Shown: positions 1 to 36,744 of the stretch, in pieces | Position numbering within the stretch: position 1 is the first letter of the stretch | How the letters are laid out: each line of letters opens with the position of its first letter | NCBI GenBank assembly: GCA_943350045.1 | Contig: CALQZW010000002.1 | Span: 1 to 36,744, forward strand | Length of the DNA stretch: 36,744 bases | Direction of reading: 5' to 3' | DNA from: Candidatus Nomurabacteria bacterium | GTDB lineage: Bacteria; Patescibacteriota; Minisyncoccia; Phycocordibacterales; UBA9973 | Made by a program: the position numbers and the translations under genes | Notes under the pieces: model-generated | What the model was told of the DNA's origin: nothing | The model's database searches: none | The model's input: the letters and a program-made list of their open reading frames with translations, nothing else

Positions 1-74
1 GCGCAGTGAAGGGAATGCTTCCAGCAAATCGCCTTCGCCCAGTTATTATGAAGAACCTTACCGTAACAGAGTAA
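1..74 (+). CDS. rplM: 50S ribosomal protein L13, C-terminal fragment (5' end outside window)
   Basis: The frame starting at nt 3 reads AVKGMLPANRLRPVIMKNLTVTE* (TAA 72-74). AVxGMLPxNxL is the conserved L13 C-terminal block. The fragment lies directly upstream of rpsI, as in the universal rplM-rpsI pair. Confidence 0.7.
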   Translation, partial: AVKGMLPANRLRPVIMKNLTVTE

Positions 75-78
75 TTGT

Positions 79-480
79 ATGTCAGAAAAGAAACAGTACA
101 CTGAGAAAATCGGACGCCGCAAGACAAGTACTTGCCGCGTACGCGTAACACCAAGTACGAAGAGTTCATTTATCGTCAATGGTATTGACGTGAAAGAGTA
201 CTTCAAGACTCCTACGCTGACTAAGGTTGTAAATGATGCAATCAAGCTCGCAGACCGCGAAGAGAAATATGAGATTTCTGTAGTGGTTAACGGCGGAGGA
301 ATTCATTCACAGGCTGAAGCAGTACGCCACGGTCTCGCTCGCTACTTCTCTGAATTTTCAGAAGAGACAAAGACTAAGCTCAAGAAAGAAGGCTTCCTCA
401 AGCGTGACCCACGTTCAAAGGAGCGCCGAAAGTTCGGTCTCAAGAAGGCCCGCAAAGCCCCACAGTGGTCAAAGCGTTAA
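79..480 (+). CDS. rpsI: 30S ribosomal protein S9
   Basis: 133-aa ORF with the GRRKTSxxRV N-terminal block and a C-terminal RRKFGLKKARKAPQWSKR tail, both typical of uS9. Confidence 0.95.
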   Translation: MSEKKQYTEKIGRRKTSTCRVRVTPSTKSSFIVNGIDVKEYFKTPTLTKVVNDAIKLADREEKYEISVVVNGGGIHSQAEAVRHGLARYFSEFSEETKTKLKKEGFLKRDPRSKERRKFGLKKARKAPQWSKR

Positions 481-496
481 GCTCTCGTTTTCTCAA

Positions 497-524
497 AAAA
501 CACCCAGAAATGGGTGTTTTTTAT
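497..524 (+). terminator. intrinsic terminator after rpsI
   Basis: Stem CACCCA (501-506) / TGGGTG (511-516) with a GAAA loop, followed by T6. Confidence 0.8.
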
Positions 525-539
525 TGTGTATAAGGGGTA

Positions 540-568
540 TTGACTATATATCATATTGGTGATATAAT
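540..568 (+). promoter_or_regulatory. sigma70-type promoter
   Basis: TTGACT (540-545), 17 nt spacer, then TATAAT (563-568) preceded by an extended -10 TG (560-561). Confidence 0.6.
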
Positions 569-602
569 ATGAATATTCTTTCACAATTAAAAACAATAAA
601 AC

Positions 603-935
603 GTGAACAACACAGAAACTGCGAGAATTCGCATGAGTATCGAGACACATGCCTCACAAAAATATAGTGAGGTAATGATTAATGTAGTATTATTGACAAT
701 CCTTGGATTGGGGCTTCTGATTTGGAGTGAGGTCTATCCATCGATGATATTTGCGCTTAAGGTTATTTGCAAAATAGCCGTAACTTTCTTCACTGGTTGT
801 TTCGGATATATTCTTGTTCAACATTCACGTAAGCTTAAAGCAAACAAGAATCAGTTAATCGAGATTCTTCGCGATTCCACTTCGGAAGAAGATTTTTGGA
901 ATAACGAAAAAGTTGGAGAAATAATGTATTCTTAG
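603..935 (+). CDS. hypothetical small membrane protein
   Basis: 110-aa ORF starting at GTG 603 (alternative ATG 633). It has two hydrophobic helices (VMINVVLLTILGLGLLIW and ICKIAVTFFTGCFGYILV). I recognise no family. Confidence 0.5.
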   Translation: MNNTETARIRMSIETHASQKYSEVMINVVLLTILGLGLLIWSEVYPSMIFALKVICKIAVTFFTGCFGYILVQHSRKLKANKNQLIEILRDSTSEEDFWNNEKVGEIMYS

Positions 936-956
936 AATTAAACTATGTGTAGTTAC

Positions 957-988
957 GACCACCTCAGAACATCGAGGTGGTTTTTTTA
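957..988 (+). terminator. intrinsic terminator
   Basis: Stem CCACCTC (959-965) / GAGGTGG (974-980), followed by T7. Confidence 0.8.
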
Positions 989-1006
989 TTTTGCTATACT
1001 CTAGGC

Positions 1007-1276
1007 ATGCAGTCATTTACTGAAAAAGTCATCGCTATTGTACAAGCGATTCCAAAAGGCAAGACAATGACATACAAAGAGGTTGCACAAAAGGCAGGCA
1101 GTCCAGGCGCTTCTCGGGCTGTTGGATCTATCATGAAGGCAAATTATAACCCAAGCATTCCATGTCACCGTGTGGTGCGTTCTGACGGCATTGTGGGGGA
1201 ATATAACAGAGGCAGGGAAGAGAAAATCCGTAAACTCATAGCCGAAGGAGCGCTTCCGAAAGGTACTCTCCGTTAA
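1007..1276 (+). CDS. MGMT-family protein (standalone O6-alkylguanine-DNA alkyltransferase DNA-binding domain)
   Basis: Contains the PCHRVV active-site motif and the SPGASRAVG helix. At about 89 aa it has only the C-terminal Ogt domain. I moved the start from 977 to ATG 1007 because 957-988 is a terminator and a TGcTATACT -10 box lies at 992-1000. Confidence 0.8.
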   Translation: MQSFTEKVIAIVQAIPKGKTMTYKEVAQKAGSPGASRAVGSIMKANYNPSIPCHRVVRSDGIVGEYNRGREEKIRKLIAEGALPKGTLR

Positions 1277-1310
1277 TGCCAAGCCCTATCATTTTTGGTA
1301 TACTAAAGAC

Positions 1311-1724
1311 ATGAAAATACAGTTAAACCTTACAACTTCTATTGTCATCGTTGTTGCCACTATTGTTGGATTTTTCTTCTTACTTAACCGTGAAGTTCCC
1401 GAGTCTACTCGTGCAAATACTCCTTCGCAGGTGGCAGAAAAAATCGCCGTTGGTCCTGAGGATCTACAGGTCTCATTTTCTTGTCAGGCAGGTAAAAGTA
1501 TTCTCGCAGTATTTCATCTCACTGCAACACGTGAGCTTGATATTGCGCTTTCAGATGGCCGAATCATTAGCATGCAATATGTTGCAAACGACGAGAACCC
1601 TCACTACGAAACCACTGACGGCAAGATTCGTTTCTGGTCTACTGGAGACGTAACATTCCTTACTGAAGACGGTCAACAAACATATTCTGAATGTGTGCTG
1701 GCGAATGGGCCGATGGGGGTTTAG
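1311..1724 (+). CDS. membrane-anchored hypothetical protein (weak MliC/lipocalin-like pattern)
   Basis: 137-aa ORF with an N-terminal TM helix (IVIVVATIVGFFFLL). The C-terminal roughly 80 aa carry a Cys pair (SFSC...SEC) and a G.IRFW..GD pattern reminiscent of MliC-type beta-barrels. The family call is weak. Confidence 0.6.
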   Translation: MKIQLNLTTSIVIVVATIVGFFFLLNREVPESTRANTPSQVAEKIAVGPEDLQVSFSCQAGKSILAVFHLTATRELDIALSDGRIISMQYVANDENPHYETTDGKIRFWSTGDVTFLTEDGQQTYSECVLANGPMGV

Positions 1725-1745
1725 TTATTCCACAAAATGTATCTG

Positions 1746-1778
1746 AAATCCGTAGCACTGCGTTACGGATTTTTTTCA
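1746..1778 (+). terminator. intrinsic terminator
   Basis: Stem ATCCGTA (1748-1754) / TACGGAT (1764-1770), followed by T7. Confidence 0.8.
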
Positions 1779-1824
1779 TGAAAATTTTAGAATGTTCTTA
1801 TGACAGATTTTGCATACTATGGGT

Positions 1825-4800
1825 ATGGAAAATTCACGTAATGCAATTCTGGTAGGGTTCTGGTGCACATTATCACTCGTGTATGCAATGACAGCTAGTG
1901 TTCCGTTTGCTCGTGCTGAGACTCTTGTTCCGCGTGATCTTCGTATATCTGAAGACACAACATGGAGTCTGGCAGGAAGCCCGTACATCGTCTCTGGAAG
2001 GCCTGTAGTGAGCTCTGGAGTCACTCTGACAATTGAGCCAGGGGTTACAGTAAAGTTTACTCAAAATGAAAATAGCGGACTGGAAGTCGCGGGAAAAATT
2101 TCCGCAGTCGGCTCTGAGAGCGACCCGATTGTCTTTACTACAATGAAAGAAAACTATCCCGGCATTTCTGAGTACAACGGAATTGGAATTCTCACAGGAG
2201 GTATTGCCGACTTTAAGCATATTAAAGTTCTTCATGCTCAATATGCGATTTACGGAACAAAATCTACTATTACTCTTGAAGACTCATTTATCGCCGACGC
2301 ATATCACGGAATGTCTGCGACAGACAGTGCTCTTACGCTCAATCGAAACACGTTCATTCGTCTTGATCGACCGGTGATTATAGACACGGGAACGGCTGGT
2401 CGGTTGAGTAATAGCAATAACACAATTACGGAAAGTCGGTACGATCCAAACGGAATTCGTATTCTCTCGGGCGTGACAGACCCGCATCAGATTGAACTAA
2501 AGAAGGACGTTCCATATATTTTTACCGGAGGTATGCAGTTCGATTCAAATTTCAGTAGATTGCTTGTGCAAGAAGGTGCTGAAATTCAAATGGCGCTTTG
2601 GAATGGAGCAGGTTCAGCTGATAGAAGTTTAAACTTTAGAAATGGGCAGTATTTAACCGTACAGGGAACAAAGGAAAACCCCGTAAAGTTTAATGGAATT
2701 ATTCGCGCAAGTTTTGGTTCAATATTGCAACTAAAACATGCCGAGCTCTCAAACTACTCAGGCGCAGTTCTAACAATTAGTCATGGGGCAAAGCTCGATG
2801 CGCAGCAGTCTCGTATATATGGCGGGGCGAGTATTGGAGTTGTGAGTATGAACGATGCGATTGTAACGCTTACCGAAACCGACATGGAAGATGTGCGTAT
2901 CGGAATTCAGGTATCAGACGGAGGAAAGGCTTCGATGCTTGCGGGGAAGATAACAGGAGCAGAGTATGCAGTGTTTTTGGCGGGAGGAGGAGAGATTAGT
3001 CTGCATAGTGCTTCTGTGACAGGAAATCAAAAAGGAATATATTCCAAGGATACATCTGCTAAAGGAGACAATACTGTACGAGTATTTCAAAGTACGATAT
3101 CCAACAACGGTACTGGTTTTGTTTTAGAAGACGCGATTCCGTTCATCTTTCAAAACACAATCGAGAACAATGGAATAGGAGCACAGGCTCTAGATGATGG
3201 ACCTGTGGTGGGAATGGAAAACAACTGGTGGGGAGATACAACTGGTCCATATAATGCAGAAACAAACTCTGAAGGACTGGGTAATTCAGTAACACAGAAA
3301 ATCGATTTTGACCCATGGCTTGGAGAGCGTGCCTTTGAGTCACCGACAGATGGTGGTTCTGACGATGGAGGCGGTGATACTGGTGGGGGTACTGACGGAG
3401 GAGGAAATGGAGATGATGGCGGAGAAGATGAAGAGACTCCTCCTGCTCTGACTCCCGTACTCCTTATTCCAGGAAACATGGGAAGTGAGCTAATTAAAAA
3501 CTACGGAGATTCTGCCGAGGCCTGGCTCAATCTTACTCGCCTTATCCTCTCACCAACAGATGCGTTTTTGAACGAACTCGCACTCCTGCCAAATGGAATA
3601 GAAGATTCTGCTCGCCCGATGAAGATTGGGGAAATGATACGATCGGTCACTCCGCCAATTGGTGATGAAGTCTCTATTTACAACAATCTGATTAAAACAT
3701 TTATCGACGCCGGATATGTCGAAGGAGAGTCCCTGTTTGTTTTTCCGTACGATTGGCGAATGAGTGTCTCGACCATTGCACCGCTTCTTGCGACGAAAAT
3801 ATATGAAATACAATCTGAAACAAATGCTCCAAAAGTGCACCTTGTGGGACACAGTATGGGTGGGTTGGTAGCAAAGCAGTATATGGCAGATTTCGGGGGC
3901 GAAGCGGTGGCCTCTGTTGCGTTCATTGGAACACCACACCTCGGATCAATGAAGGCCACGAAAATGCTTTTGTACGGAGACAGTATGGGGCTTGGTATTG
4001 GGAAAGTTAAAGTACTTAATGCAAATAGAGCAAAGACAATTTCTCAGAACATGCCGGGAGTATATGACTTACTACCGAGTAAAAAATATACCGAACTTGC
4101 TCGGGAAGCACTGTTTTCTCACTATGATTCAGAAGAAGCACACACAACTATTCTCGGGTATGATCACGAGAATACAAAAGGGTACATGGTTTCAGCTGGA
4201 AGCAATGAACAGCTCATTCCGAGGTCAGAAATTGTACATGAAGAAATCGATTCATTCTCTGCTGGAAGTATTCCCGTATACAATTTTGTTGGATGTACTG
4301 AAGGTGGACAGGATTCGGCGACGATAAGTGCAATACAACTCAAGAATCGTATGGCACTCGGTCTCGACGGCAAGAAGCGAATCAAGAGTGACTATCAACT
4401 CTTGTATACGAGTGGCGATGGAATCGTGTCGAGCCTCTCGGCTAGTAGCGTGCCGGCATCGCAAACATACATGGTGAAAGATACATCGCACACCAGCTTG
4501 CCGTCATCAAGTGGTCTAGGTTCGGTTTTACTCGCATACTATAAACAGGAAACACCTGTACTCTCTGGTGCGGTGAGTGCTATGACAACTGAATGTTCTG
4601 TCTTGGGAAAGGCAATCAGTATTCATGGCCCTGTGCATGTTTCAGTTGTAGATGCAGGTGGTAATAAAACCGAAGCTGACGCTGACGGAACGATAACTGA
4701 GGCAATTACGGGAGTGAGCTACACTCAAATCGATGACGTTACTTTTGTGTACGTTCCGCATGCTTTTACAGGAGAAATTCAAATTACTCCAAAAGAGTCT

Positions 4801-5778
4801 CCGGCAAGTTTTGATGTATATGTACGATCACTTTCCGCTACTGCAGAAGTAGAAAGTCAGACACTATTCTCGCAGATTCCAATACAGACTGGTTCTGTAT
4901 ATTCACTCGCGATTAGTCCAGCGCAGGAAGTGAGTGTTGTTTTAGAAGAAGAGCAAGACTCGACAATGCTAAGTCATGCAATTACTGCTCAAGTGAGTGG
5001 AGAAGAGTCTTCAGATATTACACCGCCTGCGACTTCTGTTTCAGTAGAAAATGGCACAGTTACTTTGGTTTCGACCGATGGTCTCGCTGGAGTACTACGT
5101 ACAGAATACTCAGAAAACCAAGAGGATTGGACTGCGTATACTGAACCATTCAATGCGTCCGGAAAGCGGATTTGGTACATGGCAACGGACATGGCTGGGA
5201 ACATAGAAGAGGTGCAGTATGTAGATGTTCCAGAAGTTGAAATTGTCTCCGGTGGAGATGGGCAAAATGATGGTGGTGAAGGTGGTACTGGTGACGATGA
5301 AGATTCCGGCACAACATCGGGTGGTGGAGGAGGCACAAGTACTGGCGGTGGAGGTACTGCAAGCGGTGGCGGATATGGTGGAGGCTACACTGGCGGATAT
5401 GGCGGAACAATTGATGATGAAACGAACCCAATACCAACGCCCGAGCCTCAGCCTGAAATAATTCCTGATACTGAAGAAACCACTCCGGAAGTCAGTGAAC
5501 CTATTACTGAAATACTGCCAATGACTGCAATCGAGTTTCGTTCTGAAGTCGCTCGTTTTGCAGTGCCAAGAAAACTTGTCACTCCGGATACTAGTCTCGC
5601 GCAAAAAGCGGATACGGTAGAGAAGGCTGTTCCAGCCGTCTCGGCAAGTGTTGGCAGTGTTTGGATTTCCCAAGCAACCAAGGTTGCCCTGAGTGTATTG
5701 AGTTTATTGCTAATTGTGATTATCATTATCCTTGTGAAGGCAATACGAAAGGAAGAGGATCACTATTTACAAACATAA
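1825..5778 (+). CDS. giant secreted, C-terminally membrane-anchored protein: right-handed beta-helix + LCAT-like alpha/beta-hydrolase (lipase/acyltransferase) + Ig-like/beta-sandwich domains
   Basis: The ORF is open from 1810 (TTG). ATG 1825 lies 6 nt after a TGcATACT box and gives a signal peptide (MENSRNAILVGFWCTLSLVYAMTASVPFARA|E). The N-terminal roughly 480 aa hold repetitive beta-helix (PbH1-like) segments ending in NNWWGDTTGPYN. The lipase core has PVLLIPGNMGSEL, FPYDWR and the nucleophile elbow GHSMGG. A later domain has the D.AGN.E pattern (ATDMAGNIEE). There are two G/D/T-rich linkers and a P/E/T stalk. The final TM helix (VALSVLSLLLIVIIIILV) is followed by KAIRKEE. Confidence 0.85.
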   Translation: MENSRNAILVGFWCTLSLVYAMTASVPFARAETLVPRDLRISEDTTWSLAGSPYIVSGRPVVSSGVTLTIEPGVTVKFTQNENSGLEVAGKISAVGSESDPIVFTTMKENYPGISEYNGIGILTGGIADFKHIKVLHAQYAIYGTKSTITLEDSFIADAYHGMSATDSALTLNRNTFIRLDRPVIIDTGTAGRLSNSNNTITESRYDPNGIRILSGVTDPHQIELKKDVPYIFTGGMQFDSNFSRLLVQEGAEIQMALWNGAGSADRSLNFRNGQYLTVQGTKENPVKFNGIIRASFGSILQLKHAELSNYSGAVLTISHGAKLDAQQSRIYGGASIGVVSMNDAIVTLTETDMEDVRIGIQVSDGGKASMLAGKITGAEYAVFLAGGGEISLHSASVTGNQKGIYSKDTSAKGDNTVRVFQSTISNNGTGFVLEDAIPFIFQNTIENNGIGAQALDDGPVVGMENNWWGDTTGPYNAETNSEGLGNSVTQKIDFDPWLGERAFESPTDGGSDDGGGDTGGGTDGGGNGDDGGEDEETPPALTPVLLIPGNMGSELIKNYGDSAEAWLNLTRLILSPTDAFLNELALLPNGIEDSARPMKIGEMIRSVTPPIGDEVSIYNNLIKTFIDAGYVEGESLFVFPYDWRMSVSTIAPLLATKIYEIQSETNAPKVHLVGHSMGGLVAKQYMADFGGEAVASVAFIGTPHLGSMKATKMLLYGDSMGLGIGKVKVLNANRAKTISQNMPGVYDLLPSKKYTELAREALFSHYDSEEAHTTILGYDHENTKGYMVSAGSNEQLIPRSEIVHEEIDSFSAGSIPVYNFVGCTEGGQDSATISAIQLKNRMALGLDGKKRIKSDYQLLYTSGDGIVSSLSASSVPASQTYMVKDTSHTSLPSSSGLGSVLLAYYKQETPVLSGAVSAMTTECSVLGKAISIHGPVHVSVVDAGGNKTEADADGTITEAITGVSYTQIDDVTFVYVPHAFTGEIQITPKESPASFDVYVRSLSATAEVESQTLFSQIPIQTGSVYSLAISPAQEVSVVLEEEQDSTMLSHAITAQVSGEESSDITPPATSVSVENGTVTLVSTDGLAGVLRTEYSENQEDWTAYTEPFNASGKRIWYMATDMAGNIEEVQYVDVPEVEIVSGGDGQNDGGEGGTGDDEDSGTTSGGGGGTSTGGGGTASGGGYGGGYTGGYGGTIDDETNPIPTPEPQPEIIPDTEETTPEVSEPITEILPMTAIEFRSEVARFAVPRKLVTPDTSLAQKADTVEKAVPAVSASVGSVWISQATKVALSVLSLLLIVIIIILVKAIRKEEDHYLQT

Positions 5779-5810
5779 CACTCCGTACAGCACTGTACGA
5801 AAAAAAACAG

Positions 5811-6359
5811 ATGGAAACACAGACAATAGTATTTGGTGGAGGATGTTTTTGGTGCACTGAGGCAGTCTTTCAGTCACTTCGTGGAGTCATATCAGTGGAG
5901 CCTGGATACGCAGGTGGAACTACTGAAAATCCGACATATGAAGACATTTGCACGGGTACGACAGGACATGCCGAAGTTGTGCGTATTGTATACAATCCGC
6001 AGGAAGTGAGTACAGAAGATCTGCTCACCGTCTTCTTTGCAACCCACGACCCAACACAGCTCAACAAACAGGGAAATGATGTCGGAACGCAATACCGCTC
6101 CGTTGTGTTCTTTACTACTGCCGAACAAGAATCTCTCGCAAAGAGTGTCATAGCGGATATTCAGAGTTCTTCAGATTTAGGCGGACCGATTGTTACTGAA
6201 GTGCTTCCGCTTCCAACTTTCTATCCTGCCGAGGAATACCACAAAAACTACTTCGCTCGCAATCCAGAGAAGGCGTACTGTCAGATTGTCATCAACCCAA
6301 AGATTGCAAAAGTGCAGGAAAAGTTTGCACAGCTTCTCGTTTCCAATTCTGCGAAATAG
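5811..6359 (+). CDS. msrA: peptide-methionine (S)-S-oxide reductase
   Basis: Contains the GGGCFWCTEAVF catalytic motif, plus GHAEVVRIVYNP and QYRS. Start set at ATG 5811; the track ORF start at 5661 overlaps the preceding gene. Confidence 0.9.
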   Translation: METQTIVFGGGCFWCTEAVFQSLRGVISVEPGYAGGTTENPTYEDICTGTTGHAEVVRIVYNPQEVSTEDLLTVFFATHDPTQLNKQGNDVGTQYRSVVFFTTAEQESLAKSVIADIQSSSDLGGPIVTEVLPLPTFYPAEEYHKNYFARNPEKAYCQIVINPKIAKVQEKFAQLLVSNSAK

Positions 6360-6374
6360 CAGTACAATGGGTAG

Positions 6375-7607
6375 ATGAACGAACGTTCACAAGCCCCATA
6401 TATTCTGCACGCCGACGGAGACTCGTTCTTTGTGGCCTGTGAGCTTACAAAACGCCCTGACCTTGTTGGTAAGCCTGTTATTGTAGGCGAAGACCGTGGT
6501 ATCGCGGCGGCTATGAGCTATGAAGCCAAAAAGATGGGAGTAACTCGCGCCATGTCTGTTTTTGAGATTAAGCGACTATATCCAGAAGTCGTGATTTTAA
6601 ACCACAGCTTTGCGCTGTATCGAGAAATTTCTGACAAGATGTATGAGATTATTTCTTCGTACCTCGACGTCGTCCAGCGGTACAGTATTGATGAATGTTT
6701 TGCCGAAGTGTCGCACGCTGATATTCGTTTCTATGGAGGTCTTGAAAAACTCGCGCATACAATCCAAGATGACATCCGACACCAGCTCGGAGTGACATAT
6801 TCATTTGGAATTGGGCGCACAAAATCTTTGGCAAAAATTGCATCCAAGATGCGAAAGCCAAATGGCTGTGTTGTCATTGAAACCGAAGTGCAGGAAATCG
6901 AAGCACTCAAGAAAACTCCGATTGACGACGTGTGGGGTCTTGGCAGACGAACTTCGCCACGGCTCATAAACATGGGAATACATACGGCACATACGTTTAC
7001 TCAGTATTCATCTACAACTATTGCACGCTTTTTCTCCGAGCCCGTTGTCGATATTCAGCAAGAACTTCTTGGGAACAGGCGCCTGCATGTCGAAGGCTCT
7101 CACGATCCGCGAGACCAGAAGTCACTCCAGAGTACGAGTACGTTTCGTCCATCATCAAACATTCCATCTGTGATTTGGTCCGAACTCGCAGAGAATATCG
7201 AACACGCATGTCGCCGTGCGCGTAAGCTCGGACTGCAGACAAAACAGATTTCCTTCTTTGTAAAAAGTCGTGAGTTTGTGTACCGCACTGCCGATGTTCG
7301 TTTGTCTCATTACACGTCTGAACCGGGTGCAATCTTAAATGCAATCGAGCAGGCTTTTGCAGAAATATTGATAGAAGGAGAAATGATACGTGCAACTGGA
7401 ATCACTCTGCAGTCTTTGGTGAAAGTTGAACACGTGCAAGACGATCTGTTTGGCCTCCAGAGAGATTCTCAGAAAGTAGTGGACGTAGAACTGGCTGTAG
7501 ATGGTATGCGAAAAAAATATGGCAACGGTGCTGTTCGCCGAGTCTCGTCGCTTCGGGCGAAAACGCACACTGATTTCGACGCTTTTCACCCTCGGGCACA
7601 AATTTGA
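6375..7607 (+). CDS. dinB: DNA polymerase IV (Y-family)
   Basis: 410-aa ORF with the HADGDSFFVACE catalytic N-terminus, SIDECF and GIGRTKSLAKIASKMRKPNG, all typical of the DinB/UmuC family. Confidence 0.9.
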   Translation: MNERSQAPYILHADGDSFFVACELTKRPDLVGKPVIVGEDRGIAAAMSYEAKKMGVTRAMSVFEIKRLYPEVVILNHSFALYREISDKMYEIISSYLDVVQRYSIDECFAEVSHADIRFYGGLEKLAHTIQDDIRHQLGVTYSFGIGRTKSLAKIASKMRKPNGCVVIETEVQEIEALKKTPIDDVWGLGRRTSPRLINMGIHTAHTFTQYSSTTIARFFSEPVVDIQQELLGNRRLHVEGSHDPRDQKSLQSTSTFRPSSNIPSVIWSELAENIEHACRRARKLGLQTKQISFFVKSREFVYRTADVRLSHYTSEPGAILNAIEQAFAEILIEGEMIRATGITLQSLVKVEHVQDDLFGLQRDSQKVVDVELAVDGMRKKYGNGAVRRVSSLRAKTHTDFDAFHPRAQI

Positions 7608-7623
7608 TATACTGTCATGCAGT

Positions 7624-7980
7624 ATGTACCGAAAGCGCTACGAAGACTCATATTTAGATGCCGAGGAAGATGAATTCGGAGGAATGACTCTCAACGATGC
7701 CGACAAGGTTCTTTTTCTCGTGCGAAAGACGATAAAAGGAGAGAATGACCGTATGCTTATAGAAAAACTGACCGATCGCATGTGTGTACAAGCAGAACTC
7801 AACGGATCTATTGGTATAGGTGCCCTAGAAGGCCTAAAAAGCCTCGTAGACGGGTATTTCGATGCTCAGATGGTCAAAGAGGCGACTGAAACTCTGGCGC
7901 GTATTCTAGAGGTCGCTGAGCGTATTGGAGACAAAGAATTGTATTATTTTGCCACCGACAAAATGTTGGAAATAGTATAA
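7624..7980 (+). CDS. hypothetical acidic helical protein
   Basis: 118 aa from ATG 7624, which lies 10 nt after TGaTATACT (7605-7613). The track ORF start at 7501 overlaps dinB. I recognise no family. Confidence 0.5.
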   Translation: MYRKRYEDSYLDAEEDEFGGMTLNDADKVLFLVRKTIKGENDRMLIEKLTDRMCVQAELNGSIGIGALEGLKSLVDGYFDAQMVKEATETLARILEVAERIGDKELYYFATDKMLEIV

Positions 7981-7992
7981 AGTAAGGGACAT

Positions 7993-8250
7993 ATGGAAAC
8001 ATCACAGGAAGAACAAAAGAAGGCAGTTATTAAACAGGAACTGCAGGAAAAAATGACGGGGTATATTGTCACCGCGCTCGGTATCGTTGCCGGACTTGCC
8101 TGGAACGACGCAATTTCTGAGGCGATCAAGATATTCTTTCCGATGGAATCGGGCTCACTCATCGCCAAGTTCGTATACGCAATCATTATCACAGTAGTCA
8201 TCGTGATTCTCTCTCGTTCGCTGATGCGAGTGCTTGGTCCGAAGAAATAG
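7993..8250 (+). CDS. small membrane protein (2 TM)
   Basis: 85-aa ORF with a charged N-terminus followed by two hydrophobic helices (GYIVTALGIVAGLAW and IAKFVYAIIITVVIVIL). Family uncertain. Confidence 0.55.
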   Translation: METSQEEQKKAVIKQELQEKMTGYIVTALGIVAGLAWNDAISEAIKIFFPMESGSLIAKFVYAIIITVVIVILSRSLMRVLGPKK

Positions 8251-8268
8251 CTCGGGCTTACACAAGGT

Positions 8269-8296
8269 TTGACTTTTCTGCATTTTAATGTATAAA
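8269..8296 (+). promoter_or_regulatory. sigma70-type promoter
   Basis: TTGACT (8269-8274), 16 nt spacer, TATAAA (8291-8296). A short hairpin AAGAAAAA/TTTTTCTT lies just before ATG 8316. Confidence 0.45.
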
Positions 8297-8315
8297 TAAG
8301 AAAAATCTTTTTCTT

Positions 8316-9290
8316 ATGATCATTGAAATAATGAATAATCGTTGCCCCATGCACTGTGGGCATTGCCCCCAAGTGATACAGAATCCAGAGGCAGGAAGTG
8401 AACGCATTCCTGAACTGTATGCAAAAATAACAAAACTTTCGGGAGTAACACCAATTGTCGTTTCTTTAAACAATAATACTTCAGATGTTATGCCTGAGAT
8501 AGAACGGTTAAAGATTCGAGACATTCAAGAACTTATTGTTGGATCGGTAATTATGCCGATAGCTCCTTTTCACGTCACGGATCTTTCGAGTCATTCATCG
8601 GTTAAGGGAAGGAACTTGCAACTTGTACATCTGCATAAAACGGCAGCATACAATACAAATCTGCTTAATATTTTGTCGCCGTTGATTGAAGTATTTGTTA
8701 ATAGCACTCTTAGCTCATTGCACATTGCGTTCAATGATAATTCAATGCCATTGGAGCGCTTTCGTACGAATGCACCCAGTATGATTGCAGAAAATAAGGA
8801 TTTCTATCAATCATTTCGCTCAGCTTGGACATTTGATGAATTTAGGAATCTGCAGAAAATAACAAAGACAGCGGAGTTTGAAGCTTATAGTAGCGAGGTA
8901 ATTTTTTGCTACGAAGGGCGGTACTTTATGTTTACTCGTCGTGTGGTATCTCTTACGAATAGTAAGACTAAAGACTTGGACTATTATAGTAACCTTGCGT
9001 ATCGAGATGTTGAAAAGGGTAGAATATTTTCTCCAAACGAGCTTAGTCTGTCAATCACTCCACTAGGTGTCCGTGTTAGTCATAGAACATGGGATATTGA
9101 AAATCCATATCTGTGGTTCACTCATGACGAGATCGGTGCACTCATGATGGGTAGGGATTTCCTTGGATTCTGTAATGTTCTGCGCGCCTTAGTCAACAAA
9201 ACAATTACGCTTGATCTGGGTTCTGTATTTCATGGAAAAATGAATGCTGAATTACTCTCAGAAATTGCGGGCATGCGAAAAATCGTATAA
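8316..9290 (+). CDS. orphan protein with an N-terminal CxxxCxxC (radical-SAM-like) cysteine triad
   Basis: 324-aa ORF. Residues 7-19 read NNRCPMHCGHCPQ, i.e. N-x-x-C-x3-C-x2-C. The rest matches nothing I recognise and has no clear GGE motif. The gene is visibly more AT-rich than its neighbours. Confidence 0.6.
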   Translation: MIIEIMNNRCPMHCGHCPQVIQNPEAGSERIPELYAKITKLSGVTPIVVSLNNNTSDVMPEIERLKIRDIQELIVGSVIMPIAPFHVTDLSSHSSVKGRNLQLVHLHKTAAYNTNLLNILSPLIEVFVNSTLSSLHIAFNDNSMPLERFRTNAPSMIAENKDFYQSFRSAWTFDEFRNLQKITKTAEFEAYSSEVIFCYEGRYFMFTRRVVSLTNSKTKDLDYYSNLAYRDVEKGRIFSPNELSLSITPLGVRVSHRTWDIENPYLWFTHDEIGALMMGRDFLGFCNVLRALVNKTITLDLGSVFHGKMNAELLSEIAGMRKIV

Positions 9291-9310
9291 GGAATAATAA
9301 TCAGTAATGT

Positions 9311-9347
9311 AAAACGCTGTCTTTTAAAAAAAGACAGCGTTTTTTTT
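9311..9347. terminator. bidirectional intrinsic terminator
   Basis: 13-bp stem AAAACGCTGTCTT (9311-9323) / AAGACAGCGTTTT (9331-9343) with A/T runs on both sides. It lies between the convergent genes 8316..9290 and hsp20. Confidence 0.8.
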
Positions 9348-9358
9348 GTGCGGGAGTA

Positions 9359-9841
9359 TTACAGTGATTTCACTTTCAAACTTGAACGGCGGTTTTTGTC
9401 TATCTTCGGCAAGCGGATAGTGAGGAGTCCGTGGCGTTCAATTGCTTCTGCGTCTTCTGGTTCGATTTCTTGTGGAAGGGAAATGGTGCGAGAGAATGAA
9501 CCCCAGTAGAGTTCTCGGCTAAAGAAATCCTGACCTTTTGTTGTGTGACTTTCTTCGCGTCGTCCACGAATAGTGAGCATGTCGCGCGAGATATTGATCT
9601 CCAAATCTTCAGGTTTTACTCCGGCTACGAACGTGTGGATTATAATTTCTGCAGGTGTTTGGTACACGTCGAGGGCGAGCTCGCCTTCGGTCTCAGCTTC
9701 TGGTTGTTCAATTTCTAGGTCGTCTTCGTCATCATTGATTTGCACAAGCGGGCCATGTGTATGTTTTGGACTGTCTTCGTCGGTCATATGAATACCTCCA
9801 GTGAGACGTTCGAAAAAGGAGCGTTTTTTTGCTTTTACCAT
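9359..9841 (-). CDS. Hsp20/alpha-crystallin family small heat-shock protein
   Basis: 160-aa ORF with an alpha-crystallin domain: ALDVYQTPAEIIIHTFVAGVKPEDLEINISRDMLTIRG ... FSRTISLP ... AIERHGLLTIRLPK. Confidence 0.9.
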   Translation of the reverse strand: MVKAKKRSFFERLTGGIHMTDEDSPKHTHGPLVQINDDEDDLEIEQPEAETEGELALDVYQTPAEIIIHTFVAGVKPEDLEINISRDMLTIRGRREESHTTKGQDFFSRELYWGSFSRTISLPQEIEPEDAEAIERHGLLTIRLPKIDKNRRSSLKVKSL

Positions 9842-9867
9842 ATGCCGAGTATTATATCACGAAAAGA

Positions 9868-10617
9868 CTACTGTCGAGCTGGTTCTGTGGAAGGCGCAAC
9901 AACATATTTACCCATACGGCGAAGACGTTCAAAGAGAAGCATGACGAGAATGGTTACCACCCAGAGGACTCCGAATACTTGAAAGAAATTCTTTCCGCTG
10001 TCTTCTGCGATGAAAATATTGAACATGGTGTGCAGGACAACTGCAACTACGAGACCGATGACTCCGTAGAGGGCACGAACGCTAGAGTTTTTAAAGAACG
10101 CTAGTCCGATTCCGATTCCCACCATTCCACTCGCTACTGCATGCAGGAGGGTTGATCCAAGAAAGCGCATGTTTCCAGTGAGGAGGGCGAGTGTTGTGTT
10201 GTCTGTTGAGATTGGGTGCAAGAGAAAGAGTGTGTTTTCCATAGCTGCGAATCCAAGCGCAGCAGTCATGAAATATATTGGATACTCAACAGGGCGGTCG
10301 AGATGGGGACTGTTGGCCATAATTACTCCAAAGGCCAAGCATTTTATAATCTCCTCACTTGCAGCCCACATGGTGGTAAGAAACACAGTACTCTCAGGAA
10401 GGAGTCCAATGATTTTCTGAATCGGTAGGACGATTATGACGGAGAGCATTCCGGCGATAAACGTAGTGAGGAGTAAAATCATCGGCTGGCGATTTCCACG
10501 AATCTCGCGTAGCCAAAAGAGCAACCATAGTATTGATGGAAGGGCGCCGCCGAGTACGGCGATAAGAAGCATCTGGGGACTTTGAATACTAAATCCGCCT
10601 AGAGTGAGCATGGCCAT
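9868..10617 (-). CDS. PrsW-family intramembrane glutamic/metallo-protease
   Basis: 249-aa polytopic membrane ORF with the PrsW signature blocks EEIIK, GFAAMENTLF, LHAVASG and LHTMFN. Confidence 0.75.
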   Translation of the reverse strand: MAMLTLGGFSIQSPQMLLIAVLGGALPSILWLLFWLREIRGNRQPMILLLTTFIAGMLSVIIVLPIQKIIGLLPESTVFLTTMWAASEEIIKCLAFGVIMANSPHLDRPVEYPIYFMTAALGFAAMENTLFLLHPISTDNTTLALLTGNMRFLGSTLLHAVASGMVGIGIGLAFFKNSSVRALYGVIGLVVAVVLHTMFNIFIAEDSGKNFFQVFGVLWVVTILVMLLFERLRRMGKYVVAPSTEPARQ

Positions 10618-12776
10618 TTCTCCACAATGAGCATTCGACCATTTTTACCTTCGGGAATAAGACTCCAAAGTTCTTCGGTAACGAACGGCATAAAGGGATG
10701 AAGGGCGCGCAGGAGTTTCGGAAGAATCTCGATCAAAATACGCTGAGCGGATTCAGAGTTTCTCTTTTCTGCAATTTTTGCCTTACTGCGCTCGATGATG
10801 ACGTCGGCAAATGTGTGCCAGCTGTAGTGATAGAGTTTTTCTGTAACGAGATAGAACTTGTATTCGTTCATTTCTCCAGTGATTTCTTTTAGAAGCGCGT
10901 CGAGTTCGTCGGCAGTCTGCTGGTCTTCTGTGTCGAGGGCTGGAAGATTTTCACGATCTATCTCCTGAGTATTCTCAAGAACGAAGCGGGTAATGTTCCA
11001 GAGCTTGTTTGCAAACTTTGAATACGCCTTTATCTTATCCTCTCCGAGGTTACTGTCGTTTCCTGGTCCAACACCAACAATCATTGCCATGCGAAGCGCG
11101 TCAGTTCCGTGCTTGTCGATGAGTGTAATCGGGTCAACAATGTTTCCAAGAGACTTGGACATTTTGCGTCCTTTCTCGTCGCGAACAAGACCGTGGAAGT
11201 ACACAGTCTTAAACGGGATGTCATTGAGAAGATATGTCGACATGAGAATCATGCGAGCAACCCAAAATGGCAGGATGTCGTATCCAGTTTCGAGGACGGC
11301 AGTTGGATGGTAGGTTTTGAAATCTTCGGTAATTTCCGGCCATCCAAGTGTTGAGAAAGTCCAAAGACCTGAAGAAAACCAGGTATCGAGAGAGTCTTCG
11401 TCTTGAGTCCAACCGTCACCCTCTGGAGCTTCAACTCCGCAGAAAATTTCTTCACCCTTGTACCATACGGGAATACGATGCCCGTACCAGATTTGGCGAG
11501 AGATACACCAGTCACGAAGATTTGTGATCCAGTGCATGTATACGCGTTCAAATTGTTCAGGAACGATCTTTATTTTGCCATCCTTAACAGGCTCAAGCAT
11601 GAGATCTTTCAATGTCTTGCCACTGTGAGAAGCAATTGGCTTATTTACATTGATAAACCACTGAAGTTTTGGAAGTGGTTCGATGATCGCTCCAGTACGC
11701 TCAGCGGTAGAAACATTCTGAGAAACTTCTTCCTCTTTTTCCATGAGACCTTCGTCGCGAAGCCACTGTGCGATTACTTCACGCGCCTCAGTTGTTTTCT
11801 TGCCAAGAAGATTCTCTCCGCCAACCATCATTTTCGCGTACTCGTTTATAACCTGCTTTGTTGGCAAGTTGTGACGCTGAGCTATTTCAGCATCTATCTG
11901 ACTATGAGCCGGAGTAACTCCGAGCGCTCCTGTTCCAAATTCTTTTTCTACGCTCTCATCGGCGACGATTTTAATATGAATCGGTACTCCGCAGAATACT
12001 GCATCATATTCTTTGCCGATATACTGTGCATATCGTTCGTCATCTTTTGCGACTGCTACTGCAGTGTCTCCAACCTTTGTTTCAGGGCGAGTTGTGGAGA
12101 TTGCAATAGGGAAGTCTTTTGAATATTTAAATGTGTAGAGCTTGGCTTTACGCTCCTCGTATACTATCTCGTCATCTGAAATAACTGTCTGACCTTTTGG
12201 GTCCCAGTTTACAATGCGGTGTCCGCGATAGATGAGTCCTTCGTCGAACATTTTCTTGAACGCAGTGCGTACTGCAAAAGAGCGCTTCTCGTCGAGTGTA
12301 AATGCTTCGCGTGACCAATCCAAAGATGCGCCCATGCGGCGTGCCTGTCCGACAATCGTGTCATGAGAATCTTGAGCAAATTTTTCTACTCGCTTGAGAA
12401 ACTCTTCACGACCGAGGTCTGTCTTTCGTTTACCTTCTTCTTTTTCAATTATCTTCTCAACTTTACTCTGAGTTGCGATTGCGGCGTGGTCGGTTCCAGG
12501 GAGCCAGAGTGTGCGCTTGCCTTGCATGCGAGCATAGCGAGTCATGATATCTTCGATGACAAGCATGAGAGCGTGGCCGGTGTGGAGAGTTCCGGTTACA
12601 TTCGGAGGAGGCAGAACTATTGAGAACGGTTCGGCATCAGGCGCCGTATATCCTTTCTCGATACAGACGTCTGGATTAAAAACCCCACTTTCTTCCCATG
12701 TGGAATAGAGGCGATTTTCGGTTTCTTGCGGGTTGTAGGGTTTGAGGAGTTTCTCAGGAGTGTTTTTAATATCCAT
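10599..12776 (-). CDS. valS: valine--tRNA ligase (short form, 725 aa)
   Basis: Contains the PPPNVTGTLHTGHAL (HIGH) and KMSKSLGN motifs, plus WCISRQ and TWFSS blocks typical of ValRS. Confidence 0.95.
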   Translation of the reverse strand: MDIKNTPEKLLKPYNPQETENRLYSTWEESGVFNPDVCIEKGYTAPDAEPFSIVLPPPNVTGTLHTGHALMLVIEDIMTRYARMQGKRTLWLPGTDHAAIATQSKVEKIIEKEEGKRKTDLGREEFLKRVEKFAQDSHDTIVGQARRMGASLDWSREAFTLDEKRSFAVRTAFKKMFDEGLIYRGHRIVNWDPKGQTVISDDEIVYEERKAKLYTFKYSKDFPIAISTTRPETKVGDTAVAVAKDDERYAQYIGKEYDAVFCGVPIHIKIVADESVEKEFGTGALGVTPAHSQIDAEIAQRHNLPTKQVINEYAKMMVGGENLLGKKTTEAREVIAQWLRDEGLMEKEEEVSQNVSTAERTGAIIEPLPKLQWFINVNKPIASHSGKTLKDLMLEPVKDGKIKIVPEQFERVYMHWITNLRDWCISRQIWYGHRIPVWYKGEEIFCGVEAPEGDGWTQDEDSLDTWFSSGLWTFSTLGWPEITEDFKTYHPTAVLETGYDILPFWVARMILMSTYLLNDIPFKTVYFHGLVRDEKGRKMSKSLGNIVDPITLIDKHGTDALRMAMIVGVGPGNDSNLGEDKIKAYSKFANKLWNITRFVLENTQEIDRENLPALDTEDQQTADELDALLKEITGEMNEYKFYLVTEKLYHYSWHTFADVIIERSKAKIAEKRNSESAQRILIEILPKLLRALHPFMPFVTEELWSLIPEGKNGRMLIVEKWPCSL

Positions 12777-12847
12777 GCTTGTACAATACCATTTTTTTTA
12801 CCTTTTGCGAATGGAATGTTTGCCATGCTCTCTGGTATACTTTTTAC

Positions 12848-14005
12848 ATGAAATATTTTAGTCTTTTGTTTCTAACTCTCGTCCTGCTCTCGTCTCCGTC
12901 TCCTGTCTTTGCTGGTCTTGTGTCTTCTGAAGCACTTGCACAGAAATATTCTGCAACCGATACCGGTGGACAGAAAATTAGAGTTTTGCTCGTGCCTGGA
13001 CACGACAACGAAACATGGGGAACTGAGTTTCGCGGAATGAAAGAAGTAGAATTGAACCGAGTGGTGGCAAACAATCTCTATTCCTATTTTTCTAAAGACC
13101 CTGCGTTTGAAGTTTTTATTACCCAAAAAGATGGAGAATACGCAGAACCGTTTGCAACATATCTCACAAGCCAGAAGGAAGCGATTCGGCAGTTTCGAGA
13201 TTCTCATAAGGCGGTTCAACAAGCTCGGCGAGAAAAAGGCGAGGTAGTAGGCGTCTCCGGAGTGAATCACAACTACGCAAGTGAAGAAGTTTCAATCAAA
13301 TTGCATGGAATAAACAAATGGGCGAACGAAAATGATATCGATATTGCTATCCATATTCATTTCAATGACCACGCAGGCAGAGTATGGAATAAGAAAGGGG
13401 AGCATTCTGGTTTTTCAATCTATGTCCCTGAGCCACAACTAAAAAATTCAGCAGTAAGTAAAGACATTGCACGAAAGGTTTCCGAATCTTTAGCTCCTTT
13501 TAGTGCTTTCTCAAGTCTGCCGGGAGAGGGTGGTGGAGTAATAGACGAGCAGGACCTTATTGCTATCGGTCCTTTTAACACGCTCGACTCGGCAACGATG
13601 CTCATTGAGTATGCGTACATTTACGAATCCCAACTTGCGAACCATGCCCTCCGCGAGCGAGTGTTAGAGGAATATGCGTTCCGTACGTATGCTGGAGTGA
13701 AAGATTTTTTTGGTAGTACTCTAGTAAAGAATACCTCGTCGCAGTTGCCACGGTATCGATTTACAAAAAATCTCAAAAATGGAATGGTTGGATCTGCTGA
13801 TGTTTTGATGCTTCAGAGTGCTTTAGTAAGAGCTGGAGTATATCCAGTTGCAGGAAAAGATTTACACGAGTGTCCCGTCTCGGGTACTTTTGGTGCTTGT
13901 ACCGTGGCTTCAGTCCGAGCGTTTCAAAAACAGAAAAAGCTCCCAGTGACAGGATTTGTGGGCGCTGGGACACGAAAGGCGCTAAACACTCTGAATCTTT
14001 ACTAG
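12848..14005 (+). CDS. N-acetylmuramoyl-L-alanine amidase (Amidase_3-like) with C-terminal peptidoglycan-binding domain
   Basis: Signal peptide MKYFSLLFLTLVLLSSPSPVFA, then LLVPGHDNETWG, DIAIHIHFND and LIEYAY blocks. The C-terminal part is PG_binding_1-like (GSADVLMLQSALVRAG...SGTFGACTVASVRAFQKQKKLPVTGFVGAGTRKAL). ATG 12848 lies 6 nt after TGgTATACT. Confidence 0.75.
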   Translation: MKYFSLLFLTLVLLSSPSPVFAGLVSSEALAQKYSATDTGGQKIRVLLVPGHDNETWGTEFRGMKEVELNRVVANNLYSYFSKDPAFEVFITQKDGEYAEPFATYLTSQKEAIRQFRDSHKAVQQARREKGEVVGVSGVNHNYASEEVSIKLHGINKWANENDIDIAIHIHFNDHAGRVWNKKGEHSGFSIYVPEPQLKNSAVSKDIARKVSESLAPFSAFSSLPGEGGGVIDEQDLIAIGPFNTLDSATMLIEYAYIYESQLANHALRERVLEEYAFRTYAGVKDFFGSTLVKNTSSQLPRYRFTKNLKNGMVGSADVLMLQSALVRAGVYPVAGKDLHECPVSGTFGACTVASVRAFQKQKKLPVTGFVGAGTRKALNTLNLY

Positions 14006-14051
14006 ATATATCACATATGATATATTGTTTTCAAACCTAAAAAACAGTTCA

Positions 14052-14579
14052 ATGAAAGAAAACTTAATAACTCAAACAAAAGCTTGTACCATCCCAGATG
14101 GAGTGCAGGTAATCATCAAAGCAGGGAAGCATCACAATCCGCTTTTGCAAGAGTATCTTATCATTCAAGATGCGAATGATAGACAAAGCGGTACTGGAAT
14201 AAAAAAGTATGGAATCCCAGGAGGAGCAATTTTTGTAAAAGAGAGGATTCCTGATGCCGCCGATCGTGAGGTTCGAGAAGAAGTAGGTATGTATGTAGAA
14301 TCGATATTTTTCGGTTCTTTTACTAAGCAAAGAGGAGAGGGTGTGTACAATACAAATCACCTTTTTATTGCTAACTGTAGCAAGCCACCTCTTGTTATTG
14401 AAACTCAGGATAAAAAAGAGGTTTCCTGTGTGCGCACGTTTAATCTGCTAGAGATCGTTGATCTATATCAGAAAGGAAGATTCCACGTAGGTAGCATTAG
14501 ACTTATTTTTCATTTTCTTAATGGAACAGAAGAGGGAAATCTCGACGAGCCTGTTAAATACTTAGGATGGACATTTTAG
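14052..14579 (+). CDS. NUDIX hydrolase
   Basis: Contains the Nudix box GGAIFVKERIPDAADREVREEVG (Gx5Ex7REUxEExGU). Start set at ATG 14052; the track start at 14025 is a TTG inside a -10-like box. Confidence 0.8.
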   Translation: MKENLITQTKACTIPDGVQVIIKAGKHHNPLLQEYLIIQDANDRQSGTGIKKYGIPGGAIFVKERIPDAADREVREEVGMYVESIFFGSFTKQRGEGVYNTNHLFIANCSKPPLVIETQDKKEVSCVRTFNLLEIVDLYQKGRFHVGSIRLIFHFLNGTEEGNLDEPVKYLGWTF

Positions 14580-14582
14580 TAA

Positions 14583-14625
14583 CACACCTGATTCTAGTAT
14601 TATAGAATCAGGTGTAATTTTTATA
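14583..14625 (+). terminator. intrinsic terminator
   Basis: 13-bp stem ACACCTGATTCTA (14584-14596) / TAGAATCAGGTGT (14603-14615), followed by a T-rich tail. Confidence 0.75.
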
Positions 14626-14626
14626 T

Positions 14627-15331
14627 ATGAAAGCAGTTATTTTATGCGCCGGAGAAGGTACGCGCCTTCGTCCGTTGACTGACACAATTCCAAAAACACT
14701 TATTCCTGTTGCAGGTACTCCGATACTCGCGCGGATTTTTTCTACACTTCCTGAGGAGATTTCTGAAGCGGTTTTGGTTATTCAAGAAAAACAAACTGAG
14801 GCGATACAAAATTTTCTCGACACTCTAAAATTAGCTATTCCTGTCTCTATAGCATATCAAGACATGAATGCGAAAGGTACATATCATGCGCTTTTGTCTG
14901 CGAAGCACTACACAGAAAATGCGGATGCTTTTTTAGTACTCAACGGAGATGATATCTTTGTTCAGTCTGAGCTCGCATCTCTTGTCTCTCTTTCAGCTCC
15001 CGCGTACGGACTTGCGAAAAAAGTACTGAACGATATTCGGTATCGCACGTGCGATGTTGATGAGTCACAACAGAAAATTACTTCATTCCGTTTAATACGA
15101 GAAGATGAGAAAGATACTCCGGTCTATTGTTTTACTGGCGCCTGCGTTCTTACGAAGGACTTCTTTACATACGCACCAGAGACTATTTCTTCTGGTGAAG
15201 CAGGAATACCGCATACACTTTTTGCGCACAGTGCCTCTGTTTCATTTACGCGCTTTACAGAGTGGTTGCAGATAAACACTCACGAAGATTTGCGGATTGC
15301 TACCGAAGCTTCATATTCCCTTGAGCAATAA
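14627..15331 (+). CDS. sugar-phosphate nucleotidyltransferase (NTP_transferase family)
   Basis: N-terminal MKAVILCAGEGTRLRPLTDTIPKTLIPVAG, the canonical G-x-G-T-R-L nucleotidyltransferase signature. Confidence 0.8.
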   Translation: MKAVILCAGEGTRLRPLTDTIPKTLIPVAGTPILARIFSTLPEEISEAVLVIQEKQTEAIQNFLDTLKLAIPVSIAYQDMNAKGTYHALLSAKHYTENADAFLVLNGDDIFVQSELASLVSLSAPAYGLAKKVLNDIRYRTCDVDESQQKITSFRLIREDEKDTPVYCFTGACVLTKDFFTYAPETISSGEAGIPHTLFAHSASVSFTRFTEWLQINTHEDLRIATEASYSLEQ

Positions 15332-16460
15332 ACTTGTCTGATGTTAGCGGAGCTGGTTTTTCAAAATATCCTGCAAGTGCAATCATCGCTGCGTTATCAG
15401 TCGCAAGAGTTTTTGTTGGGAAAATAACAGGAATGCCAAGGAGGGAGGCTTCATGCGTGAGGCGAGTGCGAAGCTCTTTGTTCGCAGCAACGCCTCCGCC
15501 AACGAGAATACTTTTTGCCTTATATTTCTTAACCGCCTTGAGTGTTTTATGCACGAGTACATCTACGGCCGAGTCTTCAAACTCACGGGCAATAGCCATT
15601 TTTTGATTTTCTGAAAGTACTCCAAGGTCACGGATGAGATAGAGGATTGCGGTTTTGAGTCCAGAGAAAGAAAAATCAAAGTCCGGAGTGTGAAGCATTG
15701 GGCGAGGAAGGGGTGCAATAGATTCAGAGTTTTGTGCGCGTGCCATATCTGCGAGGCGAGAAATGTGCGGTCCGCCTGGGTATGGCAATTCGAGCATGCG
15801 TGCCACTTTATCAAACGCCTCTCCAACTGCGTCATCTCGTGTCTGTCCGAGGAGTTCGTATTTTCCGATACCTTTTACTCCAACTATTTCAGTATGACCG
15901 CCAGAAACGAGCAGGGAAATAGAGGGAAGTCTTTGAGTGATTTCCTTTGCGGAAAATGTTCCACTTCCGTCGGGTACTACCACGGAGAGAATATGTCCTT
16001 CCATGTGGTTAGCAGGAACAAGAGGAATGTTCCAGATATATGAAAGTGCTTTTGCAAAACTAATTCCAACCCAGAGCGCCGGAGTGAGTCCTGGCCCAAC
16101 AGTGACTGCAATGCGGTCGATATTTGGTTTCTGGATTTTCGGCATCTCGCGAAGAATATATTCGAGTACTTCAGGTTCACGCGCTAAAATGGTTGCGAGT
16201 TGTTCCGTGCGAATGGCACTTCCTGCACTTTCTTTGTACAGACCTGCTTCCTTGAGGGCGACTACGAACAGCGGAAAGATTGCACGAGAGTGCTCACGCT
16301 TTGCCATTGCAGGAAATACGCCTCCATACTGTGCATGGAGTTCGGCCTGAGAAGCTATTTGATGTGCTTTTATAGAGAATGTTTTTTTGAAAACACCCTG
16401 CACGGAAAGCACTGCAATGGCTGTCTCGTCACATGAAGTTTCAATCGCAAGAATATTCAT
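15300..16460 (-). CDS. tsaD: tRNA N6-adenosine threonylcarbamoyltransferase
   Basis: N-terminal MNILAIETSCDETAIAV, plus HMEGH and SGGHTE motifs of the Kae1/TsaD family. At 386 aa it is somewhat longer than usual. Its 3' end overlaps the convergent gene by 32 nt. Confidence 0.9.
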   Translation of the reverse strand: MNILAIETSCDETAIAVLSVQGVFKKTFSIKAHQIASQAELHAQYGGVFPAMAKREHSRAIFPLFVVALKEAGLYKESAGSAIRTEQLATILAREPEVLEYILREMPKIQKPNIDRIAVTVGPGLTPALWVGISFAKALSYIWNIPLVPANHMEGHILSVVVPDGSGTFSAKEITQRLPSISLLVSGGHTEIVGVKGIGKYELLGQTRDDAVGEAFDKVARMLELPYPGGPHISRLADMARAQNSESIAPLPRPMLHTPDFDFSFSGLKTAILYLIRDLGVLSENQKMAIAREFEDSAVDVLVHKTLKAVKKYKAKSILVGGGVAANKELRTRLTHEASLLGIPVIFPTKTLATDNAAMIALAGYFEKPAPLTSDKFIAQGNMKLR

Positions 16461-16465
16461 ACGTC

Positions 16466-17986
16466 TTACATTCCTTTTATAATACGAATTTTAGCACCAA
16501 TTTCGTTGAGACGCTCGGCGATTTCTTCATATCCGCGAGTGATTGAATATACGTTGCGAAGCATGGATGTACCTTCGGCAGAGAGCATTGCAATGAGGAT
16601 GACTGCAGATGGGCGAAGTGCTGGTGGACACACAATCTGCGCTCCGCGAAGTTTCGATGGTCCTTCGATGAATGCACGGTGTGGATCTACGAGGCGAACA
16701 TTTGCTCCGAGTTTGTTGAGTTCAGTGAAATATATGGCGCGGTTTTCCCAGCTCCAGTCGTGAATGAGTGTCGTTCCTTTTGCCATCGTTGCGAGCGCTG
16801 CGAAAAATGGCAGGTTGTCGTTTTGTAGTCCTGGGAACGGAAGCGCGTGAAGTTTGTCGTTCGGTGCAACAAGTGTTGAAGGTTTTACCGTAATATCCAC
16901 GAGGCGAGTACGTCCGTTTTCAGAAAAATATTCCTTACTCACAGAGAGTTTTGCTCCCATGTGAAGAAGTTTTTCTACTTCGAGTTCGAGGAATTCGATA
17001 GGGCAGTGAGTGACGGTAAGTGTTGATTTTGTAATAAGGCCGGCAGAGAGAAAGAACATGGATTCGATAGGGTCTTCACTGTTCGTGTGTTCGACAGTCG
17101 TATCAATATGTCCTTTTCCGTGCACGGTGAGCGTTGTTGTTCCTATTCCTTCAATTTTTACACCCATTTTCTCAAGCAAGAAACACACATCTTGCACTTG
17201 GTAGTTTGGTGGGGCAAAACGGATCTGGCTGACTCCTTCGATTCCCGCCGCTGCGATTATCATATTGATAGCGCCTGTGTCGGAAGATTCATATAAAGGG
17301 AATGAAGCCGGCTTGAGTTTTCCGTGGCGGATATCGTAGGCCTGATCGAGTGTTGTGATCTTTACTCCGAACTTCTCAAGTCCGTATTTATGAGCGGCAA
17401 TAGTACGCTCTCCCATTTTACATCCTCCAGAATGCGGAAAGAAAAACGCATCGCTCCAGTGAATGAGGGCTCCAACGAAAGTAAATGAGCGGGTCTTTCT
17501 CGCAGACTCTAGATTCATTTTTGTGAAATCAAGCTTTTTGGGAGGTGTGATTTCAAGCGTGCTCTCGTCAAGCCAGCGAACTGCAACTCCAAGAGACTCC
17601 ATTATTTCTACGTAGCGATATACCTCTTCGATACGCGGAATACCGTGGAGAATAGTTTTTCCGTGGTTTACGAGCGAGGCGCAGAGCATGTTGATAGCTC
17701 CATTTTTTGAATAGTTTGTTGCAATTGAACCAGAGAGTTTTCGTCCACCTTCAATTTCAAAGTCGATGCTCTTTGAGAGGGAGAGAATCTGGCGACCAAG
17801 GATATCGCTAATTTTCGCAAGTTGAGTAACGGTAAGGTTTTGTTCGCCAGCTTCCATGCGGGCTACTGCACTCTGAGAAGTACTCAGTGCCTTTGCAAAC
17901 TCTGCCTGAGTCAGTCCGCGTTCTTCGCGTAAGTTTTTTATAAACGTTCCGATTTTTTCCTGGTCTTTGGAATGCTTTATGTTCAT
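16466..17986 (-). CDS. murA: XRE-type HTH domain fused to UDP-N-acetylglucosamine 1-carboxyvinyltransferase
   Basis: Residues about 10-70 form an HTH_XRE domain (RGLTQAEFAKALSTSQSAVARMEAGEQNLTVTQLAKI). The remainder has a MurA/EPSP-synthase fold and retains the catalytic Cys loop HSGGCKMGERT. It lies 5 nt upstream of tsaD on the same strand. Confidence 0.85.
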   Translation of the reverse strand: MNIKHSKDQEKIGTFIKNLREERGLTQAEFAKALSTSQSAVARMEAGEQNLTVTQLAKISDILGRQILSLSKSIDFEIEGGRKLSGSIATNYSKNGAINMLCASLVNHGKTILHGIPRIEEVYRYVEIMESLGVAVRWLDESTLEITPPKKLDFTKMNLESARKTRSFTFVGALIHWSDAFFFPHSGGCKMGERTIAAHKYGLEKFGVKITTLDQAYDIRHGKLKPASFPLYESSDTGAINMIIAAAGIEGVSQIRFAPPNYQVQDVCFLLEKMGVKIEGIGTTTLTVHGKGHIDTTVEHTNSEDPIESMFFLSAGLITKSTLTVTHCPIEFLELEVEKLLHMGAKLSVSKEYFSENGRTRLVDITVKPSTLVAPNDKLHALPFPGLQNDNLPFFAALATMAKGTTLIHDWSWENRAIYFTELNKLGANVRLVDPHRAFIEGPSKLRGAQIVCPPALRPSAVILIAMLSAEGTSMLRNVYSITRGYEEIAERLNEIGAKIRIIKGM

Positions 17987-18024
17987 ATTGTCTAGTATAT
18001 CATATATGATATACTAGACAATAT
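17985..18024. promoter_or_regulatory. 40-bp perfect palindrome: overlapping divergent promoters / candidate operator between murA and murB
   Basis: ATATTGTCTAGTATATCATA (17985-18004) is the exact reverse complement of TATGATATACTAGACAATAT (18005-18024). Each half carries TTGTCT, a 16 nt spacer, and TATACT with an extended -10 TG. Confidence 0.8.
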
Positions 18025-19059
18025 ATGGCACTACGCATTGAACACTCAGTTCCGCTCTCAACGCTCTCTACGTTTCGTATGGGAGGCGTTGCAAAAGAAG
18101 TTGTAACTATTTTTTCCGAAGATGACCTTGTGACACTTTTTGGATTATTAAAAACCGACAGAAAATGGTTTGTGCTAGGCGGTGGCTCGAATGTTATTTT
18201 CCCTGACGTTGATTGCGATGCGTTGATTATCCGCGTTGGTATTGAAGCAATCACTGTCGACGAGTCTGATACTGGTACGGTTGTGACTGCTGGAGCAGGT
18301 GCTTCGTGGGATGCGCTTGTTGCGTTTACTGTAACCGCCGGTCTCTCTGGACTCGAAGCTCTCTCGGCAATTCCGGGGTCTGTTGGAGCGACTCCAATAC
18401 AAAACGTTGGTGCGTATGGATGTGAGGTGAAAGATACGATAGTGTCCGTTCGTGCTTTCGATACAGTGCAGAAAGAGTTTGTGGAGTTTTCAAATACAGA
18501 ATGTCAGTTTGCATACCGAGACAGCGTGTTTAAACACGTCGCAAATCGATATATCATCACGGCAGTATCGTACAAGCTCACGAAAGAGAAACCAAAATCA
18601 CCACAGTATCCAGGCGTCTCTGAATATTTTGAGAAACGTGGAATCGCCGAACCAGATCTCTACGATATTCGCTCTGCGATTATCGCAATTCGTGGAACGA
18701 AACTTCCAGACCCTGCGCATATTGCTTCTGTCGGTTCTTTTTTTAAGAATCCGATTATTGAAAAGTCACAGGCAGAACTATTGAAAGAAAAATATCCGAC
18801 GCTCGCAGTATTTCCTGTTTCCGATTCACTTTCGAAGGTAGGAGCCGGTTCTCTTATAGATACTATGGGATGGAAAGGGAAGTCGTTTGGTTCAATTTCT
18901 ATCTATCCTCACAATGCCCTCGTACTTGTGAACGAAGGTGGAGCAACAAAGACCGAACTACAGAAAGTCGTAGATGCGATTACGTTTACTGTGAAAGAAA
19001 AATATGGAATTGAGCTTTCAGTGGAGCCTGAGTTTGTGAGTGAAGAGCTTTTGACATAA
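18025..19059 (+). CDS. murB: UDP-N-acetylenolpyruvoylglucosamine reductase
   Basis: 344-aa ORF with an FAD-binding N-terminal domain (TFRMGGVAKE, LGGGSNV), AGLSGLEALSAIPGSVGATPIQNVGAYG, and a C-terminal MurB domain (GSFFKNP). Confidence 0.9.
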   Translation: MALRIEHSVPLSTLSTFRMGGVAKEVVTIFSEDDLVTLFGLLKTDRKWFVLGGGSNVIFPDVDCDALIIRVGIEAITVDESDTGTVVTAGAGASWDALVAFTVTAGLSGLEALSAIPGSVGATPIQNVGAYGCEVKDTIVSVRAFDTVQKEFVEFSNTECQFAYRDSVFKHVANRYIITAVSYKLTKEKPKSPQYPGVSEYFEKRGIAEPDLYDIRSAIIAIRGTKLPDPAHIASVGSFFKNPIIEKSQAELLKEKYPTLAVFPVSDSLSKVGAGSLIDTMGWKGKSFGSISIYPHNALVLVNEGGATKTELQKVVDAITFTVKEKYGIELSVEPEFVSEELLT

Positions 19060-19079
19060 TATACTAAATATAGTATAAT
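19051..19079 (+). promoter_or_regulatory. consensus sigma70 promoter
   Basis: TTGACA (19051-19056), 17 nt spacer, TATAAT (19074-19079). It overlaps the murB stop codon and lies about 20 nt upstream of ATG 19100. Confidence 0.65.
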
Positions 19080-19099
19080 ATTTCAAAACACATATACAA

Positions 19100-19837
19100 A
19101 TGAATAAAATCGGAACAGTACTCGTCCTCTCCGCAATTCTTGTTGGCTTTGCCTGTTTACAGAATAAGGAAAAACCTAAAAAACTGTATGCAATTTATGA
19201 ATCCTACGACCAGCGTGAGCTCTCAAACAAAGAATCTCACAAGATTCTTGAAGATTATCCTGATACCTATGCAATTTTTTGCGAAGGTACAGTAAATGAC
19301 TTTGATTATGGAAGTGAAAAGTACTTCGGAGATTCAAAAGTAATACTTTTTAAAGAAAAACCACAGTGGGGTAGGTTTTCAAATAAAACCTTTCTGGACT
19401 ACATGTATGACAGTATCCCTGAGCGAAGTCACTCTCGTGATGTGGATACAGTTATTGCTTGGATTACACGAAACTCGTCTGTGATTGAGATCTCTCCAGA
19501 TCAGCCACTGTACGAAAACCCTGAGGCAGTGAAAATCAAAAAACTGTTTCAAGAGAAATTTACAGACACTGCCGTGCTGTCTCGTTTGCGATATGCGTAT
19601 GTAATTAATACGCGGTTTGAAAATGAGGTGATTAAAACACTGGCAAGCTATCCGAATGCGCAGGTAATACTCGGAGTAGCGCATGCGAGGGTAACAATGA
19701 TGCTCTGTCGCCATCACGGTTTTACTTTGGTAGATGTGAGGCATCCAGGAATGACTTATGAAATGTATGATTATTTTCTTCAGTCAGTCTTGGTAAAGTA
19801 TCTCGTTCTTGAAGATTCTGTGTACACTGCTCTCTAA
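19100..19837 (+). CDS. hypothetical lipoprotein/secreted protein
   Basis: 245-aa ORF with an N-terminal signal and a lipobox-like LVGFAC. I recognise no family. Confidence 0.6.
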   Translation: MNKIGTVLVLSAILVGFACLQNKEKPKKLYAIYESYDQRELSNKESHKILEDYPDTYAIFCEGTVNDFDYGSEKYFGDSKVILFKEKPQWGRFSNKTFLDYMYDSIPERSHSRDVDTVIAWITRNSSVIEISPDQPLYENPEAVKIKKLFQEKFTDTAVLSRLRYAYVINTRFENEVIKTLASYPNAQVILGVAHARVTMMLCRHHGFTLVDVRHPGMTYEMYDYFLQSVLVKYLVLEDSVYTAL

Positions 19838-19846
19838 TGCAGTGTA

Positions 19847-19886
19847 CAAAAACTCCTTGTGGAATATACCATGAGGAGTTTTTTGT
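19847..19886 (+). terminator. intrinsic terminator
   Basis: Stem AAACTCCT (19849-19856) / AGGAGTTT (19874-19881) with a 17-nt loop, followed by a T tail. Confidence 0.7.
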
Positions 19887-19925
19887 TGGCTAGTATATTT
19901 TAGCTTTACGATGTAAAGTAATAGC

Positions 19926-20417
19926 ATGATTACAAAACAACAGTTCATCGAAAGTCTTTGTGCTGAAATTGATATTATTCGCCACCTTGGAACAAAAATA
20001 GATGAGAATATGCTTTCATATCGCCCAAGTGAAAAACAGCGAACACTACTTGAGCTTATGAACTACCTCGGTCATATTTTTTCAACGGGAGTTACTGTAA
20101 ATATTGAAGGAAACACCAATCGCTACATGGAGATAGCGCAGTCTGCACCAGTGGTGACACTTGAGAATTTTGATTCTGTGATGAAAAACCAGAAAGAGTA
20201 TGTGGTTGAAAAAATTACAGGACTCACTGACGAACAGCTTGCAGAAGTTACTGATTTCTTTGGAGGAAAAGCTCCGCGTGCAATTCATATGTTTAACGTA
20301 ATGAAATGGGCCGTTGCGTATAAGATGCAACTATTTTTGTACATAAAGGCAAATGGGAATCACGACATTAGTACTGCAAATCTCTGGCGCGGAGTAGACA
20401 TGGCTCCTACGCAGTAA
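19926..20417 (+). CDS. DinB-superfamily-like (four-helix bundle) hypothetical protein
   Basis: 163-aa ORF. The pattern L.YRPSEKQRTLLELMNYLGHI resembles DinB/YfiT-type helical bundle proteins. The family call is tentative. Confidence 0.55.
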   Translation: MITKQQFIESLCAEIDIIRHLGTKIDENMLSYRPSEKQRTLLELMNYLGHIFSTGVTVNIEGNTNRYMEIAQSAPVVTLENFDSVMKNQKEYVVEKITGLTDEQLAEVTDFFGGKAPRAIHMFNVMKWAVAYKMQLFLYIKANGNHDISTANLWRGVDMAPTQ

Positions 20418-20422
20418 TACCT

Positions 20423-22162
20423 ATGAAAATCTTTTTACAGTACATAAAGAAATACTGGAAGCTCTGTCTTCTTACGCTTGTGTTGGCAACGATAAACCAA
20501 GTGTTTTCTTTACTTGATCCGTATATTTTTCGCCAGGTTATCGACCAATACGCAACACAGCCTGACTTGTACACACGACCAGAGTTCTTTCGCGGAGTCG
20601 GAGTACTTCTTTTGGCAATCGTAGGAGTTGCCTTTGTTTCTCGTACTGCTAAAAACTTTCAGGACTATTTCTTAAGCGGAGTTAGTCAGCGCGTTGGTGC
20701 CGACCTGTACCGTGATGGAATTTCGCACTCGCTCGCACTTCCGTACGAGAGTTTTGAGGACGAGAGAAGTGGCGAGACACTTGGTAAACTCCAGAAAGTT
20801 CGTCAGGATACTGAAAAACTTATTGCCTCACTGATCAATATTTTATTCGTTTCGCTCGTTGGGTTCGTATTTGTCGCCGTCTATGCAATCCATATCCACT
20901 GGAGTATTGCCGTTGCCTTTCTTGCAACGGTACCCTTGATTGCTGGAATGAGCCTGCTTCTTTCAAAGAAGATTAAGACAATTCAGAAAACGATTGTCGC
21001 AGAGACCACTGCGCTCGCTGGCTCGACAACAGAATCACTTCGCAATATCGAGCTTGTGAAAAGTCTTGGACTTGCAGATCAAGAGGTCAATCGTCTCAAT
21101 ACAACAACAGACAAAATCCTGACGCTTGAATTAAAAAAGCTTCGCTACCTTCGTAGCTTGTCTTTCATTCAAGGTACCGTCATTAATTTTGTGCGAACCT
21201 GTATTTTGTTTTTCCTCATGTACCTTATCTTTGCGAAGGTTATTTCTTTCGGTGAGTTCTTTTCTCTGTTCGTTTACTCATTCTATGTATTCGGACCACT
21301 CCAAGAGCTCGGTAGCGTGATTGCAACATATCGTGAAGCAGAGGCTTCGTTGGTAAACTTCGAAAAGCTCATGAACACTCCAAAAGAGTATGAAGCTGAA
21401 CATCCTGCTTCTATCGGAGCAGTCGAAACGCTCTCGTTTAAAGACGTTTCGTTTGGGTACAAGAGTGCTCAAGGTCTGGCTCTCGAAGGTATTTCATATA
21501 CCGTATCGCGAGGGGAGACAGTCGCCTTTGTTGGACCATCTGGTTCAGGTAAAACATCGCTCGTAAAGCTTTTAGTTGGACTCTACGCTCCAACGTCGGG
21601 AAGTATTCTGTATAATTCCATTGCTCATGACACAATTCGCAAGGACGAACTCAGAAAACAAATCGGATTTGTAACTCAGGATACTCAGCTCTTTGCGGGA
21701 ACAATTCGGGAGAATCTTCTTTTTGTTCAACCAAATGCAACAGATGAAGAATGTTTAGACGCATTGGAAAAAGCACAGTGTAACAATCTGCTTGCTCGTG
21801 GAGGAAATGGACTCGATACGGTAATCGGAGAAGGTGGAGTGAAAGTATCTGGTGGAGAAAAACAGCGCCTCTCTATCGCTCGCGCCTTACTTCGCAAGCC
21901 GAACGTCCTTGTCTTTGACGAGGCGACAAGCGCTCTGGATTCTCTCACCGAAGAGGAGATTGGGAAGACTATAAAAGACGTGTCTAAAGTGCGCTCGCAT
22001 ATTACGATTTTGATTGCACATAGACTCTCTACAATCATGCATGCCGATACGATTCATGTTCTTGAAAAAGGAAAAATTATTGAGTCTGGAGGGCACGAAG
22101 AACTCCTTGCTCTCAAGGGTCTGTATTTCGCAATGTGGCGTCAGCAGATTGGGGAGAGATAG
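20423..22162 (+). CDS. ABC transporter, fused permease/ATP-binding exporter (MsbA-like)
   Basis: 579-aa ORF with a six-helix N-terminal TMD, Walker A GPSGSGKTS, signature VSGGEKQRLSIARA, and Walker B VLVFDEATSALD. Confidence 0.9.
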   Translation: MKIFLQYIKKYWKLCLLTLVLATINQVFSLLDPYIFRQVIDQYATQPDLYTRPEFFRGVGVLLLAIVGVAFVSRTAKNFQDYFLSGVSQRVGADLYRDGISHSLALPYESFEDERSGETLGKLQKVRQDTEKLIASLINILFVSLVGFVFVAVYAIHIHWSIAVAFLATVPLIAGMSLLLSKKIKTIQKTIVAETTALAGSTTESLRNIELVKSLGLADQEVNRLNTTTDKILTLELKKLRYLRSLSFIQGTVINFVRTCILFFLMYLIFAKVISFGEFFSLFVYSFYVFGPLQELGSVIATYREAEASLVNFEKLMNTPKEYEAEHPASIGAVETLSFKDVSFGYKSAQGLALEGISYTVSRGETVAFVGPSGSGKTSLVKLLVGLYAPTSGSILYNSIAHDTIRKDELRKQIGFVTQDTQLFAGTIRENLLFVQPNATDEECLDALEKAQCNNLLARGGNGLDTVIGEGGVKVSGGEKQRLSIARALLRKPNVLVFDEATSALDSLTEEEIGKTIKDVSKVRSHITILIAHRLSTIMHADTIHVLEKGKIIESGGHEELLALKGLYFAMWRQQIGER

Positions 22163-22217
22163 CGATTGCACTTGCAGGATTTTTATAGTACGGTTGATGT
22201 AACAAAAAATCGTACAT

Positions 22218-22601
22218 ATGAAAAATAGAAAAAGAAAGGTTCGAATCGCAGATGCGGTAGGACTTATGGAATTGATAGGACTAGCACTGCTTTCTGCAGG
22301 ATTCTGGTTCGGAGTGGGTCAGGCTCAGGTTAGCGGCCTTGGAGCATTCATATCTGCTGTAGTTGTTATTACTTCAGCAGTAATCTCCGGATACACCTCA
22401 GTCTTTGCTGAAAAAAACGGCTGGTTTATAGCATTGAGTCTCGTGCCTGTTCTTGTTGTAGGGAATGCCTTCATCTGGCGTTTTTATGTAACTGAGTTTG
22501 AAGGAGGACTCCTTCTGCTAAAGTCATTTGCGATTTCATTGTGCGAGATGTTTGTTTCGTATTTTTATTTCAAAATGATTTTTAAAGAAAAAATGGTCTA
22601 A
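22218..22601 (+). CDS. hypothetical membrane protein (4 TM)
   Basis: 127-aa hydrophobic ORF. I recognise no family. Confidence 0.55.
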   Translation: MKNRKRKVRIADAVGLMELIGLALLSAGFWFGVGQAQVSGLGAFISAVVVITSAVISGYTSVFAEKNGWFIALSLVPVLVVGNAFIWRFYVTEFEGGLLLLKSFAISLCEMFVSYFYFKMIFKEKMV

Positions 22602-22608
22602 TTAAAAT

Positions 22609-22648
22609 GAAAGAGCTGAACGTATATGATACGTCCAGCTCTTTTTTA
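22609..22648. terminator. bidirectional intrinsic terminator
   Basis: Interrupted stem AGAGCTG-A-ACGTAT / ATACGT-C-CAGCTCT (22612-22641) with flanking A and T runs. It lies between convergent genes. Confidence 0.75.
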
Positions 22649-22948
22649 ATTGATTGGAATTGCAATATAGTGGGACTCCTTTACTCCAAGTGCGTAGTTG
22701 ACTCCTTTATGTTCAATGAAGTCATGCACAAGGAAATTAATTTCAACTGACTTGTCTTTGCCGAGAAGTATAACGTTTTCATAACCCCCGTTATCTGATC
22801 TTTTGAACGAAAGATCTATTTTTGCGTTAGATAAAATTTTCTCAGTTTGGAATGTTTGCCAAGAAGTATATCCCTCTGGGTAGTAGGTAGAAAATACTTC
22901 ATCTACTATGTAGTTTGTTCCGTTTCGCGTAATCGTTTTTGTGCTCAT
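22646..22948 (-). CDS. orphan small protein (100 aa, beta-rich)
   Basis: ORF with its own promoter, TTGCCA-16-TAATAT, on the minus strand (23013-22986). No recognisable family. It lies in the AT-rich accessory stretch. Confidence 0.5.
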   Translation of the reverse strand: MSTKTITRNGTNYIVDEVFSTYYPEGYTSWQTFQTEKILSNAKIDLSFKRSDNGGYENVILLGKDKSVEINFLVHDFIEHKGVNYALGVKESHYIAIPIN

Positions 22949-23015
22949 TGGTTATTTGCTTTTTAGTGAAGTTATATTTGAGTGCATATTACAATATCTG
23001 AGGATTTTGGCAATT

Positions 23016-23031
23016 AAAAAAAAGGGGGGGG
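23016..23031. repeat. A8G8 homopolymer tract
   Basis: AAAAAAAAGGGGGGGG, read directly from the sequence. It lies 3 nt upstream of the -35 box of the minus-strand promoter for 22646..22948. Confidence 0.9.
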
Positions 23032-23314
23032 TAATGTGTACACACATATGGCGGTTCCCTGTCGAATAAGGAAATAATAGTTCAATTTTTATCCTGTAAA
23101 TAACTCTGTTGCAAAAAATATAAATTCGCAAATATACCAGAAAACGCTATTTGTCAACGAGTATTTGACGTGGAGTTCGACATGTTACATAAATTGTATT
23201 CATGTACAAAAAACGCATTGTTACTTAGGAGATATCGATTTAGTATGTGTGTACTTAAGGGTTAACTTGTGAATTAATTCTTGAGTATTTATTAGAATAA
23301 TTACTGAAATACTT

Positions 23315-23482
23315 ATGCAAGATAATCAGGAGGGTTCATACAGCGCAGATGTTCGCTGTGATAATTGTGAAATGAATGGAATAATTAACATTCCTAAGGG
23401 GACAGAAATTGTACATCATGAGTGTCCTAAATGTGCTACTCAGAAACTTAAAAAGAATCATAAGCCGATATTTTTCGCATAG
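23315..23482 (+). CDS. small zinc-ribbon protein (55 aa), not in the ORF track
   Basis: The ATG 23315 to TAG 23480-23482 ORF reads MQDNQEGSYSADVRCDNCEMNGIINIPKGTEIVHHECPKCATQKLKKNHKPIFFA. It has two CxxC pairs 21 residues apart and is followed directly by a terminator. Confidence 0.5.
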   Translation: MQDNQEGSYSADVRCDNCEMNGIINIPKGTEIVHHECPKCATQKLKKNHKPIFFA

Positions 23483-23513
23483 TTTCGGTTTGCCGCTTTT
23501 TTCGTCAGTGTTT

Positions 23514-23547
23514 AAAAAATACAGGTCAAGAAGACCTGTATTTTTTG
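23514..23547 (+). terminator. intrinsic terminator
   Basis: Stem TACAGGTC (23520-23527) / GACCTGTA (23533-23540), loop AAGAA, then T6. Confidence 0.75.
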
Positions 23548-23717
23548 TGCGCGATAGAGGATTCGGCTATTACATAGCCAGGTACTTTTCGATTTCGCTC
23601 CGCTCAATAACGAAAAGTCTTTCGAATCCTCACAGAGCGACGCAGGTCGCTCTGCCGATCTTGGTCACGACCCAAAAGAAAAACACGGCGCAAGGCCGAG
23701 TCTTTCTTTTGGGTGTG
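23548..23717. repeat. 168-170-bp direct repeat R1 (tRNA-Val 3'-end copy + structured 150-nt module)
   Basis: It starts with TGCGCGATAGAGGATTCG, the reverse complement of tRNA-Val positions 56-73. The rest matches 25561-25728 apart from four substitutions and one 2-nt indel. Confidence 0.9.
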
Positions 23718-23805
23718 AGGGAAGAATTCTTACCCCGAACTCAAAAATATGGACTAAATTCCCGTTTATCTTTGTTTTTAATAATCTAAGTATAAGGAAG
23801 ATAAA

Positions 23806-23841
23806 TAATAAAAGGTCTAATTGATTATTCAATTAGACCTT
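23806..23841 (-). terminator. intrinsic terminator of the 114-aa gene
   Basis: 12-bp perfect stem AGGTCTAATTGA (23813-23824) / TCAATTAGACCT (23829-23840), with a T-run following on the minus strand. Confidence 0.75.
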
Positions 23842-23862
23842 CTTGTTCTTTGCTGCAGAATT

Positions 23863-24207
23863 TTATATTAGTTGGATTGTTCCTCTGTATAACATAATGC
23901 TTTTTATTTCCTTGTTATCACCTTTGTAAAAATACGATTCTTGCTTTAATTTAGTATCACCAGTTCTAGTAATCGAGATATGGTATCCTCCATCAGAAAA
24001 TACTGATACTTGTACTTGACGCCCACCTTGACCAAAAGTAACTGGAGGAAAGGAGAGCTGTCCTTTGTCTGATGTAAAACTTGTTATTACGAAAAATAAT
24101 GAGTAGGGAATTTCATCACCAGAGTGATAAAAAGTAACTTTCATATTTTTTCCTAAAAGTTCTTCTACCTTAGTTATTCCAAGGAAGGTTAAGATTTTCT
24201 TATTCAT
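23863..24207 (-). CDS. orphan small protein P114 (paralog of 33703..34074)
   Basis: 114-aa ORF. It shares LG(I).....LLG+.+.+.F+H, G.YHI and a C-terminal RG...(L/I)(I/L) with the 123-aa ORF at 33703..34074. No known family. Confidence 0.6.
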   Translation of the reverse strand: MNKKILTFLGITKVEELLGKNMKVTFYHSGDEIPYSLFFVITSFTSDKGQLSFPPVTFGQGGRQVQVSVFSDGGYHISITRTGDTKLKQESYFYKGDNKEIKSIMLYRGTIQLI

Positions 24208-24312
24208 GATCGGTATATTTAATTGTTAGATATTGAGTTATCTCTATGTCGGAGAACGGCGCAGAGATAACCCAACAAATTACAATCTGAATATCAAAAA
24301 ACTATTATCACT

Positions 24313-24340
24313 ATAATAGCATAAATATATATTTCGTCAA
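24313..24340 (-). promoter_or_regulatory. promoter of P114 cassette
   Basis: Minus strand: TTGACG (24340-24335), 16 nt spacer, TATTAT (24318-24313). The roughly 100-nt 5' UTR contains the hairpin GTTATCTCT/AGAGATAAC (24237-24271). Confidence 0.5.
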
Positions 24341-24361
24341 TACATACATCACCGTAGACTA

Positions 24362-24391
24362 TTGACAGTTATACATATAATGTGATATAAT
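24362..24391 (+). promoter_or_regulatory. near-consensus sigma70 promoter
   Basis: TTGACA (24362-24367), 18 nt spacer, TATAAT (24386-24391) preceded by an extended -10 TG (24383-24384). Confidence 0.65.
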
Positions 24392-24397
24392 GTAAAT

Positions 24398-24626
24398 AAG
24401 TAAAACTACTTTGATAATACGGGCTTTGGTAAGAGCACTAGGTACACAGCGCCTGTGTTTCTAGTGCTCTTACTGAGGATCCCACTATAGTGCACATCCC
24501 ATCCGTAAAAGATTCTGTAAAAGGCATGCCAGCCAGGATGACAGATACGTAAACAGCTGACTGCCGGGAATAGTACGGAACGTTTTCGCGGATTAACCAT
24601 AAATCCCTGTCCGCGCAGGGTGCTGA
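24398..24626 (+). ncRNA. about 230-nt structured leader / candidate cis-regulatory or independent RNA
   Basis: A long helix spans 24424-24478: a 13-bp perfect stem GTAAGAGCACTAG/CTAGTGCTCTTAC, five more pairs using G-U wobbles that work only on the plus strand, and an apical 6-bp stem ACACAG/CTGTGT. Further helices are CATCC/GGATG (24500-24540) and GGATT/AATCC (24590-24604). Two mutually exclusive pairings, CGCGGA/TCCGCG and CCCTG/CAGGG, lie next to the start codon. Confidence 0.45.
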
Positions 24627-25457
24627 GTGATGAAATTAATCACCGAAAAAGGCAACGGATTTCTTTTTTCAGAAACACATGGTCACGCCGTGTATTATGA
24701 AAACCCGGGAAACAACCCCGGAAAAATTTTGAAAGTTGTAAAAAATGCTCGTCAGGAAGCTGAATGGGCAAAAACAAATTGGGGATGCGAACCTCAGGAA
24801 CCAACGGAAGCAGAAATGCTTCTACTCGAAAGGATGGCTCCATTTCGTAGGCATATAAAAACGCTTGCGATTAAGAACGCCAAGGCTTCAAGTCTTGAGT
24901 TAAAGCAATCTGGTTTTTTCAAAGTCCCTGGCGGTCTATTGTCTCGAGCAAATGGGATAACACGCAGGAAGACACATCAGGGCGAGAATAGTTGGTACTT
25001 ATTCAACTTTGAACCTGTATTAGGGGTGATTCCAAATTCACTCTACTGTACGGGATCATCGATTGATTTCGGTACGTACAATGGTAAACCAAACCCATGG
25101 TTCGGATTAATGAGTAATGAAATTGAGCCAATCATCAGGGAAGACTGGGAGCGCTTGTCTGGACGCAAGTTTAGATTGGCTTACGAGTTTACGTGGTTTA
25201 AGTCTCAAATTGAGCCCTACCAAGTTATAGGTGGCTATGACCAGCTGGATTTTCCAGCCAACACTTTCAGGGGCCTGTATCTCTTTGACCTTAGTAAGGA
25301 GAATAAAGAGAACTGGGTTGAGGAATTGCAGCCAGCAATGGGGCGTGCGTATATATGCTATGCCCACGGTAACGGTGATCACACCGTTCCGAATATAATG
25401 CTCAAAGAAATTTTTGATGGGGGAAACCTCGGAGAGGAGATATTTGTAGCGAACTAA
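24627..25457 (+). CDS. orphan protein (276 aa)
   Basis: Long ORF starting at GTG 24627 or ATG 24630, followed by a strong terminator. It has no TM segments and no motif I recognise. Confidence 0.6.
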   Translation: MMKLITEKGNGFLFSETHGHAVYYENPGNNPGKILKVVKNARQEAEWAKTNWGCEPQEPTEAEMLLLERMAPFRRHIKTLAIKNAKASSLELKQSGFFKVPGGLLSRANGITRRKTHQGENSWYLFNFEPVLGVIPNSLYCTGSSIDFGTYNGKPNPWFGLMSNEIEPIIREDWERLSGRKFRLAYEFTWFKSQIEPYQVIGGYDQLDFPANTFRGLYLFDLSKENKENWVEELQPAMGRAYICYAHGNGDHTVPNIMLKEIFDGGNLGEEIFVAN

Positions 25458-25502
25458 AATGTCATTTAAACAATGGCAGATAAGAAGAAGTAGAATATTT
25501 TC

Positions 25503-25546
25503 AGAACCAAACGAAAAGAGCCCGACTCATCGTTTGGTTCTTTTTA
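25503..25546 (+). terminator. intrinsic terminator
   Basis: 11-bp stem AGAACCAAACG (25503-25513) / CGTTTGGTTCT (25531-25541), followed by T5. Confidence 0.8.
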
Positions 25547-25560
25547 TATCTAATCGAGTG

Positions 25561-25728
25561 TGCGATAGAGGATTCGGCTATTACATAGCCAGGTACTTTT
25601 CGATTTCGCTCCGCTCAATAACGAAAAGTCTTTCGAATCCTCACAGAGCGACGCAGGTCGCTCTGTCGATCCTGGTCACGGCCCAAAAGAAAAACCCGGC
25701 GCAAGGCCGAGTCTTTCTTTTGGGTGTG
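25561..25728. repeat. direct repeat R2 (tRNA-Val 3'-end copy + structured 150-nt module), abutting the tRNA gene
   Basis: It starts with TGCGATAGAGGATTCG, the tRNA 3'-end copy lacking 2 nt. The rest matches R1 and ends exactly at the discriminator base of tRNA-Val. On the minus strand, 25711-25685 forms CUCGGC-CUUGC-GCCGGG followed by UUUUUCUUUU, a plausible terminator for the tRNA. Confidence 0.9.
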
Positions 25729-25799
25729 CGCGATAGAGGATTCGAACCTCTGACCCTCCCCACGTCAAGGGGATGCTCTACCAACTGAGCTAACCGCGC
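25727..25799 (-). tRNA. tRNA-Val (anticodon GAC)
   Basis: The reverse complement folds as a 73-nt cloverleaf: GCGCGGT-TA-GCTC-AGTTGGTA-GAGC-A-TCCCC-TTGACGT-GGGGA-GGGTC-AGAGG-TTCGAAT-CCTCT-ATCGCGC-A. CCA is not encoded. Confidence 0.9.
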
Positions 25800-25821
25800 G
25801 TCGTTCTCTTTGAACAAAACG

Positions 25822-25849
25822 AGTATACCACATATACATATAATTTCAA
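25822..25849 (-). promoter_or_regulatory. promoter of tRNA-Val
   Basis: Minus strand: TTGAAA (25849-25844), 16 nt spacer, TATACT (25827-25822) preceded by an extended -10 TG (25830-25829). It lies about 20 nt upstream of the tRNA 5' end. Confidence 0.6.
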
Positions 25850-25888
25850 TCGCCCTTTCTACCTGCTATCTGCTACTATTGCGTATAT

Positions 25889-27265
25889 ATGCGTACTGCA
25901 AAACAGATATTTAATCAGCTTCTTGCGAACACAATGCTCGCCTTGGTTACAAATGCCTTTGTGTGGTTCGCTCTTACATTCTGGGTGTTCTTGAGTACTC
26001 GTTCCGTTCTTGTTACGTCTATGATTGCTGGAACCTTTGCTGTCACAAACATGCTCGGCGCGTTTCTTTTTGGAAACATTGTAGATAAGAGAAAAAAGCG
26101 AACTGCAATGATTCTCTCGAGCGTCATGTCTTTTATTGCATATGCAATTGGAACAATTATATATTTCTCAACTCCAGCAGAAGTATTTGCAAACCCTGCG
26201 TCTCCGATATTGTGGGTACTCATTGTCATCCTTATGCTCGGAAGCGTCGCGGGAAATTTGCGTGCTATTGCCCTCAGTACGCTCGTAACAAAACTCTTTA
26301 CTGAAGATCGTGACAAGGCAAATGGAATGATTGGAATGGTAAGTGGTTTGAGTTTCTCTCTTACATCAGTGCTCAGTGGTCTGGCGATTGGATTTTTTGG
26401 AATGAATCTTGCTCTCGTGTGCGCGCTCGTTGCAACAGCGCTTGTAGTTCTCCATCTCGCATTCTTTCATTTTGATGAACCAGCAGTAGAGATTCATCAT
26501 GAAGAACATCATGAAAAAAAGTCTGGAGTGCGAACGACGATGAAAATTATTGCTTCAATCCCAGGACTCTACGGTCTCATTTTCTTTACGACAATCAATA
26601 ATTTCCTCGGAGGTGTGTTCATGGCACTCATGGATGCGTACGGCCTGTCGCTTGTTTCTGTGCAAACGTGGGGAATTATGTTTGCTGTTGTCAGCTTTGG
26701 CTTTATTGCCGGAAGTACCTATATCGCAAAGAAAGGGTTGGGGAACAAGCCACTGCGAAAACTGTTGGGTATAAACATCATTACGTGGACTACGTGCATC
26801 TTCTTTACTATCCAGCCTTCTATTATTCTACTTGCTATCGGAATGCTTATCTGGATGACGCTTGTGCCGTTTGTGGAAGCTACTGAACAGACGATTATCC
26901 AAGCCGTTGTGCCATATGCACGCCAGGGAAGAGTGTTTGGTTTTGCGCAAAGTGTAGAATCTGCCGCCACTCCTGTCACTGCCTTTCTTATCGGTCCGAT
27001 CGCTCAGTTATTCTTCATTCCGTTTATGACAACTGGAAGTGGTGTGGAGCTCATTGGCTCGTGGTTTGGGGTTGGTCCCGCTCGTGGAATCGCTCTTGTC
27101 TTTATGTCTGCTGGTACACTTGGTCTTCTTGTCACTCTTTTTGCTTTTCGTTCTAAAGCATACAAGATTCTTTCAAAGCACTATATTGAGAATACAGGTC
27201 AGAAAACAGTCGCACATGCCAGCGGTGCTAGTATGTTGTCTCCGGATGTTGTTGTGAGTGAATAG
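25889..27265 (+). CDS. MFS transporter
   Basis: 458-aa ORF with about 12 TM helices and a motif-A-like GNIVDKRKKR between TM2 and TM3. Confidence 0.8.
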   Translation: MRTAKQIFNQLLANTMLALVTNAFVWFALTFWVFLSTRSVLVTSMIAGTFAVTNMLGAFLFGNIVDKRKKRTAMILSSVMSFIAYAIGTIIYFSTPAEVFANPASPILWVLIVILMLGSVAGNLRAIALSTLVTKLFTEDRDKANGMIGMVSGLSFSLTSVLSGLAIGFFGMNLALVCALVATALVVLHLAFFHFDEPAVEIHHEEHHEKKSGVRTTMKIIASIPGLYGLIFFTTINNFLGGVFMALMDAYGLSLVSVQTWGIMFAVVSFGFIAGSTYIAKKGLGNKPLRKLLGINIITWTTCIFFTIQPSIILLAIGMLIWMTLVPFVEATEQTIIQAVVPYARQGRVFGFAQSVESAATPVTAFLIGPIAQLFFIPFMTTGSGVELIGSWFGVGPARGIALVFMSAGTLGLLVTLFAFRSKAYKILSKHYIENTGQKTVAHASGASMLSPDVVVSE

Positions 27266-27431
27266 AATTACTTGTATACGCTCGTTCAGTTTGCGAGCTG
27301 TGAATAAGTCTCTTGCAAAAAATTTTCAGAGCCACCTAGTCGGCAAACGCCATGAATTCGAGCGATTTTTTGGCTCGGTTCGACAGCTTTTTTGTTTTGT
27401 TTTCTTGTGCGAGATTTCAGGGATTTTCACC

Positions 27432-27459
27432 TTGTCCACACAGAGTGGGAGGGTATAAT
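27432..27459 (+). promoter_or_regulatory. promoter of the nrdAB operon
   Basis: TTGTCC (27432-27437), 16 nt spacer, TATAAT (27454-27459). Confidence 0.55.
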
Positions 27460-27478
27460 GATTGTCCAACTCGCTCTG

Positions 27479-27523
27479 TGCAAGAGGAAACTATGGACAA
27501 GCCAAACAGAGTTTCCTCTCGCA
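27479..27523 (+). promoter_or_regulatory. stable hairpin in the nrdA 5' leader
   Basis: TGCAAGAGGAAACT (27479-27492) pairs with AGTTTCCTCTCGCA (27510-27523): 14 bp with one mismatch and a 17-nt loop. It lies within the roughly 100-nt leader before ATG 27566. Confidence 0.5.
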
Positions 27524-27565
27524 ATGAGCAAATTATTAAGTGCGTAATTTGTATACAAGAGCGCT

Positions 27566-30409
27566 ATGCCATCACCACAGAAACAGACAATTGGTCTTCA
27601 CAATCTCTCTGCAGTCGTAGCAGACGTCGTTGTGGATACTCAACAGGCAGAAGAAGCTGTGAAAGAAGTTCCCGCAGTGCACGAGGCTCCGGTGGTAAAA
27701 GAATCACCAAAGGAGTCACCATATGTTCCGGCTCACACGTCGATGCCTTCAACAAGTCCTTCTCGCGGTGTTTTAAAGCGAGACGGAACTCGCGAGCCAT
27801 TCAACGCGGACCGTATCAATAAGTCTATCGAGCGAGCAACACACGGTATTCCAAATCCGCTTGAAAAAGTCATGCAGATTGCCTCTGAGACAGAACTCAC
27901 GATCTACGACGGTATTACAACTGAAGAAATGGATCAGGCGACTATAAACGCAGCCCTCCAGAATGCTCAGTATGACCTCGACTACGACAAGATTGCTACA
28001 CGTCTTCTTCTAAAGACTATCTACAAAAAGGTTCTTGGTACCTACGACACAAAAGAAGAGCTTGTCACCATGCACAAGACTCACTTCCAGCACTACGTTC
28101 GTCTCGGTATCGAGCTCGGGCTCCTCGACAAGCGACTCCGTAAGTTTGACCTCGACGAGCTTGGTCGTTACCTAAAAATCGACCGTGATGAGTTCTATAA
28201 GTATTCTGGTGCTTCAACAATGCTCGACCGCTATCTCATCAAAGACGTAGATGGCCGCCCTTTGGAGACTCCGCAGTATTTCTGGATGCGTATTGCAATG
28301 GCAATGTCCATCAATGAAAAAGACCACAATGGCTGGGCAAAGCGTTTTTACGACAAGATGAGTAAGCTTGAATACCTCTCGGCTGGATCTACAAACATCG
28401 GAGCAGGTACAAATCGCTCAAGTCTTTCAAACTGTTACCTCATGCAGGTAGAAGACGACATGGCTCACATCGGAAAGACTGTCTCAGACGTTCTCTTGCT
28501 CTCAAAGGCAACAGGAGGAATCGGACTTGCTGTCACAAAACTCCGTGCAAATGGCTCAATGCTCAAGAGTAACAACACTGTATCTTCTGGACCAGTTCCT
28601 TTCATGCACATCATTGACTCAGCTGTTCGTGCAGTTCAGCGTGGAGGAAAAAAGAAAGGAGCACTCTGTTTCTATATGGAAAACTGGCACTACGACTTCC
28701 AGGACTTCCTCGACCTCAAGCAGAACGCCGGAGACGACTACCGCCGTACCCGTACTGCAAACACCGCTGCCTACATGTCTGACGAGTTCATGAAGCGAGT
28801 GAAAGAAGACAGAGATTGGTACCTCTTTGATCCAAAAGAAGTGCCTGACCTCATCGAACTCTATGGCGAGGCCTTTTCAAAGCGATATCAGGAATACTGT
28901 GAAATGGCAGAGCGTGGAGAATTGAATCTTTGGAAAAAGATGCCAGCTCGCCAGCAGTACAAGAATATTCTTGTATCACTACAGACAACAAGTCACCCAT
29001 GGCTTACATGGAAAGACACAATCAACGTCCGCGCTCTCAACAACAACACTGGAACAATTCACGCTTCAAACCTCTGTACTGAAGTTACTCTTCCACAGAA
29101 CAAAGATAACGTCGCGGTTTGTAACCTCATCTCTATCAACCTCCCACGTCACCTCGTTGGAAAGCAGATGGACTGGATGCGTCTTGAAGAATCTGCTCGT
29201 CTTGCAATCCGTCAGCTTGATAACCTCATCGACGTAAACGAGCCACCAATTGCTGAAGCAAAGCGTGCCGACAGTGAAAACCGTGCGCTCGGACTTGGAC
29301 TCATGGGACTCTCTGACACAATCGAACAGCTTGGATATTCATATGAAGATTCAGTTGCTCACGACTTTGTCGACAAAGTATTTGAGTTCATTAGTTACAT
29401 GGCTATCGACGAGTCTGCAACAATCGCAGCGGAGAAGGGAAGTTACAAAAACTTCGAAGGCTCTGGATGGTCACGCGGACAGGTGCCTATAGACACAGCA
29501 GAGCGTCTTGCTCGCGAGCGTGGTTCTGACCTTACGGTAGGACTCGGCTCAGTTCGTGGAGTACCTGAAATCGATTGGGAAGCGCTCCGCCGAAAGGTTC
29601 GCAAAGGAGTACGCAACGCAACCGTTATGGCAATCGCTCCAAACGCAAACATCGGACTCGTTGCCGGAACTTCTCCTGGAATCGACCCACGCTTTGCACA
29701 GATGTTTTCTCGAAACAAGATTTCAGGAAAATATCTTGAAGTAAATCCGAACATGGTGCATGACCTCAAGACACTCGGAATCTGGGATAAGGTTCAGGAA
29801 GACATTCTCAAAAATCACGGAGACATTCAGAGTATCGACCTCATTCCAGACGGAATCAAACGTATCTACAAGACAAGCTTTGATACATCTCCAGGTGCCT
29901 TTGTGGAAGTCGCTGCGCGTGCTCAGAAGTGGGTAGACCAGGCAATCTCTCGCAATATGTACCTTGCAGTAAATGACATCGACGAAGTCATGGGTATTTA
30001 CACAAATGCATGGGAGAAGGGACTCAAGACTACGTACTACCTCCACATGAAGCCAAAGCACACAGCTGAGCAGTCAACTGTGAGTGTAAACAAAGCAACT
30101 GCTATTGGAAAGAAAGGATTTGCAGCACTCTTTGCAAACGCTGCTCCAGCGGTAAAATCTGAAACACCTAAAGAAGAAGTAAAAGTCTCAGTAGCGACTG
30201 CAGTAAAAGTAGAAGTTGTAGAAAAGAAACCAGAGCCACTGCCAGTAATCGCCGACATTATTCGACAAGAAGAGCCAGCTCCAGAGACTCCGGTAGACCT
30301 TCCGAAAAAAGCTCCGTTTGCATCAGTCGCTCAGAAAATGAAGACAATGCCAACAGTAGTTCTTCCGGATGATCCGCAGAACGCAAATATTTGTGAAGGG
30401 TGCGAATAG
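27566..30409 (+). CDS. nrdA: ribonucleoside-diphosphate reductase, alpha subunit (class I)
   Basis: 947-aa ORF with an ATP-cone (VLKRDGTREPFNADRINKSI), the catalytic blocks SNCYL and NLCTEV, and a C-terminal CEGCE redox pair. It has low-complexity N-terminal (about 65 aa) and C-terminal (about 115 aa) extensions. An alternative start is ATG 27743. Confidence 0.9.
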   Translation: MPSPQKQTIGLHNLSAVVADVVVDTQQAEEAVKEVPAVHEAPVVKESPKESPYVPAHTSMPSTSPSRGVLKRDGTREPFNADRINKSIERATHGIPNPLEKVMQIASETELTIYDGITTEEMDQATINAALQNAQYDLDYDKIATRLLLKTIYKKVLGTYDTKEELVTMHKTHFQHYVRLGIELGLLDKRLRKFDLDELGRYLKIDRDEFYKYSGASTMLDRYLIKDVDGRPLETPQYFWMRIAMAMSINEKDHNGWAKRFYDKMSKLEYLSAGSTNIGAGTNRSSLSNCYLMQVEDDMAHIGKTVSDVLLLSKATGGIGLAVTKLRANGSMLKSNNTVSSGPVPFMHIIDSAVRAVQRGGKKKGALCFYMENWHYDFQDFLDLKQNAGDDYRRTRTANTAAYMSDEFMKRVKEDRDWYLFDPKEVPDLIELYGEAFSKRYQEYCEMAERGELNLWKKMPARQQYKNILVSLQTTSHPWLTWKDTINVRALNNNTGTIHASNLCTEVTLPQNKDNVAVCNLISINLPRHLVGKQMDWMRLEESARLAIRQLDNLIDVNEPPIAEAKRADSENRALGLGLMGLSDTIEQLGYSYEDSVAHDFVDKVFEFISYMAIDESATIAAEKGSYKNFEGSGWSRGQVPIDTAERLARERGSDLTVGLGSVRGVPEIDWEALRRKVRKGVRNATVMAIAPNANIGLVAGTSPGIDPRFAQMFSRNKISGKYLEVNPNMVHDLKTLGIWDKVQEDILKNHGDIQSIDLIPDGIKRIYKTSFDTSPGAFVEVAARAQKWVDQAISRNMYLAVNDIDEVMGIYTNAWEKGLKTTYYLHMKPKHTAEQSTVSVNKATAIGKKGFAALFANAAPAVKSETPKEEVKVSVATAVKVEVVEKKPEPLPVIADIIRQEEPAPETPVDLPKKAPFASVAQKMKTMPTVVLPDDPQNANICEGCE

Positions 30410-30445
30410 GGAAATTATTATCTAGTCAAAATATAAAGTACATAT

Positions 30446-31444
30446 ATGATTCTTGGAAAGCCAGAGCCAACAGATACATCACTTCACCCAATGAAGTACA
30501 AGTGGGCGTACGAGTTGTATAACCAGGCGGTGCGAAATACATGGTTCCCACATGAAATTCCACTCGGAGAAGACATTAAGGACTGGAATGACATGACAGA
30601 AGACGAGCGTCATGCAGTAGAGTTTTTGATGGCATTCTTTAATCCAGCAGAGCTCATTGTAAACCGCGCACTCGCACTCGGAGTGTATCCATATATCAAG
30701 AGTCCAGAAGCTCACCTCTACCTTGCAAAGCAGATGTGGGAAGAGGCGAACCACTGTGTTGCATTCGAGTACGTACTTGAAACATTCCCGGTAAATCGTG
30801 AAGAGATTTACAAGGTGCACACAGTTACAGACTCAATGATTGCAAAGGAGAACTTCATTAACAAGTATCTCAAGCGCATGACTGAAGTGACTCTAAACAT
30901 CGAGACTCCAGAAGGAAAGAAAGATTTCATCCGTAACCTCATTGCCTACTCAGTTGTTATGGAAGGAATCTGGTTCTACTCTGGATTCATGGTCGTGCTC
31001 TCGTTCCGCCAGCGCAACAAGCTCCGCAACTTTGCGAGTTTGATCAACTGGGTAATTCGCGACGAGTCACTTCACTTGAAGTTTGGAATCAACCTCATCC
31101 TCAACATTCTTGAAGAGAATCCAGAAATCCTTACTGCAGAGTTTGCAGAGGAAATCCGAAATATTGTCATCGAGGGAGTCGAGCTTGAAGTTGCGTACAA
31201 CAAGGATCTTTTCCCAAATGGAATTCTTGGACTCAACTCAGACTACGTAAACCAGTATGTTATGTACGTTGCTGATCGACGCCTTGAAGAGCTTGGAATG
31301 CCAAAGCACTACAATGCATCAAACCCAGCAAAGTGGATGAGTACTGCAACAGACGTGTACGAGCTCGTGAACTTCTTTGAAGCGCAGAACACTGCATACG
31401 AAGTAGATGCACACGGACACTCAAAGGACAAAAAAGAAGCGTAA
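30446..31444 (+). CDS. nrdB: ribonucleotide reductase beta subunit, class Ic-like (R2c)
   Basis: The ferritin-like ligand blocks are AFFNPAELIV, EEANHCVAFEY, VMEGIWFYSGF and RDESLH. The first ligand is Glu rather than Asp. The residue four positions after the first His is Phe rather than the radical Tyr. Confidence 0.85.
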   Translation: MILGKPEPTDTSLHPMKYKWAYELYNQAVRNTWFPHEIPLGEDIKDWNDMTEDERHAVEFLMAFFNPAELIVNRALALGVYPYIKSPEAHLYLAKQMWEEANHCVAFEYVLETFPVNREEIYKVHTVTDSMIAKENFINKYLKRMTEVTLNIETPEGKKDFIRNLIAYSVVMEGIWFYSGFMVVLSFRQRNKLRNFASLINWVIRDESLHLKFGINLILNILEENPEILTAEFAEEIRNIVIEGVELEVAYNKDLFPNGILGLNSDYVNQYVMYVADRRLEELGMPKHYNASNPAKWMSTATDVYELVNFFEAQNTAYEVDAHGHSKDKKEA

Positions 31445-31464
31445 TTTTTGAAATTGTACGCAAA

Positions 31465-31510
31465 GAAAAAACCGCCATTCTCGCTATAGTGCGAGGGGCG
31501 GTTTTTTTTG
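31465..31510. terminator. bidirectional intrinsic terminator
   Basis: Stem ACCGCC (31471-31476) / GGCGGT (31497-31502), with an inner CTCGC/GCGAG pairing, an A-run upstream and T8 downstream. Confidence 0.75.
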
Positions 31511-31515
31511 ATGAT

Positions 31516-31935
31516 TTACGCGAGAACTTTTTTTGGTTCAGTGGTTACTCTTGGTGCAAAAATTGTGAGTATGTACCAAGCCATGAAGAAGTAGTAAAAA
31601 TTCATCGCCAGATAGTTATTATCTGGGTGAGAACTTGTACATATTTTTTTTAAAAAGAAAAAATGTACCAAGCCAATTACTATCGCTGCAACTCGAGTTC
31701 CAATACGTTCTTTTTTTGTCGGAAACGAATCCGACAATTCAATAAATGGGGCCAGTAAGCCTGCGAACCCTGTTAGCAAGGTGCCAAAACACAATAAGTC
31801 GTACTGAGCTAGATCTTTCGTATATACTTCATCAAAGTAGGCAACGATACATCCGCCAGCCAGTGCCATGTAATAGAGGATAATGCTCGACATTGTCCAG
31901 ATTTTGTATTTCATTGTTAAATTGGTTTGACTCAT
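31516..31935 (-). CDS. hypothetical membrane protein (4 TM)
   Basis: Hydrophobic ORF with an uncertain start: ATG at 31935, 31914 or 31977. I recognise no family. Confidence 0.5.
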   Translation of the reverse strand: MSQTNLTMKYKIWTMSSIILYYMALAGGCIVAYFDEVYTKDLAQYDLLCFGTLLTGFAGLLAPFIELSDSFPTKKERIGTRVAAIVIGLVHFFFLKKICTSSHPDNNYLAMNFYYFFMAWYILTIFAPRVTTEPKKVLA

Positions 31936-31968
31936 ATATACCATATTATTCTGGTATACTGCAAAGGC

Positions 31969-32712
31969 ATGACACAAAAAACGTTTAGCTATCTTTTCTA
32001 TGGACTCTTTATCCTCATAGGAGCGCTCAGTATCGGTTTCGTTCCCGGAGCGCTTTCATATCCCTACGGCTCAGCTATTGCCATCTGCATCATCTCGCTC
32101 CCGCTTGTCGTGGCGCTGTACAAAAACTTCGGACTTCAAAAGACAGTGCTTTCGTTTCTTGTCCTCTCGCTCTTTGCACTCGCAATTGAATACACTGGGC
32201 TTGTAACCGGCTGGCCATATGGACACTTTGAGTACACAGGAGAGCTCGGTGCTCGTATTTTTGGCATCTTGCCATGGACTGTTGGATTTTCCTGGACTCC
32301 GCTCATGCTCGGAGCAGTCGCCATGGTATATCCGTTTACGAAGAGTAAAACTCTGCGCATCCTTTTGCCTGTCGTTATTCTTGTTGTTTTTGACTTACTT
32401 CTCGATCCTGTTGCAGTGTCTGTCGGCATGTGGCAGTTCGCCGAGCAGGGAGCGTACTACGGAGTTCCGTTTCGTAACTTTGTCGGATGGGGGATCTCTG
32501 GCTTGATTGGGTCACAGATTAGCTATCTTCTTTTTGTCAAGGCTCCGGCGCGTGCCATGGCTTCGCTTGGTATAAGTTTCTATATCAGCATTGCACTCTG
32601 GACACTCGTCGCACTCTTCCGTGGCCTCTACATTCCGTTTGCTATCGGCCTTGTTCTGTCGGTTTTAGTCGCCGTGATACACTACAGATATGCAAAAAAT
32701 TCTGGCAATTAG
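31969..32712 (+). CDS. carotenoid biosynthesis membrane protein (DUF422/CruF-like hydratase family, tentative)
   Basis: 247 aa from ATG 31969, which lies 8 nt after TGgTATACT. It is a polytopic membrane protein with IEYTGLVTGWPYGHFEYT and DLLLDPVAVSVGMWQF blocks, like the Caroten_synth family. It overlaps the following UbiA-type gene by 23 nt. Confidence 0.55.
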   Translation: MTQKTFSYLFYGLFILIGALSIGFVPGALSYPYGSAIAICIISLPLVVALYKNFGLQKTVLSFLVLSLFALAIEYTGLVTGWPYGHFEYTGELGARIFGILPWTVGFSWTPLMLGAVAMVYPFTKSKTLRILLPVVILVVFDLLLDPVAVSVGMWQFAEQGAYYGVPFRNFVGWGISGLIGSQISYLLFVKAPARAMASLGISFYISIALWTLVALFRGLYIPFAIGLVLSVLVAVIHYRYAKNSGN

Positions 32713-33517
32713 TCGTCCACGATTTTGGATGTACACACTCGGTCCATTTCTGGTCGGGTCGGTTTCGCTCTTTGGATTTCCCTACCATTTTCCGCTGGAG
32801 TTTTTCGTCTTTCTTGTATATTTCACATTCCCTGCAAATATTTTCATCTACGGGATAAACGACATATATGACAGAGCAACAGACATGCTCAATGCCAAAA
32901 AGCAAGGATATGAGCAAGTACTCAAGCCAGAATATGACGGCATGCTCCGCACAGTAATTGCGCTTAGTAACATTCCATTTTGGATCTACGCAGTCGTGGT
33001 TCTTCCTCCCGTCGCCCTCATTCTTTTTGCCGTCTTCGTCTTTCTCTCATGGCAGTATTCCGCTCCACCGATTCGCGCCAAGGCAGTTCCTTTTCTCGAC
33101 AGTATCTTTAGCGGGTTTTTGTATATAGTTCCGGGAGCTGTGATATGGGCCTTTCTCTTTAACGCATGGCCTCCTATGCTTGCTATAGTCGGCGGATTTT
33201 TGTGGTCATTTGCCATGCATGCGTATTCAGCCGTTCCAGACATTCAGGCCGACAGGGAGGCGGGAATTGCCACCGGTGCTACATTGCTCGGAAAGCAGGG
33301 AATACTCGCCGTATGCGCGATTCTGTACGCTCTAGCAGGCGTTATTGGAGCGATGTATGTCGGTCCGTTTGCCTATATTGCTGGAGGTATATATGTAGCC
33401 CTTGTCGGAGTATCCATGTACAAGAAAACCCCCGCCGAAGTCCTTGGTATCTACAAACTGTTTCCGGTGATTAATACCGTGATTGGAGGGGTACTGTTTT
33501 TCTTGTTGGTGGTATAG
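32690..33517 (+). CDS. UbiA-family prenyltransferase (lycopene elongase LyeJ/CrtEb-like by context)
   Basis: 275-aa polytopic ORF with the two UbiA Asp-rich motifs NDIYDRATD (NDxxDxxxD) and DIQAD. It is translationally coupled to the CruF-like gene and faces crtI/crtB. Confidence 0.7.
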   Translation: MQKILAISRPRFWMYTLGPFLVGSVSLFGFPYHFPLEFFVFLVYFTFPANIFIYGINDIYDRATDMLNAKKQGYEQVLKPEYDGMLRTVIALSNIPFWIYAVVVLPPVALILFAVFVFLSWQYSAPPIRAKAVPFLDSIFSGFLYIVPGAVIWAFLFNAWPPMLAIVGGFLWSFAMHAYSAVPDIQADREAGIATGATLLGKQGILAVCAILYALAGVIGAMYVGPFAYIAGGIYVALVGVSMYKKTPAEVLGIYKLFPVINTVIGGVLFFLLVV

Positions 33518-33627
33518 AAAGGGTATGAAAAAAGCCCGACCATTTCTGATCGAGCTTTGAGATGAACCAAACAAATCATTTTTTACCGAGGAATTTTTTT
33601 TAAAAATTTGAGATCTACACAGGTAAT

Positions 33628-33658
33628 AAAAAATCACTTTGATTTACAAAGTGATTTT
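33628..33658. terminator. bidirectional intrinsic terminator
   Basis: 12-bp stem AAAATCACTTTG (33630-33641) / CAAAGTGATTTT (33647-33658) flanked by A and T runs. It lies between the prenyltransferase (+) and the 123-aa gene (-). Confidence 0.75.
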
Positions 33659-33702
33659 AATAGCTATGAATCTGGCTCAATTTTGCGAAGCGTCTAGTTC
33701 TC

Positions 33703-34074
33703 TTAAAGGATTCTAAATTTACCTCTAGAAAGAGAATTTCCTTTCTTTGCTAAAGTATCAAAATACTGTATTTCGGAATCTACTGACTTATCGCCAGTTA
33801 CAGGACTTTTGTACTGGATATGATAACGCCCAGGACTTATTGTTAGTCGTATACTCTCCTTATCGCTTATGTGAATCCACGGAAAACAAATGGTAGCATA
33901 TTCTGTAGTATATATTTCTAAAACATAAGACTGGGGCACAAAGTAGATTTTCATAAAATACCAGTATGCGTCAAGCTTATGAAAAAAAGAAATTTCTATT
34001 TTTCGTCCAAGTAAGTCAGATCCATGTTTGATACCTAAGCTTTGAAAGAGCTCCCTCTGTAAATTTTTCTTCAT
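33703..34074 (-). CDS. orphan small protein P123 (paralog of 23863..24207)
   Basis: 123-aa ORF in an AT-rich insert. It shares sequence blocks with P114; see 23863..24207. Confidence 0.6.
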   Translation of the reverse strand: MKKNLQRELFQSLGIKHGSDLLGRKIEISFFHKLDAYWYFMKIYFVPQSYVLEIYTTEYATICFPWIHISDKESIRLTISPGRYHIQYKSPVTGDKSVDSEIQYFDTLAKKGNSLSRGKFRIL

Positions 34075-34082
34075 CGTTGTTG

Positions 34083-34136
34083 TTTTTAAAGGTGACCGCA
34101 GAAGACATTAGAATCTTCTCTGGTCACCTTTAAAAA
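34083..34136. promoter_or_regulatory. 54-nt hairpin in the 5' UTR of P123 / possible terminator of the crt operon
   Basis: 15-bp perfect arms TTTTTAAAGGTGACC (34083-34097) / GGTCACCTTTAAAAA (34122-34136), plus an inner AGAAGA/TCTTCT pairing. Confidence 0.6.
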
Positions 34137-34161
34137 TTGTCAAAAAAACGTATCTGATTAC

Positions 34162-34189
34162 ATAATACGATAATATTAAGTTTTGTCAA
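34162..34189 (-). promoter_or_regulatory. promoter of P123 cassette
   Basis: Minus strand: TTGACA (34189-34184), 16 nt spacer, TATTAT (34167-34162). This is the same architecture as the P114 promoter. Confidence 0.5.
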
Positions 34190-34253
34190 ACATTTGCTCC
34201 GAACTTGGGAGGATGTTCGGAATGCAACGAATGGTATTCGTTAATCTCGTAAA

Positions 34254-35762
34254 CTAGAGCTCTTTAAGTGGATGGACATCTTTACTTCCTGTAATACGCT
34301 TGTAAACAAGTTCGGCGGAGATGAGACAGATTGGCATTCCGATTCCTGGGTTTGTACCGGCTCCTGCGTAAAAGAGGTTCGGTACTTTTTTGTGTACATT
34401 ATTTGGGCGGAAGAGGGCAGTCTGGCTGAATGTGTGCGCAAGCCCGAGTGCTGTTCCTTTGTATGCGTTGTAGTCTTTCTGGAAATCTTTTACAGAATAT
34501 ACTTGCTGGTATTTTATGCGCCCGCGAATATTTTCTACACCTGCGTACTGCTGAATCTCATCAAGAATCTTTTCCGTATATTCTTTTTCAAACTCAGGCG
34601 TATATTCCAATCCTGAAGCAATCGGAACAAGCACGAAAATATTTTCATGGTTTGCCGGCGCTACGCTTGGATCTGTTTTTGACGGCATGCAGAGATAGAA
34701 AGAAGGGTCAGTAGGCCACTCTGGCTTGTCGAAAATTTGCTCAAATCCTTTCTGCCAGTCTTTTGCGAAGATGAGGTTGTGGTGTTCAAGAGTCGGAATT
34801 TTTCCTTCTACTCCGAGGTAGAGAATGAAGGCAGATGGAGCCAAGACGCGTGAATCCCAATACTCTGGAGAGTGTTGGCGATATTCTGGCGCAAGGAGGT
34901 GTTCGTCGGTAAAGGTAACGTCGGCGTTTGACACGACGATATCAGCAGAGAGAACTGTTCCATCGGCAAGACGGACTCCGTTTGCGGTGTTGTTTTCAAT
35001 CAAAATCTGCTCGACTTCTGTATTCGTCATAATGTTCACTCCATGCTTTTTCGCCATGGCTTCAAGGGCGCGAGGAAGCTGCCAAATACCTCCATCTGGA
35101 TACCAGACTCCAAGTCCGAAGTCGACATAGTTCATCATACTGTAGATTCCTGGGCAGTCTCCGGGAGCTGTTCCAAGGAGAATCATCTGGTACTGCATGA
35201 CTTTCTGTAATATTTCGCTCTTGAACTTTGATTCAATGATTGCCTTTTGCTTACGAAGAAGGGGAAGTTTGTATCCTACTTTGGCAACACTCCAACTCAT
35301 GAAGTCGAGGATTGAGTTGTAGTTTTTGAACATGAACTCGTTGTAGGCAATGCTGTACTGAAGCTTGAGTTTTTCTAAAAACTTTACGAGTACCTTTCCA
35401 CTACCTGGCTCGAGAGTTTCAAATGTTTCTGTATTTTTTACGATGTCTCCGTAGAAATCGTAGTGCTTCATGTCGCTCTTTAAAATGATGCGATATGACG
35501 GAGCAAGTTTCTGGAGGTTGTAGTAGTCAGATGTTTTCTCTCCCATGAGTGAAAAGAAATGGTCGAACACGTCCGGCATCATGTACCAGCTTGGACCCAT
35601 GTCAAAAACGAATCCATCTTTTTCAAAGACACGAGCGCGACCACCGACAGTGCTGTTCTTTTCGATGAGTGTCACTGTGTATCCTTTTTTCGCGAGGAGG
35701 CAGGCAGTTCCAAGGCCTCCGAGCCCTGCACCGATGACGATGACTGATTTTTTTGTGTCCAT
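34254..35762 (-). CDS. crtI: phytoene desaturase family (CrtI/CrtD-type FAD oxidoreductase)
   Basis: 502-aa ORF with an N-terminal dinucleotide fold VIVIGAGLGGLGTACLLAKKGYTVTLIEKNSTVGGRA and a C-terminal YAGAGTNPGIGMPICLISAELV signature. Confidence 0.85.
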   Translation of the reverse strand: MDTKKSVIVIGAGLGGLGTACLLAKKGYTVTLIEKNSTVGGRARVFEKDGFVFDMGPSWYMMPDVFDHFFSLMGEKTSDYYNLQKLAPSYRIILKSDMKHYDFYGDIVKNTETFETLEPGSGKVLVKFLEKLKLQYSIAYNEFMFKNYNSILDFMSWSVAKVGYKLPLLRKQKAIIESKFKSEILQKVMQYQMILLGTAPGDCPGIYSMMNYVDFGLGVWYPDGGIWQLPRALEAMAKKHGVNIMTNTEVEQILIENNTANGVRLADGTVLSADIVVSNADVTFTDEHLLAPEYRQHSPEYWDSRVLAPSAFILYLGVEGKIPTLEHHNLIFAKDWQKGFEQIFDKPEWPTDPSFYLCMPSKTDPSVAPANHENIFVLVPIASGLEYTPEFEKEYTEKILDEIQQYAGVENIRGRIKYQQVYSVKDFQKDYNAYKGTALGLAHTFSQTALFRPNNVHKKVPNLFYAGAGTNPGIGMPICLISAELVYKRITGSKDVHPLKEL

Positions 35763-35766
35763 ATGA

Positions 35767-36609
35767 TTAAAAAAGATGAGTGGTTATAATGCGAAGTTTT
35801 TGGGAGAGGGGAACGCGTGTTCGGCCTCTGAATATTCTGCTTGGGTCTTTCGATATCTTCTCAAATATACCCTTGTAGAGCCCGTAGGCCATGCGTACGG
35901 CTCTCCGGCCGCCCTTTGTGAGCATTGGTATGCCGGCTAGTCCGTGTGCGTAGAGTTTCTGTGTTCGTTGTATTTCAAATTCTAGCAAGGCAAGCACTTT
36001 TTCATTCGGAGTTGTTGTGCGGAGCATGTCCTCTGTAATTCCATATGTCTCCATGTCCTCTTGTGGAAGATATATTCTTCCGCGTTCTAGGTCTTCGACG
36101 ACGTCGCGTAAGAAGTTTGTCATTTGAAATGCTTCAGCGAGTGAGCGAGCGTGGGGAAGTGCATCACCAGTATATCCAATCAGGTGTGACATCATGTATC
36201 CGACAACTGTTGCCGAGCCCATCATATACTCTTCTAGTTCGGCATATGTTCGGTAGCGATTTTTTTCTGTATCAGCAAACATGGCGCTCAGAAATATTTC
36301 ACTATACTCAAATGGAATGTTTTTTTCTTTCCATAGTACTGCGTTGGCGCGAAGAATTGGATGCACGTCCAGATCCCCGTTATATGCTCGCAGCCAGTCT
36401 TGTTTCCATGCATTTAGTTTTTCTTTCGCTTTGCTCGGATCTTTCTCCTCCGTGTCCACTATCTCATCTGGATATCTGACAAATGCATACAGAACCCACG
36501 TTGCTTGGCGGAGTTCTTTTGCAAAGAAATATGTGGCGATATAGTACGAAGTTCCGTACTTTTTCGTCATTTGTTGGCAGATTTTTGCGTCAGCGGAATA
36601 GGTATTCAT
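35767..36609 (-). CDS. crtB: phytoene/squalene synthase family
   Basis: 280-aa ORF with YAFVRYPDEIVD (signature 1) and MTNFLRDVVEDLERGRIYLP (signature 2). Its stop lies 4 nt before the crtI ATG. Confidence 0.9.
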   Translation of the reverse strand: MNTYSADAKICQQMTKKYGTSYYIATYFFAKELRQATWVLYAFVRYPDEIVDTEEKDPSKAKEKLNAWKQDWLRAYNGDLDVHPILRANAVLWKEKNIPFEYSEIFLSAMFADTEKNRYRTYAELEEYMMGSATVVGYMMSHLIGYTGDALPHARSLAEAFQMTNFLRDVVEDLERGRIYLPQEDMETYGITEDMLRTTTPNEKVLALLEFEIQRTQKLYAHGLAGIPMLTKGGRRAVRMAYGLYKGIFEKISKDPSRIFRGRTRVPLSQKLRIITTHLF

Positions 36610-36615
36610 GAAAAA

Positions 36616-36744
36616 TTAGTGAGTGCGAGCAGTGAGCATGGATACGACCTGAAGAAACTCTGCCTTTGCATTCTCGGGAATGTCGGAATTGGTCAGTGTT
36701 TTTTCTGCAATTTCTTTCTGGTCTGCAATATATTTTTCTGCGTA
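36616..36744 (-). CDS. polyprenyl (geranylgeranyl) diphosphate synthase, C-terminal fragment (5' end outside window)
   Basis: The minus strand reads ...YAEKYIADQKEIAEKTLTNSDIPENAKAEFLQVVSMLTARTH*. This resembles the helical C-terminus of trans-isoprenyl diphosphate synthases. It lies directly upstream of crtB. The call rests on a short fragment plus context. Confidence 0.45.
   Translation of the reverse strand, partial: YAEKYIADQKEIAEKTLTNSDIPENAKAEFLQVVSMLTARTH

Follow-up and report, generated by a model that had tools for sequence, protein, structure and literature searches.

NadR, BirA and PutA are bifunctional enzyme-repressors, so-called trigger enzymes. In Enterobacteria, NadR combines an XRE-type helix-turn-helix (HTH) domain with an NMN adenylyltransferase and a ribosylnicotinamide kinase, and dependence on a corepressor defines both BirA and NadR. 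MurA is the committed, fosfomycin-targeted entry point of peptidoglycan synthesis, and its known controls (proteolysis, kinase-dependent inhibitors and feedback by UDP-MurNAc) are post-translational. To our knowledge, gene regulation in Paceibacteria/Parcubacteria has hardly been studied, and transcription factors are scarce in this clade. Pseudo-symmetric divergent promoters are common in prokaryotes: -10 elements on opposite strands of a near-palindrome drive divergent genes, and binding of the polymerase in the two orientations is mutually exclusive (PMC12825309, PMC10268837).

The locus described here joins an XRE/Cro-C1-type HTH to MurA (UDP-GlcNAc enolpyruvyl transferase). An ORF of 506 amino acids occupies positions 16466-17986 on the minus strand of the 36.7-kb stretch of DNA analyzed as a whole (hereafter the window), with its start codon read as CAT at 17984-17986. 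The HTH domain comprises residues ~10-68 (17783-17959, minus strand), and the MurA domain extends over residues 75-506 plus the stop codon (16466-17764, minus strand). Pfam HTH matches span residues 12-66, namely HTH_3 at residues 16-66 (49.9 bits, cut-off 23) and HTH_31 (42.4 bits, cut-off 27), while EPSP_synthase covers residues 79-493 (E = 4e-42; profile positions 2-417 of 417). Because HTH_3 and EPSP_synthase lie in a single unbroken frame, the fusion of an N-terminal XRE HTH to MurA proposed in the initial annotation is real.

The MurA domain scores 309.7 against NCBIfam NF006873 (cut-off 297) and 297.1 against the equivalog TIGR01072 (cut-off 392.7), PDB MurA chains match it at E = 2e-50, and Foldseek superimposes it on solved MurA structures, which have the two-domain enolpyruvyl-transferase fold, with TM 0.85-0.91. 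We regard the enzyme domain as a divergent MurA, an assignment supported by the adjacency of murB. Residues K94, C189, R194, D390, R416 and R458 align with K22, C115, R120, D305, R371 and R397 of the E. coli enzyme (in 5ujs) and are invariant in 121 homologs; the catalytic Cys loop noted earlier is thereby borne out, and the catalytic site is apparently intact.

In the AF2 model, the HTH consists of helices 7-23, 27-33, 38-45 and 53-63 (pLDDT 82-86). The recognition helix (S37-Q38-S39-A40-V41-A42-R43-M44-E45) is nearly invariant across the 121 homologs, and Q38, R43, E45, G47, Q49 and N50 are fully so. The solved structures closest to the HTH are the DNA-binding repressors HipB, C.BclI, C.AhdI, HigA and 434 repressor, and HppE is also among the structures matched. 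The antitoxin model TIGR03070 (Y4mF/HipB type) matches at E = 1.2e-11, under its family cut-off. HTH_25, the RodZ type, is not among the Pfam matches to the fusion at E ≤ 0.01. With only four predicted helices and a short low-confidence linker, no dimer interface was identified in the AF2 monomer model; MurA enzymes are generally monomers.

A scan of a single genome collection with HTH-MurA matched at least 247 GTDB species representatives; the loci analyzed are the best 80 of these matches, a set of fused forms only, and the HTH is present in all 80. Likewise, HTH and EPSP_synthase occur together in all of the best 120 protein clusters (67-94% identity). The distribution indicates that the fusion is ancient and widespread, and it would be conserved in a large uncultivated clade, the Paceibacteria/Parcubacteria.

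The start of murA adjoins a conspicuous sequence. Positions 17985-18024, consisting of ATATTGTCTAGTATATCATA followed directly by TATGATATACTAGACAATAT, form a perfect 40-bp palindrome (20-nt arms, 100% complementarity, gap-free) that fills the murA-murB spacer and is the longest short-range inverted repeat of the window. It covers 2 nt of the murA ATG (17984-17986), and murB begins immediately after it at 18025; both the perfect repeat and its boundaries are as the initial annotation had given them. As single-stranded DNA, the 40-mer folds at -14.6 kcal/mol (z = -7.9 versus shuffles). The pattern is not due to chance, since the half-site (17 nt) and the core described below (18 nt) had 0 matches in 100 window shuffles with 3 mismatches allowed.

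Each arm contains TTGTCT-16-TGATATACT at 7-9 nt from an ATG, so that the TTGTCT-16-TATACT arrangement with TG before the -10, which had been claimed for both arms, was found on both strands. For murB (plus strand), the -35-like TTGTCT lies at 17988-17993 and is separated by a 16-bp spacer from the extended -10 (TG-A-TATACT) at 18007-18015; from the usual -10 to +1 spacing, transcription is predicted to start at ~18022, leaving 3 nt ahead of the murB ATG (18025). For murA (minus strand), a -35-like TTGTCT at 18016-18021, which in relatives reads TTGCAA, TTGCTC or TTGCCA, and the extended -10 TGATATACT at 17994-18002 predict by the same spacing a start at ~17987. This is 1 nt before the ATG, so the murA mRNA would be leaderless. 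The leaderless geometry proposed for both promoters is thus confirmed, and promoters of this leaderless, extended -10 type are the usual kind in the genome rather than a peculiarity of murA. The two promoters overlap completely, as had been stated, but they are divergent, back to back, and not face-to-face.

In the closest relative (L081, 94% identical), the same perfect 40-bp palindrome recurs with one compensated substitution pair. Relatives at 83% identity (L204-L206) retain the core alone. The proposal that the palindrome is an operator is supported for its central 18 bp and not for the full 40 bp, whose perfect symmetry is confined to this genome and the relative 94% identical to it. In each arm, the outer 11 bp are best described as a lineage-specific mirroring of the -35 flank that lies outside the conserved operator.

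The conserved core, TATATCATA joined to TATGATATA, occupies 17996-18013, corresponding to approximately -27/-25 to -10/-8 of either promoter, and is the predicted HTH-MurA site. Dyad symmetry at orthologous HTH-murA loci had been proposed beforehand as a test, and the outcome favors the operator proposal: the 18-bp palindrome is kept upstream of HTH-murA, with at least seven of nine symmetric pairs, in 74 of the 78 testable species genomes (MurA 64-81% identical). The distance from the end of the core to the murA ATG downstream is 8-12 nt at 55 of 73 loci. The right half of the core forms the extended -10 of the leaderless promoter. Both halves hold 1.7-1.8 bits per position, the flanks 0.2-0.4. 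At the 37 loci that lack a divergent gene and have a co-directional one upstream, mostly for an Nramp transporter, the left half carries 1.73 bits per position versus 1.84 for the right half, with 0.26-0.44 in the flanks. A mirror half of at least 7/9 pairs accompanies all 80 murA matches; of the 167 further extended -10 motifs (TGnTATAhT) that these 560 kb contain, only 6 have one. Conversely, 74 of the 78 core-motif matches in 522 kb of ortholog loci sit at murA, leaving only 4 elsewhere. One locus (L077) has a degenerate recognition helix; here TGATATACT is kept and the left half of the core is lost, which we read as a natural loss. A 42-bp perfect palindrome at another locus (L062) was set aside as evidence: it lies at the very end of a contig, with an outer arm that repeats the murA 5′ coding sequence in reverse complement, and is likely a fold-back assembly artefact.

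Within the core, the symmetric positions 5 and 14 covary, being mostly T/A or G/C. Position 14 corresponds to the unconstrained "n" of the extended -10, and both positions lie outside the -10 consensus. The base at position 14 follows the first residue of the recognition helix: C accompanies Thr instead of Ser at all 14 loci that carry it, and a base other than C accompanies other residues in 59 of 60. On the MurA-domain tree, helix and operator change together in 6 coincident Fitch steps; as this NJ tree is unbootstrapped, the independent events number 3 to 6. The code relating Ser/Thr to T:A/G:C is not universal, for antitoxin homologs with TTQ or TKQ helices stand behind the T/A form of the motif.

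Apart from the murA site, the window holds one further copy of the core, TATATCACATATGATATA at 14007-14024, between the stop of an amidase gene and the ATG (14052) of a NUDIX gene. This copy has an extended -10 of its own, TGATATATT, and could also be taken for a weak hairpin with a T-tract behind it. The closest relative does not conserve this copy, and we do not claim a wider regulon.

We also followed the exact 18-mer into metagenomes. A homologous HTH was encoded within 800 nt at 45 of 120 loci, and all 45 genes point away from the motif; 47 HTH matches fell in 211 kb near the motif versus 0 in 501 kb far from it. About 28 of the motif-linked HTHs are HTH-MurA and the rest small XRE proteins, of which 11 are encoded behind a Gp49/HigB-like toxin. 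The motif-adjacent proteins cluster only as HTH-MurA, small XRE proteins, Gp49 toxins and murB. The 75 of 120 matches without a nearby HTH may reflect chance in AT-rich DNA. A stand-alone paralog of the MurA HTH was found neither in the window nor, bar one unrelated exception, in the 80 loci. When 50%-identity representatives were searched with the HTH alone, no other enzyme fusion appeared among the matches listed, which were mostly multi-HTH repeat proteins and fragments together with a handful of proteins of ~500-517 amino acids with an N-terminal HTH.

The neighboring genes differ in how closely they are tied to this arrangement. Divergent from the shared palindrome, murB (UDP-N-acetylenolpyruvoylglucosamine reductase; 18025-19059, plus strand) encodes Pfam domains FAD_binding_4 and MurB_C and scores 339.7 against NCBIfam NF000755 (cut-off 277); a divergent murB starting 8 nt from the core is found at ~24-26 ortholog loci. 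On the other side, tsaD (15300-16460, minus strand) follows 5 nt downstream of murA, and the two genes are probably co-transcribed in this lineage. It adjoins murA in only ~15 of 81 loci, which limits to those loci the tsaD part of the circuit on murA-tsaD and murB that had been put forward.

From these observations we consider it probable that HTH-MurA is both an enzyme and a two-fold-symmetric, presumably dimeric autorepressor of murA and, where present, of the divergent murB. In this genome, the murA(-tsaD) and murB promoters would be mirror-image, extended -10 and practically leaderless; since they share the same 40 bp, RNA polymerase could occupy them in only one orientation at a time. 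The core, lying between the -35 elements and across the -10 elements of both promoters, would serve as operator for the N-terminal XRE-type HTH of MurA, bound by a two-fold-symmetric pair of these domains. Because an occupied operator would block both -10 elements, more MurA protein would turn off murA, and murB where it is divergent, so that the first two committed steps of peptidoglycan synthesis would be under negative feedback. Physical binding of HTH-MurA to the core and a dimer as the DNA-bound form are steps that we infer, and repression is taken as the likely sign of regulation from the position of the site over the promoter. The weakest step, and a purely conjectural one, is that UDP-GlcNAc, PEP or UDP-MurNAc might modulate binding and couple it to substrate occupancy. 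We propose only tentatively, and with considerable doubt, that HTH-MurA is a metabolic sensor whose HTH and operator were captured from the antitoxin of a toxin-antitoxin system. If so, the large open-to-closed movement of MurA on binding UDP-GlcNAc, PEP or the feedback ligand UDP-MurNAc would alter the geometry or pairing of the closely tethered HTH, and the flux entering the pathway at its first committed step would directly determine how strongly murA and murB are transcribed, a one-protein cell-wall feedback loop for a genome-reduced lineage with few regulators.

Other readings of the palindrome have to be weighed against such an autorepressor. With a -35-like box and an extended -10 in each arm at the right distance from an ATG, a genome in which leaderless extended -10 promoters are general, and a murB start exactly 8 nt from the core in ~24 loci, the palindrome could be a mere symmetric bidirectional promoter, in which back-to-back extended -10 elements serve murA and murB free of any repressor. 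Such a promoter would leave several observations aside: the left half is equally conserved in the 37 loci with a co-directional upstream gene, the mirror half is missing from 161 of the 167 extended -10 motifs elsewhere in the same DNA, the bases at positions 5 and 14 vary in step though the -10 consensus specifies neither, and unidirectional toxin-antitoxin operons with a homologous HTH are preceded by the same 18-mer. On the first three of these points, the view that there are two overlapping promoters and nothing else does not account for the symmetry, and we judge it very unlikely. Even less credible, indeed highly improbable, is that the element works as a nucleic-acid structure, be it an RNA hairpin or terminator of the upstream gene or a DNA cruciform. 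The hairpin reading was rejected: the RNA hairpin of the 18-mer is weak (-3.3 kcal/mol; 26 of 200 shuffles fold equally well), and the sequence itself, not just its pairing, is conserved across proteins 64-81% identical, even though the 40-mer folds well as DNA, a stem would likewise show symmetric covariation, and a hairpin precedes a T-run in certain orthologs as well as at the second copy of the core. Moreover, the T-run is not conserved, the predicted leaderless starts lie downstream and would place the element outside its own mRNA, and a structure leaves the link to HTH genes unexplained.

A third possibility accepts the operator and assigns it to another protein, either a separate XRE regulator or an antitoxin encoded elsewhere, with the HTH of MurA acting as a protein-interaction module. 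The 18-mer is also associated with small XRE proteins whose helices are closely related, RodZ contacts MreB through its XRE-type HTH, and we know of no DNA binding by the XRE-like domains of RodZ and HppE. This assignment is nevertheless unlikely, as the motif tracks the fused gene (it is present at 74 of 78 loci, and 74 of its 78 occurrences are at murA), covaries with the recognition helix of HTH-MurA and is lost in L077, where that helix degenerates, and no HTH paralog is encoded nearby. In addition, the DNA-contacting Q38 and R43 and the turn G47-x-Q49-N50 are invariant. A RodZ-like role in particular was rejected, since an HTH_25 match is absent and the closest solved relatives are DNA-binding repressors.

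The best explanation of the locus is accordingly worded as a prediction: HTH-MurA would be an enzyme-autorepressor of the NadR/BirA/PutA kind, and new as such for peptidoglycan synthesis. A full-text literature search returned no description of the HTH-MurA fusion, of its operator or of a DNA-binding MurA. If the prediction is true, MurA acting as its own transcription factor would constitute a new control principle for the cell wall. With a defined 18-bp operator, a soluble protein and a specificity switch predicted to pair Ser/Thr at position 1 of the recognition helix with T:A/G:C at operator positions 5 and 14, it can be tested in vitro without culturing the organism. The operator shared with Gp49-XRE modules further suggests how a housekeeping enzyme may have gained a ready-made regulatory circuit.

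Like NadR, BirA and PutA, HTH-MurA is a single polypeptide that carries a DNA-binding domain at the N-terminus of a metabolic enzyme, with a palindromic operator predicted over a promoter of its own pathway and an autoregulatory feedback logic; unlike in those proteins, the enzyme is MurA and the step the first committed one of peptidoglycan synthesis. RodZ also carries an XRE-type HTH at the N-terminus of a cell-wall-related protein, but HTH-MurA has neither a transmembrane segment nor an HTH_25 match, the rest of the protein is MurA, and the conserved cognate palindrome argues for DNA binding instead of a RodZ-like role. With the pseudo-symmetric promoters, the murA-murB palindrome shares -10 elements on opposite strands of a symmetric sequence. 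The symmetry of the murA core, however, reaches well past the extent that two -10 elements require, persists at loci lacking a divergent gene and is linked to an HTH gene. The controller (C) proteins of restriction-modification systems, C.AhdI, C.BclI and C.Esp1396I, resemble HTH-MurA in having a small XRE HTH and a palindromic operator over their own promoter (binding being predicted in our case), yet they possess a dimer-forming fifth helix where HTH-MurA has four predicted helices, and act as activator and repressor on tandem operators, whereas HTH-MurA loci have one conserved core site. HigA/HipB-type XRE antitoxins are homologous in their HTH (41-48% identity by tblastn; signature QS..AR.E.G.QN), and exactly the same 18-bp palindrome lies directly upstream of 11 operons encoding a Gp49/HigB-like toxin (PF05973) and an XRE antitoxin, a class of XRE proteins that autoregulates through such palindromes. 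In contrast to type II toxin-antitoxin systems, the murA locus has no toxin gene, its neighbors being murB and tsaD and Gp49 occurring only at separate metagenomic loci. The HTH is fused to an enzyme and not to a toxin-neutralizing segment, and the core overlaps the leaderless extended -10 promoter of a housekeeping gene.

The 38-nt spacer between murA and murB is filled entirely by a perfect palindrome, ATATTGTCTAGTATATCATA|TATGATATACTAGACAATAT (window 17985-18024, 20-nt arms, no gap), as stated in the initial annotation. It is the longest among the short-range inverted repeats of the window, covers two bases of the ATG of the minus-strand HTH-murA ORF (16466-17986, 506 aa, start visible as CAT at 17984-17986), and adjoins the plus-strand murB, which starts at 18025. 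The promoter elements TTGTCT and TATACT, separated by 16 bp and with a TG before the –10 region, were found again on both strands, but the two promoters, described earlier as face-to-face, are in fact divergent and overlap completely. Based on the usual distance between –10 region and start point, transcription would begin at ~17987, 1 nt ahead of the murA ATG, and at ~18022, 3 nt ahead of the murB ATG, in agreement with the proposed leaderless geometry of both mRNAs.

Extended –10 promoters abutting the start codon are general in the window, e.g. at the genes starting at 1311, 9841, 12776, and 32690. A TGnTAnnnT motif ends 6–10 nt before the ATG of the genes at 1311(+), 9841(–), 12776(–), 17986(–), 18025(+), and 32690(+). 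Shine-Dalgarno sequences are rare to almost absent, and the organism seems to make leaderless mRNAs from –35-less extended –10 promoters by default.

The fusion of an XRE-type HTH to MurA reported in the initial annotation is genuine: a single ORF contains Pfam HTH_3 (residues 16-66) and EPSP_synthase (residues 79-493). The enzyme domain is a MurA of divergent sequence: it passes the NCBIfam subfamily model and does not pass the equivalog model. It matches solved MurA chains (E = 2e-50), and MurA structures align with the AF2 model (pLDDT 86.8) at TM 0.85–0.91. Equivalents of E. coli K22, C115, R120, D305, R371, and R397 are all present and invariant across 121 homologs, so that the catalytic Cys loop is retained as claimed. 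The solved structures nearest to the HTH are HipB, C-proteins, HigA, and the 434 repressor. In the AF2 model, the linker (residues ~64-74) is short and of low pLDDT, and no dimer interface was found. Both domains occur together in 120/120 of the best protein clusters (67–94% identity), indicating that the fusion is no local accident.

A scan of one genome per GTDB species gave 247 relatives, and we aligned the murA upstream regions of the best 80 loci (64–81% identity; MAGs of Paceibacterota, Nomurabacteria, and Parcubacteria). The HTH is present at all 80. An 18-bp palindrome, TATATCATA|TATGATATA, with at least 7/9 symmetric pairs precedes murA in 74 of the 78 testable loci, which answers the earlier question of whether orthologous loci share a dyad. 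It corresponds to the center of the 40-bp repeat (17996-18013, hereafter the core), and its right half plus two bases forms the extended –10 region TGATATACT. The core holds 1.7–1.8 bits per position over 18 bp; the flanks reach only 0.2–0.4 bits, so no –35 region is conserved. Since the core ends 8–12 nt before the murA ATG in 55/73 loci, the murA mRNA would as a rule be leaderless.

A symmetric bidirectional promoter could by itself account for such a palindrome (PMC12825309, PMC10268837), and in ~24 loci the start of a divergent murB is exactly 8 nt away from the core. This explanation fails, however, at the 37 loci with a co-directional upstream gene (three ~420–460-aa examples checked encode Nramp transporters), where conservation of the left half (1.73 bits) matches that of the –10 half (1.84 bits). 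Thus, the core persists while the neighbors of murA change. Moreover, the window and the 80 loci contain 167 other TGnTATAhT motifs, just 6 of which have at least 7/9 mirror pairs, compared with 80/80 murA sites, and 74 of the 78 occurrences of the motif in 522 kb of these loci are at murA. Finally, core positions 5 and 14 covary (53 T/A, 13 G/C, 1 C/G, 7 mixed), even though TGnTATA leaves position 14, its “n”, unconstrained. Nor is the core explained by a hairpin or terminator: it folds weakly (–3.3 kcal/mol), and what is conserved is sequence, not pairing.

The remaining alternative, another protein binding the palindrome while the MurA HTH plays a RodZ-like role, is disfavored because the motif accompanies the fused gene and its variation parallels that of the recognition helix. 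The G/C form of positions 5/14 accompanies Thr, not Ser or Ala, at helix position 1 (TTQS vs TSQS): C occupies position 14 for 14/14 Thr proteins, and another base for 59/60 of the others. In a neighbor-joining tree of the MurA domain (without bootstrap), both change jointly on six branches, at least three of which are clearly separate events as counted from surrounding sequence signatures. Upstream of murA in the homologous locus L077 (L077:2900-3003), TGATATACT is kept and the left half is gone, and the protein has a degenerate recognition helix, DIDKTQVIAIEEGKE; this would represent a natural loss-of-operator case. No paralog of the MurA HTH was found nearby, and Pfam HTH_25 is not matched. 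The comparative evidence therefore supports the operator reading of the initial annotation for the central 18 bp.

It does not extend to the full 40 bp. Palindromy of the outer 11 bp in each arm is not conserved: in relatives of 83% identity, the core is retained together with the left flank that carries the –35 region (ATGTTGCTC or ATGTTGCCA), and the right flank is unrelated. The perfect 40-bp palindrome recurs only in the closest relative, L081 (94% identical; L081:5227-5266), suggesting that it arose by recent, lineage-specific mirroring of the –35 flank. The two copies differ by one compensated pair, ATATTGTC...GACAATAT in the window and ATGTTGTC...GACAACAT in L081, with A>G in one arm and T>C in the other, so that the palindrome stays perfect. 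Template-switch correction of quasi-palindromes is a known process. The perfection could be maintained either by it or by selection for an extended site or matched promoters, and the compensated pair is compatible with both. A 42-bp perfect palindrome around the core of another locus (L062:1-60) was rejected as a probable fold-back assembly artifact, being located at the exact contig end with an outer arm that reverse-complements the 5′ coding sequence of murA.

The window contains a second copy of the core, TATATCACATATGATATA (14007-14024, context 13995-14060), with its own extended –10 region, TGATATATT. This copy lies between two genes: it begins 2 nt after an Amidase_3/PG_binding_1 gene (12779-14005) stops, and its end is 27 nt away from the start codon (ATG at 14052) of a NUDIX gene. 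It is similar to a weak hairpin with a T-tract behind it as well, and is not conserved in L081. At 19886-19902, upstream of an unannotated gene (19926-20417), TTGGCTAGTATATTTTA has TTGnCTAGTATAT in common with the left palindrome arm at murA (3 mismatches over 17 positions) and could be a related promoter, without mirror half. GC-richer, perfect or near-perfect intergenic hairpins at 14584-14615, 22610-22644, 23810-23843, and 9311-9343, mostly followed by T-runs, are probably intrinsic terminators, some bidirectional, and unrelated in sequence to the operator.

Perfect matches to the pattern TATATCAYATRTGATATA mark at least 120 loci in metagenome contigs. Among the 120 matches listed, 45 have a homolog detected by the MurA-HTH profile within 800 nt of the motif, the HTH gene being oriented away from it in 45/45; 47 profile matches fall in the 211 kb near motifs vs none in the remaining 501 kb of the same contigs. 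This association supports the predicted DNA binding by the MurA HTH. About 28 of the matches listed are HTH-MurA proteins, with enzyme-domain identity down to ~47–60%; the others are small XRE proteins, at least 11 of which follow a Gp49/HigB-like toxin gene (PF05973) beginning at the motif. The palindrome lies at the start of such toxin-antitoxin operons in L109, L113, L139, L155, L170, L172, L173, L192, L195, and other loci, and in many of them an ATG within it (TATATCATAT-ATG-ATATA) is seemingly the toxin start codon (MIYN...). XRE antitoxins autorepress via palindromes in their own promoters, and these loci suggest joint capture of the HTH and its operator from a module of the toxin-antitoxin type. 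The Ser/Thr “code” is context-dependent, as the T/A operator is used by antitoxins whose helices read TTQ or TKQ.

Taken together, HTH-MurA probably represses its own promoter. The core spans about –26 to –9 of either promoter, where a bound protein must exclude RNA polymerase; we therefore take the effect as repression. Bound to the dyad, two HTH-MurA molecules would switch off murA, with it tsaD in this lineage (15300-16460, minus strand), 5 nt behind murA (a linkage in only ~15/81 loci), and murB wherever it is divergent. Levels of the pathway's first enzymes would thereby be under negative feedback. Occupying the same DNA, the murA and murB promoters would also compete with each other, and given the short linker, coupling of DNA binding to a ligand is conceivable. 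The linkage of murA and murB recurs in different arrangements; in a more distant fusion locus (L089:7799-10381, minus strand), HTH-murA is followed directly by murB on the same strand. Downstream of murA in the window, tsaD and a convergent NTP_transferase gene (14627-15331, plus strand) have 32 nt of their 3′ ends in common (15300-15331), as in L081.

HTH-MurA occurs widely across an uncultivated clade, and the predicted operator and its specificity are testable in vitro. We found no published description of the fusion or its operator in the literature searched. In ancestry, the MurA HTH and its operator resemble XRE antitoxins, but the murA locus lacks a toxin gene and is therefore not a toxin-antitoxin system. 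In its logic, HTH-MurA resembles the bifunctional enzyme-repressors NadR, BirA, and PutA, and would be the first case of this known logic for MurA and peptidoglycan synthesis.

Follow-up and report, generated by a model that had tools for sequence, protein, structure and literature searches.

The tRNA-Val(GAC) gene of a Candidatus Nomurabacteria contig lies beside a small islet that is bracketed by two copies of a structured unit, and this unit is a member of a widespread family of tRNA-trailer elements in Patescibacteria-type bacteria. A copy of the neighbouring tRNA's 3' end closes each unit. On balance, we consider it probable that the cargo of the islet was acquired by recombination at the tRNA-Val/unit locus, with the units themselves belonging to the structured tRNA-trailer family.

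Three copies of the tRNA-Val(GAC) 3' end

The 3' end of tRNA-Val(GAC), TGCGCGATAGAGGATTCG, is found three times in the window, that is, the whole stretch of 36,744 nucleotides that was analysed. Copy F1 constitutes the last 18 nt of the tRNA gene itself, and copy F3 is an exact duplicate. Copy F2' lacks a CG, which in an ungapped comparison appears as one mismatch and is equivalent to a 2-nt deletion. Only 0.02 matches are expected in the window by chance, and none of 100 shuffles reached three. The two additional copies are embedded in a direct repeat of 176 nt, D1 (23547-23722 and 25558-25733, 96% identity), that defines the distal unit U1 and the proximal unit U2 (Table 1). Pairwise alignment of the units (171-176 nt, approximately 97% identical) reveals four substitutions in addition to the CG difference. 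A preliminary description of this DNA, which reported a threefold tRNA-Val 3' end bracketing an islet and units differing by four substitutions and a 2-nt indel, is thus borne out on both points.

The two units share the same organization, in which H0, a strong bidirectional terminator-like hairpin, precedes a core (X1 or X2) and the terminal tRNA-end copy. The preliminary description had not set H0 apart from the rest of the repeat. U2 begins 44 nt after tRNA-Val in the placement of covariance model R1 described below and exhibits a fold z-score of -6.9, and F2' and F3 reproduce the last 16-18 nt of the tRNA. On the far side of the array, the terminator hairpin of the upstream zinc-ribbon gene marks the chromosomal boundary.

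Is the duplicated arrangement present in the cell? The preliminary description had pointed to an assembly artefact as a possible refutation. The repeats are longer than typical reads, and short-read contigs break or switch at them, as exemplified by a Logan contig (L003) that ends exactly at the repeats and by contig L078, which is discussed below. However, three independent assemblies agree: the U1-islet-U2 arrangement is 100% identical in the ENA assemblies L001 (35.6 kb) and L002 (3.2 kb), and the L002 contig spans both units. Furthermore, U1 and U2 differ at five positions, so unique placement is possible. Because the arrangement recurs identically in L001 and L002, a plain artefact is extremely improbable.

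Table 1. Features of the tRNA-Val(GAC) locus and the adjoining islet
Feature	Position	Strand	Evidence or remark
Zinc-ribbon gene, 55 aa	23315-23482	+	ORF list
Terminator hairpin of the zinc-ribbon gene	23514-23546	+	Inverted repeat I12; abuts F3
U1, distal trailer unit	23547-23717	-	D1 and inverted repeat I8
F3 of U1	23548-23565
Core X1 of U1	23566-23669
H0 of U1	23670-23714
Islet interior, 1,840 nt	23718-25557		Between U1 and U2
114-aa orphan ORF	23863-24207	-	ORF list
11-nt inverted repeat GTGATGAAATT	24109-24119	-	Partner 24627-24637; BLAST self-hit
Sigma-70 promoter, perfect consensus TTGACA-18-TATAAT with upstream TG	24362-24391	+	For leader and 275-aa module
Structured leader RNA, approximately 210 nt	24423-24629	+	Conserved in three-lineage alignment
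275-aa protein, rare family with three conserved regions	24630-25457	+	Database search
Module terminator hairpin	25503-25545	+	Conserved in L004 with adjoining TTTTTATATCT
U2, proximal trailer unit	25558-25728	-	D1 and inverted repeat I9
F2' of U2 (tRNA sense)	25559-25576
Core X2 of U2 (tRNA sense)	25577-25681
H0 of U2 (tRNA sense)	25682-25725
tRNA-Val(GAC)	25726-25799	-	ARAGORN; Rfam tRNA 67.5 bits; promoter-like site 25849-25822
F1, last 18 nt of tRNA-Val(GAC)	25727-25744

A widespread family of structured tRNA-trailer units

What is the sequence X that accompanies each tRNA-end copy? The preliminary description treated its approximately 150 nt as DNA beside an integration scar, a view that is not upheld in this form, given that F-X together with H0 is one structured unit that trails many different tRNA genes. 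A sequence pattern based on the window and one relative recovered 60 metagenome loci, approximately 52 of which are true elements. Covariance model R1 identifies 72 copies at ≥30 bits, and the family spans approximately 55 metagenome contigs. Forty-one of the 72 copies begin no more than 80 nt after a same-strand tRNA gene, representing 18 anticodon classes, and six directly follow another unit. The family elements are approximately 130-165 nt long and contain five helices. R1 matches cover model positions 1-145, and the window units, which are themselves among the 27 seed sequences, match at 89.0 bits (U1, 23543-23671) and 88.4 bits (U2, 25554-25682). In both, the match extends over the full length and takes in TTCGAA, GTAC-CTGG and hairpin b' with its TGTAA loop. 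No Rfam family matches the units, and a literature search found no description of a tRNA-trailer unit family.

In the tRNA sense, the tRNA is followed by H0, a strand complementary to the acceptor 3' strand, hairpin d', a copy of the T-stem 5' strand, TTCGAA, the long variable hairpin c' and GTAC-CTGG. Hairpin b' (loop TGTAA) and CCGAA come next, and the unit terminates with F, which copies the T-stem 3' strand, the acceptor 3' strand and the discriminator of the tRNA. Comparison of the loci shows F paired with its internal complements, so that the unit folds into a mimic of the acceptor/T-arm 'top half' of tRNA that is extended by three extra hairpins. Locus after locus, the sequence ahead of TTCGG copies the 3' end of the adjacent tRNA. 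The preliminary interpretation of the duplicated tRNA ends as an integration scar is therefore not supported in that form: because the unit intrinsically carries a copy of the neighbouring tRNA 3' end, such duplications are not in themselves evidence of an integrase.

The structure is supported by covariation. Paired cells account for 85.8% of the total, compared with 68.5% in shuffles and 39-49% in slid controls, and double changes are observed in 23 of 28 pairs. Copies obtained independently of the pattern retain GUACUG, a covarying 5-bp stem and the UGUAA loop. Helix P1, the acceptor-like helix, is clear in many members (e.g. L036, L044 and L048) and is degenerate in the window units, for which the prediction gives just a few pairs. 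For the c' hairpin region, the tRNA-sense strand gives the better fold in 41 of 47 units, and G-U pairs number 38 versus 18. More generally, c' and d' favour the tRNA-sense strand, and P1 and P2 are neutral. The lack of strand bias in P1 and P2 opens a possibility that the folded molecule is single-stranded DNA instead of RNA.

Two other interpretations of the unit were considered and rejected. Transcription convergent to the tRNA from -10-like boxes beside F is at odds with the strand asymmetry described above. A MITE is expected to contain constant terminal inverted repeats, whereas the inverted arms of the unit (F and its complement) vary with the neighbouring tRNA around a constant core.

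Family members occur singly, in tandem (L027, L030, L033, L042 and L071) and around integrase-less islets. Provided that the family is real and functional, tRNA loci of the candidate phyla radiation, a group whose non-coding RNAs are almost unexplored, gain an abundant, uncatalogued structured element. If it is real, duplicated tRNA ends in these genomes should not be taken by default as integrase scars.

Cargo of the islet

The islet interior differs from its surroundings in composition (38.6% GC versus 43.8% for the window), and CACAC (tRNA sense) adjoins it at either end. The 114-aa ORF is even poorer in GC (32% versus 44% for the window) and is equipped with a bidirectional terminator-like hairpin (23810-23843) and a promoter-like site (24340-24313). 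Its product matches only itself among 5.8 billion proteins and has no Pfam, PHROG or PADLOC match, in agreement with its earlier designation as an orphan. Pfam, PHROG, PADLOC and structure searches of the islet proteins detected no integrase, transposase or phage gene, and domain searches identified no recombinase domain in any sizeable ORF of the window, as the preliminary description had stated from inspection.

The remainder of the interior is primarily occupied by a promoter-leader-275-aa module. The leader is 75-80% identical at the nucleotide level over three lineages, and its RNAalifold structure contains 62 pairs, 12 of which display compensatory changes. In the predicted fold, a leader hairpin sequesters the start codon (GTGATGAAATTAATCAC). 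The leader matches no Rfam family, and a leader pattern scan of genome contigs yielded one chance match on an archaeal contig. Searches for the 275-aa family gave three members in a set of 5.8 billion proteins and 21 representatives in a set of 1.8 billion, and the protein lacks a Pfam, PHROG, PADLOC or PDB sequence match. Its AF2 model has a pLDDT of 74.5 and is confident in the N-terminal part (about 85-95 for residues 1-200). A Foldseek search against the PDB gave no fold match, recombinase-like or otherwise (best E 0.025, TM < 0.2), and no sign of the cryptic recombinase, for which a test had been proposed, emerged. Searches of viral contigs with the 275-aa protein, the leader and the unit gave no relatives.

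Specific readings of the module were also rejected. An HNH-like interpretation of the C-terminal CYAHGNGDHTVPN motif fails because the D-H is lost in distant relatives and no Pfam match exists. A reading of leader and 275-aa protein together as a bridge-RNA (IS110) or HEARO/omega-RNA system finds neither Rfam nor Pfam support: DEDD_Tnp_IS110 and Transposase_20 are absent by Pfam from the 275-aa protein and ten relatives, and the IS110 member of locus L025 is readily detected in the same way.

The module suggests horizontal mobility. In L004, a MurA-MurB-syntenic relative, the module is located between an F-like copy with a truncated unit on one side and F with X on the other. Homology between the window and L004 begins at the module promoter (BLAST boundaries 24360-25569), and the conserved terminator hairpin with TTTTTATATCT behind it forms the right boundary of the module, 6 nt from F2'. 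Between the window lineage and L004, the protein of the module shares 68-69% identity and the module DNA shares 75% through promoter and terminator, whereas MurB reaches only 57%. Conservation of the module above that of MurB points to transfer. In a further locus, L007, direct repeats of 40 nt flank the module, next to tRNA-Val(TAC) and an ORF with a resolvase domain.

Origin of the islet

The units are conserved, repeated and located at tRNA genes, and thus they may act as portable homology between loci. In the proposed mechanism, a circular or linear DNA that contained the cargo and all or part of a unit would most likely have entered the resident tRNA-Val/unit locus by recombination, either of the Campbell type or through homology arms, mediated by host functions or by a recombinase in trans. 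The event would have duplicated the unit around the cargo. The approximately 2 kb that separate tRNA-Val from the other unit consist of one unit, the promoter-leader-275-aa module and the 114-aa orphan gene. The present repeats would permit excision or tandem amplification of the islet. The preliminary description had offered three models; its nested series ('X first, then islet') and Campbell-type integration fit best, and the third, a satellite with F as attachment site, is possible and gained no specific support. If recombination between units operates in this way, it would provide tiny genomes that are poor in mobile genes with a route to swap accessory genes, such as restriction-modification systems.

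At the RNA level, the unit would be read through from the tRNA promoter and processed in a tRNA-like manner, in parallel to RttR in the tyrT operon of E. coli. The terminator-like H0 between tRNA and unit argues against efficient co-transcription.

A circular junction, which had been suggested as a check, has a candidate counterpart in contig L078, where a hybrid U1/U2 unit joins the 23718 side to the 25557 side. This is the junction expected of a circle or a tandem duplication, and it could also be an assembly switch within the approximately 105-nt stretch that is identical in U1 and U2. L078 contains a second odd junction of the inversion type at the 11-nt inverted repeat 24109-24119/24627-24637, which is typical of amplification chimeras. 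The search for an empty site was unproductive. The closest homologues of the adjacent MFS gene are Patescibacteria proteins that are 70-73% identical and lack synteny, exact-protein look-ups of the zinc-ribbon and 114-aa genes returned the occupied arrangement only, and no relative with an empty site emerged by either approach.

Two other loci, L047 and L071, each harbour an integrase-less islet bracketed by two units. The L047 islet (2.7 kb) appears to carry a restriction-modification pair, consisting of an N6/N4 methylase and a putative nuclease partner with a weak PD-(D/E)XK match, and its two units are divergent from each other. The L071 islet is 2.6 kb in length. An extra degenerate tRNA 3' end lies ahead of the distal unit in both loci, a layout that points to a crossover within the tRNA and not within the unit.

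These loci bear on the idea that the window islet is a classical tRNA-site integrative satellite, namely a non-autonomous element with attachment site F, a crossover between T-loop and 3' end, and a tyrosine integrase supplied from elsewhere in the genome or by a helper. The proximal unit would then travel with the element, and the distal unit would be the resident trailer of the displaced tRNA end. The degenerate tRNA 3' end with H0 in L047 and L071 resembles such a displaced end with its native trailer, the divergent L047 units are consistent with one having arrived with incoming DNA, and the L078 junction is compatible with an excised circle. In addition, the F copies begin in the T-loop, a known crossover sublocation of tRNA-targeting integrases (Williams 2002, as cited in PMC9897764). 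However, an integrase is absent from the window and from the L047 and L071 islets, and a fourth degenerate tRNA 3' end ahead of the distal unit of the window is not significant (p 0.05-0.09). Most units (the 41 of 72 noted above) stand alone behind a tRNA, cargo-free and under structural selection, so duplication of F needs no integration. Moreover, the module homology with L004 ends 6 nt before F and the adjoining X cores belong to different subtypes, indicating that module and unit were not simply transferred together. We regard a satellite as unlikely.

Alternatively, the islet may have arisen in situ by tandem duplication of a unit behind tRNA-Val and later insertion of genes at the unit-unit junction, through illegitimate recombination or transposition in trans, with duplication of CACAC. 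Tandem units are common in the family, U1 and U2 are 97% identical, and CACAC at both islet junctions is compatible with a 5-bp target duplication. Nevertheless, CACAC is a mere overlap of the two ends of the unit and thus lends no independent weight to a target duplication. The islet possesses neither terminal inverted repeats nor a transposase, and an in-situ origin does not account for the module lying next to F/X in another lineage, where the left flank differs. Such an origin is decidedly unlikely.

Could the units themselves be the recombination sites? Folded single-stranded, attC-like DNA would rebuild the duplex end of a tRNA gene, and the units would serve as cassette-capture platforms for a putative recombinase. 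Conserved structure with variable sequence and asymmetric tolerance of G-T/G-U on one strand agree with this idea, as do units that flank single or paired accessory genes with their own promoters. In L025, an IS110-family transposase is encoded approximately 500 nt from a unit, and the IS110 family targets structured repeats. However, no unit-linked recombinase was found at the loci whose neighbouring ORFs were scanned, and most units have no cassette. An RNA product accounts at least equally well for the strictly conserved loops UUCGAA and UGUAA and for the fact that unit and tRNA always point the same way. We thus judge a role of the units as recombinase sites to be very unlikely.

A more far-reaching extension of recombination at the tRNA-Val/unit locus, which we consider quite unlikely, is that the units constitute a new tRNA-linked class of top-half mimics that spread between tRNA loci with re-templated arms and act as both processed RNAs and recombination platforms. 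The T-loop-like motifs UUCGAA and UGUAA might then build a module of the tRNA-elbow type, and the units would allow streamlined Patescibacteria to take up and swap small accessory cassettes without dedicated integrases of their own. The matching of the internal complements to each new tRNA is a difficulty for the main reading as well; it may come about by template switching across the H0 palindrome, a conjectured route.

Comparison with known systems

By arrangement, the nearest analogue of the units is the 178-bp repeat of E. coli tyrT/RttR. Like the window units, the tyrT-tyrV repeats lie directly 3' of a tRNA on the same strand, are reiterated head to tail, and close with the final stretch of the tRNA, approximately 19 nt that begin in the T-loop. 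The E. coli unit also contains a stretch complementary to the tRNA end (GGGGAAGGA) and a GGTTCGA motif. In MG1655, three copies at intervals of 178 nt overlap the 3' end of tyrV and bear the annotation RttR, a small RNA, and rtT RNA is described as involved in processing the adjacent tyrT transcript (preprint, bioRxiv 10.1101/2024.07.17.603846). Homology at the sequence or model level is absent: RtT produced no Rfam match on the window at the gathering threshold or at E up to 5, and R1 produced none on the E. coli tyrT locus. The E. coli repeats are restricted to one locus, one tRNA and enterobacteria, whereas the R1 family covers at least 18 anticodon classes with a common core and can bracket islets. 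If real and functional, the family provides a broader context for these long-known, isolated repeats.

The window also shares features with islands and satellites at tRNA sites, including tRNA 3' direct repeats at both ends of accessory DNA beside an intact tRNA (here F1, F2' and F3), a foreign composition of the cargo and a candidate circular junction. One study describes the partial tRNA duplicates that integration leaves behind as pervasive (PMC9897764). In contrast to such islands, the window encodes no integrase inside or near the islet, contains three rather than two tRNA-end copies, and has a repeat of 171-176 nt that lies within a conserved structured element that is mostly cargo-free.

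Acceptor/T-arm mimicry, with putative processing in the case of the units, is a trait common to the units and two RNA systems of other domains of life. Plant mitochondrial t-elements and MALAT1 mascRNA are acceptor/T-arm mimics within longer transcripts and are recognised by tRNA-processing enzymes. They are not known to copy the stems of a neighbouring tRNA or to be reiterated behind tRNA genes. Integron attC sites resemble the units as structure-conserved, sequence-variable imperfect palindromes around small accessory genes. Unlike attC sites, the units are not associated with IntI, attI or an attC core motif, and they are tied to tRNA genes and bear tRNA-derived arms and motifs. In contrast to integron cassettes, the cargo genes of the window possess their own promoters.

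Duplication of the tRNA-Val 3′ end

The 3′ end of tRNA-Val(GAC) matches the window three times, against 0.02 matches expected by chance. Its last 18 nt recur once exactly and once without the CG of a CGCG run, and each extra copy (F) is held in a direct repeat of 171-176 nt (96-97% identity), the two versions of which differ by four substitutions and the CG difference. Each repeat also contains a strong hairpin, H0, with A and T runs on either side. We refer to F, the structured core X and H0 together as a unit; U1 is the distal and U2 the proximal unit, with F2′ as the F copy of U2. The preliminary description had reported the threefold tRNA end with its extra copies in a shared repeat, and match counts, alignment and two further ENA assemblies confirm it. 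One Logan contig is interrupted precisely where the repeats lie; however, because both ENA assemblies carry the arrangement at 100% identity, one of them in a 3.2-kb contig across both units, a simple assembly artefact is an unlikely origin of the duplication.

Positions of the features discussed in the window and in the contigs compared with it
Feature	Sequence	Position	Strand	Remark
HTH-MurA fusion gene	window	16466-17986	-	
Exact copy of tRNA-Val last 18 nt	window	23548-23565		
Copy of tRNA-Val last 18 nt lacking CG	window	25559-25576		
tRNA-Val(GAC)	window	25726-25799	-	
Direct repeat	window	23547-23722 and 25558-25733		
Units U1 and U2	window	23547-23717 and 25558-25728		
H0	window	23670-23714 and 25682-25725		
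Islet	window	23718-25557		between U1 and U2
11-nt inverted repeat	window	24109-24119 and 24627-24637		GTGATGAAATT
Leader of 275-aa gene	window	24423-24629	+	
Leader of 275-aa gene	L004	9800-10000		
Leader of 275-aa gene	L007	9790-10000		
Carotenoid-type gene set	window	31927-33517 and 34254-36609		
40-nt direct repeats	L007	9710-9749 and 11409-11448		adjoin scaffold gap 11395-11405
15-nt repeat	L007	8058 and 12113		
Trailer unit	L025	182-322		
IS110-family transposase	L025	816-1850	-	
Islet	L047	3193-5890		2.7 kb
Units	L071	940-1078 and 3650-3762		
Segment order, window coordinates	L078	24439-24637 forward; 24108-23718 reverse; one unit; 25557-24656 reverse		

A family of tRNA-trailing units

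On both strands, the fold of the window unit is far more favourable than the folds of shuffled sequence (z -6.9 and -6.3). The start of an X-like sequence is present in contig L004, from a relative with the 275-aa gene of the islet, and its first hairpin carries a compensatory change (GGCTAT/ATAGCC versus GGTCAT/ATGACC). L004 and two further Logan contigs of the same organism, from three sequencing runs, all stop at one shared point in this sequence, which indicates a repeat there. A degenerate pattern built from these two sequences retrieved 60 metagenome loci, approximately 52 of which share one architecture. Of the pattern matches, 42 have a tRNA gene on the opposite strand at a distance of 96-390 nt, placing the element just downstream in the tRNA sense, and the bases adjoining the pattern copy the 3′ end of that locus's tRNA, whichever tRNA it is.

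In the tRNA sense, the tRNA is followed by H0, the complement of the acceptor 3′ strand (including CCA where it is gene-encoded), hairpin d′, a copy of the T-stem 5′ strand, TTCGAA, a long variable hairpin c′, GTAC-CTGG, hairpin b′, CCGAA, an optional mini-hairpin (replaced in locus L071 by a 95-nt insert) and F. F pairs with two internal complements, and the unit is thus a mimic of the acceptor/T-arm half of the neighbouring tRNA with three extra hairpins; the acceptor-type pairing (helix P1) is evident in many members but degenerate in the units of the window. The position between CCGAA and the T-stem 3′ strand is an insertion hotspot within the mimic T-loop: both L071 units carry an identical insertion of ~95 nt, and in other units the position is empty or holds 3 nt or a 14-nt mini-hairpin (GNG-TACT-CNC).

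R1, a covariance model from 27 units, gave 85 matches across the loci examined, 72 of them at ≥30 bits. Among these 72, 41 begin within 80 nt downstream of a same-strand tRNA (18 anticodon classes), six lie directly behind another unit and several sit kilobases farther downstream. The window holds exactly two matches (88-89 bits), whereas L007, two unrelated Patescibacteria loci and the E. coli tyrT locus gave none. In an alignment fitted to R1 itself, which favours the model, 85.8% of cells are paired versus 68.5% in shuffles, both sides have changed in 23 of 28 pairs, and pairing falls to 39-49% when partners are slid. Copies outside the pattern selection also retain GUACUG, a covarying 5-bp stem and a UGUAA loop. 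The F-X sequence of the window belongs to a widespread tRNA-trailing family under structural constraint, and its tRNA-derived ends are intrinsic. Rfam families gave no match in the window and eleven other loci at gathering or permissive thresholds, and no description of the unit family was found in Rfam or in the searched literature, the coverage of which was limited.

Region c′ folds better in the tRNA sense in 41 of 47 units (38 versus 18 G-U pairs), d′ shows the same trend, and helices P1 and P2 show no strand bias. Folding is thus likelier for the tRNA-sense strand, as RNA or single-stranded DNA. An alternative account has the units serve as attC-like sites. The d′ sequence GCAAGCAAACTGCTTTGCTTGC is common to units behind Val, Tyr, Pro, Glu and Ser tRNAs, and the arms fit each local tRNA, which argues that the core spreads between tRNA loci with its arms re-matched. 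Template switching across the palindrome of tRNA end, H0 and complement could conceivably re-match the arms.

Four loci (L021, L022, L026 and L030) contain, beside tRNA-Ser(GCT), a second tRNA-Ser with the unusual anticodon ACT, possibly a tRNA copy that arose by duplication or mutation; each of the two has its own unit. On L025, an intact IS110-family transposase gene (DEDD_Tnp_IS110 and Transposase_20) lies ~500 nt from a unit that no tRNA adjoins, and trailer units might be targets of IS110-type elements.

Genes of the islet

The islet contains two genes. The 114-aa ORF (minus strand, 32% GC) has a sole match in 5.8 billion proteins, a truncated 100%-identical record from its own organism on contig L078. 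The second gene forms a module of a perfect consensus promoter, a ~210-nt leader, a 275-aa coding sequence and a terminator. The leader retains 75-80% nucleotide identity in three lineages, whereas the proteins are only 51-69% identical. Its first hairpin shows compensatory changes, a conserved hairpin is predicted to sequester the start codon, and Rfam returned no match; the leader is a candidate new cis-regulatory RNA.

The 275-aa family has few members (3 in a set of 5.8 billion proteins and 21 representatives in one of 1.8 billion), and the protein has no match in Pfam, PHROG, PADLOC or PDB sequences. An AlphaFold model from a 17-sequence alignment has a pLDDT of 74.5, with ~85-95 for residues 1-200, and Foldseek found nothing in the PDB (best E 0.025, TM <0.2). 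There is thus no sign of the cryptic recombinase contemplated in the preliminary description, though the C-terminal 75 residues are poorly modelled. Eight stretches of P0016, a 3,711-aa protein from the sequence search, resemble the N-terminal ~50-residue region of the family, suggesting that this region is a repeat with a binding or structural role, not an enzyme.

Probable mobility of the module and other bracketed islets

L004 is syntenic with the window, given the shared upstream MurA-MurB. From the -35 box to the end of the terminator, its module and that of the window share 75% DNA identity; the module proteins share 68-69%, and MurB only 57%. That promoter and terminator DNA is conserved between hosts so far apart suggests a module younger than their split. 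The L004 module is flanked on one side by an F-like copy and a truncated unit (F, AATCGG, GGGTAC) and on the other by a second F and then X. In L007, the module has 40-nt direct repeats (85% identical) on both sides, inside ~4 kb of DNA next to tRNA-Val(TAC), where a resolvase-domain ORF is found as well; a 15-nt repeat brackets the wider region with this ORF. The scaffold gap adjoining the 40-nt repeats hints that this assembly, too, is heterogeneous (presence/absence or circular forms).

Trailer units bracket integrase-less accessory islets elsewhere. The L047 islet lies downstream of tRNA-Tyr, between two units that differ markedly from each other, and carries an N6/N4 DNA methylase gene. 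The ORF beside this gene matches a PD-(D/E)XK nuclease weakly, below threshold, and the two plausibly form a type II restriction-modification pair. In L071, units surround 2.6 kb encoding two proteins. Neither islet contains a recombinase. In both, a degenerate extra tRNA 3′ end and an H0-like hairpin precede the distal unit, and this end looks like the displaced original with its native trailer. In the window, CACAC alone is common to both islet junctions, and a longer tRNA-end remnant before the distal unit is not significant (p 0.05-0.09).

L078 (ENA ERZ27280270 k141_1272199, 1,663 nt), from a third sample of the same study, is rearranged. Its single unit is a hybrid that links the two ends of the islet: at the four substitutions it matches U1, and its F end carries the F2′ allele. 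This join, which the preliminary description had suggested as a search target, is the one expected of an excised 2,011-bp circle or a unit-plus-islet tandem duplication; it could equally be an assembly switch within the ~105 nt identical in both units. The second junction is of inversion type, at an 11-nt inverted repeat. Inversion there would reverse a 507-bp segment with promoter and leader, and the final 83 codons of the 114-aa gene would become fused to the leader. The junction may reflect a real invertible segment or an amplification chimera.

Origin and genomic context

We propose that cargo DNA with all or part of a unit recombined into a resident tRNA-Val/unit locus, where the flanking repeats would still permit excision or amplification of the islet. 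Of the mechanisms considered previously, nested insertion with X first and Campbell-type integration come closest; the reading of F-X changes, as it is a unit of the trailing family with intrinsic tRNA-derived ends. Alternatively, tandem duplication of the unit could have preceded an insertion, or a satellite mobilised in trans could have used F as its att site. Domain searches found no recombinase, transposase or phage domain in any window ORF, in agreement with the first inspection.

The closest known analogue is the tyrT operon of E. coli, where 178-bp repeats are each closed by a tRNA-Tyr 3′ end. In MG1655, three copies spaced 178 nt apart overlap the tyrV 3′ end; they are annotated as the small RNA RttR and contain tpr, and the repeat unit also has a tRNA-end complement and a GGTTCGA motif. 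The design is the same, but Rfam and R1 searches give no homology. The window case is a variant on tyrT-type trailer repeats and tRNA-site islands, both known.

The window is ordinary chromosome, with genes for a class I aminoacyl-tRNA synthetase, DinB, MsrA, an HTH-MurA fusion, MurB, an ABC exporter, class I ribonucleotide reductase and carotenoid enzymes. The nearest named homologues of the MFS gene beside the tRNA (~70% identical) are from Kaiserbacteria, Paceibacterota and Patescibacteria. MurA (EPSP_synthase fold) bears an Xre-type HTH domain at its N-terminus, a fusion also present in L004. The carotenoid-type set comprises Caroten_synth, a UbiA prenyltransferase, a phytoene desaturase-like amine oxidase and a phytoene/squalene synthase; its host's nearest relatives are Patescibacteria, for which such a set is, to our knowledge, unusual.

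Follow-up and report, generated by a model that had tools for sequence, protein, structure and literature searches.

Large, ornate bacterial RNAs that carry two pseudoknots are rare, and most of those that have been studied are riboswitches, ribozymes or the cores of ribonucleoproteins. Several described systems resemble the leader RNA considered here. Autogenous operators (the S15 and S4 pseudoknot leaders, phage T4 gene 32 and the group II intron DIVa/LtrA pair) are like it in that a structured leader belongs to a single gene, a pseudoknot occupies the ribosome-binding region, and the effector is expected to be the encoded protein. The SAM-II, SAM-V, preQ1-II/III and fluoride riboswitches resemble it in the purine run carried by a 3' pseudoknot strand near the AUG, as well as in their conserved junction nucleotides. 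The IscB omega RNA (HEARO), the IS110 bridge RNA, retron msr-msd and the DRT2 ncRNA are likewise structured RNAs of ~200 nt located directly 5' of one gene, sometimes within a small mobile cassette, and have a long hairpin with a variable apex. The TPP riboswitch shows only a loose resemblance in strings of sequence.

The RNA described here is a 5' leader from a 36,744-nt stretch of DNA of a Candidatus Nomurabacteria bacterium, and this whole stretch is called the window below. Its conserved motif measures ~205 nt and comprises eight helices, 54 pairs and two pseudoknots, which makes it much larger than the autogenous operators listed above. It also differs from them in that protein binding is putative, that the host does not use ordinary Shine-Dalgarno initiation, and that the encoded protein has no fold match. 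Relative to the pseudoknotted riboswitches, it is 3-4 times larger, is confined to one gene family, and has neither a ligand candidate nor an Rfam match. The leader lacks the P1-closed, THI-type three-way junction of TPP riboswitches, and there are no thiamine genes nearby. Unlike the proteins of the IscB, IS110, retron and DRT2 systems, the window protein carries no RuvC/HNH, DEDD recombinase or reverse transcriptase domain, and no guide-like complementarity to the flanks of the RNA was found. The transcription unit consists of the following parts.

24362..24391 (+), sigma-70-type promoter: -35 TTGACA at 24362-24367, an 18-nt spacer, and the extended -10 TGaTATAAT at 24383-24391 (TG 24383-24384; TATAAT 24386-24391)
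24630..25457 (+), orphan gene encoding 275 aa from ATG 24630
25505..25546 (+), terminator-like hairpin read from the sequence, GAACCAAACGA...UCGUUUGGUUC followed by UUUUU, at the end of the transcription unit

A sequence-only reading of this DNA had drawn attention to a near-consensus promoter with an extended -10, among the best in the window, followed by a leader of about 230 nt before the first start codon. Both observations hold. The promoter scores 12/12 and is one of only two sites to do so on both strands of the 36.7-kb window, and ~232 nt separate the predicted transcription start (~24398, ~7 nt past the -10) from ATG 24630. The reading had offered GTG 24627 and ATG 24630 as start codons; the ATG is the real start and the GTG is dispensable, because all homologs of the 275-aa protein begin with MKLIT or MRLKT at the position equivalent to ATG 24630. 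No terminator-like site is present on the plus strand between the promoter and the ATG (24392-24630), and the hairpin at the end of the unit is kept in a related locus (L001) as GAGCACAAACGA...TCGTTTGTGCTC, with compensatory changes.

Elsewhere in the window, most genes lack a Shine-Dalgarno sequence and carry a TAnnnT (-10-like) box that ends 6-10 nt short of the ATG, in keeping with their earlier description as mostly leaderless, and starts in the related genomes are likewise leaderless or unstructured and free of Shine-Dalgarno sequences. Because these genomes are otherwise leaderless and Shine-Dalgarno-free, a folded leader of 232 nt represents an exceptional and probably regulated arrangement, and it is proposed to mark a gene with specially gated output in a near-wholly leaderless genome.

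The encoded protein can be divided into an N-terminal domain (residues 1-60), a middle domain (~70-200) and a C-terminal domain (205-275) with the motif CxAHGNGDHxVPN. Its only close relatives among 5.8 billion clusters are P0002 (68% identical) and P0003 (51%), the latter with an insertion of ~170 aa, and a profile search of 1.84 billion representatives returned 21 proteins. P0004-P0008 share residues 1-200 and have different C-termini, P0009-P0014 share the middle domain only (~70-200), and in P0015, P0017 and P0022 the shared part is the C-terminal domain alone (205-275, with CxAHGNGDHxVPN). No match for the family was obtained in Pfam, NCBIfam, PHROG or PADLOC, with Pfam and NCBIfam covering the window protein and nine relatives. 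An AF2 model built with 21 sequences reaches a pLDDT of ~90 for residues 1-200 (46 with three sequences), and a Foldseek search of this part against PDB and BFVD gave nothing at E <= 0.001. Profile matches in PDB were non-significant: DRT2 at E = 0.11, over a segment that lacks the catalytic motif, and Scone-E at 0.002, without a qualifying stretch. Neither a recognizable RNA-binding fold or family nor a nuclease, recombinase or polymerase signature was found in the 275-aa protein.

Homologous leaders were located 5' of the genes for these relatives, as the sequence-only reading had suggested should be sought: all close homologs and most distant ones carry the RNA. The nine RNA-linked loci are the window, L001 (P0002), L004 (P0003), L008 (P0004), L009 (P0006), L011 (P0005), L012 (P0007), L013 (P0008, cut by the contig end) and L015 (P0012). 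In 9/9 copies the motif lies 7-11 nt from the ATG, on the same strand and without an intervening terminator, and the spacer itself varies in both length and sequence. Covariance model R1, derived from all nine copies, recovers one copy per locus, at 148-208 bits and directly 5' of the homolog, and found no second copy in 120 kb of sequence. Near-consensus promoters also occur 28-40 nt 5' of P1, the first hairpin of the motif, in L001 and L011. In L004, L008, L009, L012 and L015 the strong promoter is 0.7-2 kb upstream of the motif, and here the RNA may be internal to a longer transcript.

All nine copies precede one protein family, with no second gene family linked, and judged from this distribution the RNA is genetically tied to that family. 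P0012 has no N-terminal domain yet keeps the RNA, and P0004-P0008 have other C-terminal domains yet keep it as well; the middle domain is the sole part of the protein common to all nine. The link between RNA and middle domain is not absolute, because the loci of two proteins that share only this domain, P0010 (L014) and P0014 (L016), have a long hairpin upstream and no RNA core. Scanning JGI metagenomes and GTDB genomes by protein revealed no further relatives, and a strict RNA pattern was without a match in JGI and IMG/VR. The pattern did match a Firmicute MAG (L010), within a coding sequence; this hit is unrelated and due to chance. To date the RNA is known from just a few metagenomic genomes, all with leaderless, Shine-Dalgarno-free translation.

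From the alignment of these copies, the leader is predicted to be built, in order, of P1, P2, pseudoknot A with an inner hairpin, the single strand GUAAGAAGCUGACUG, P4 and pseudoknot B. The parts are given below with window coordinates, together with the pairings seen for each pseudoknot helix.

24425-24449 / 24453-24477 (+), P1, long hairpin of 24 bp with one U.U mismatch and a 3-nt loop
24483-24485 / 24490-24492 (+), P2, short hairpin, CAC-UAUA-GUG
24500..24545 (+), pseudoknot A, helices a and b plus inner hairpin e, strand order a-b-a'-b'
24500-24504 / 24536-24540 (+), helix a: CATCC/GGATG, CTTCC/GGAAG, TCTCC/GGAGA, CACC/GGTG
24514-24518 / 24541-24545 (+), helix b: TCTGT/ACAGA, ATCCGG/CCGGAT, ATTCA/TGAAT, CTCGT/ACGAG
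24523-24525 / 24532-24534 (+), helix e: GGC/GCC, GCC/GGC, GGT/ACC, GCT/AGC, with the conserved loop AUGCCA
24549..24578 (+), single strand followed by P4; the strand reads GUAAACAGCUGACUG in the window, and the form of most copies is RGUAAGAAGCUGACUG
24564-24566 / 24576-24578 (+), P4 hairpin, CCG/CGG, swapped to CGG/CCG in L013
24587..24620 (+), pseudoknot B, helices c and d, strand order c-d-c'-d', adjoining the AUG
24587-24592 / 24610-24615 (+), helix c: CGCGGA/TCCGCG, CTTGGA/TCCAAG, CCTAG/CTAGG, TGTGG/CCACA, CCCAG/CTGGG
24605-24609 / 24616-24620 (+), helix d: CCCTG/CAGGG, CCTTG/CAAGG, CTCTA/TAGAG, CTGTG/CGCAG, CTCC/GGAG

Covariation was evaluated on a plain MAFFT alignment of the nine copies, two pairs of which are close (window/L001 and L009/L015); the alignment was not fitted to the proposed structure. 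Standard pairs fill 92.0% of cells, compared with 75.7% after shuffling and 37-43% when the partners are slid by 1-3 columns. Changes on both sides are seen in 36/54 pairs (shuffled mean 19.6), and the covariation score is 0.542, against 0.238 for shuffled and ~0.10 for slid partners. On each of these measures 0/500 shuffles reached the observed value, and every one of the eight helices has at least one compensatory pair. This RNA has been kept across proteins of only 37-69% identity. The window leader by itself folds at -81.3 kcal/mol on the plus strand (z = -4.98, with 0/200 shuffles as good), so the earlier statement that it folds convincingly is borne out, as is the expectation that its helices would be conserved in homologous loci. 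The RNA is to be read on the plus strand because it has G.U pairs, one of them invariant, and because the z score on the minus strand is only -2.74. On this comparative evidence, the leader RNA is real, is read from the plus strand, and is under selection for its fold.

P1 had been described as a helix of about 24 bp at 24424-24478 whose wobble pairs work only on the plus strand, which agrees with the 24 pairs now placed at 24425-24477, four of which are G.U. Its base, GGUAAGAG/CUCUUACY, is conserved, and its apical half is variable in sequence yet still paired; 16 of the 24 pairs have changed on both sides, 92.8% of cells are paired, and the one invariant G.U pair is that of columns 26/49. 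P2 is paired in 100% of cells, with compensatory changes in 2/3 pairs and the variants CAC/GUG, CGC/GCG and CAA/UUG. The best-conserved unpaired stretch, RGUAAGAAGCUGACUGCCG, is located between pseudoknot A and P4, and UGACUGCNG is nearly invariant across the nine copies.

Two parts of the fold were redrawn by the comparison. The CATCC/GGATG pairing of the sequence-only reading is present and covaries (helix a), but the CUG...CAG stem that it was thought to enclose is not conserved: none of the other copies has an equivalent of this nested stem, and its place is taken by helix b of the pseudoknot, TCTGT/ACAGA. Similarly, the two pairings next to the start codon, which had been taken for an expression platform of mutually exclusive alternatives, both exist and covary, but they do not exclude one another. 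Because they share no nucleotides and are both maintained in every copy, they form a pseudoknot, and the predicted pseudoknot B is thus of the H-type or loop-strand kind rather than a pair of competing hairpins. The 6-nt loop of hairpin d is exactly the 3' strand of helix c, a geometry that recalls the fully paired six-nucleotide kissing loops of TAR-TAR*. The purine-rich 3' strand of helix d ends 9 nt 5' of the AUG in the window.

Comparison with known families gave no assignment. In a search of 23200-26000 with Rfam 15, no family matched the leader at gathering score, the only match at that score being tRNA-Val at 25726-25799 (-), and even at E <= 10 there were only spurious miRNA-precursor matches to P1. 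The same search of L001, L004, L008 and L009 brought only tRNAs to threshold. The TPP riboswitch model (RF00059) had no match at its gathering threshold or at E <= 10, so the decision of the sequence-only reading not to call a TPP riboswitch was sound. For IscB and IS110, Pfam, NCBIfam and fold searches (Pfam and NCBIfam also on nine relatives) uncovered no RuvC/HNH and no DEDD (PF01548) plus Transposase_20 (PF02371) domains, and the Rfam HEARO model does not match the leader. For retrons and DRT systems, there was no match to a reverse transcriptase or PADLOC model, and the segment in the DRT2 match has no YxDD palm motif. For type III toxin-antitoxin systems of the ToxIN kind, the leader contains no direct repeats and no terminator before the ATG; the only tandem repeat found, of 1.9 copies of 10 nt, is inside the promoter. 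In its probable mode of action the RNA comes nearest to autogenous pseudoknot operators and to pseudoknot riboswitches in which the ribosome-binding site is sequestered, but it is assigned to none of these classes, as no test of membership in a known family was passed. Literature searches found no description of the motif or its conserved string. Overall, the leader is a new RNA family of the general kind of structured 5' leaders, absent from Rfam, and with its conserved leaders and covarying helices it suits the earlier suggestion of a novel cis-regulatory RNA, or else of an RNA that works together with the orphan protein.

The reading favored here, to which we give about an even chance, is that the sequence encodes a cis-acting translational operator bound by the product of its own gene. 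Transcription from the consensus promoter would give the 275-aa gene a 5' leader spanning about 24398-24629, which would act in cis on translation. Pseudoknot B ends 7-11 nt 5' of the AUG, within the footprint of the initiating 30S subunit, and the purine run in its 3' strand (CAGGG, CAAGG, UAGAG, GGAG) is paired with a pyrimidine run. Because of these two features, the folded pseudoknot B should block initiation, whereas its opening would allow initiation to proceed. The likeliest effector would be the encoded protein, binding through its conserved middle domain in a form of autogenous control; it is favored because this domain is common to all nine proteins and because no other gene family is linked to the RNA.

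Certain observations argue against such an operator. The predicted protein has no recognizable RNA-binding fold or family, P0010 and P0014 possess the middle domain without the RNA core, and most operators of this type are smaller and less elaborate than this RNA. Also, the distant promoters in L004, L008, L009, L012 and L015 speak against a simple cis-acting leader, and the copies number only nine, with two pairs closely related. Whatever the effector, the RNA and its single protein offer an experimentally tractable entry to the function of the protein, for which clear compensatory mutants can be designed, and they bear on the way in which a long leader might control translation in organisms whose mRNAs usually lack one.

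Next comes the possibility, which we consider rather unlikely, that the orphan protein forms a ribonucleoprotein with the leader, either whole or processed to a fragment, and that the RNA might serve in it as a scaffold, guide or inhibitor. The whole cassette would then be cargo of a small tRNA-Val islet, comparable to retrons, DRT systems, IscB or type III toxin-antitoxin pairs. Such a partnership would be compatible with autogenous control: by assembling on its leader, the protein would at the same time repress its synthesis, as the group II intron protein does on DIVa. The strict co-occurrence of RNA and protein in nine loci is what a partnership would be expected to produce, and the pairing of P1 is kept while its apical sequence varies freely. 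The protein family also combines a conserved N-terminal/middle module with interchangeable C-terminal modules, a layout that appears to be common in defense and effector proteins. However, the RNA and the ORF are not separated by a terminator or processing signal, and the protein has no nuclease, recombinase or polymerase signature, the resemblance to DRT2 being non-significant (E = 0.11).

The genomic setting bears on this partnership in both directions. The promoter-RNA-gene-terminator unit of the window sits in an AT-rich islet (GC 0.33-0.37 at 22501-24500, versus ~0.45 elsewhere) that adjoins tRNA-Val(GAC); three copies of the last 20 nt of this tRNA are found, at 23546, 25557 and 25725. 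Two copies of a 176-nt block, 23547-23722 and 25558-25733, are 96% identical. The homology shared by the window and L001 begins precisely at the -35 box (24360) and stops at the repeat that follows the terminator (25569). In the window, L001 and L004 alike, the unit is at or close to a tRNA-Val and is flanked by direct repeats; L004 also carries a decayed resolvase gene in the vicinity. Because of the tRNA-Val, the repeats and these flanks, the RNA-protein pair looks like islet cargo in the lineage of the window. In L008, L009 and L012, however, the pair is found in a conserved chromosomal neighborhood rather than an islet, in the order large acetyltransferase-like protein, TrmB, strong promoter and long gene-poor stretch. 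The idea of a guide RNA was considered through complementarity of the leader to the tRNA-Val or att repeats, and none that was convincing was seen by eye; likewise, no segment of the RNA was found to be complementary to the flanking repeats. It is less probable again, and in our estimation quite doubtful, that the pair amounts to a self-contained new ribonucleoprotein system, in which a ~205-nt RNA and a protein with swappable C-terminal effector domains would form a ~1.2-kb cassette between direct repeats at tRNA-Val, act as a defense module or RNA-dependent mobile element, and be coupled in related genomes to a larger conserved noncoding transcript.

Another unlikely explanation is a riboswitch that senses a metabolite or ion. 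Its aptamer would be formed by pseudoknot A, the GCUGACUGCCG strand and P4, pseudoknot B would serve as a translational expression platform, and the orphan protein would act on, transport or respond to the ligand. The fold lends itself to such a role, being compact, pseudoknotted and strongly covarying, with many invariant unpaired nucleotides at its helix junctions and a 3' pseudoknot that abuts the start codon, as in the SAM-II and preQ1-II/III designs. The gene context does not: the nine copies all precede a single protein family rather than transporters or enzymes, the strict pattern has no related match elsewhere in JGI, GTDB or IMG/VR, and there is no candidate ligand. Moreover, a variable 24-bp hairpin such as P1 is atypical of aptamers.

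It is very improbable that the leader is a processing element, that is, a self-cleaving ribozyme or an RNase III- or RNase P-type substrate whose cleavage would release a short-leader or leaderless mRNA. Such processing would account for the anomaly of a structured 232-nt leader in an overwhelmingly leaderless genome. Double-pseudoknot folds like that of the leader are typical of HDV-like and glmS ribozymes, and P1, a near-perfect 24-bp duplex, is of the RNase III-substrate type. No Rfam ribozyme model matches, however, and cleavage exactly at the AUG is unlikely because the spacer that follows pseudoknot B varies in length and sequence.

An alternative pairing within the leader also counts in favor of processing. 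The RGUAAGA strand is complementary to the 3' strand of the P1 base, UCUUACY, in 7/9 copies, with changes that covary in L004 and L008. This helix is paired in 90.5% of cells and has double changes in 3/7 pairs; its percentage of pairing or its covariation score is matched by 2/500 shuffles, and its number of double changes by 15/500. Closure of the core by the RGUAAGA/P1 helix may therefore define a second conformation of the leader, or the form left after RNase III has cut it. A point against processing is that in the window and L001 this pairing has shrunk to 4 bp.

The notion that the structure is a functionless product of chance in an AT-rich islet draws on the fact that single sequences in general fold plausibly, and it is refuted by conservation across proteins of 37-69% identity with compensatory changes in every helix, which leaves it practically no likelihood.

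Some smaller sequence matches were also evaluated. Pairing of the loop AUGCCA with UGGCA in codons 8-9 was rejected, as L015 keeps the loop and its protein lacks that N-terminal segment. The loop GAUUAA of pseudoknot B could pair with UUAAUC in codons 3-4 in the window, L001, L004 and L008, a complementarity that is absent from L009, L011 and L013 and is probably due to chance in AT-rich sequence. Lastly, the GUAAA-type motif that the sequence-only reading had counted six times does occur at all six positions (as GTAAR at 24392, 24400, 24429, 24505, 24517 and 24549, in 235 nt, compared with 0.44 expected from its frequency in the window). Only the copies at 24429 and 24549 are conserved features, those at 24392 and 24400 being in the non-conserved 5' end, and the two conserved copies are explained by the complementarity of the RGUAAGA strand to the base of P1.

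In seven of the nine copies, the conserved strand RGUAAGA, located 3´ of pseudoknot A, shows complementarity to the 3´ strand of the base of P1, the long 5´ hairpin of the leader RNA motif. In the window, this complementarity joins nucleotides 24469-24475 with 24548-24554 (columns 57-63 with 144-151 of the MAFFT alignment of the nine copies). At two of the related loci carrying the motif (L004 and L008), substitutions in the two strands track each other. Complementarity of this kind, accompanied by tracking substitutions, suggests that the RNA might adopt an alternative helix, or that the pairing represents a state reached after processing. In the window and at the related locus L001, only 4 bp of this complementarity are left.

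Two related proteins carry the middle domain of the 275-aa orphan protein within a different architecture, namely P0010 (708 aa, locus L014) and P0014 (313 aa, locus L016). Upstream of these genes there is a long hairpin only (L014, 196-243; L016, about 3855-3950), and the pseudoknot core is missing. The base of the L014 hairpin (GGTAAAGG/CCTTTACC) is similar to P1, and P1 may be a separable module. The domains of this protein family are shuffled between separate and fused genes. Another relative, P0015, has as its N-terminus the domain that is C-terminal in the window protein, and residues 85-191 of P0015 have a homolog in a 288-aa ORF directly 5´ of the RNA motif at locus L012 (3986-4852; blastp E = 2e-9).

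Five of the related loci share a strong promoter (TTGACA..TATGCTAtACT) located 0.7-2 kb 5´ of the RNA motif, and 3´ of this promoter ORFs are sparse or absent over a long stretch:

L009, 4016-4520: promoter and gene-poor stretch
L015, 424-930: the same
L012, 3274-3780: the same
L008, 4786-5780: the same
L004, 8916-9210: the same

Recurrent (A)AGAGGAGAG boxes and a common core, CCTAGAAATnTCTTT...TAAGAGGAGAG, are found in this stretch. The L009 and L015 versions are 88% identical across 500 nt and then diverge over different small ORFs. This arrangement is not present in the window, and the stretch has no match in Rfam. The gene-poor stretch may be a second, larger noncoding RNA belonging to the same system as the RNA motif.

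A Shine-Dalgarno sequence is missing from nearly all genes, including those internal to operons, in the window and at six related loci (L001, L004, L008, L009, L012, and L013). In many of the genes a TAnnnT box ends 6-10 nt 5´ of the ATG, which indicates leaderless mRNAs. Beside the RNA motif in the window is a divergent orphan gene:

23863-24207, minus strand: 114-aa orphan gene
24208-24340, minus strand: its promoter and leader region
24340 to 24313, minus strand: its promoter-like site, TTGACG-16-TGnTATTAT
23810-23843, directly 3´ of the gene: 13-15-bp hairpin, AAGGTCTAATTGA...TCAATTAGACCTT, with T-runs on both strands

Because this gene has a promoter-like site of its own, its leader would be ~100 nt, making it a second case of a long leader in a genome that is otherwise mostly leaderless. 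The leader region contains an inverted repeat with 24-nt arms (24222-24245/24263-24286). The gene is not conserved beside the motif at the other loci. The hairpin 3´ of it resembles a bidirectional terminator; 21-nt sequences related to this hairpin occur again at 22583 and 23067.

The final 20 nt of the tRNA-Val(GAC) gene (25726-25799, minus strand) are present in three copies in the window (23546-23565, 25557-25576, and 25725-25744). A 176-nt block, consisting of a tRNA-end copy plus a hairpin-rich trailer of ~150 nt, is duplicated with 96% identity (23547-23722 and 25558-25733), and its copies flank a 2-kb AT-rich islet on both sides. No recombinase gene lies in the islet. The tRNA-end copies and the duplication resemble scars of nested or tandem integration into a tRNA hot spot. 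A trailer related to that of the window tRNA-Val (GGTCATTACATGACC) occurs at the end of the L001 contig.

Two other features of the window can be described:

23315-23482: 55-aa ORF with two CxxC pairs, within the AT-rich sequence immediately to the left of the tRNA-end repeats (which start at 23546)
17985-18024: 40-nt perfect palindrome, tattgtctagtatatcatatatgatatactagacaata, filling the gap between divergent MurA-like (HTH-fused) and MurB genes

The ORF is a zinc-ribbon-like orphan, and its zinc-ribbon matches in Pfam are all below threshold. The palindrome provides a -10-like box for both leaderless starts, and a similar arrangement is found at L001.
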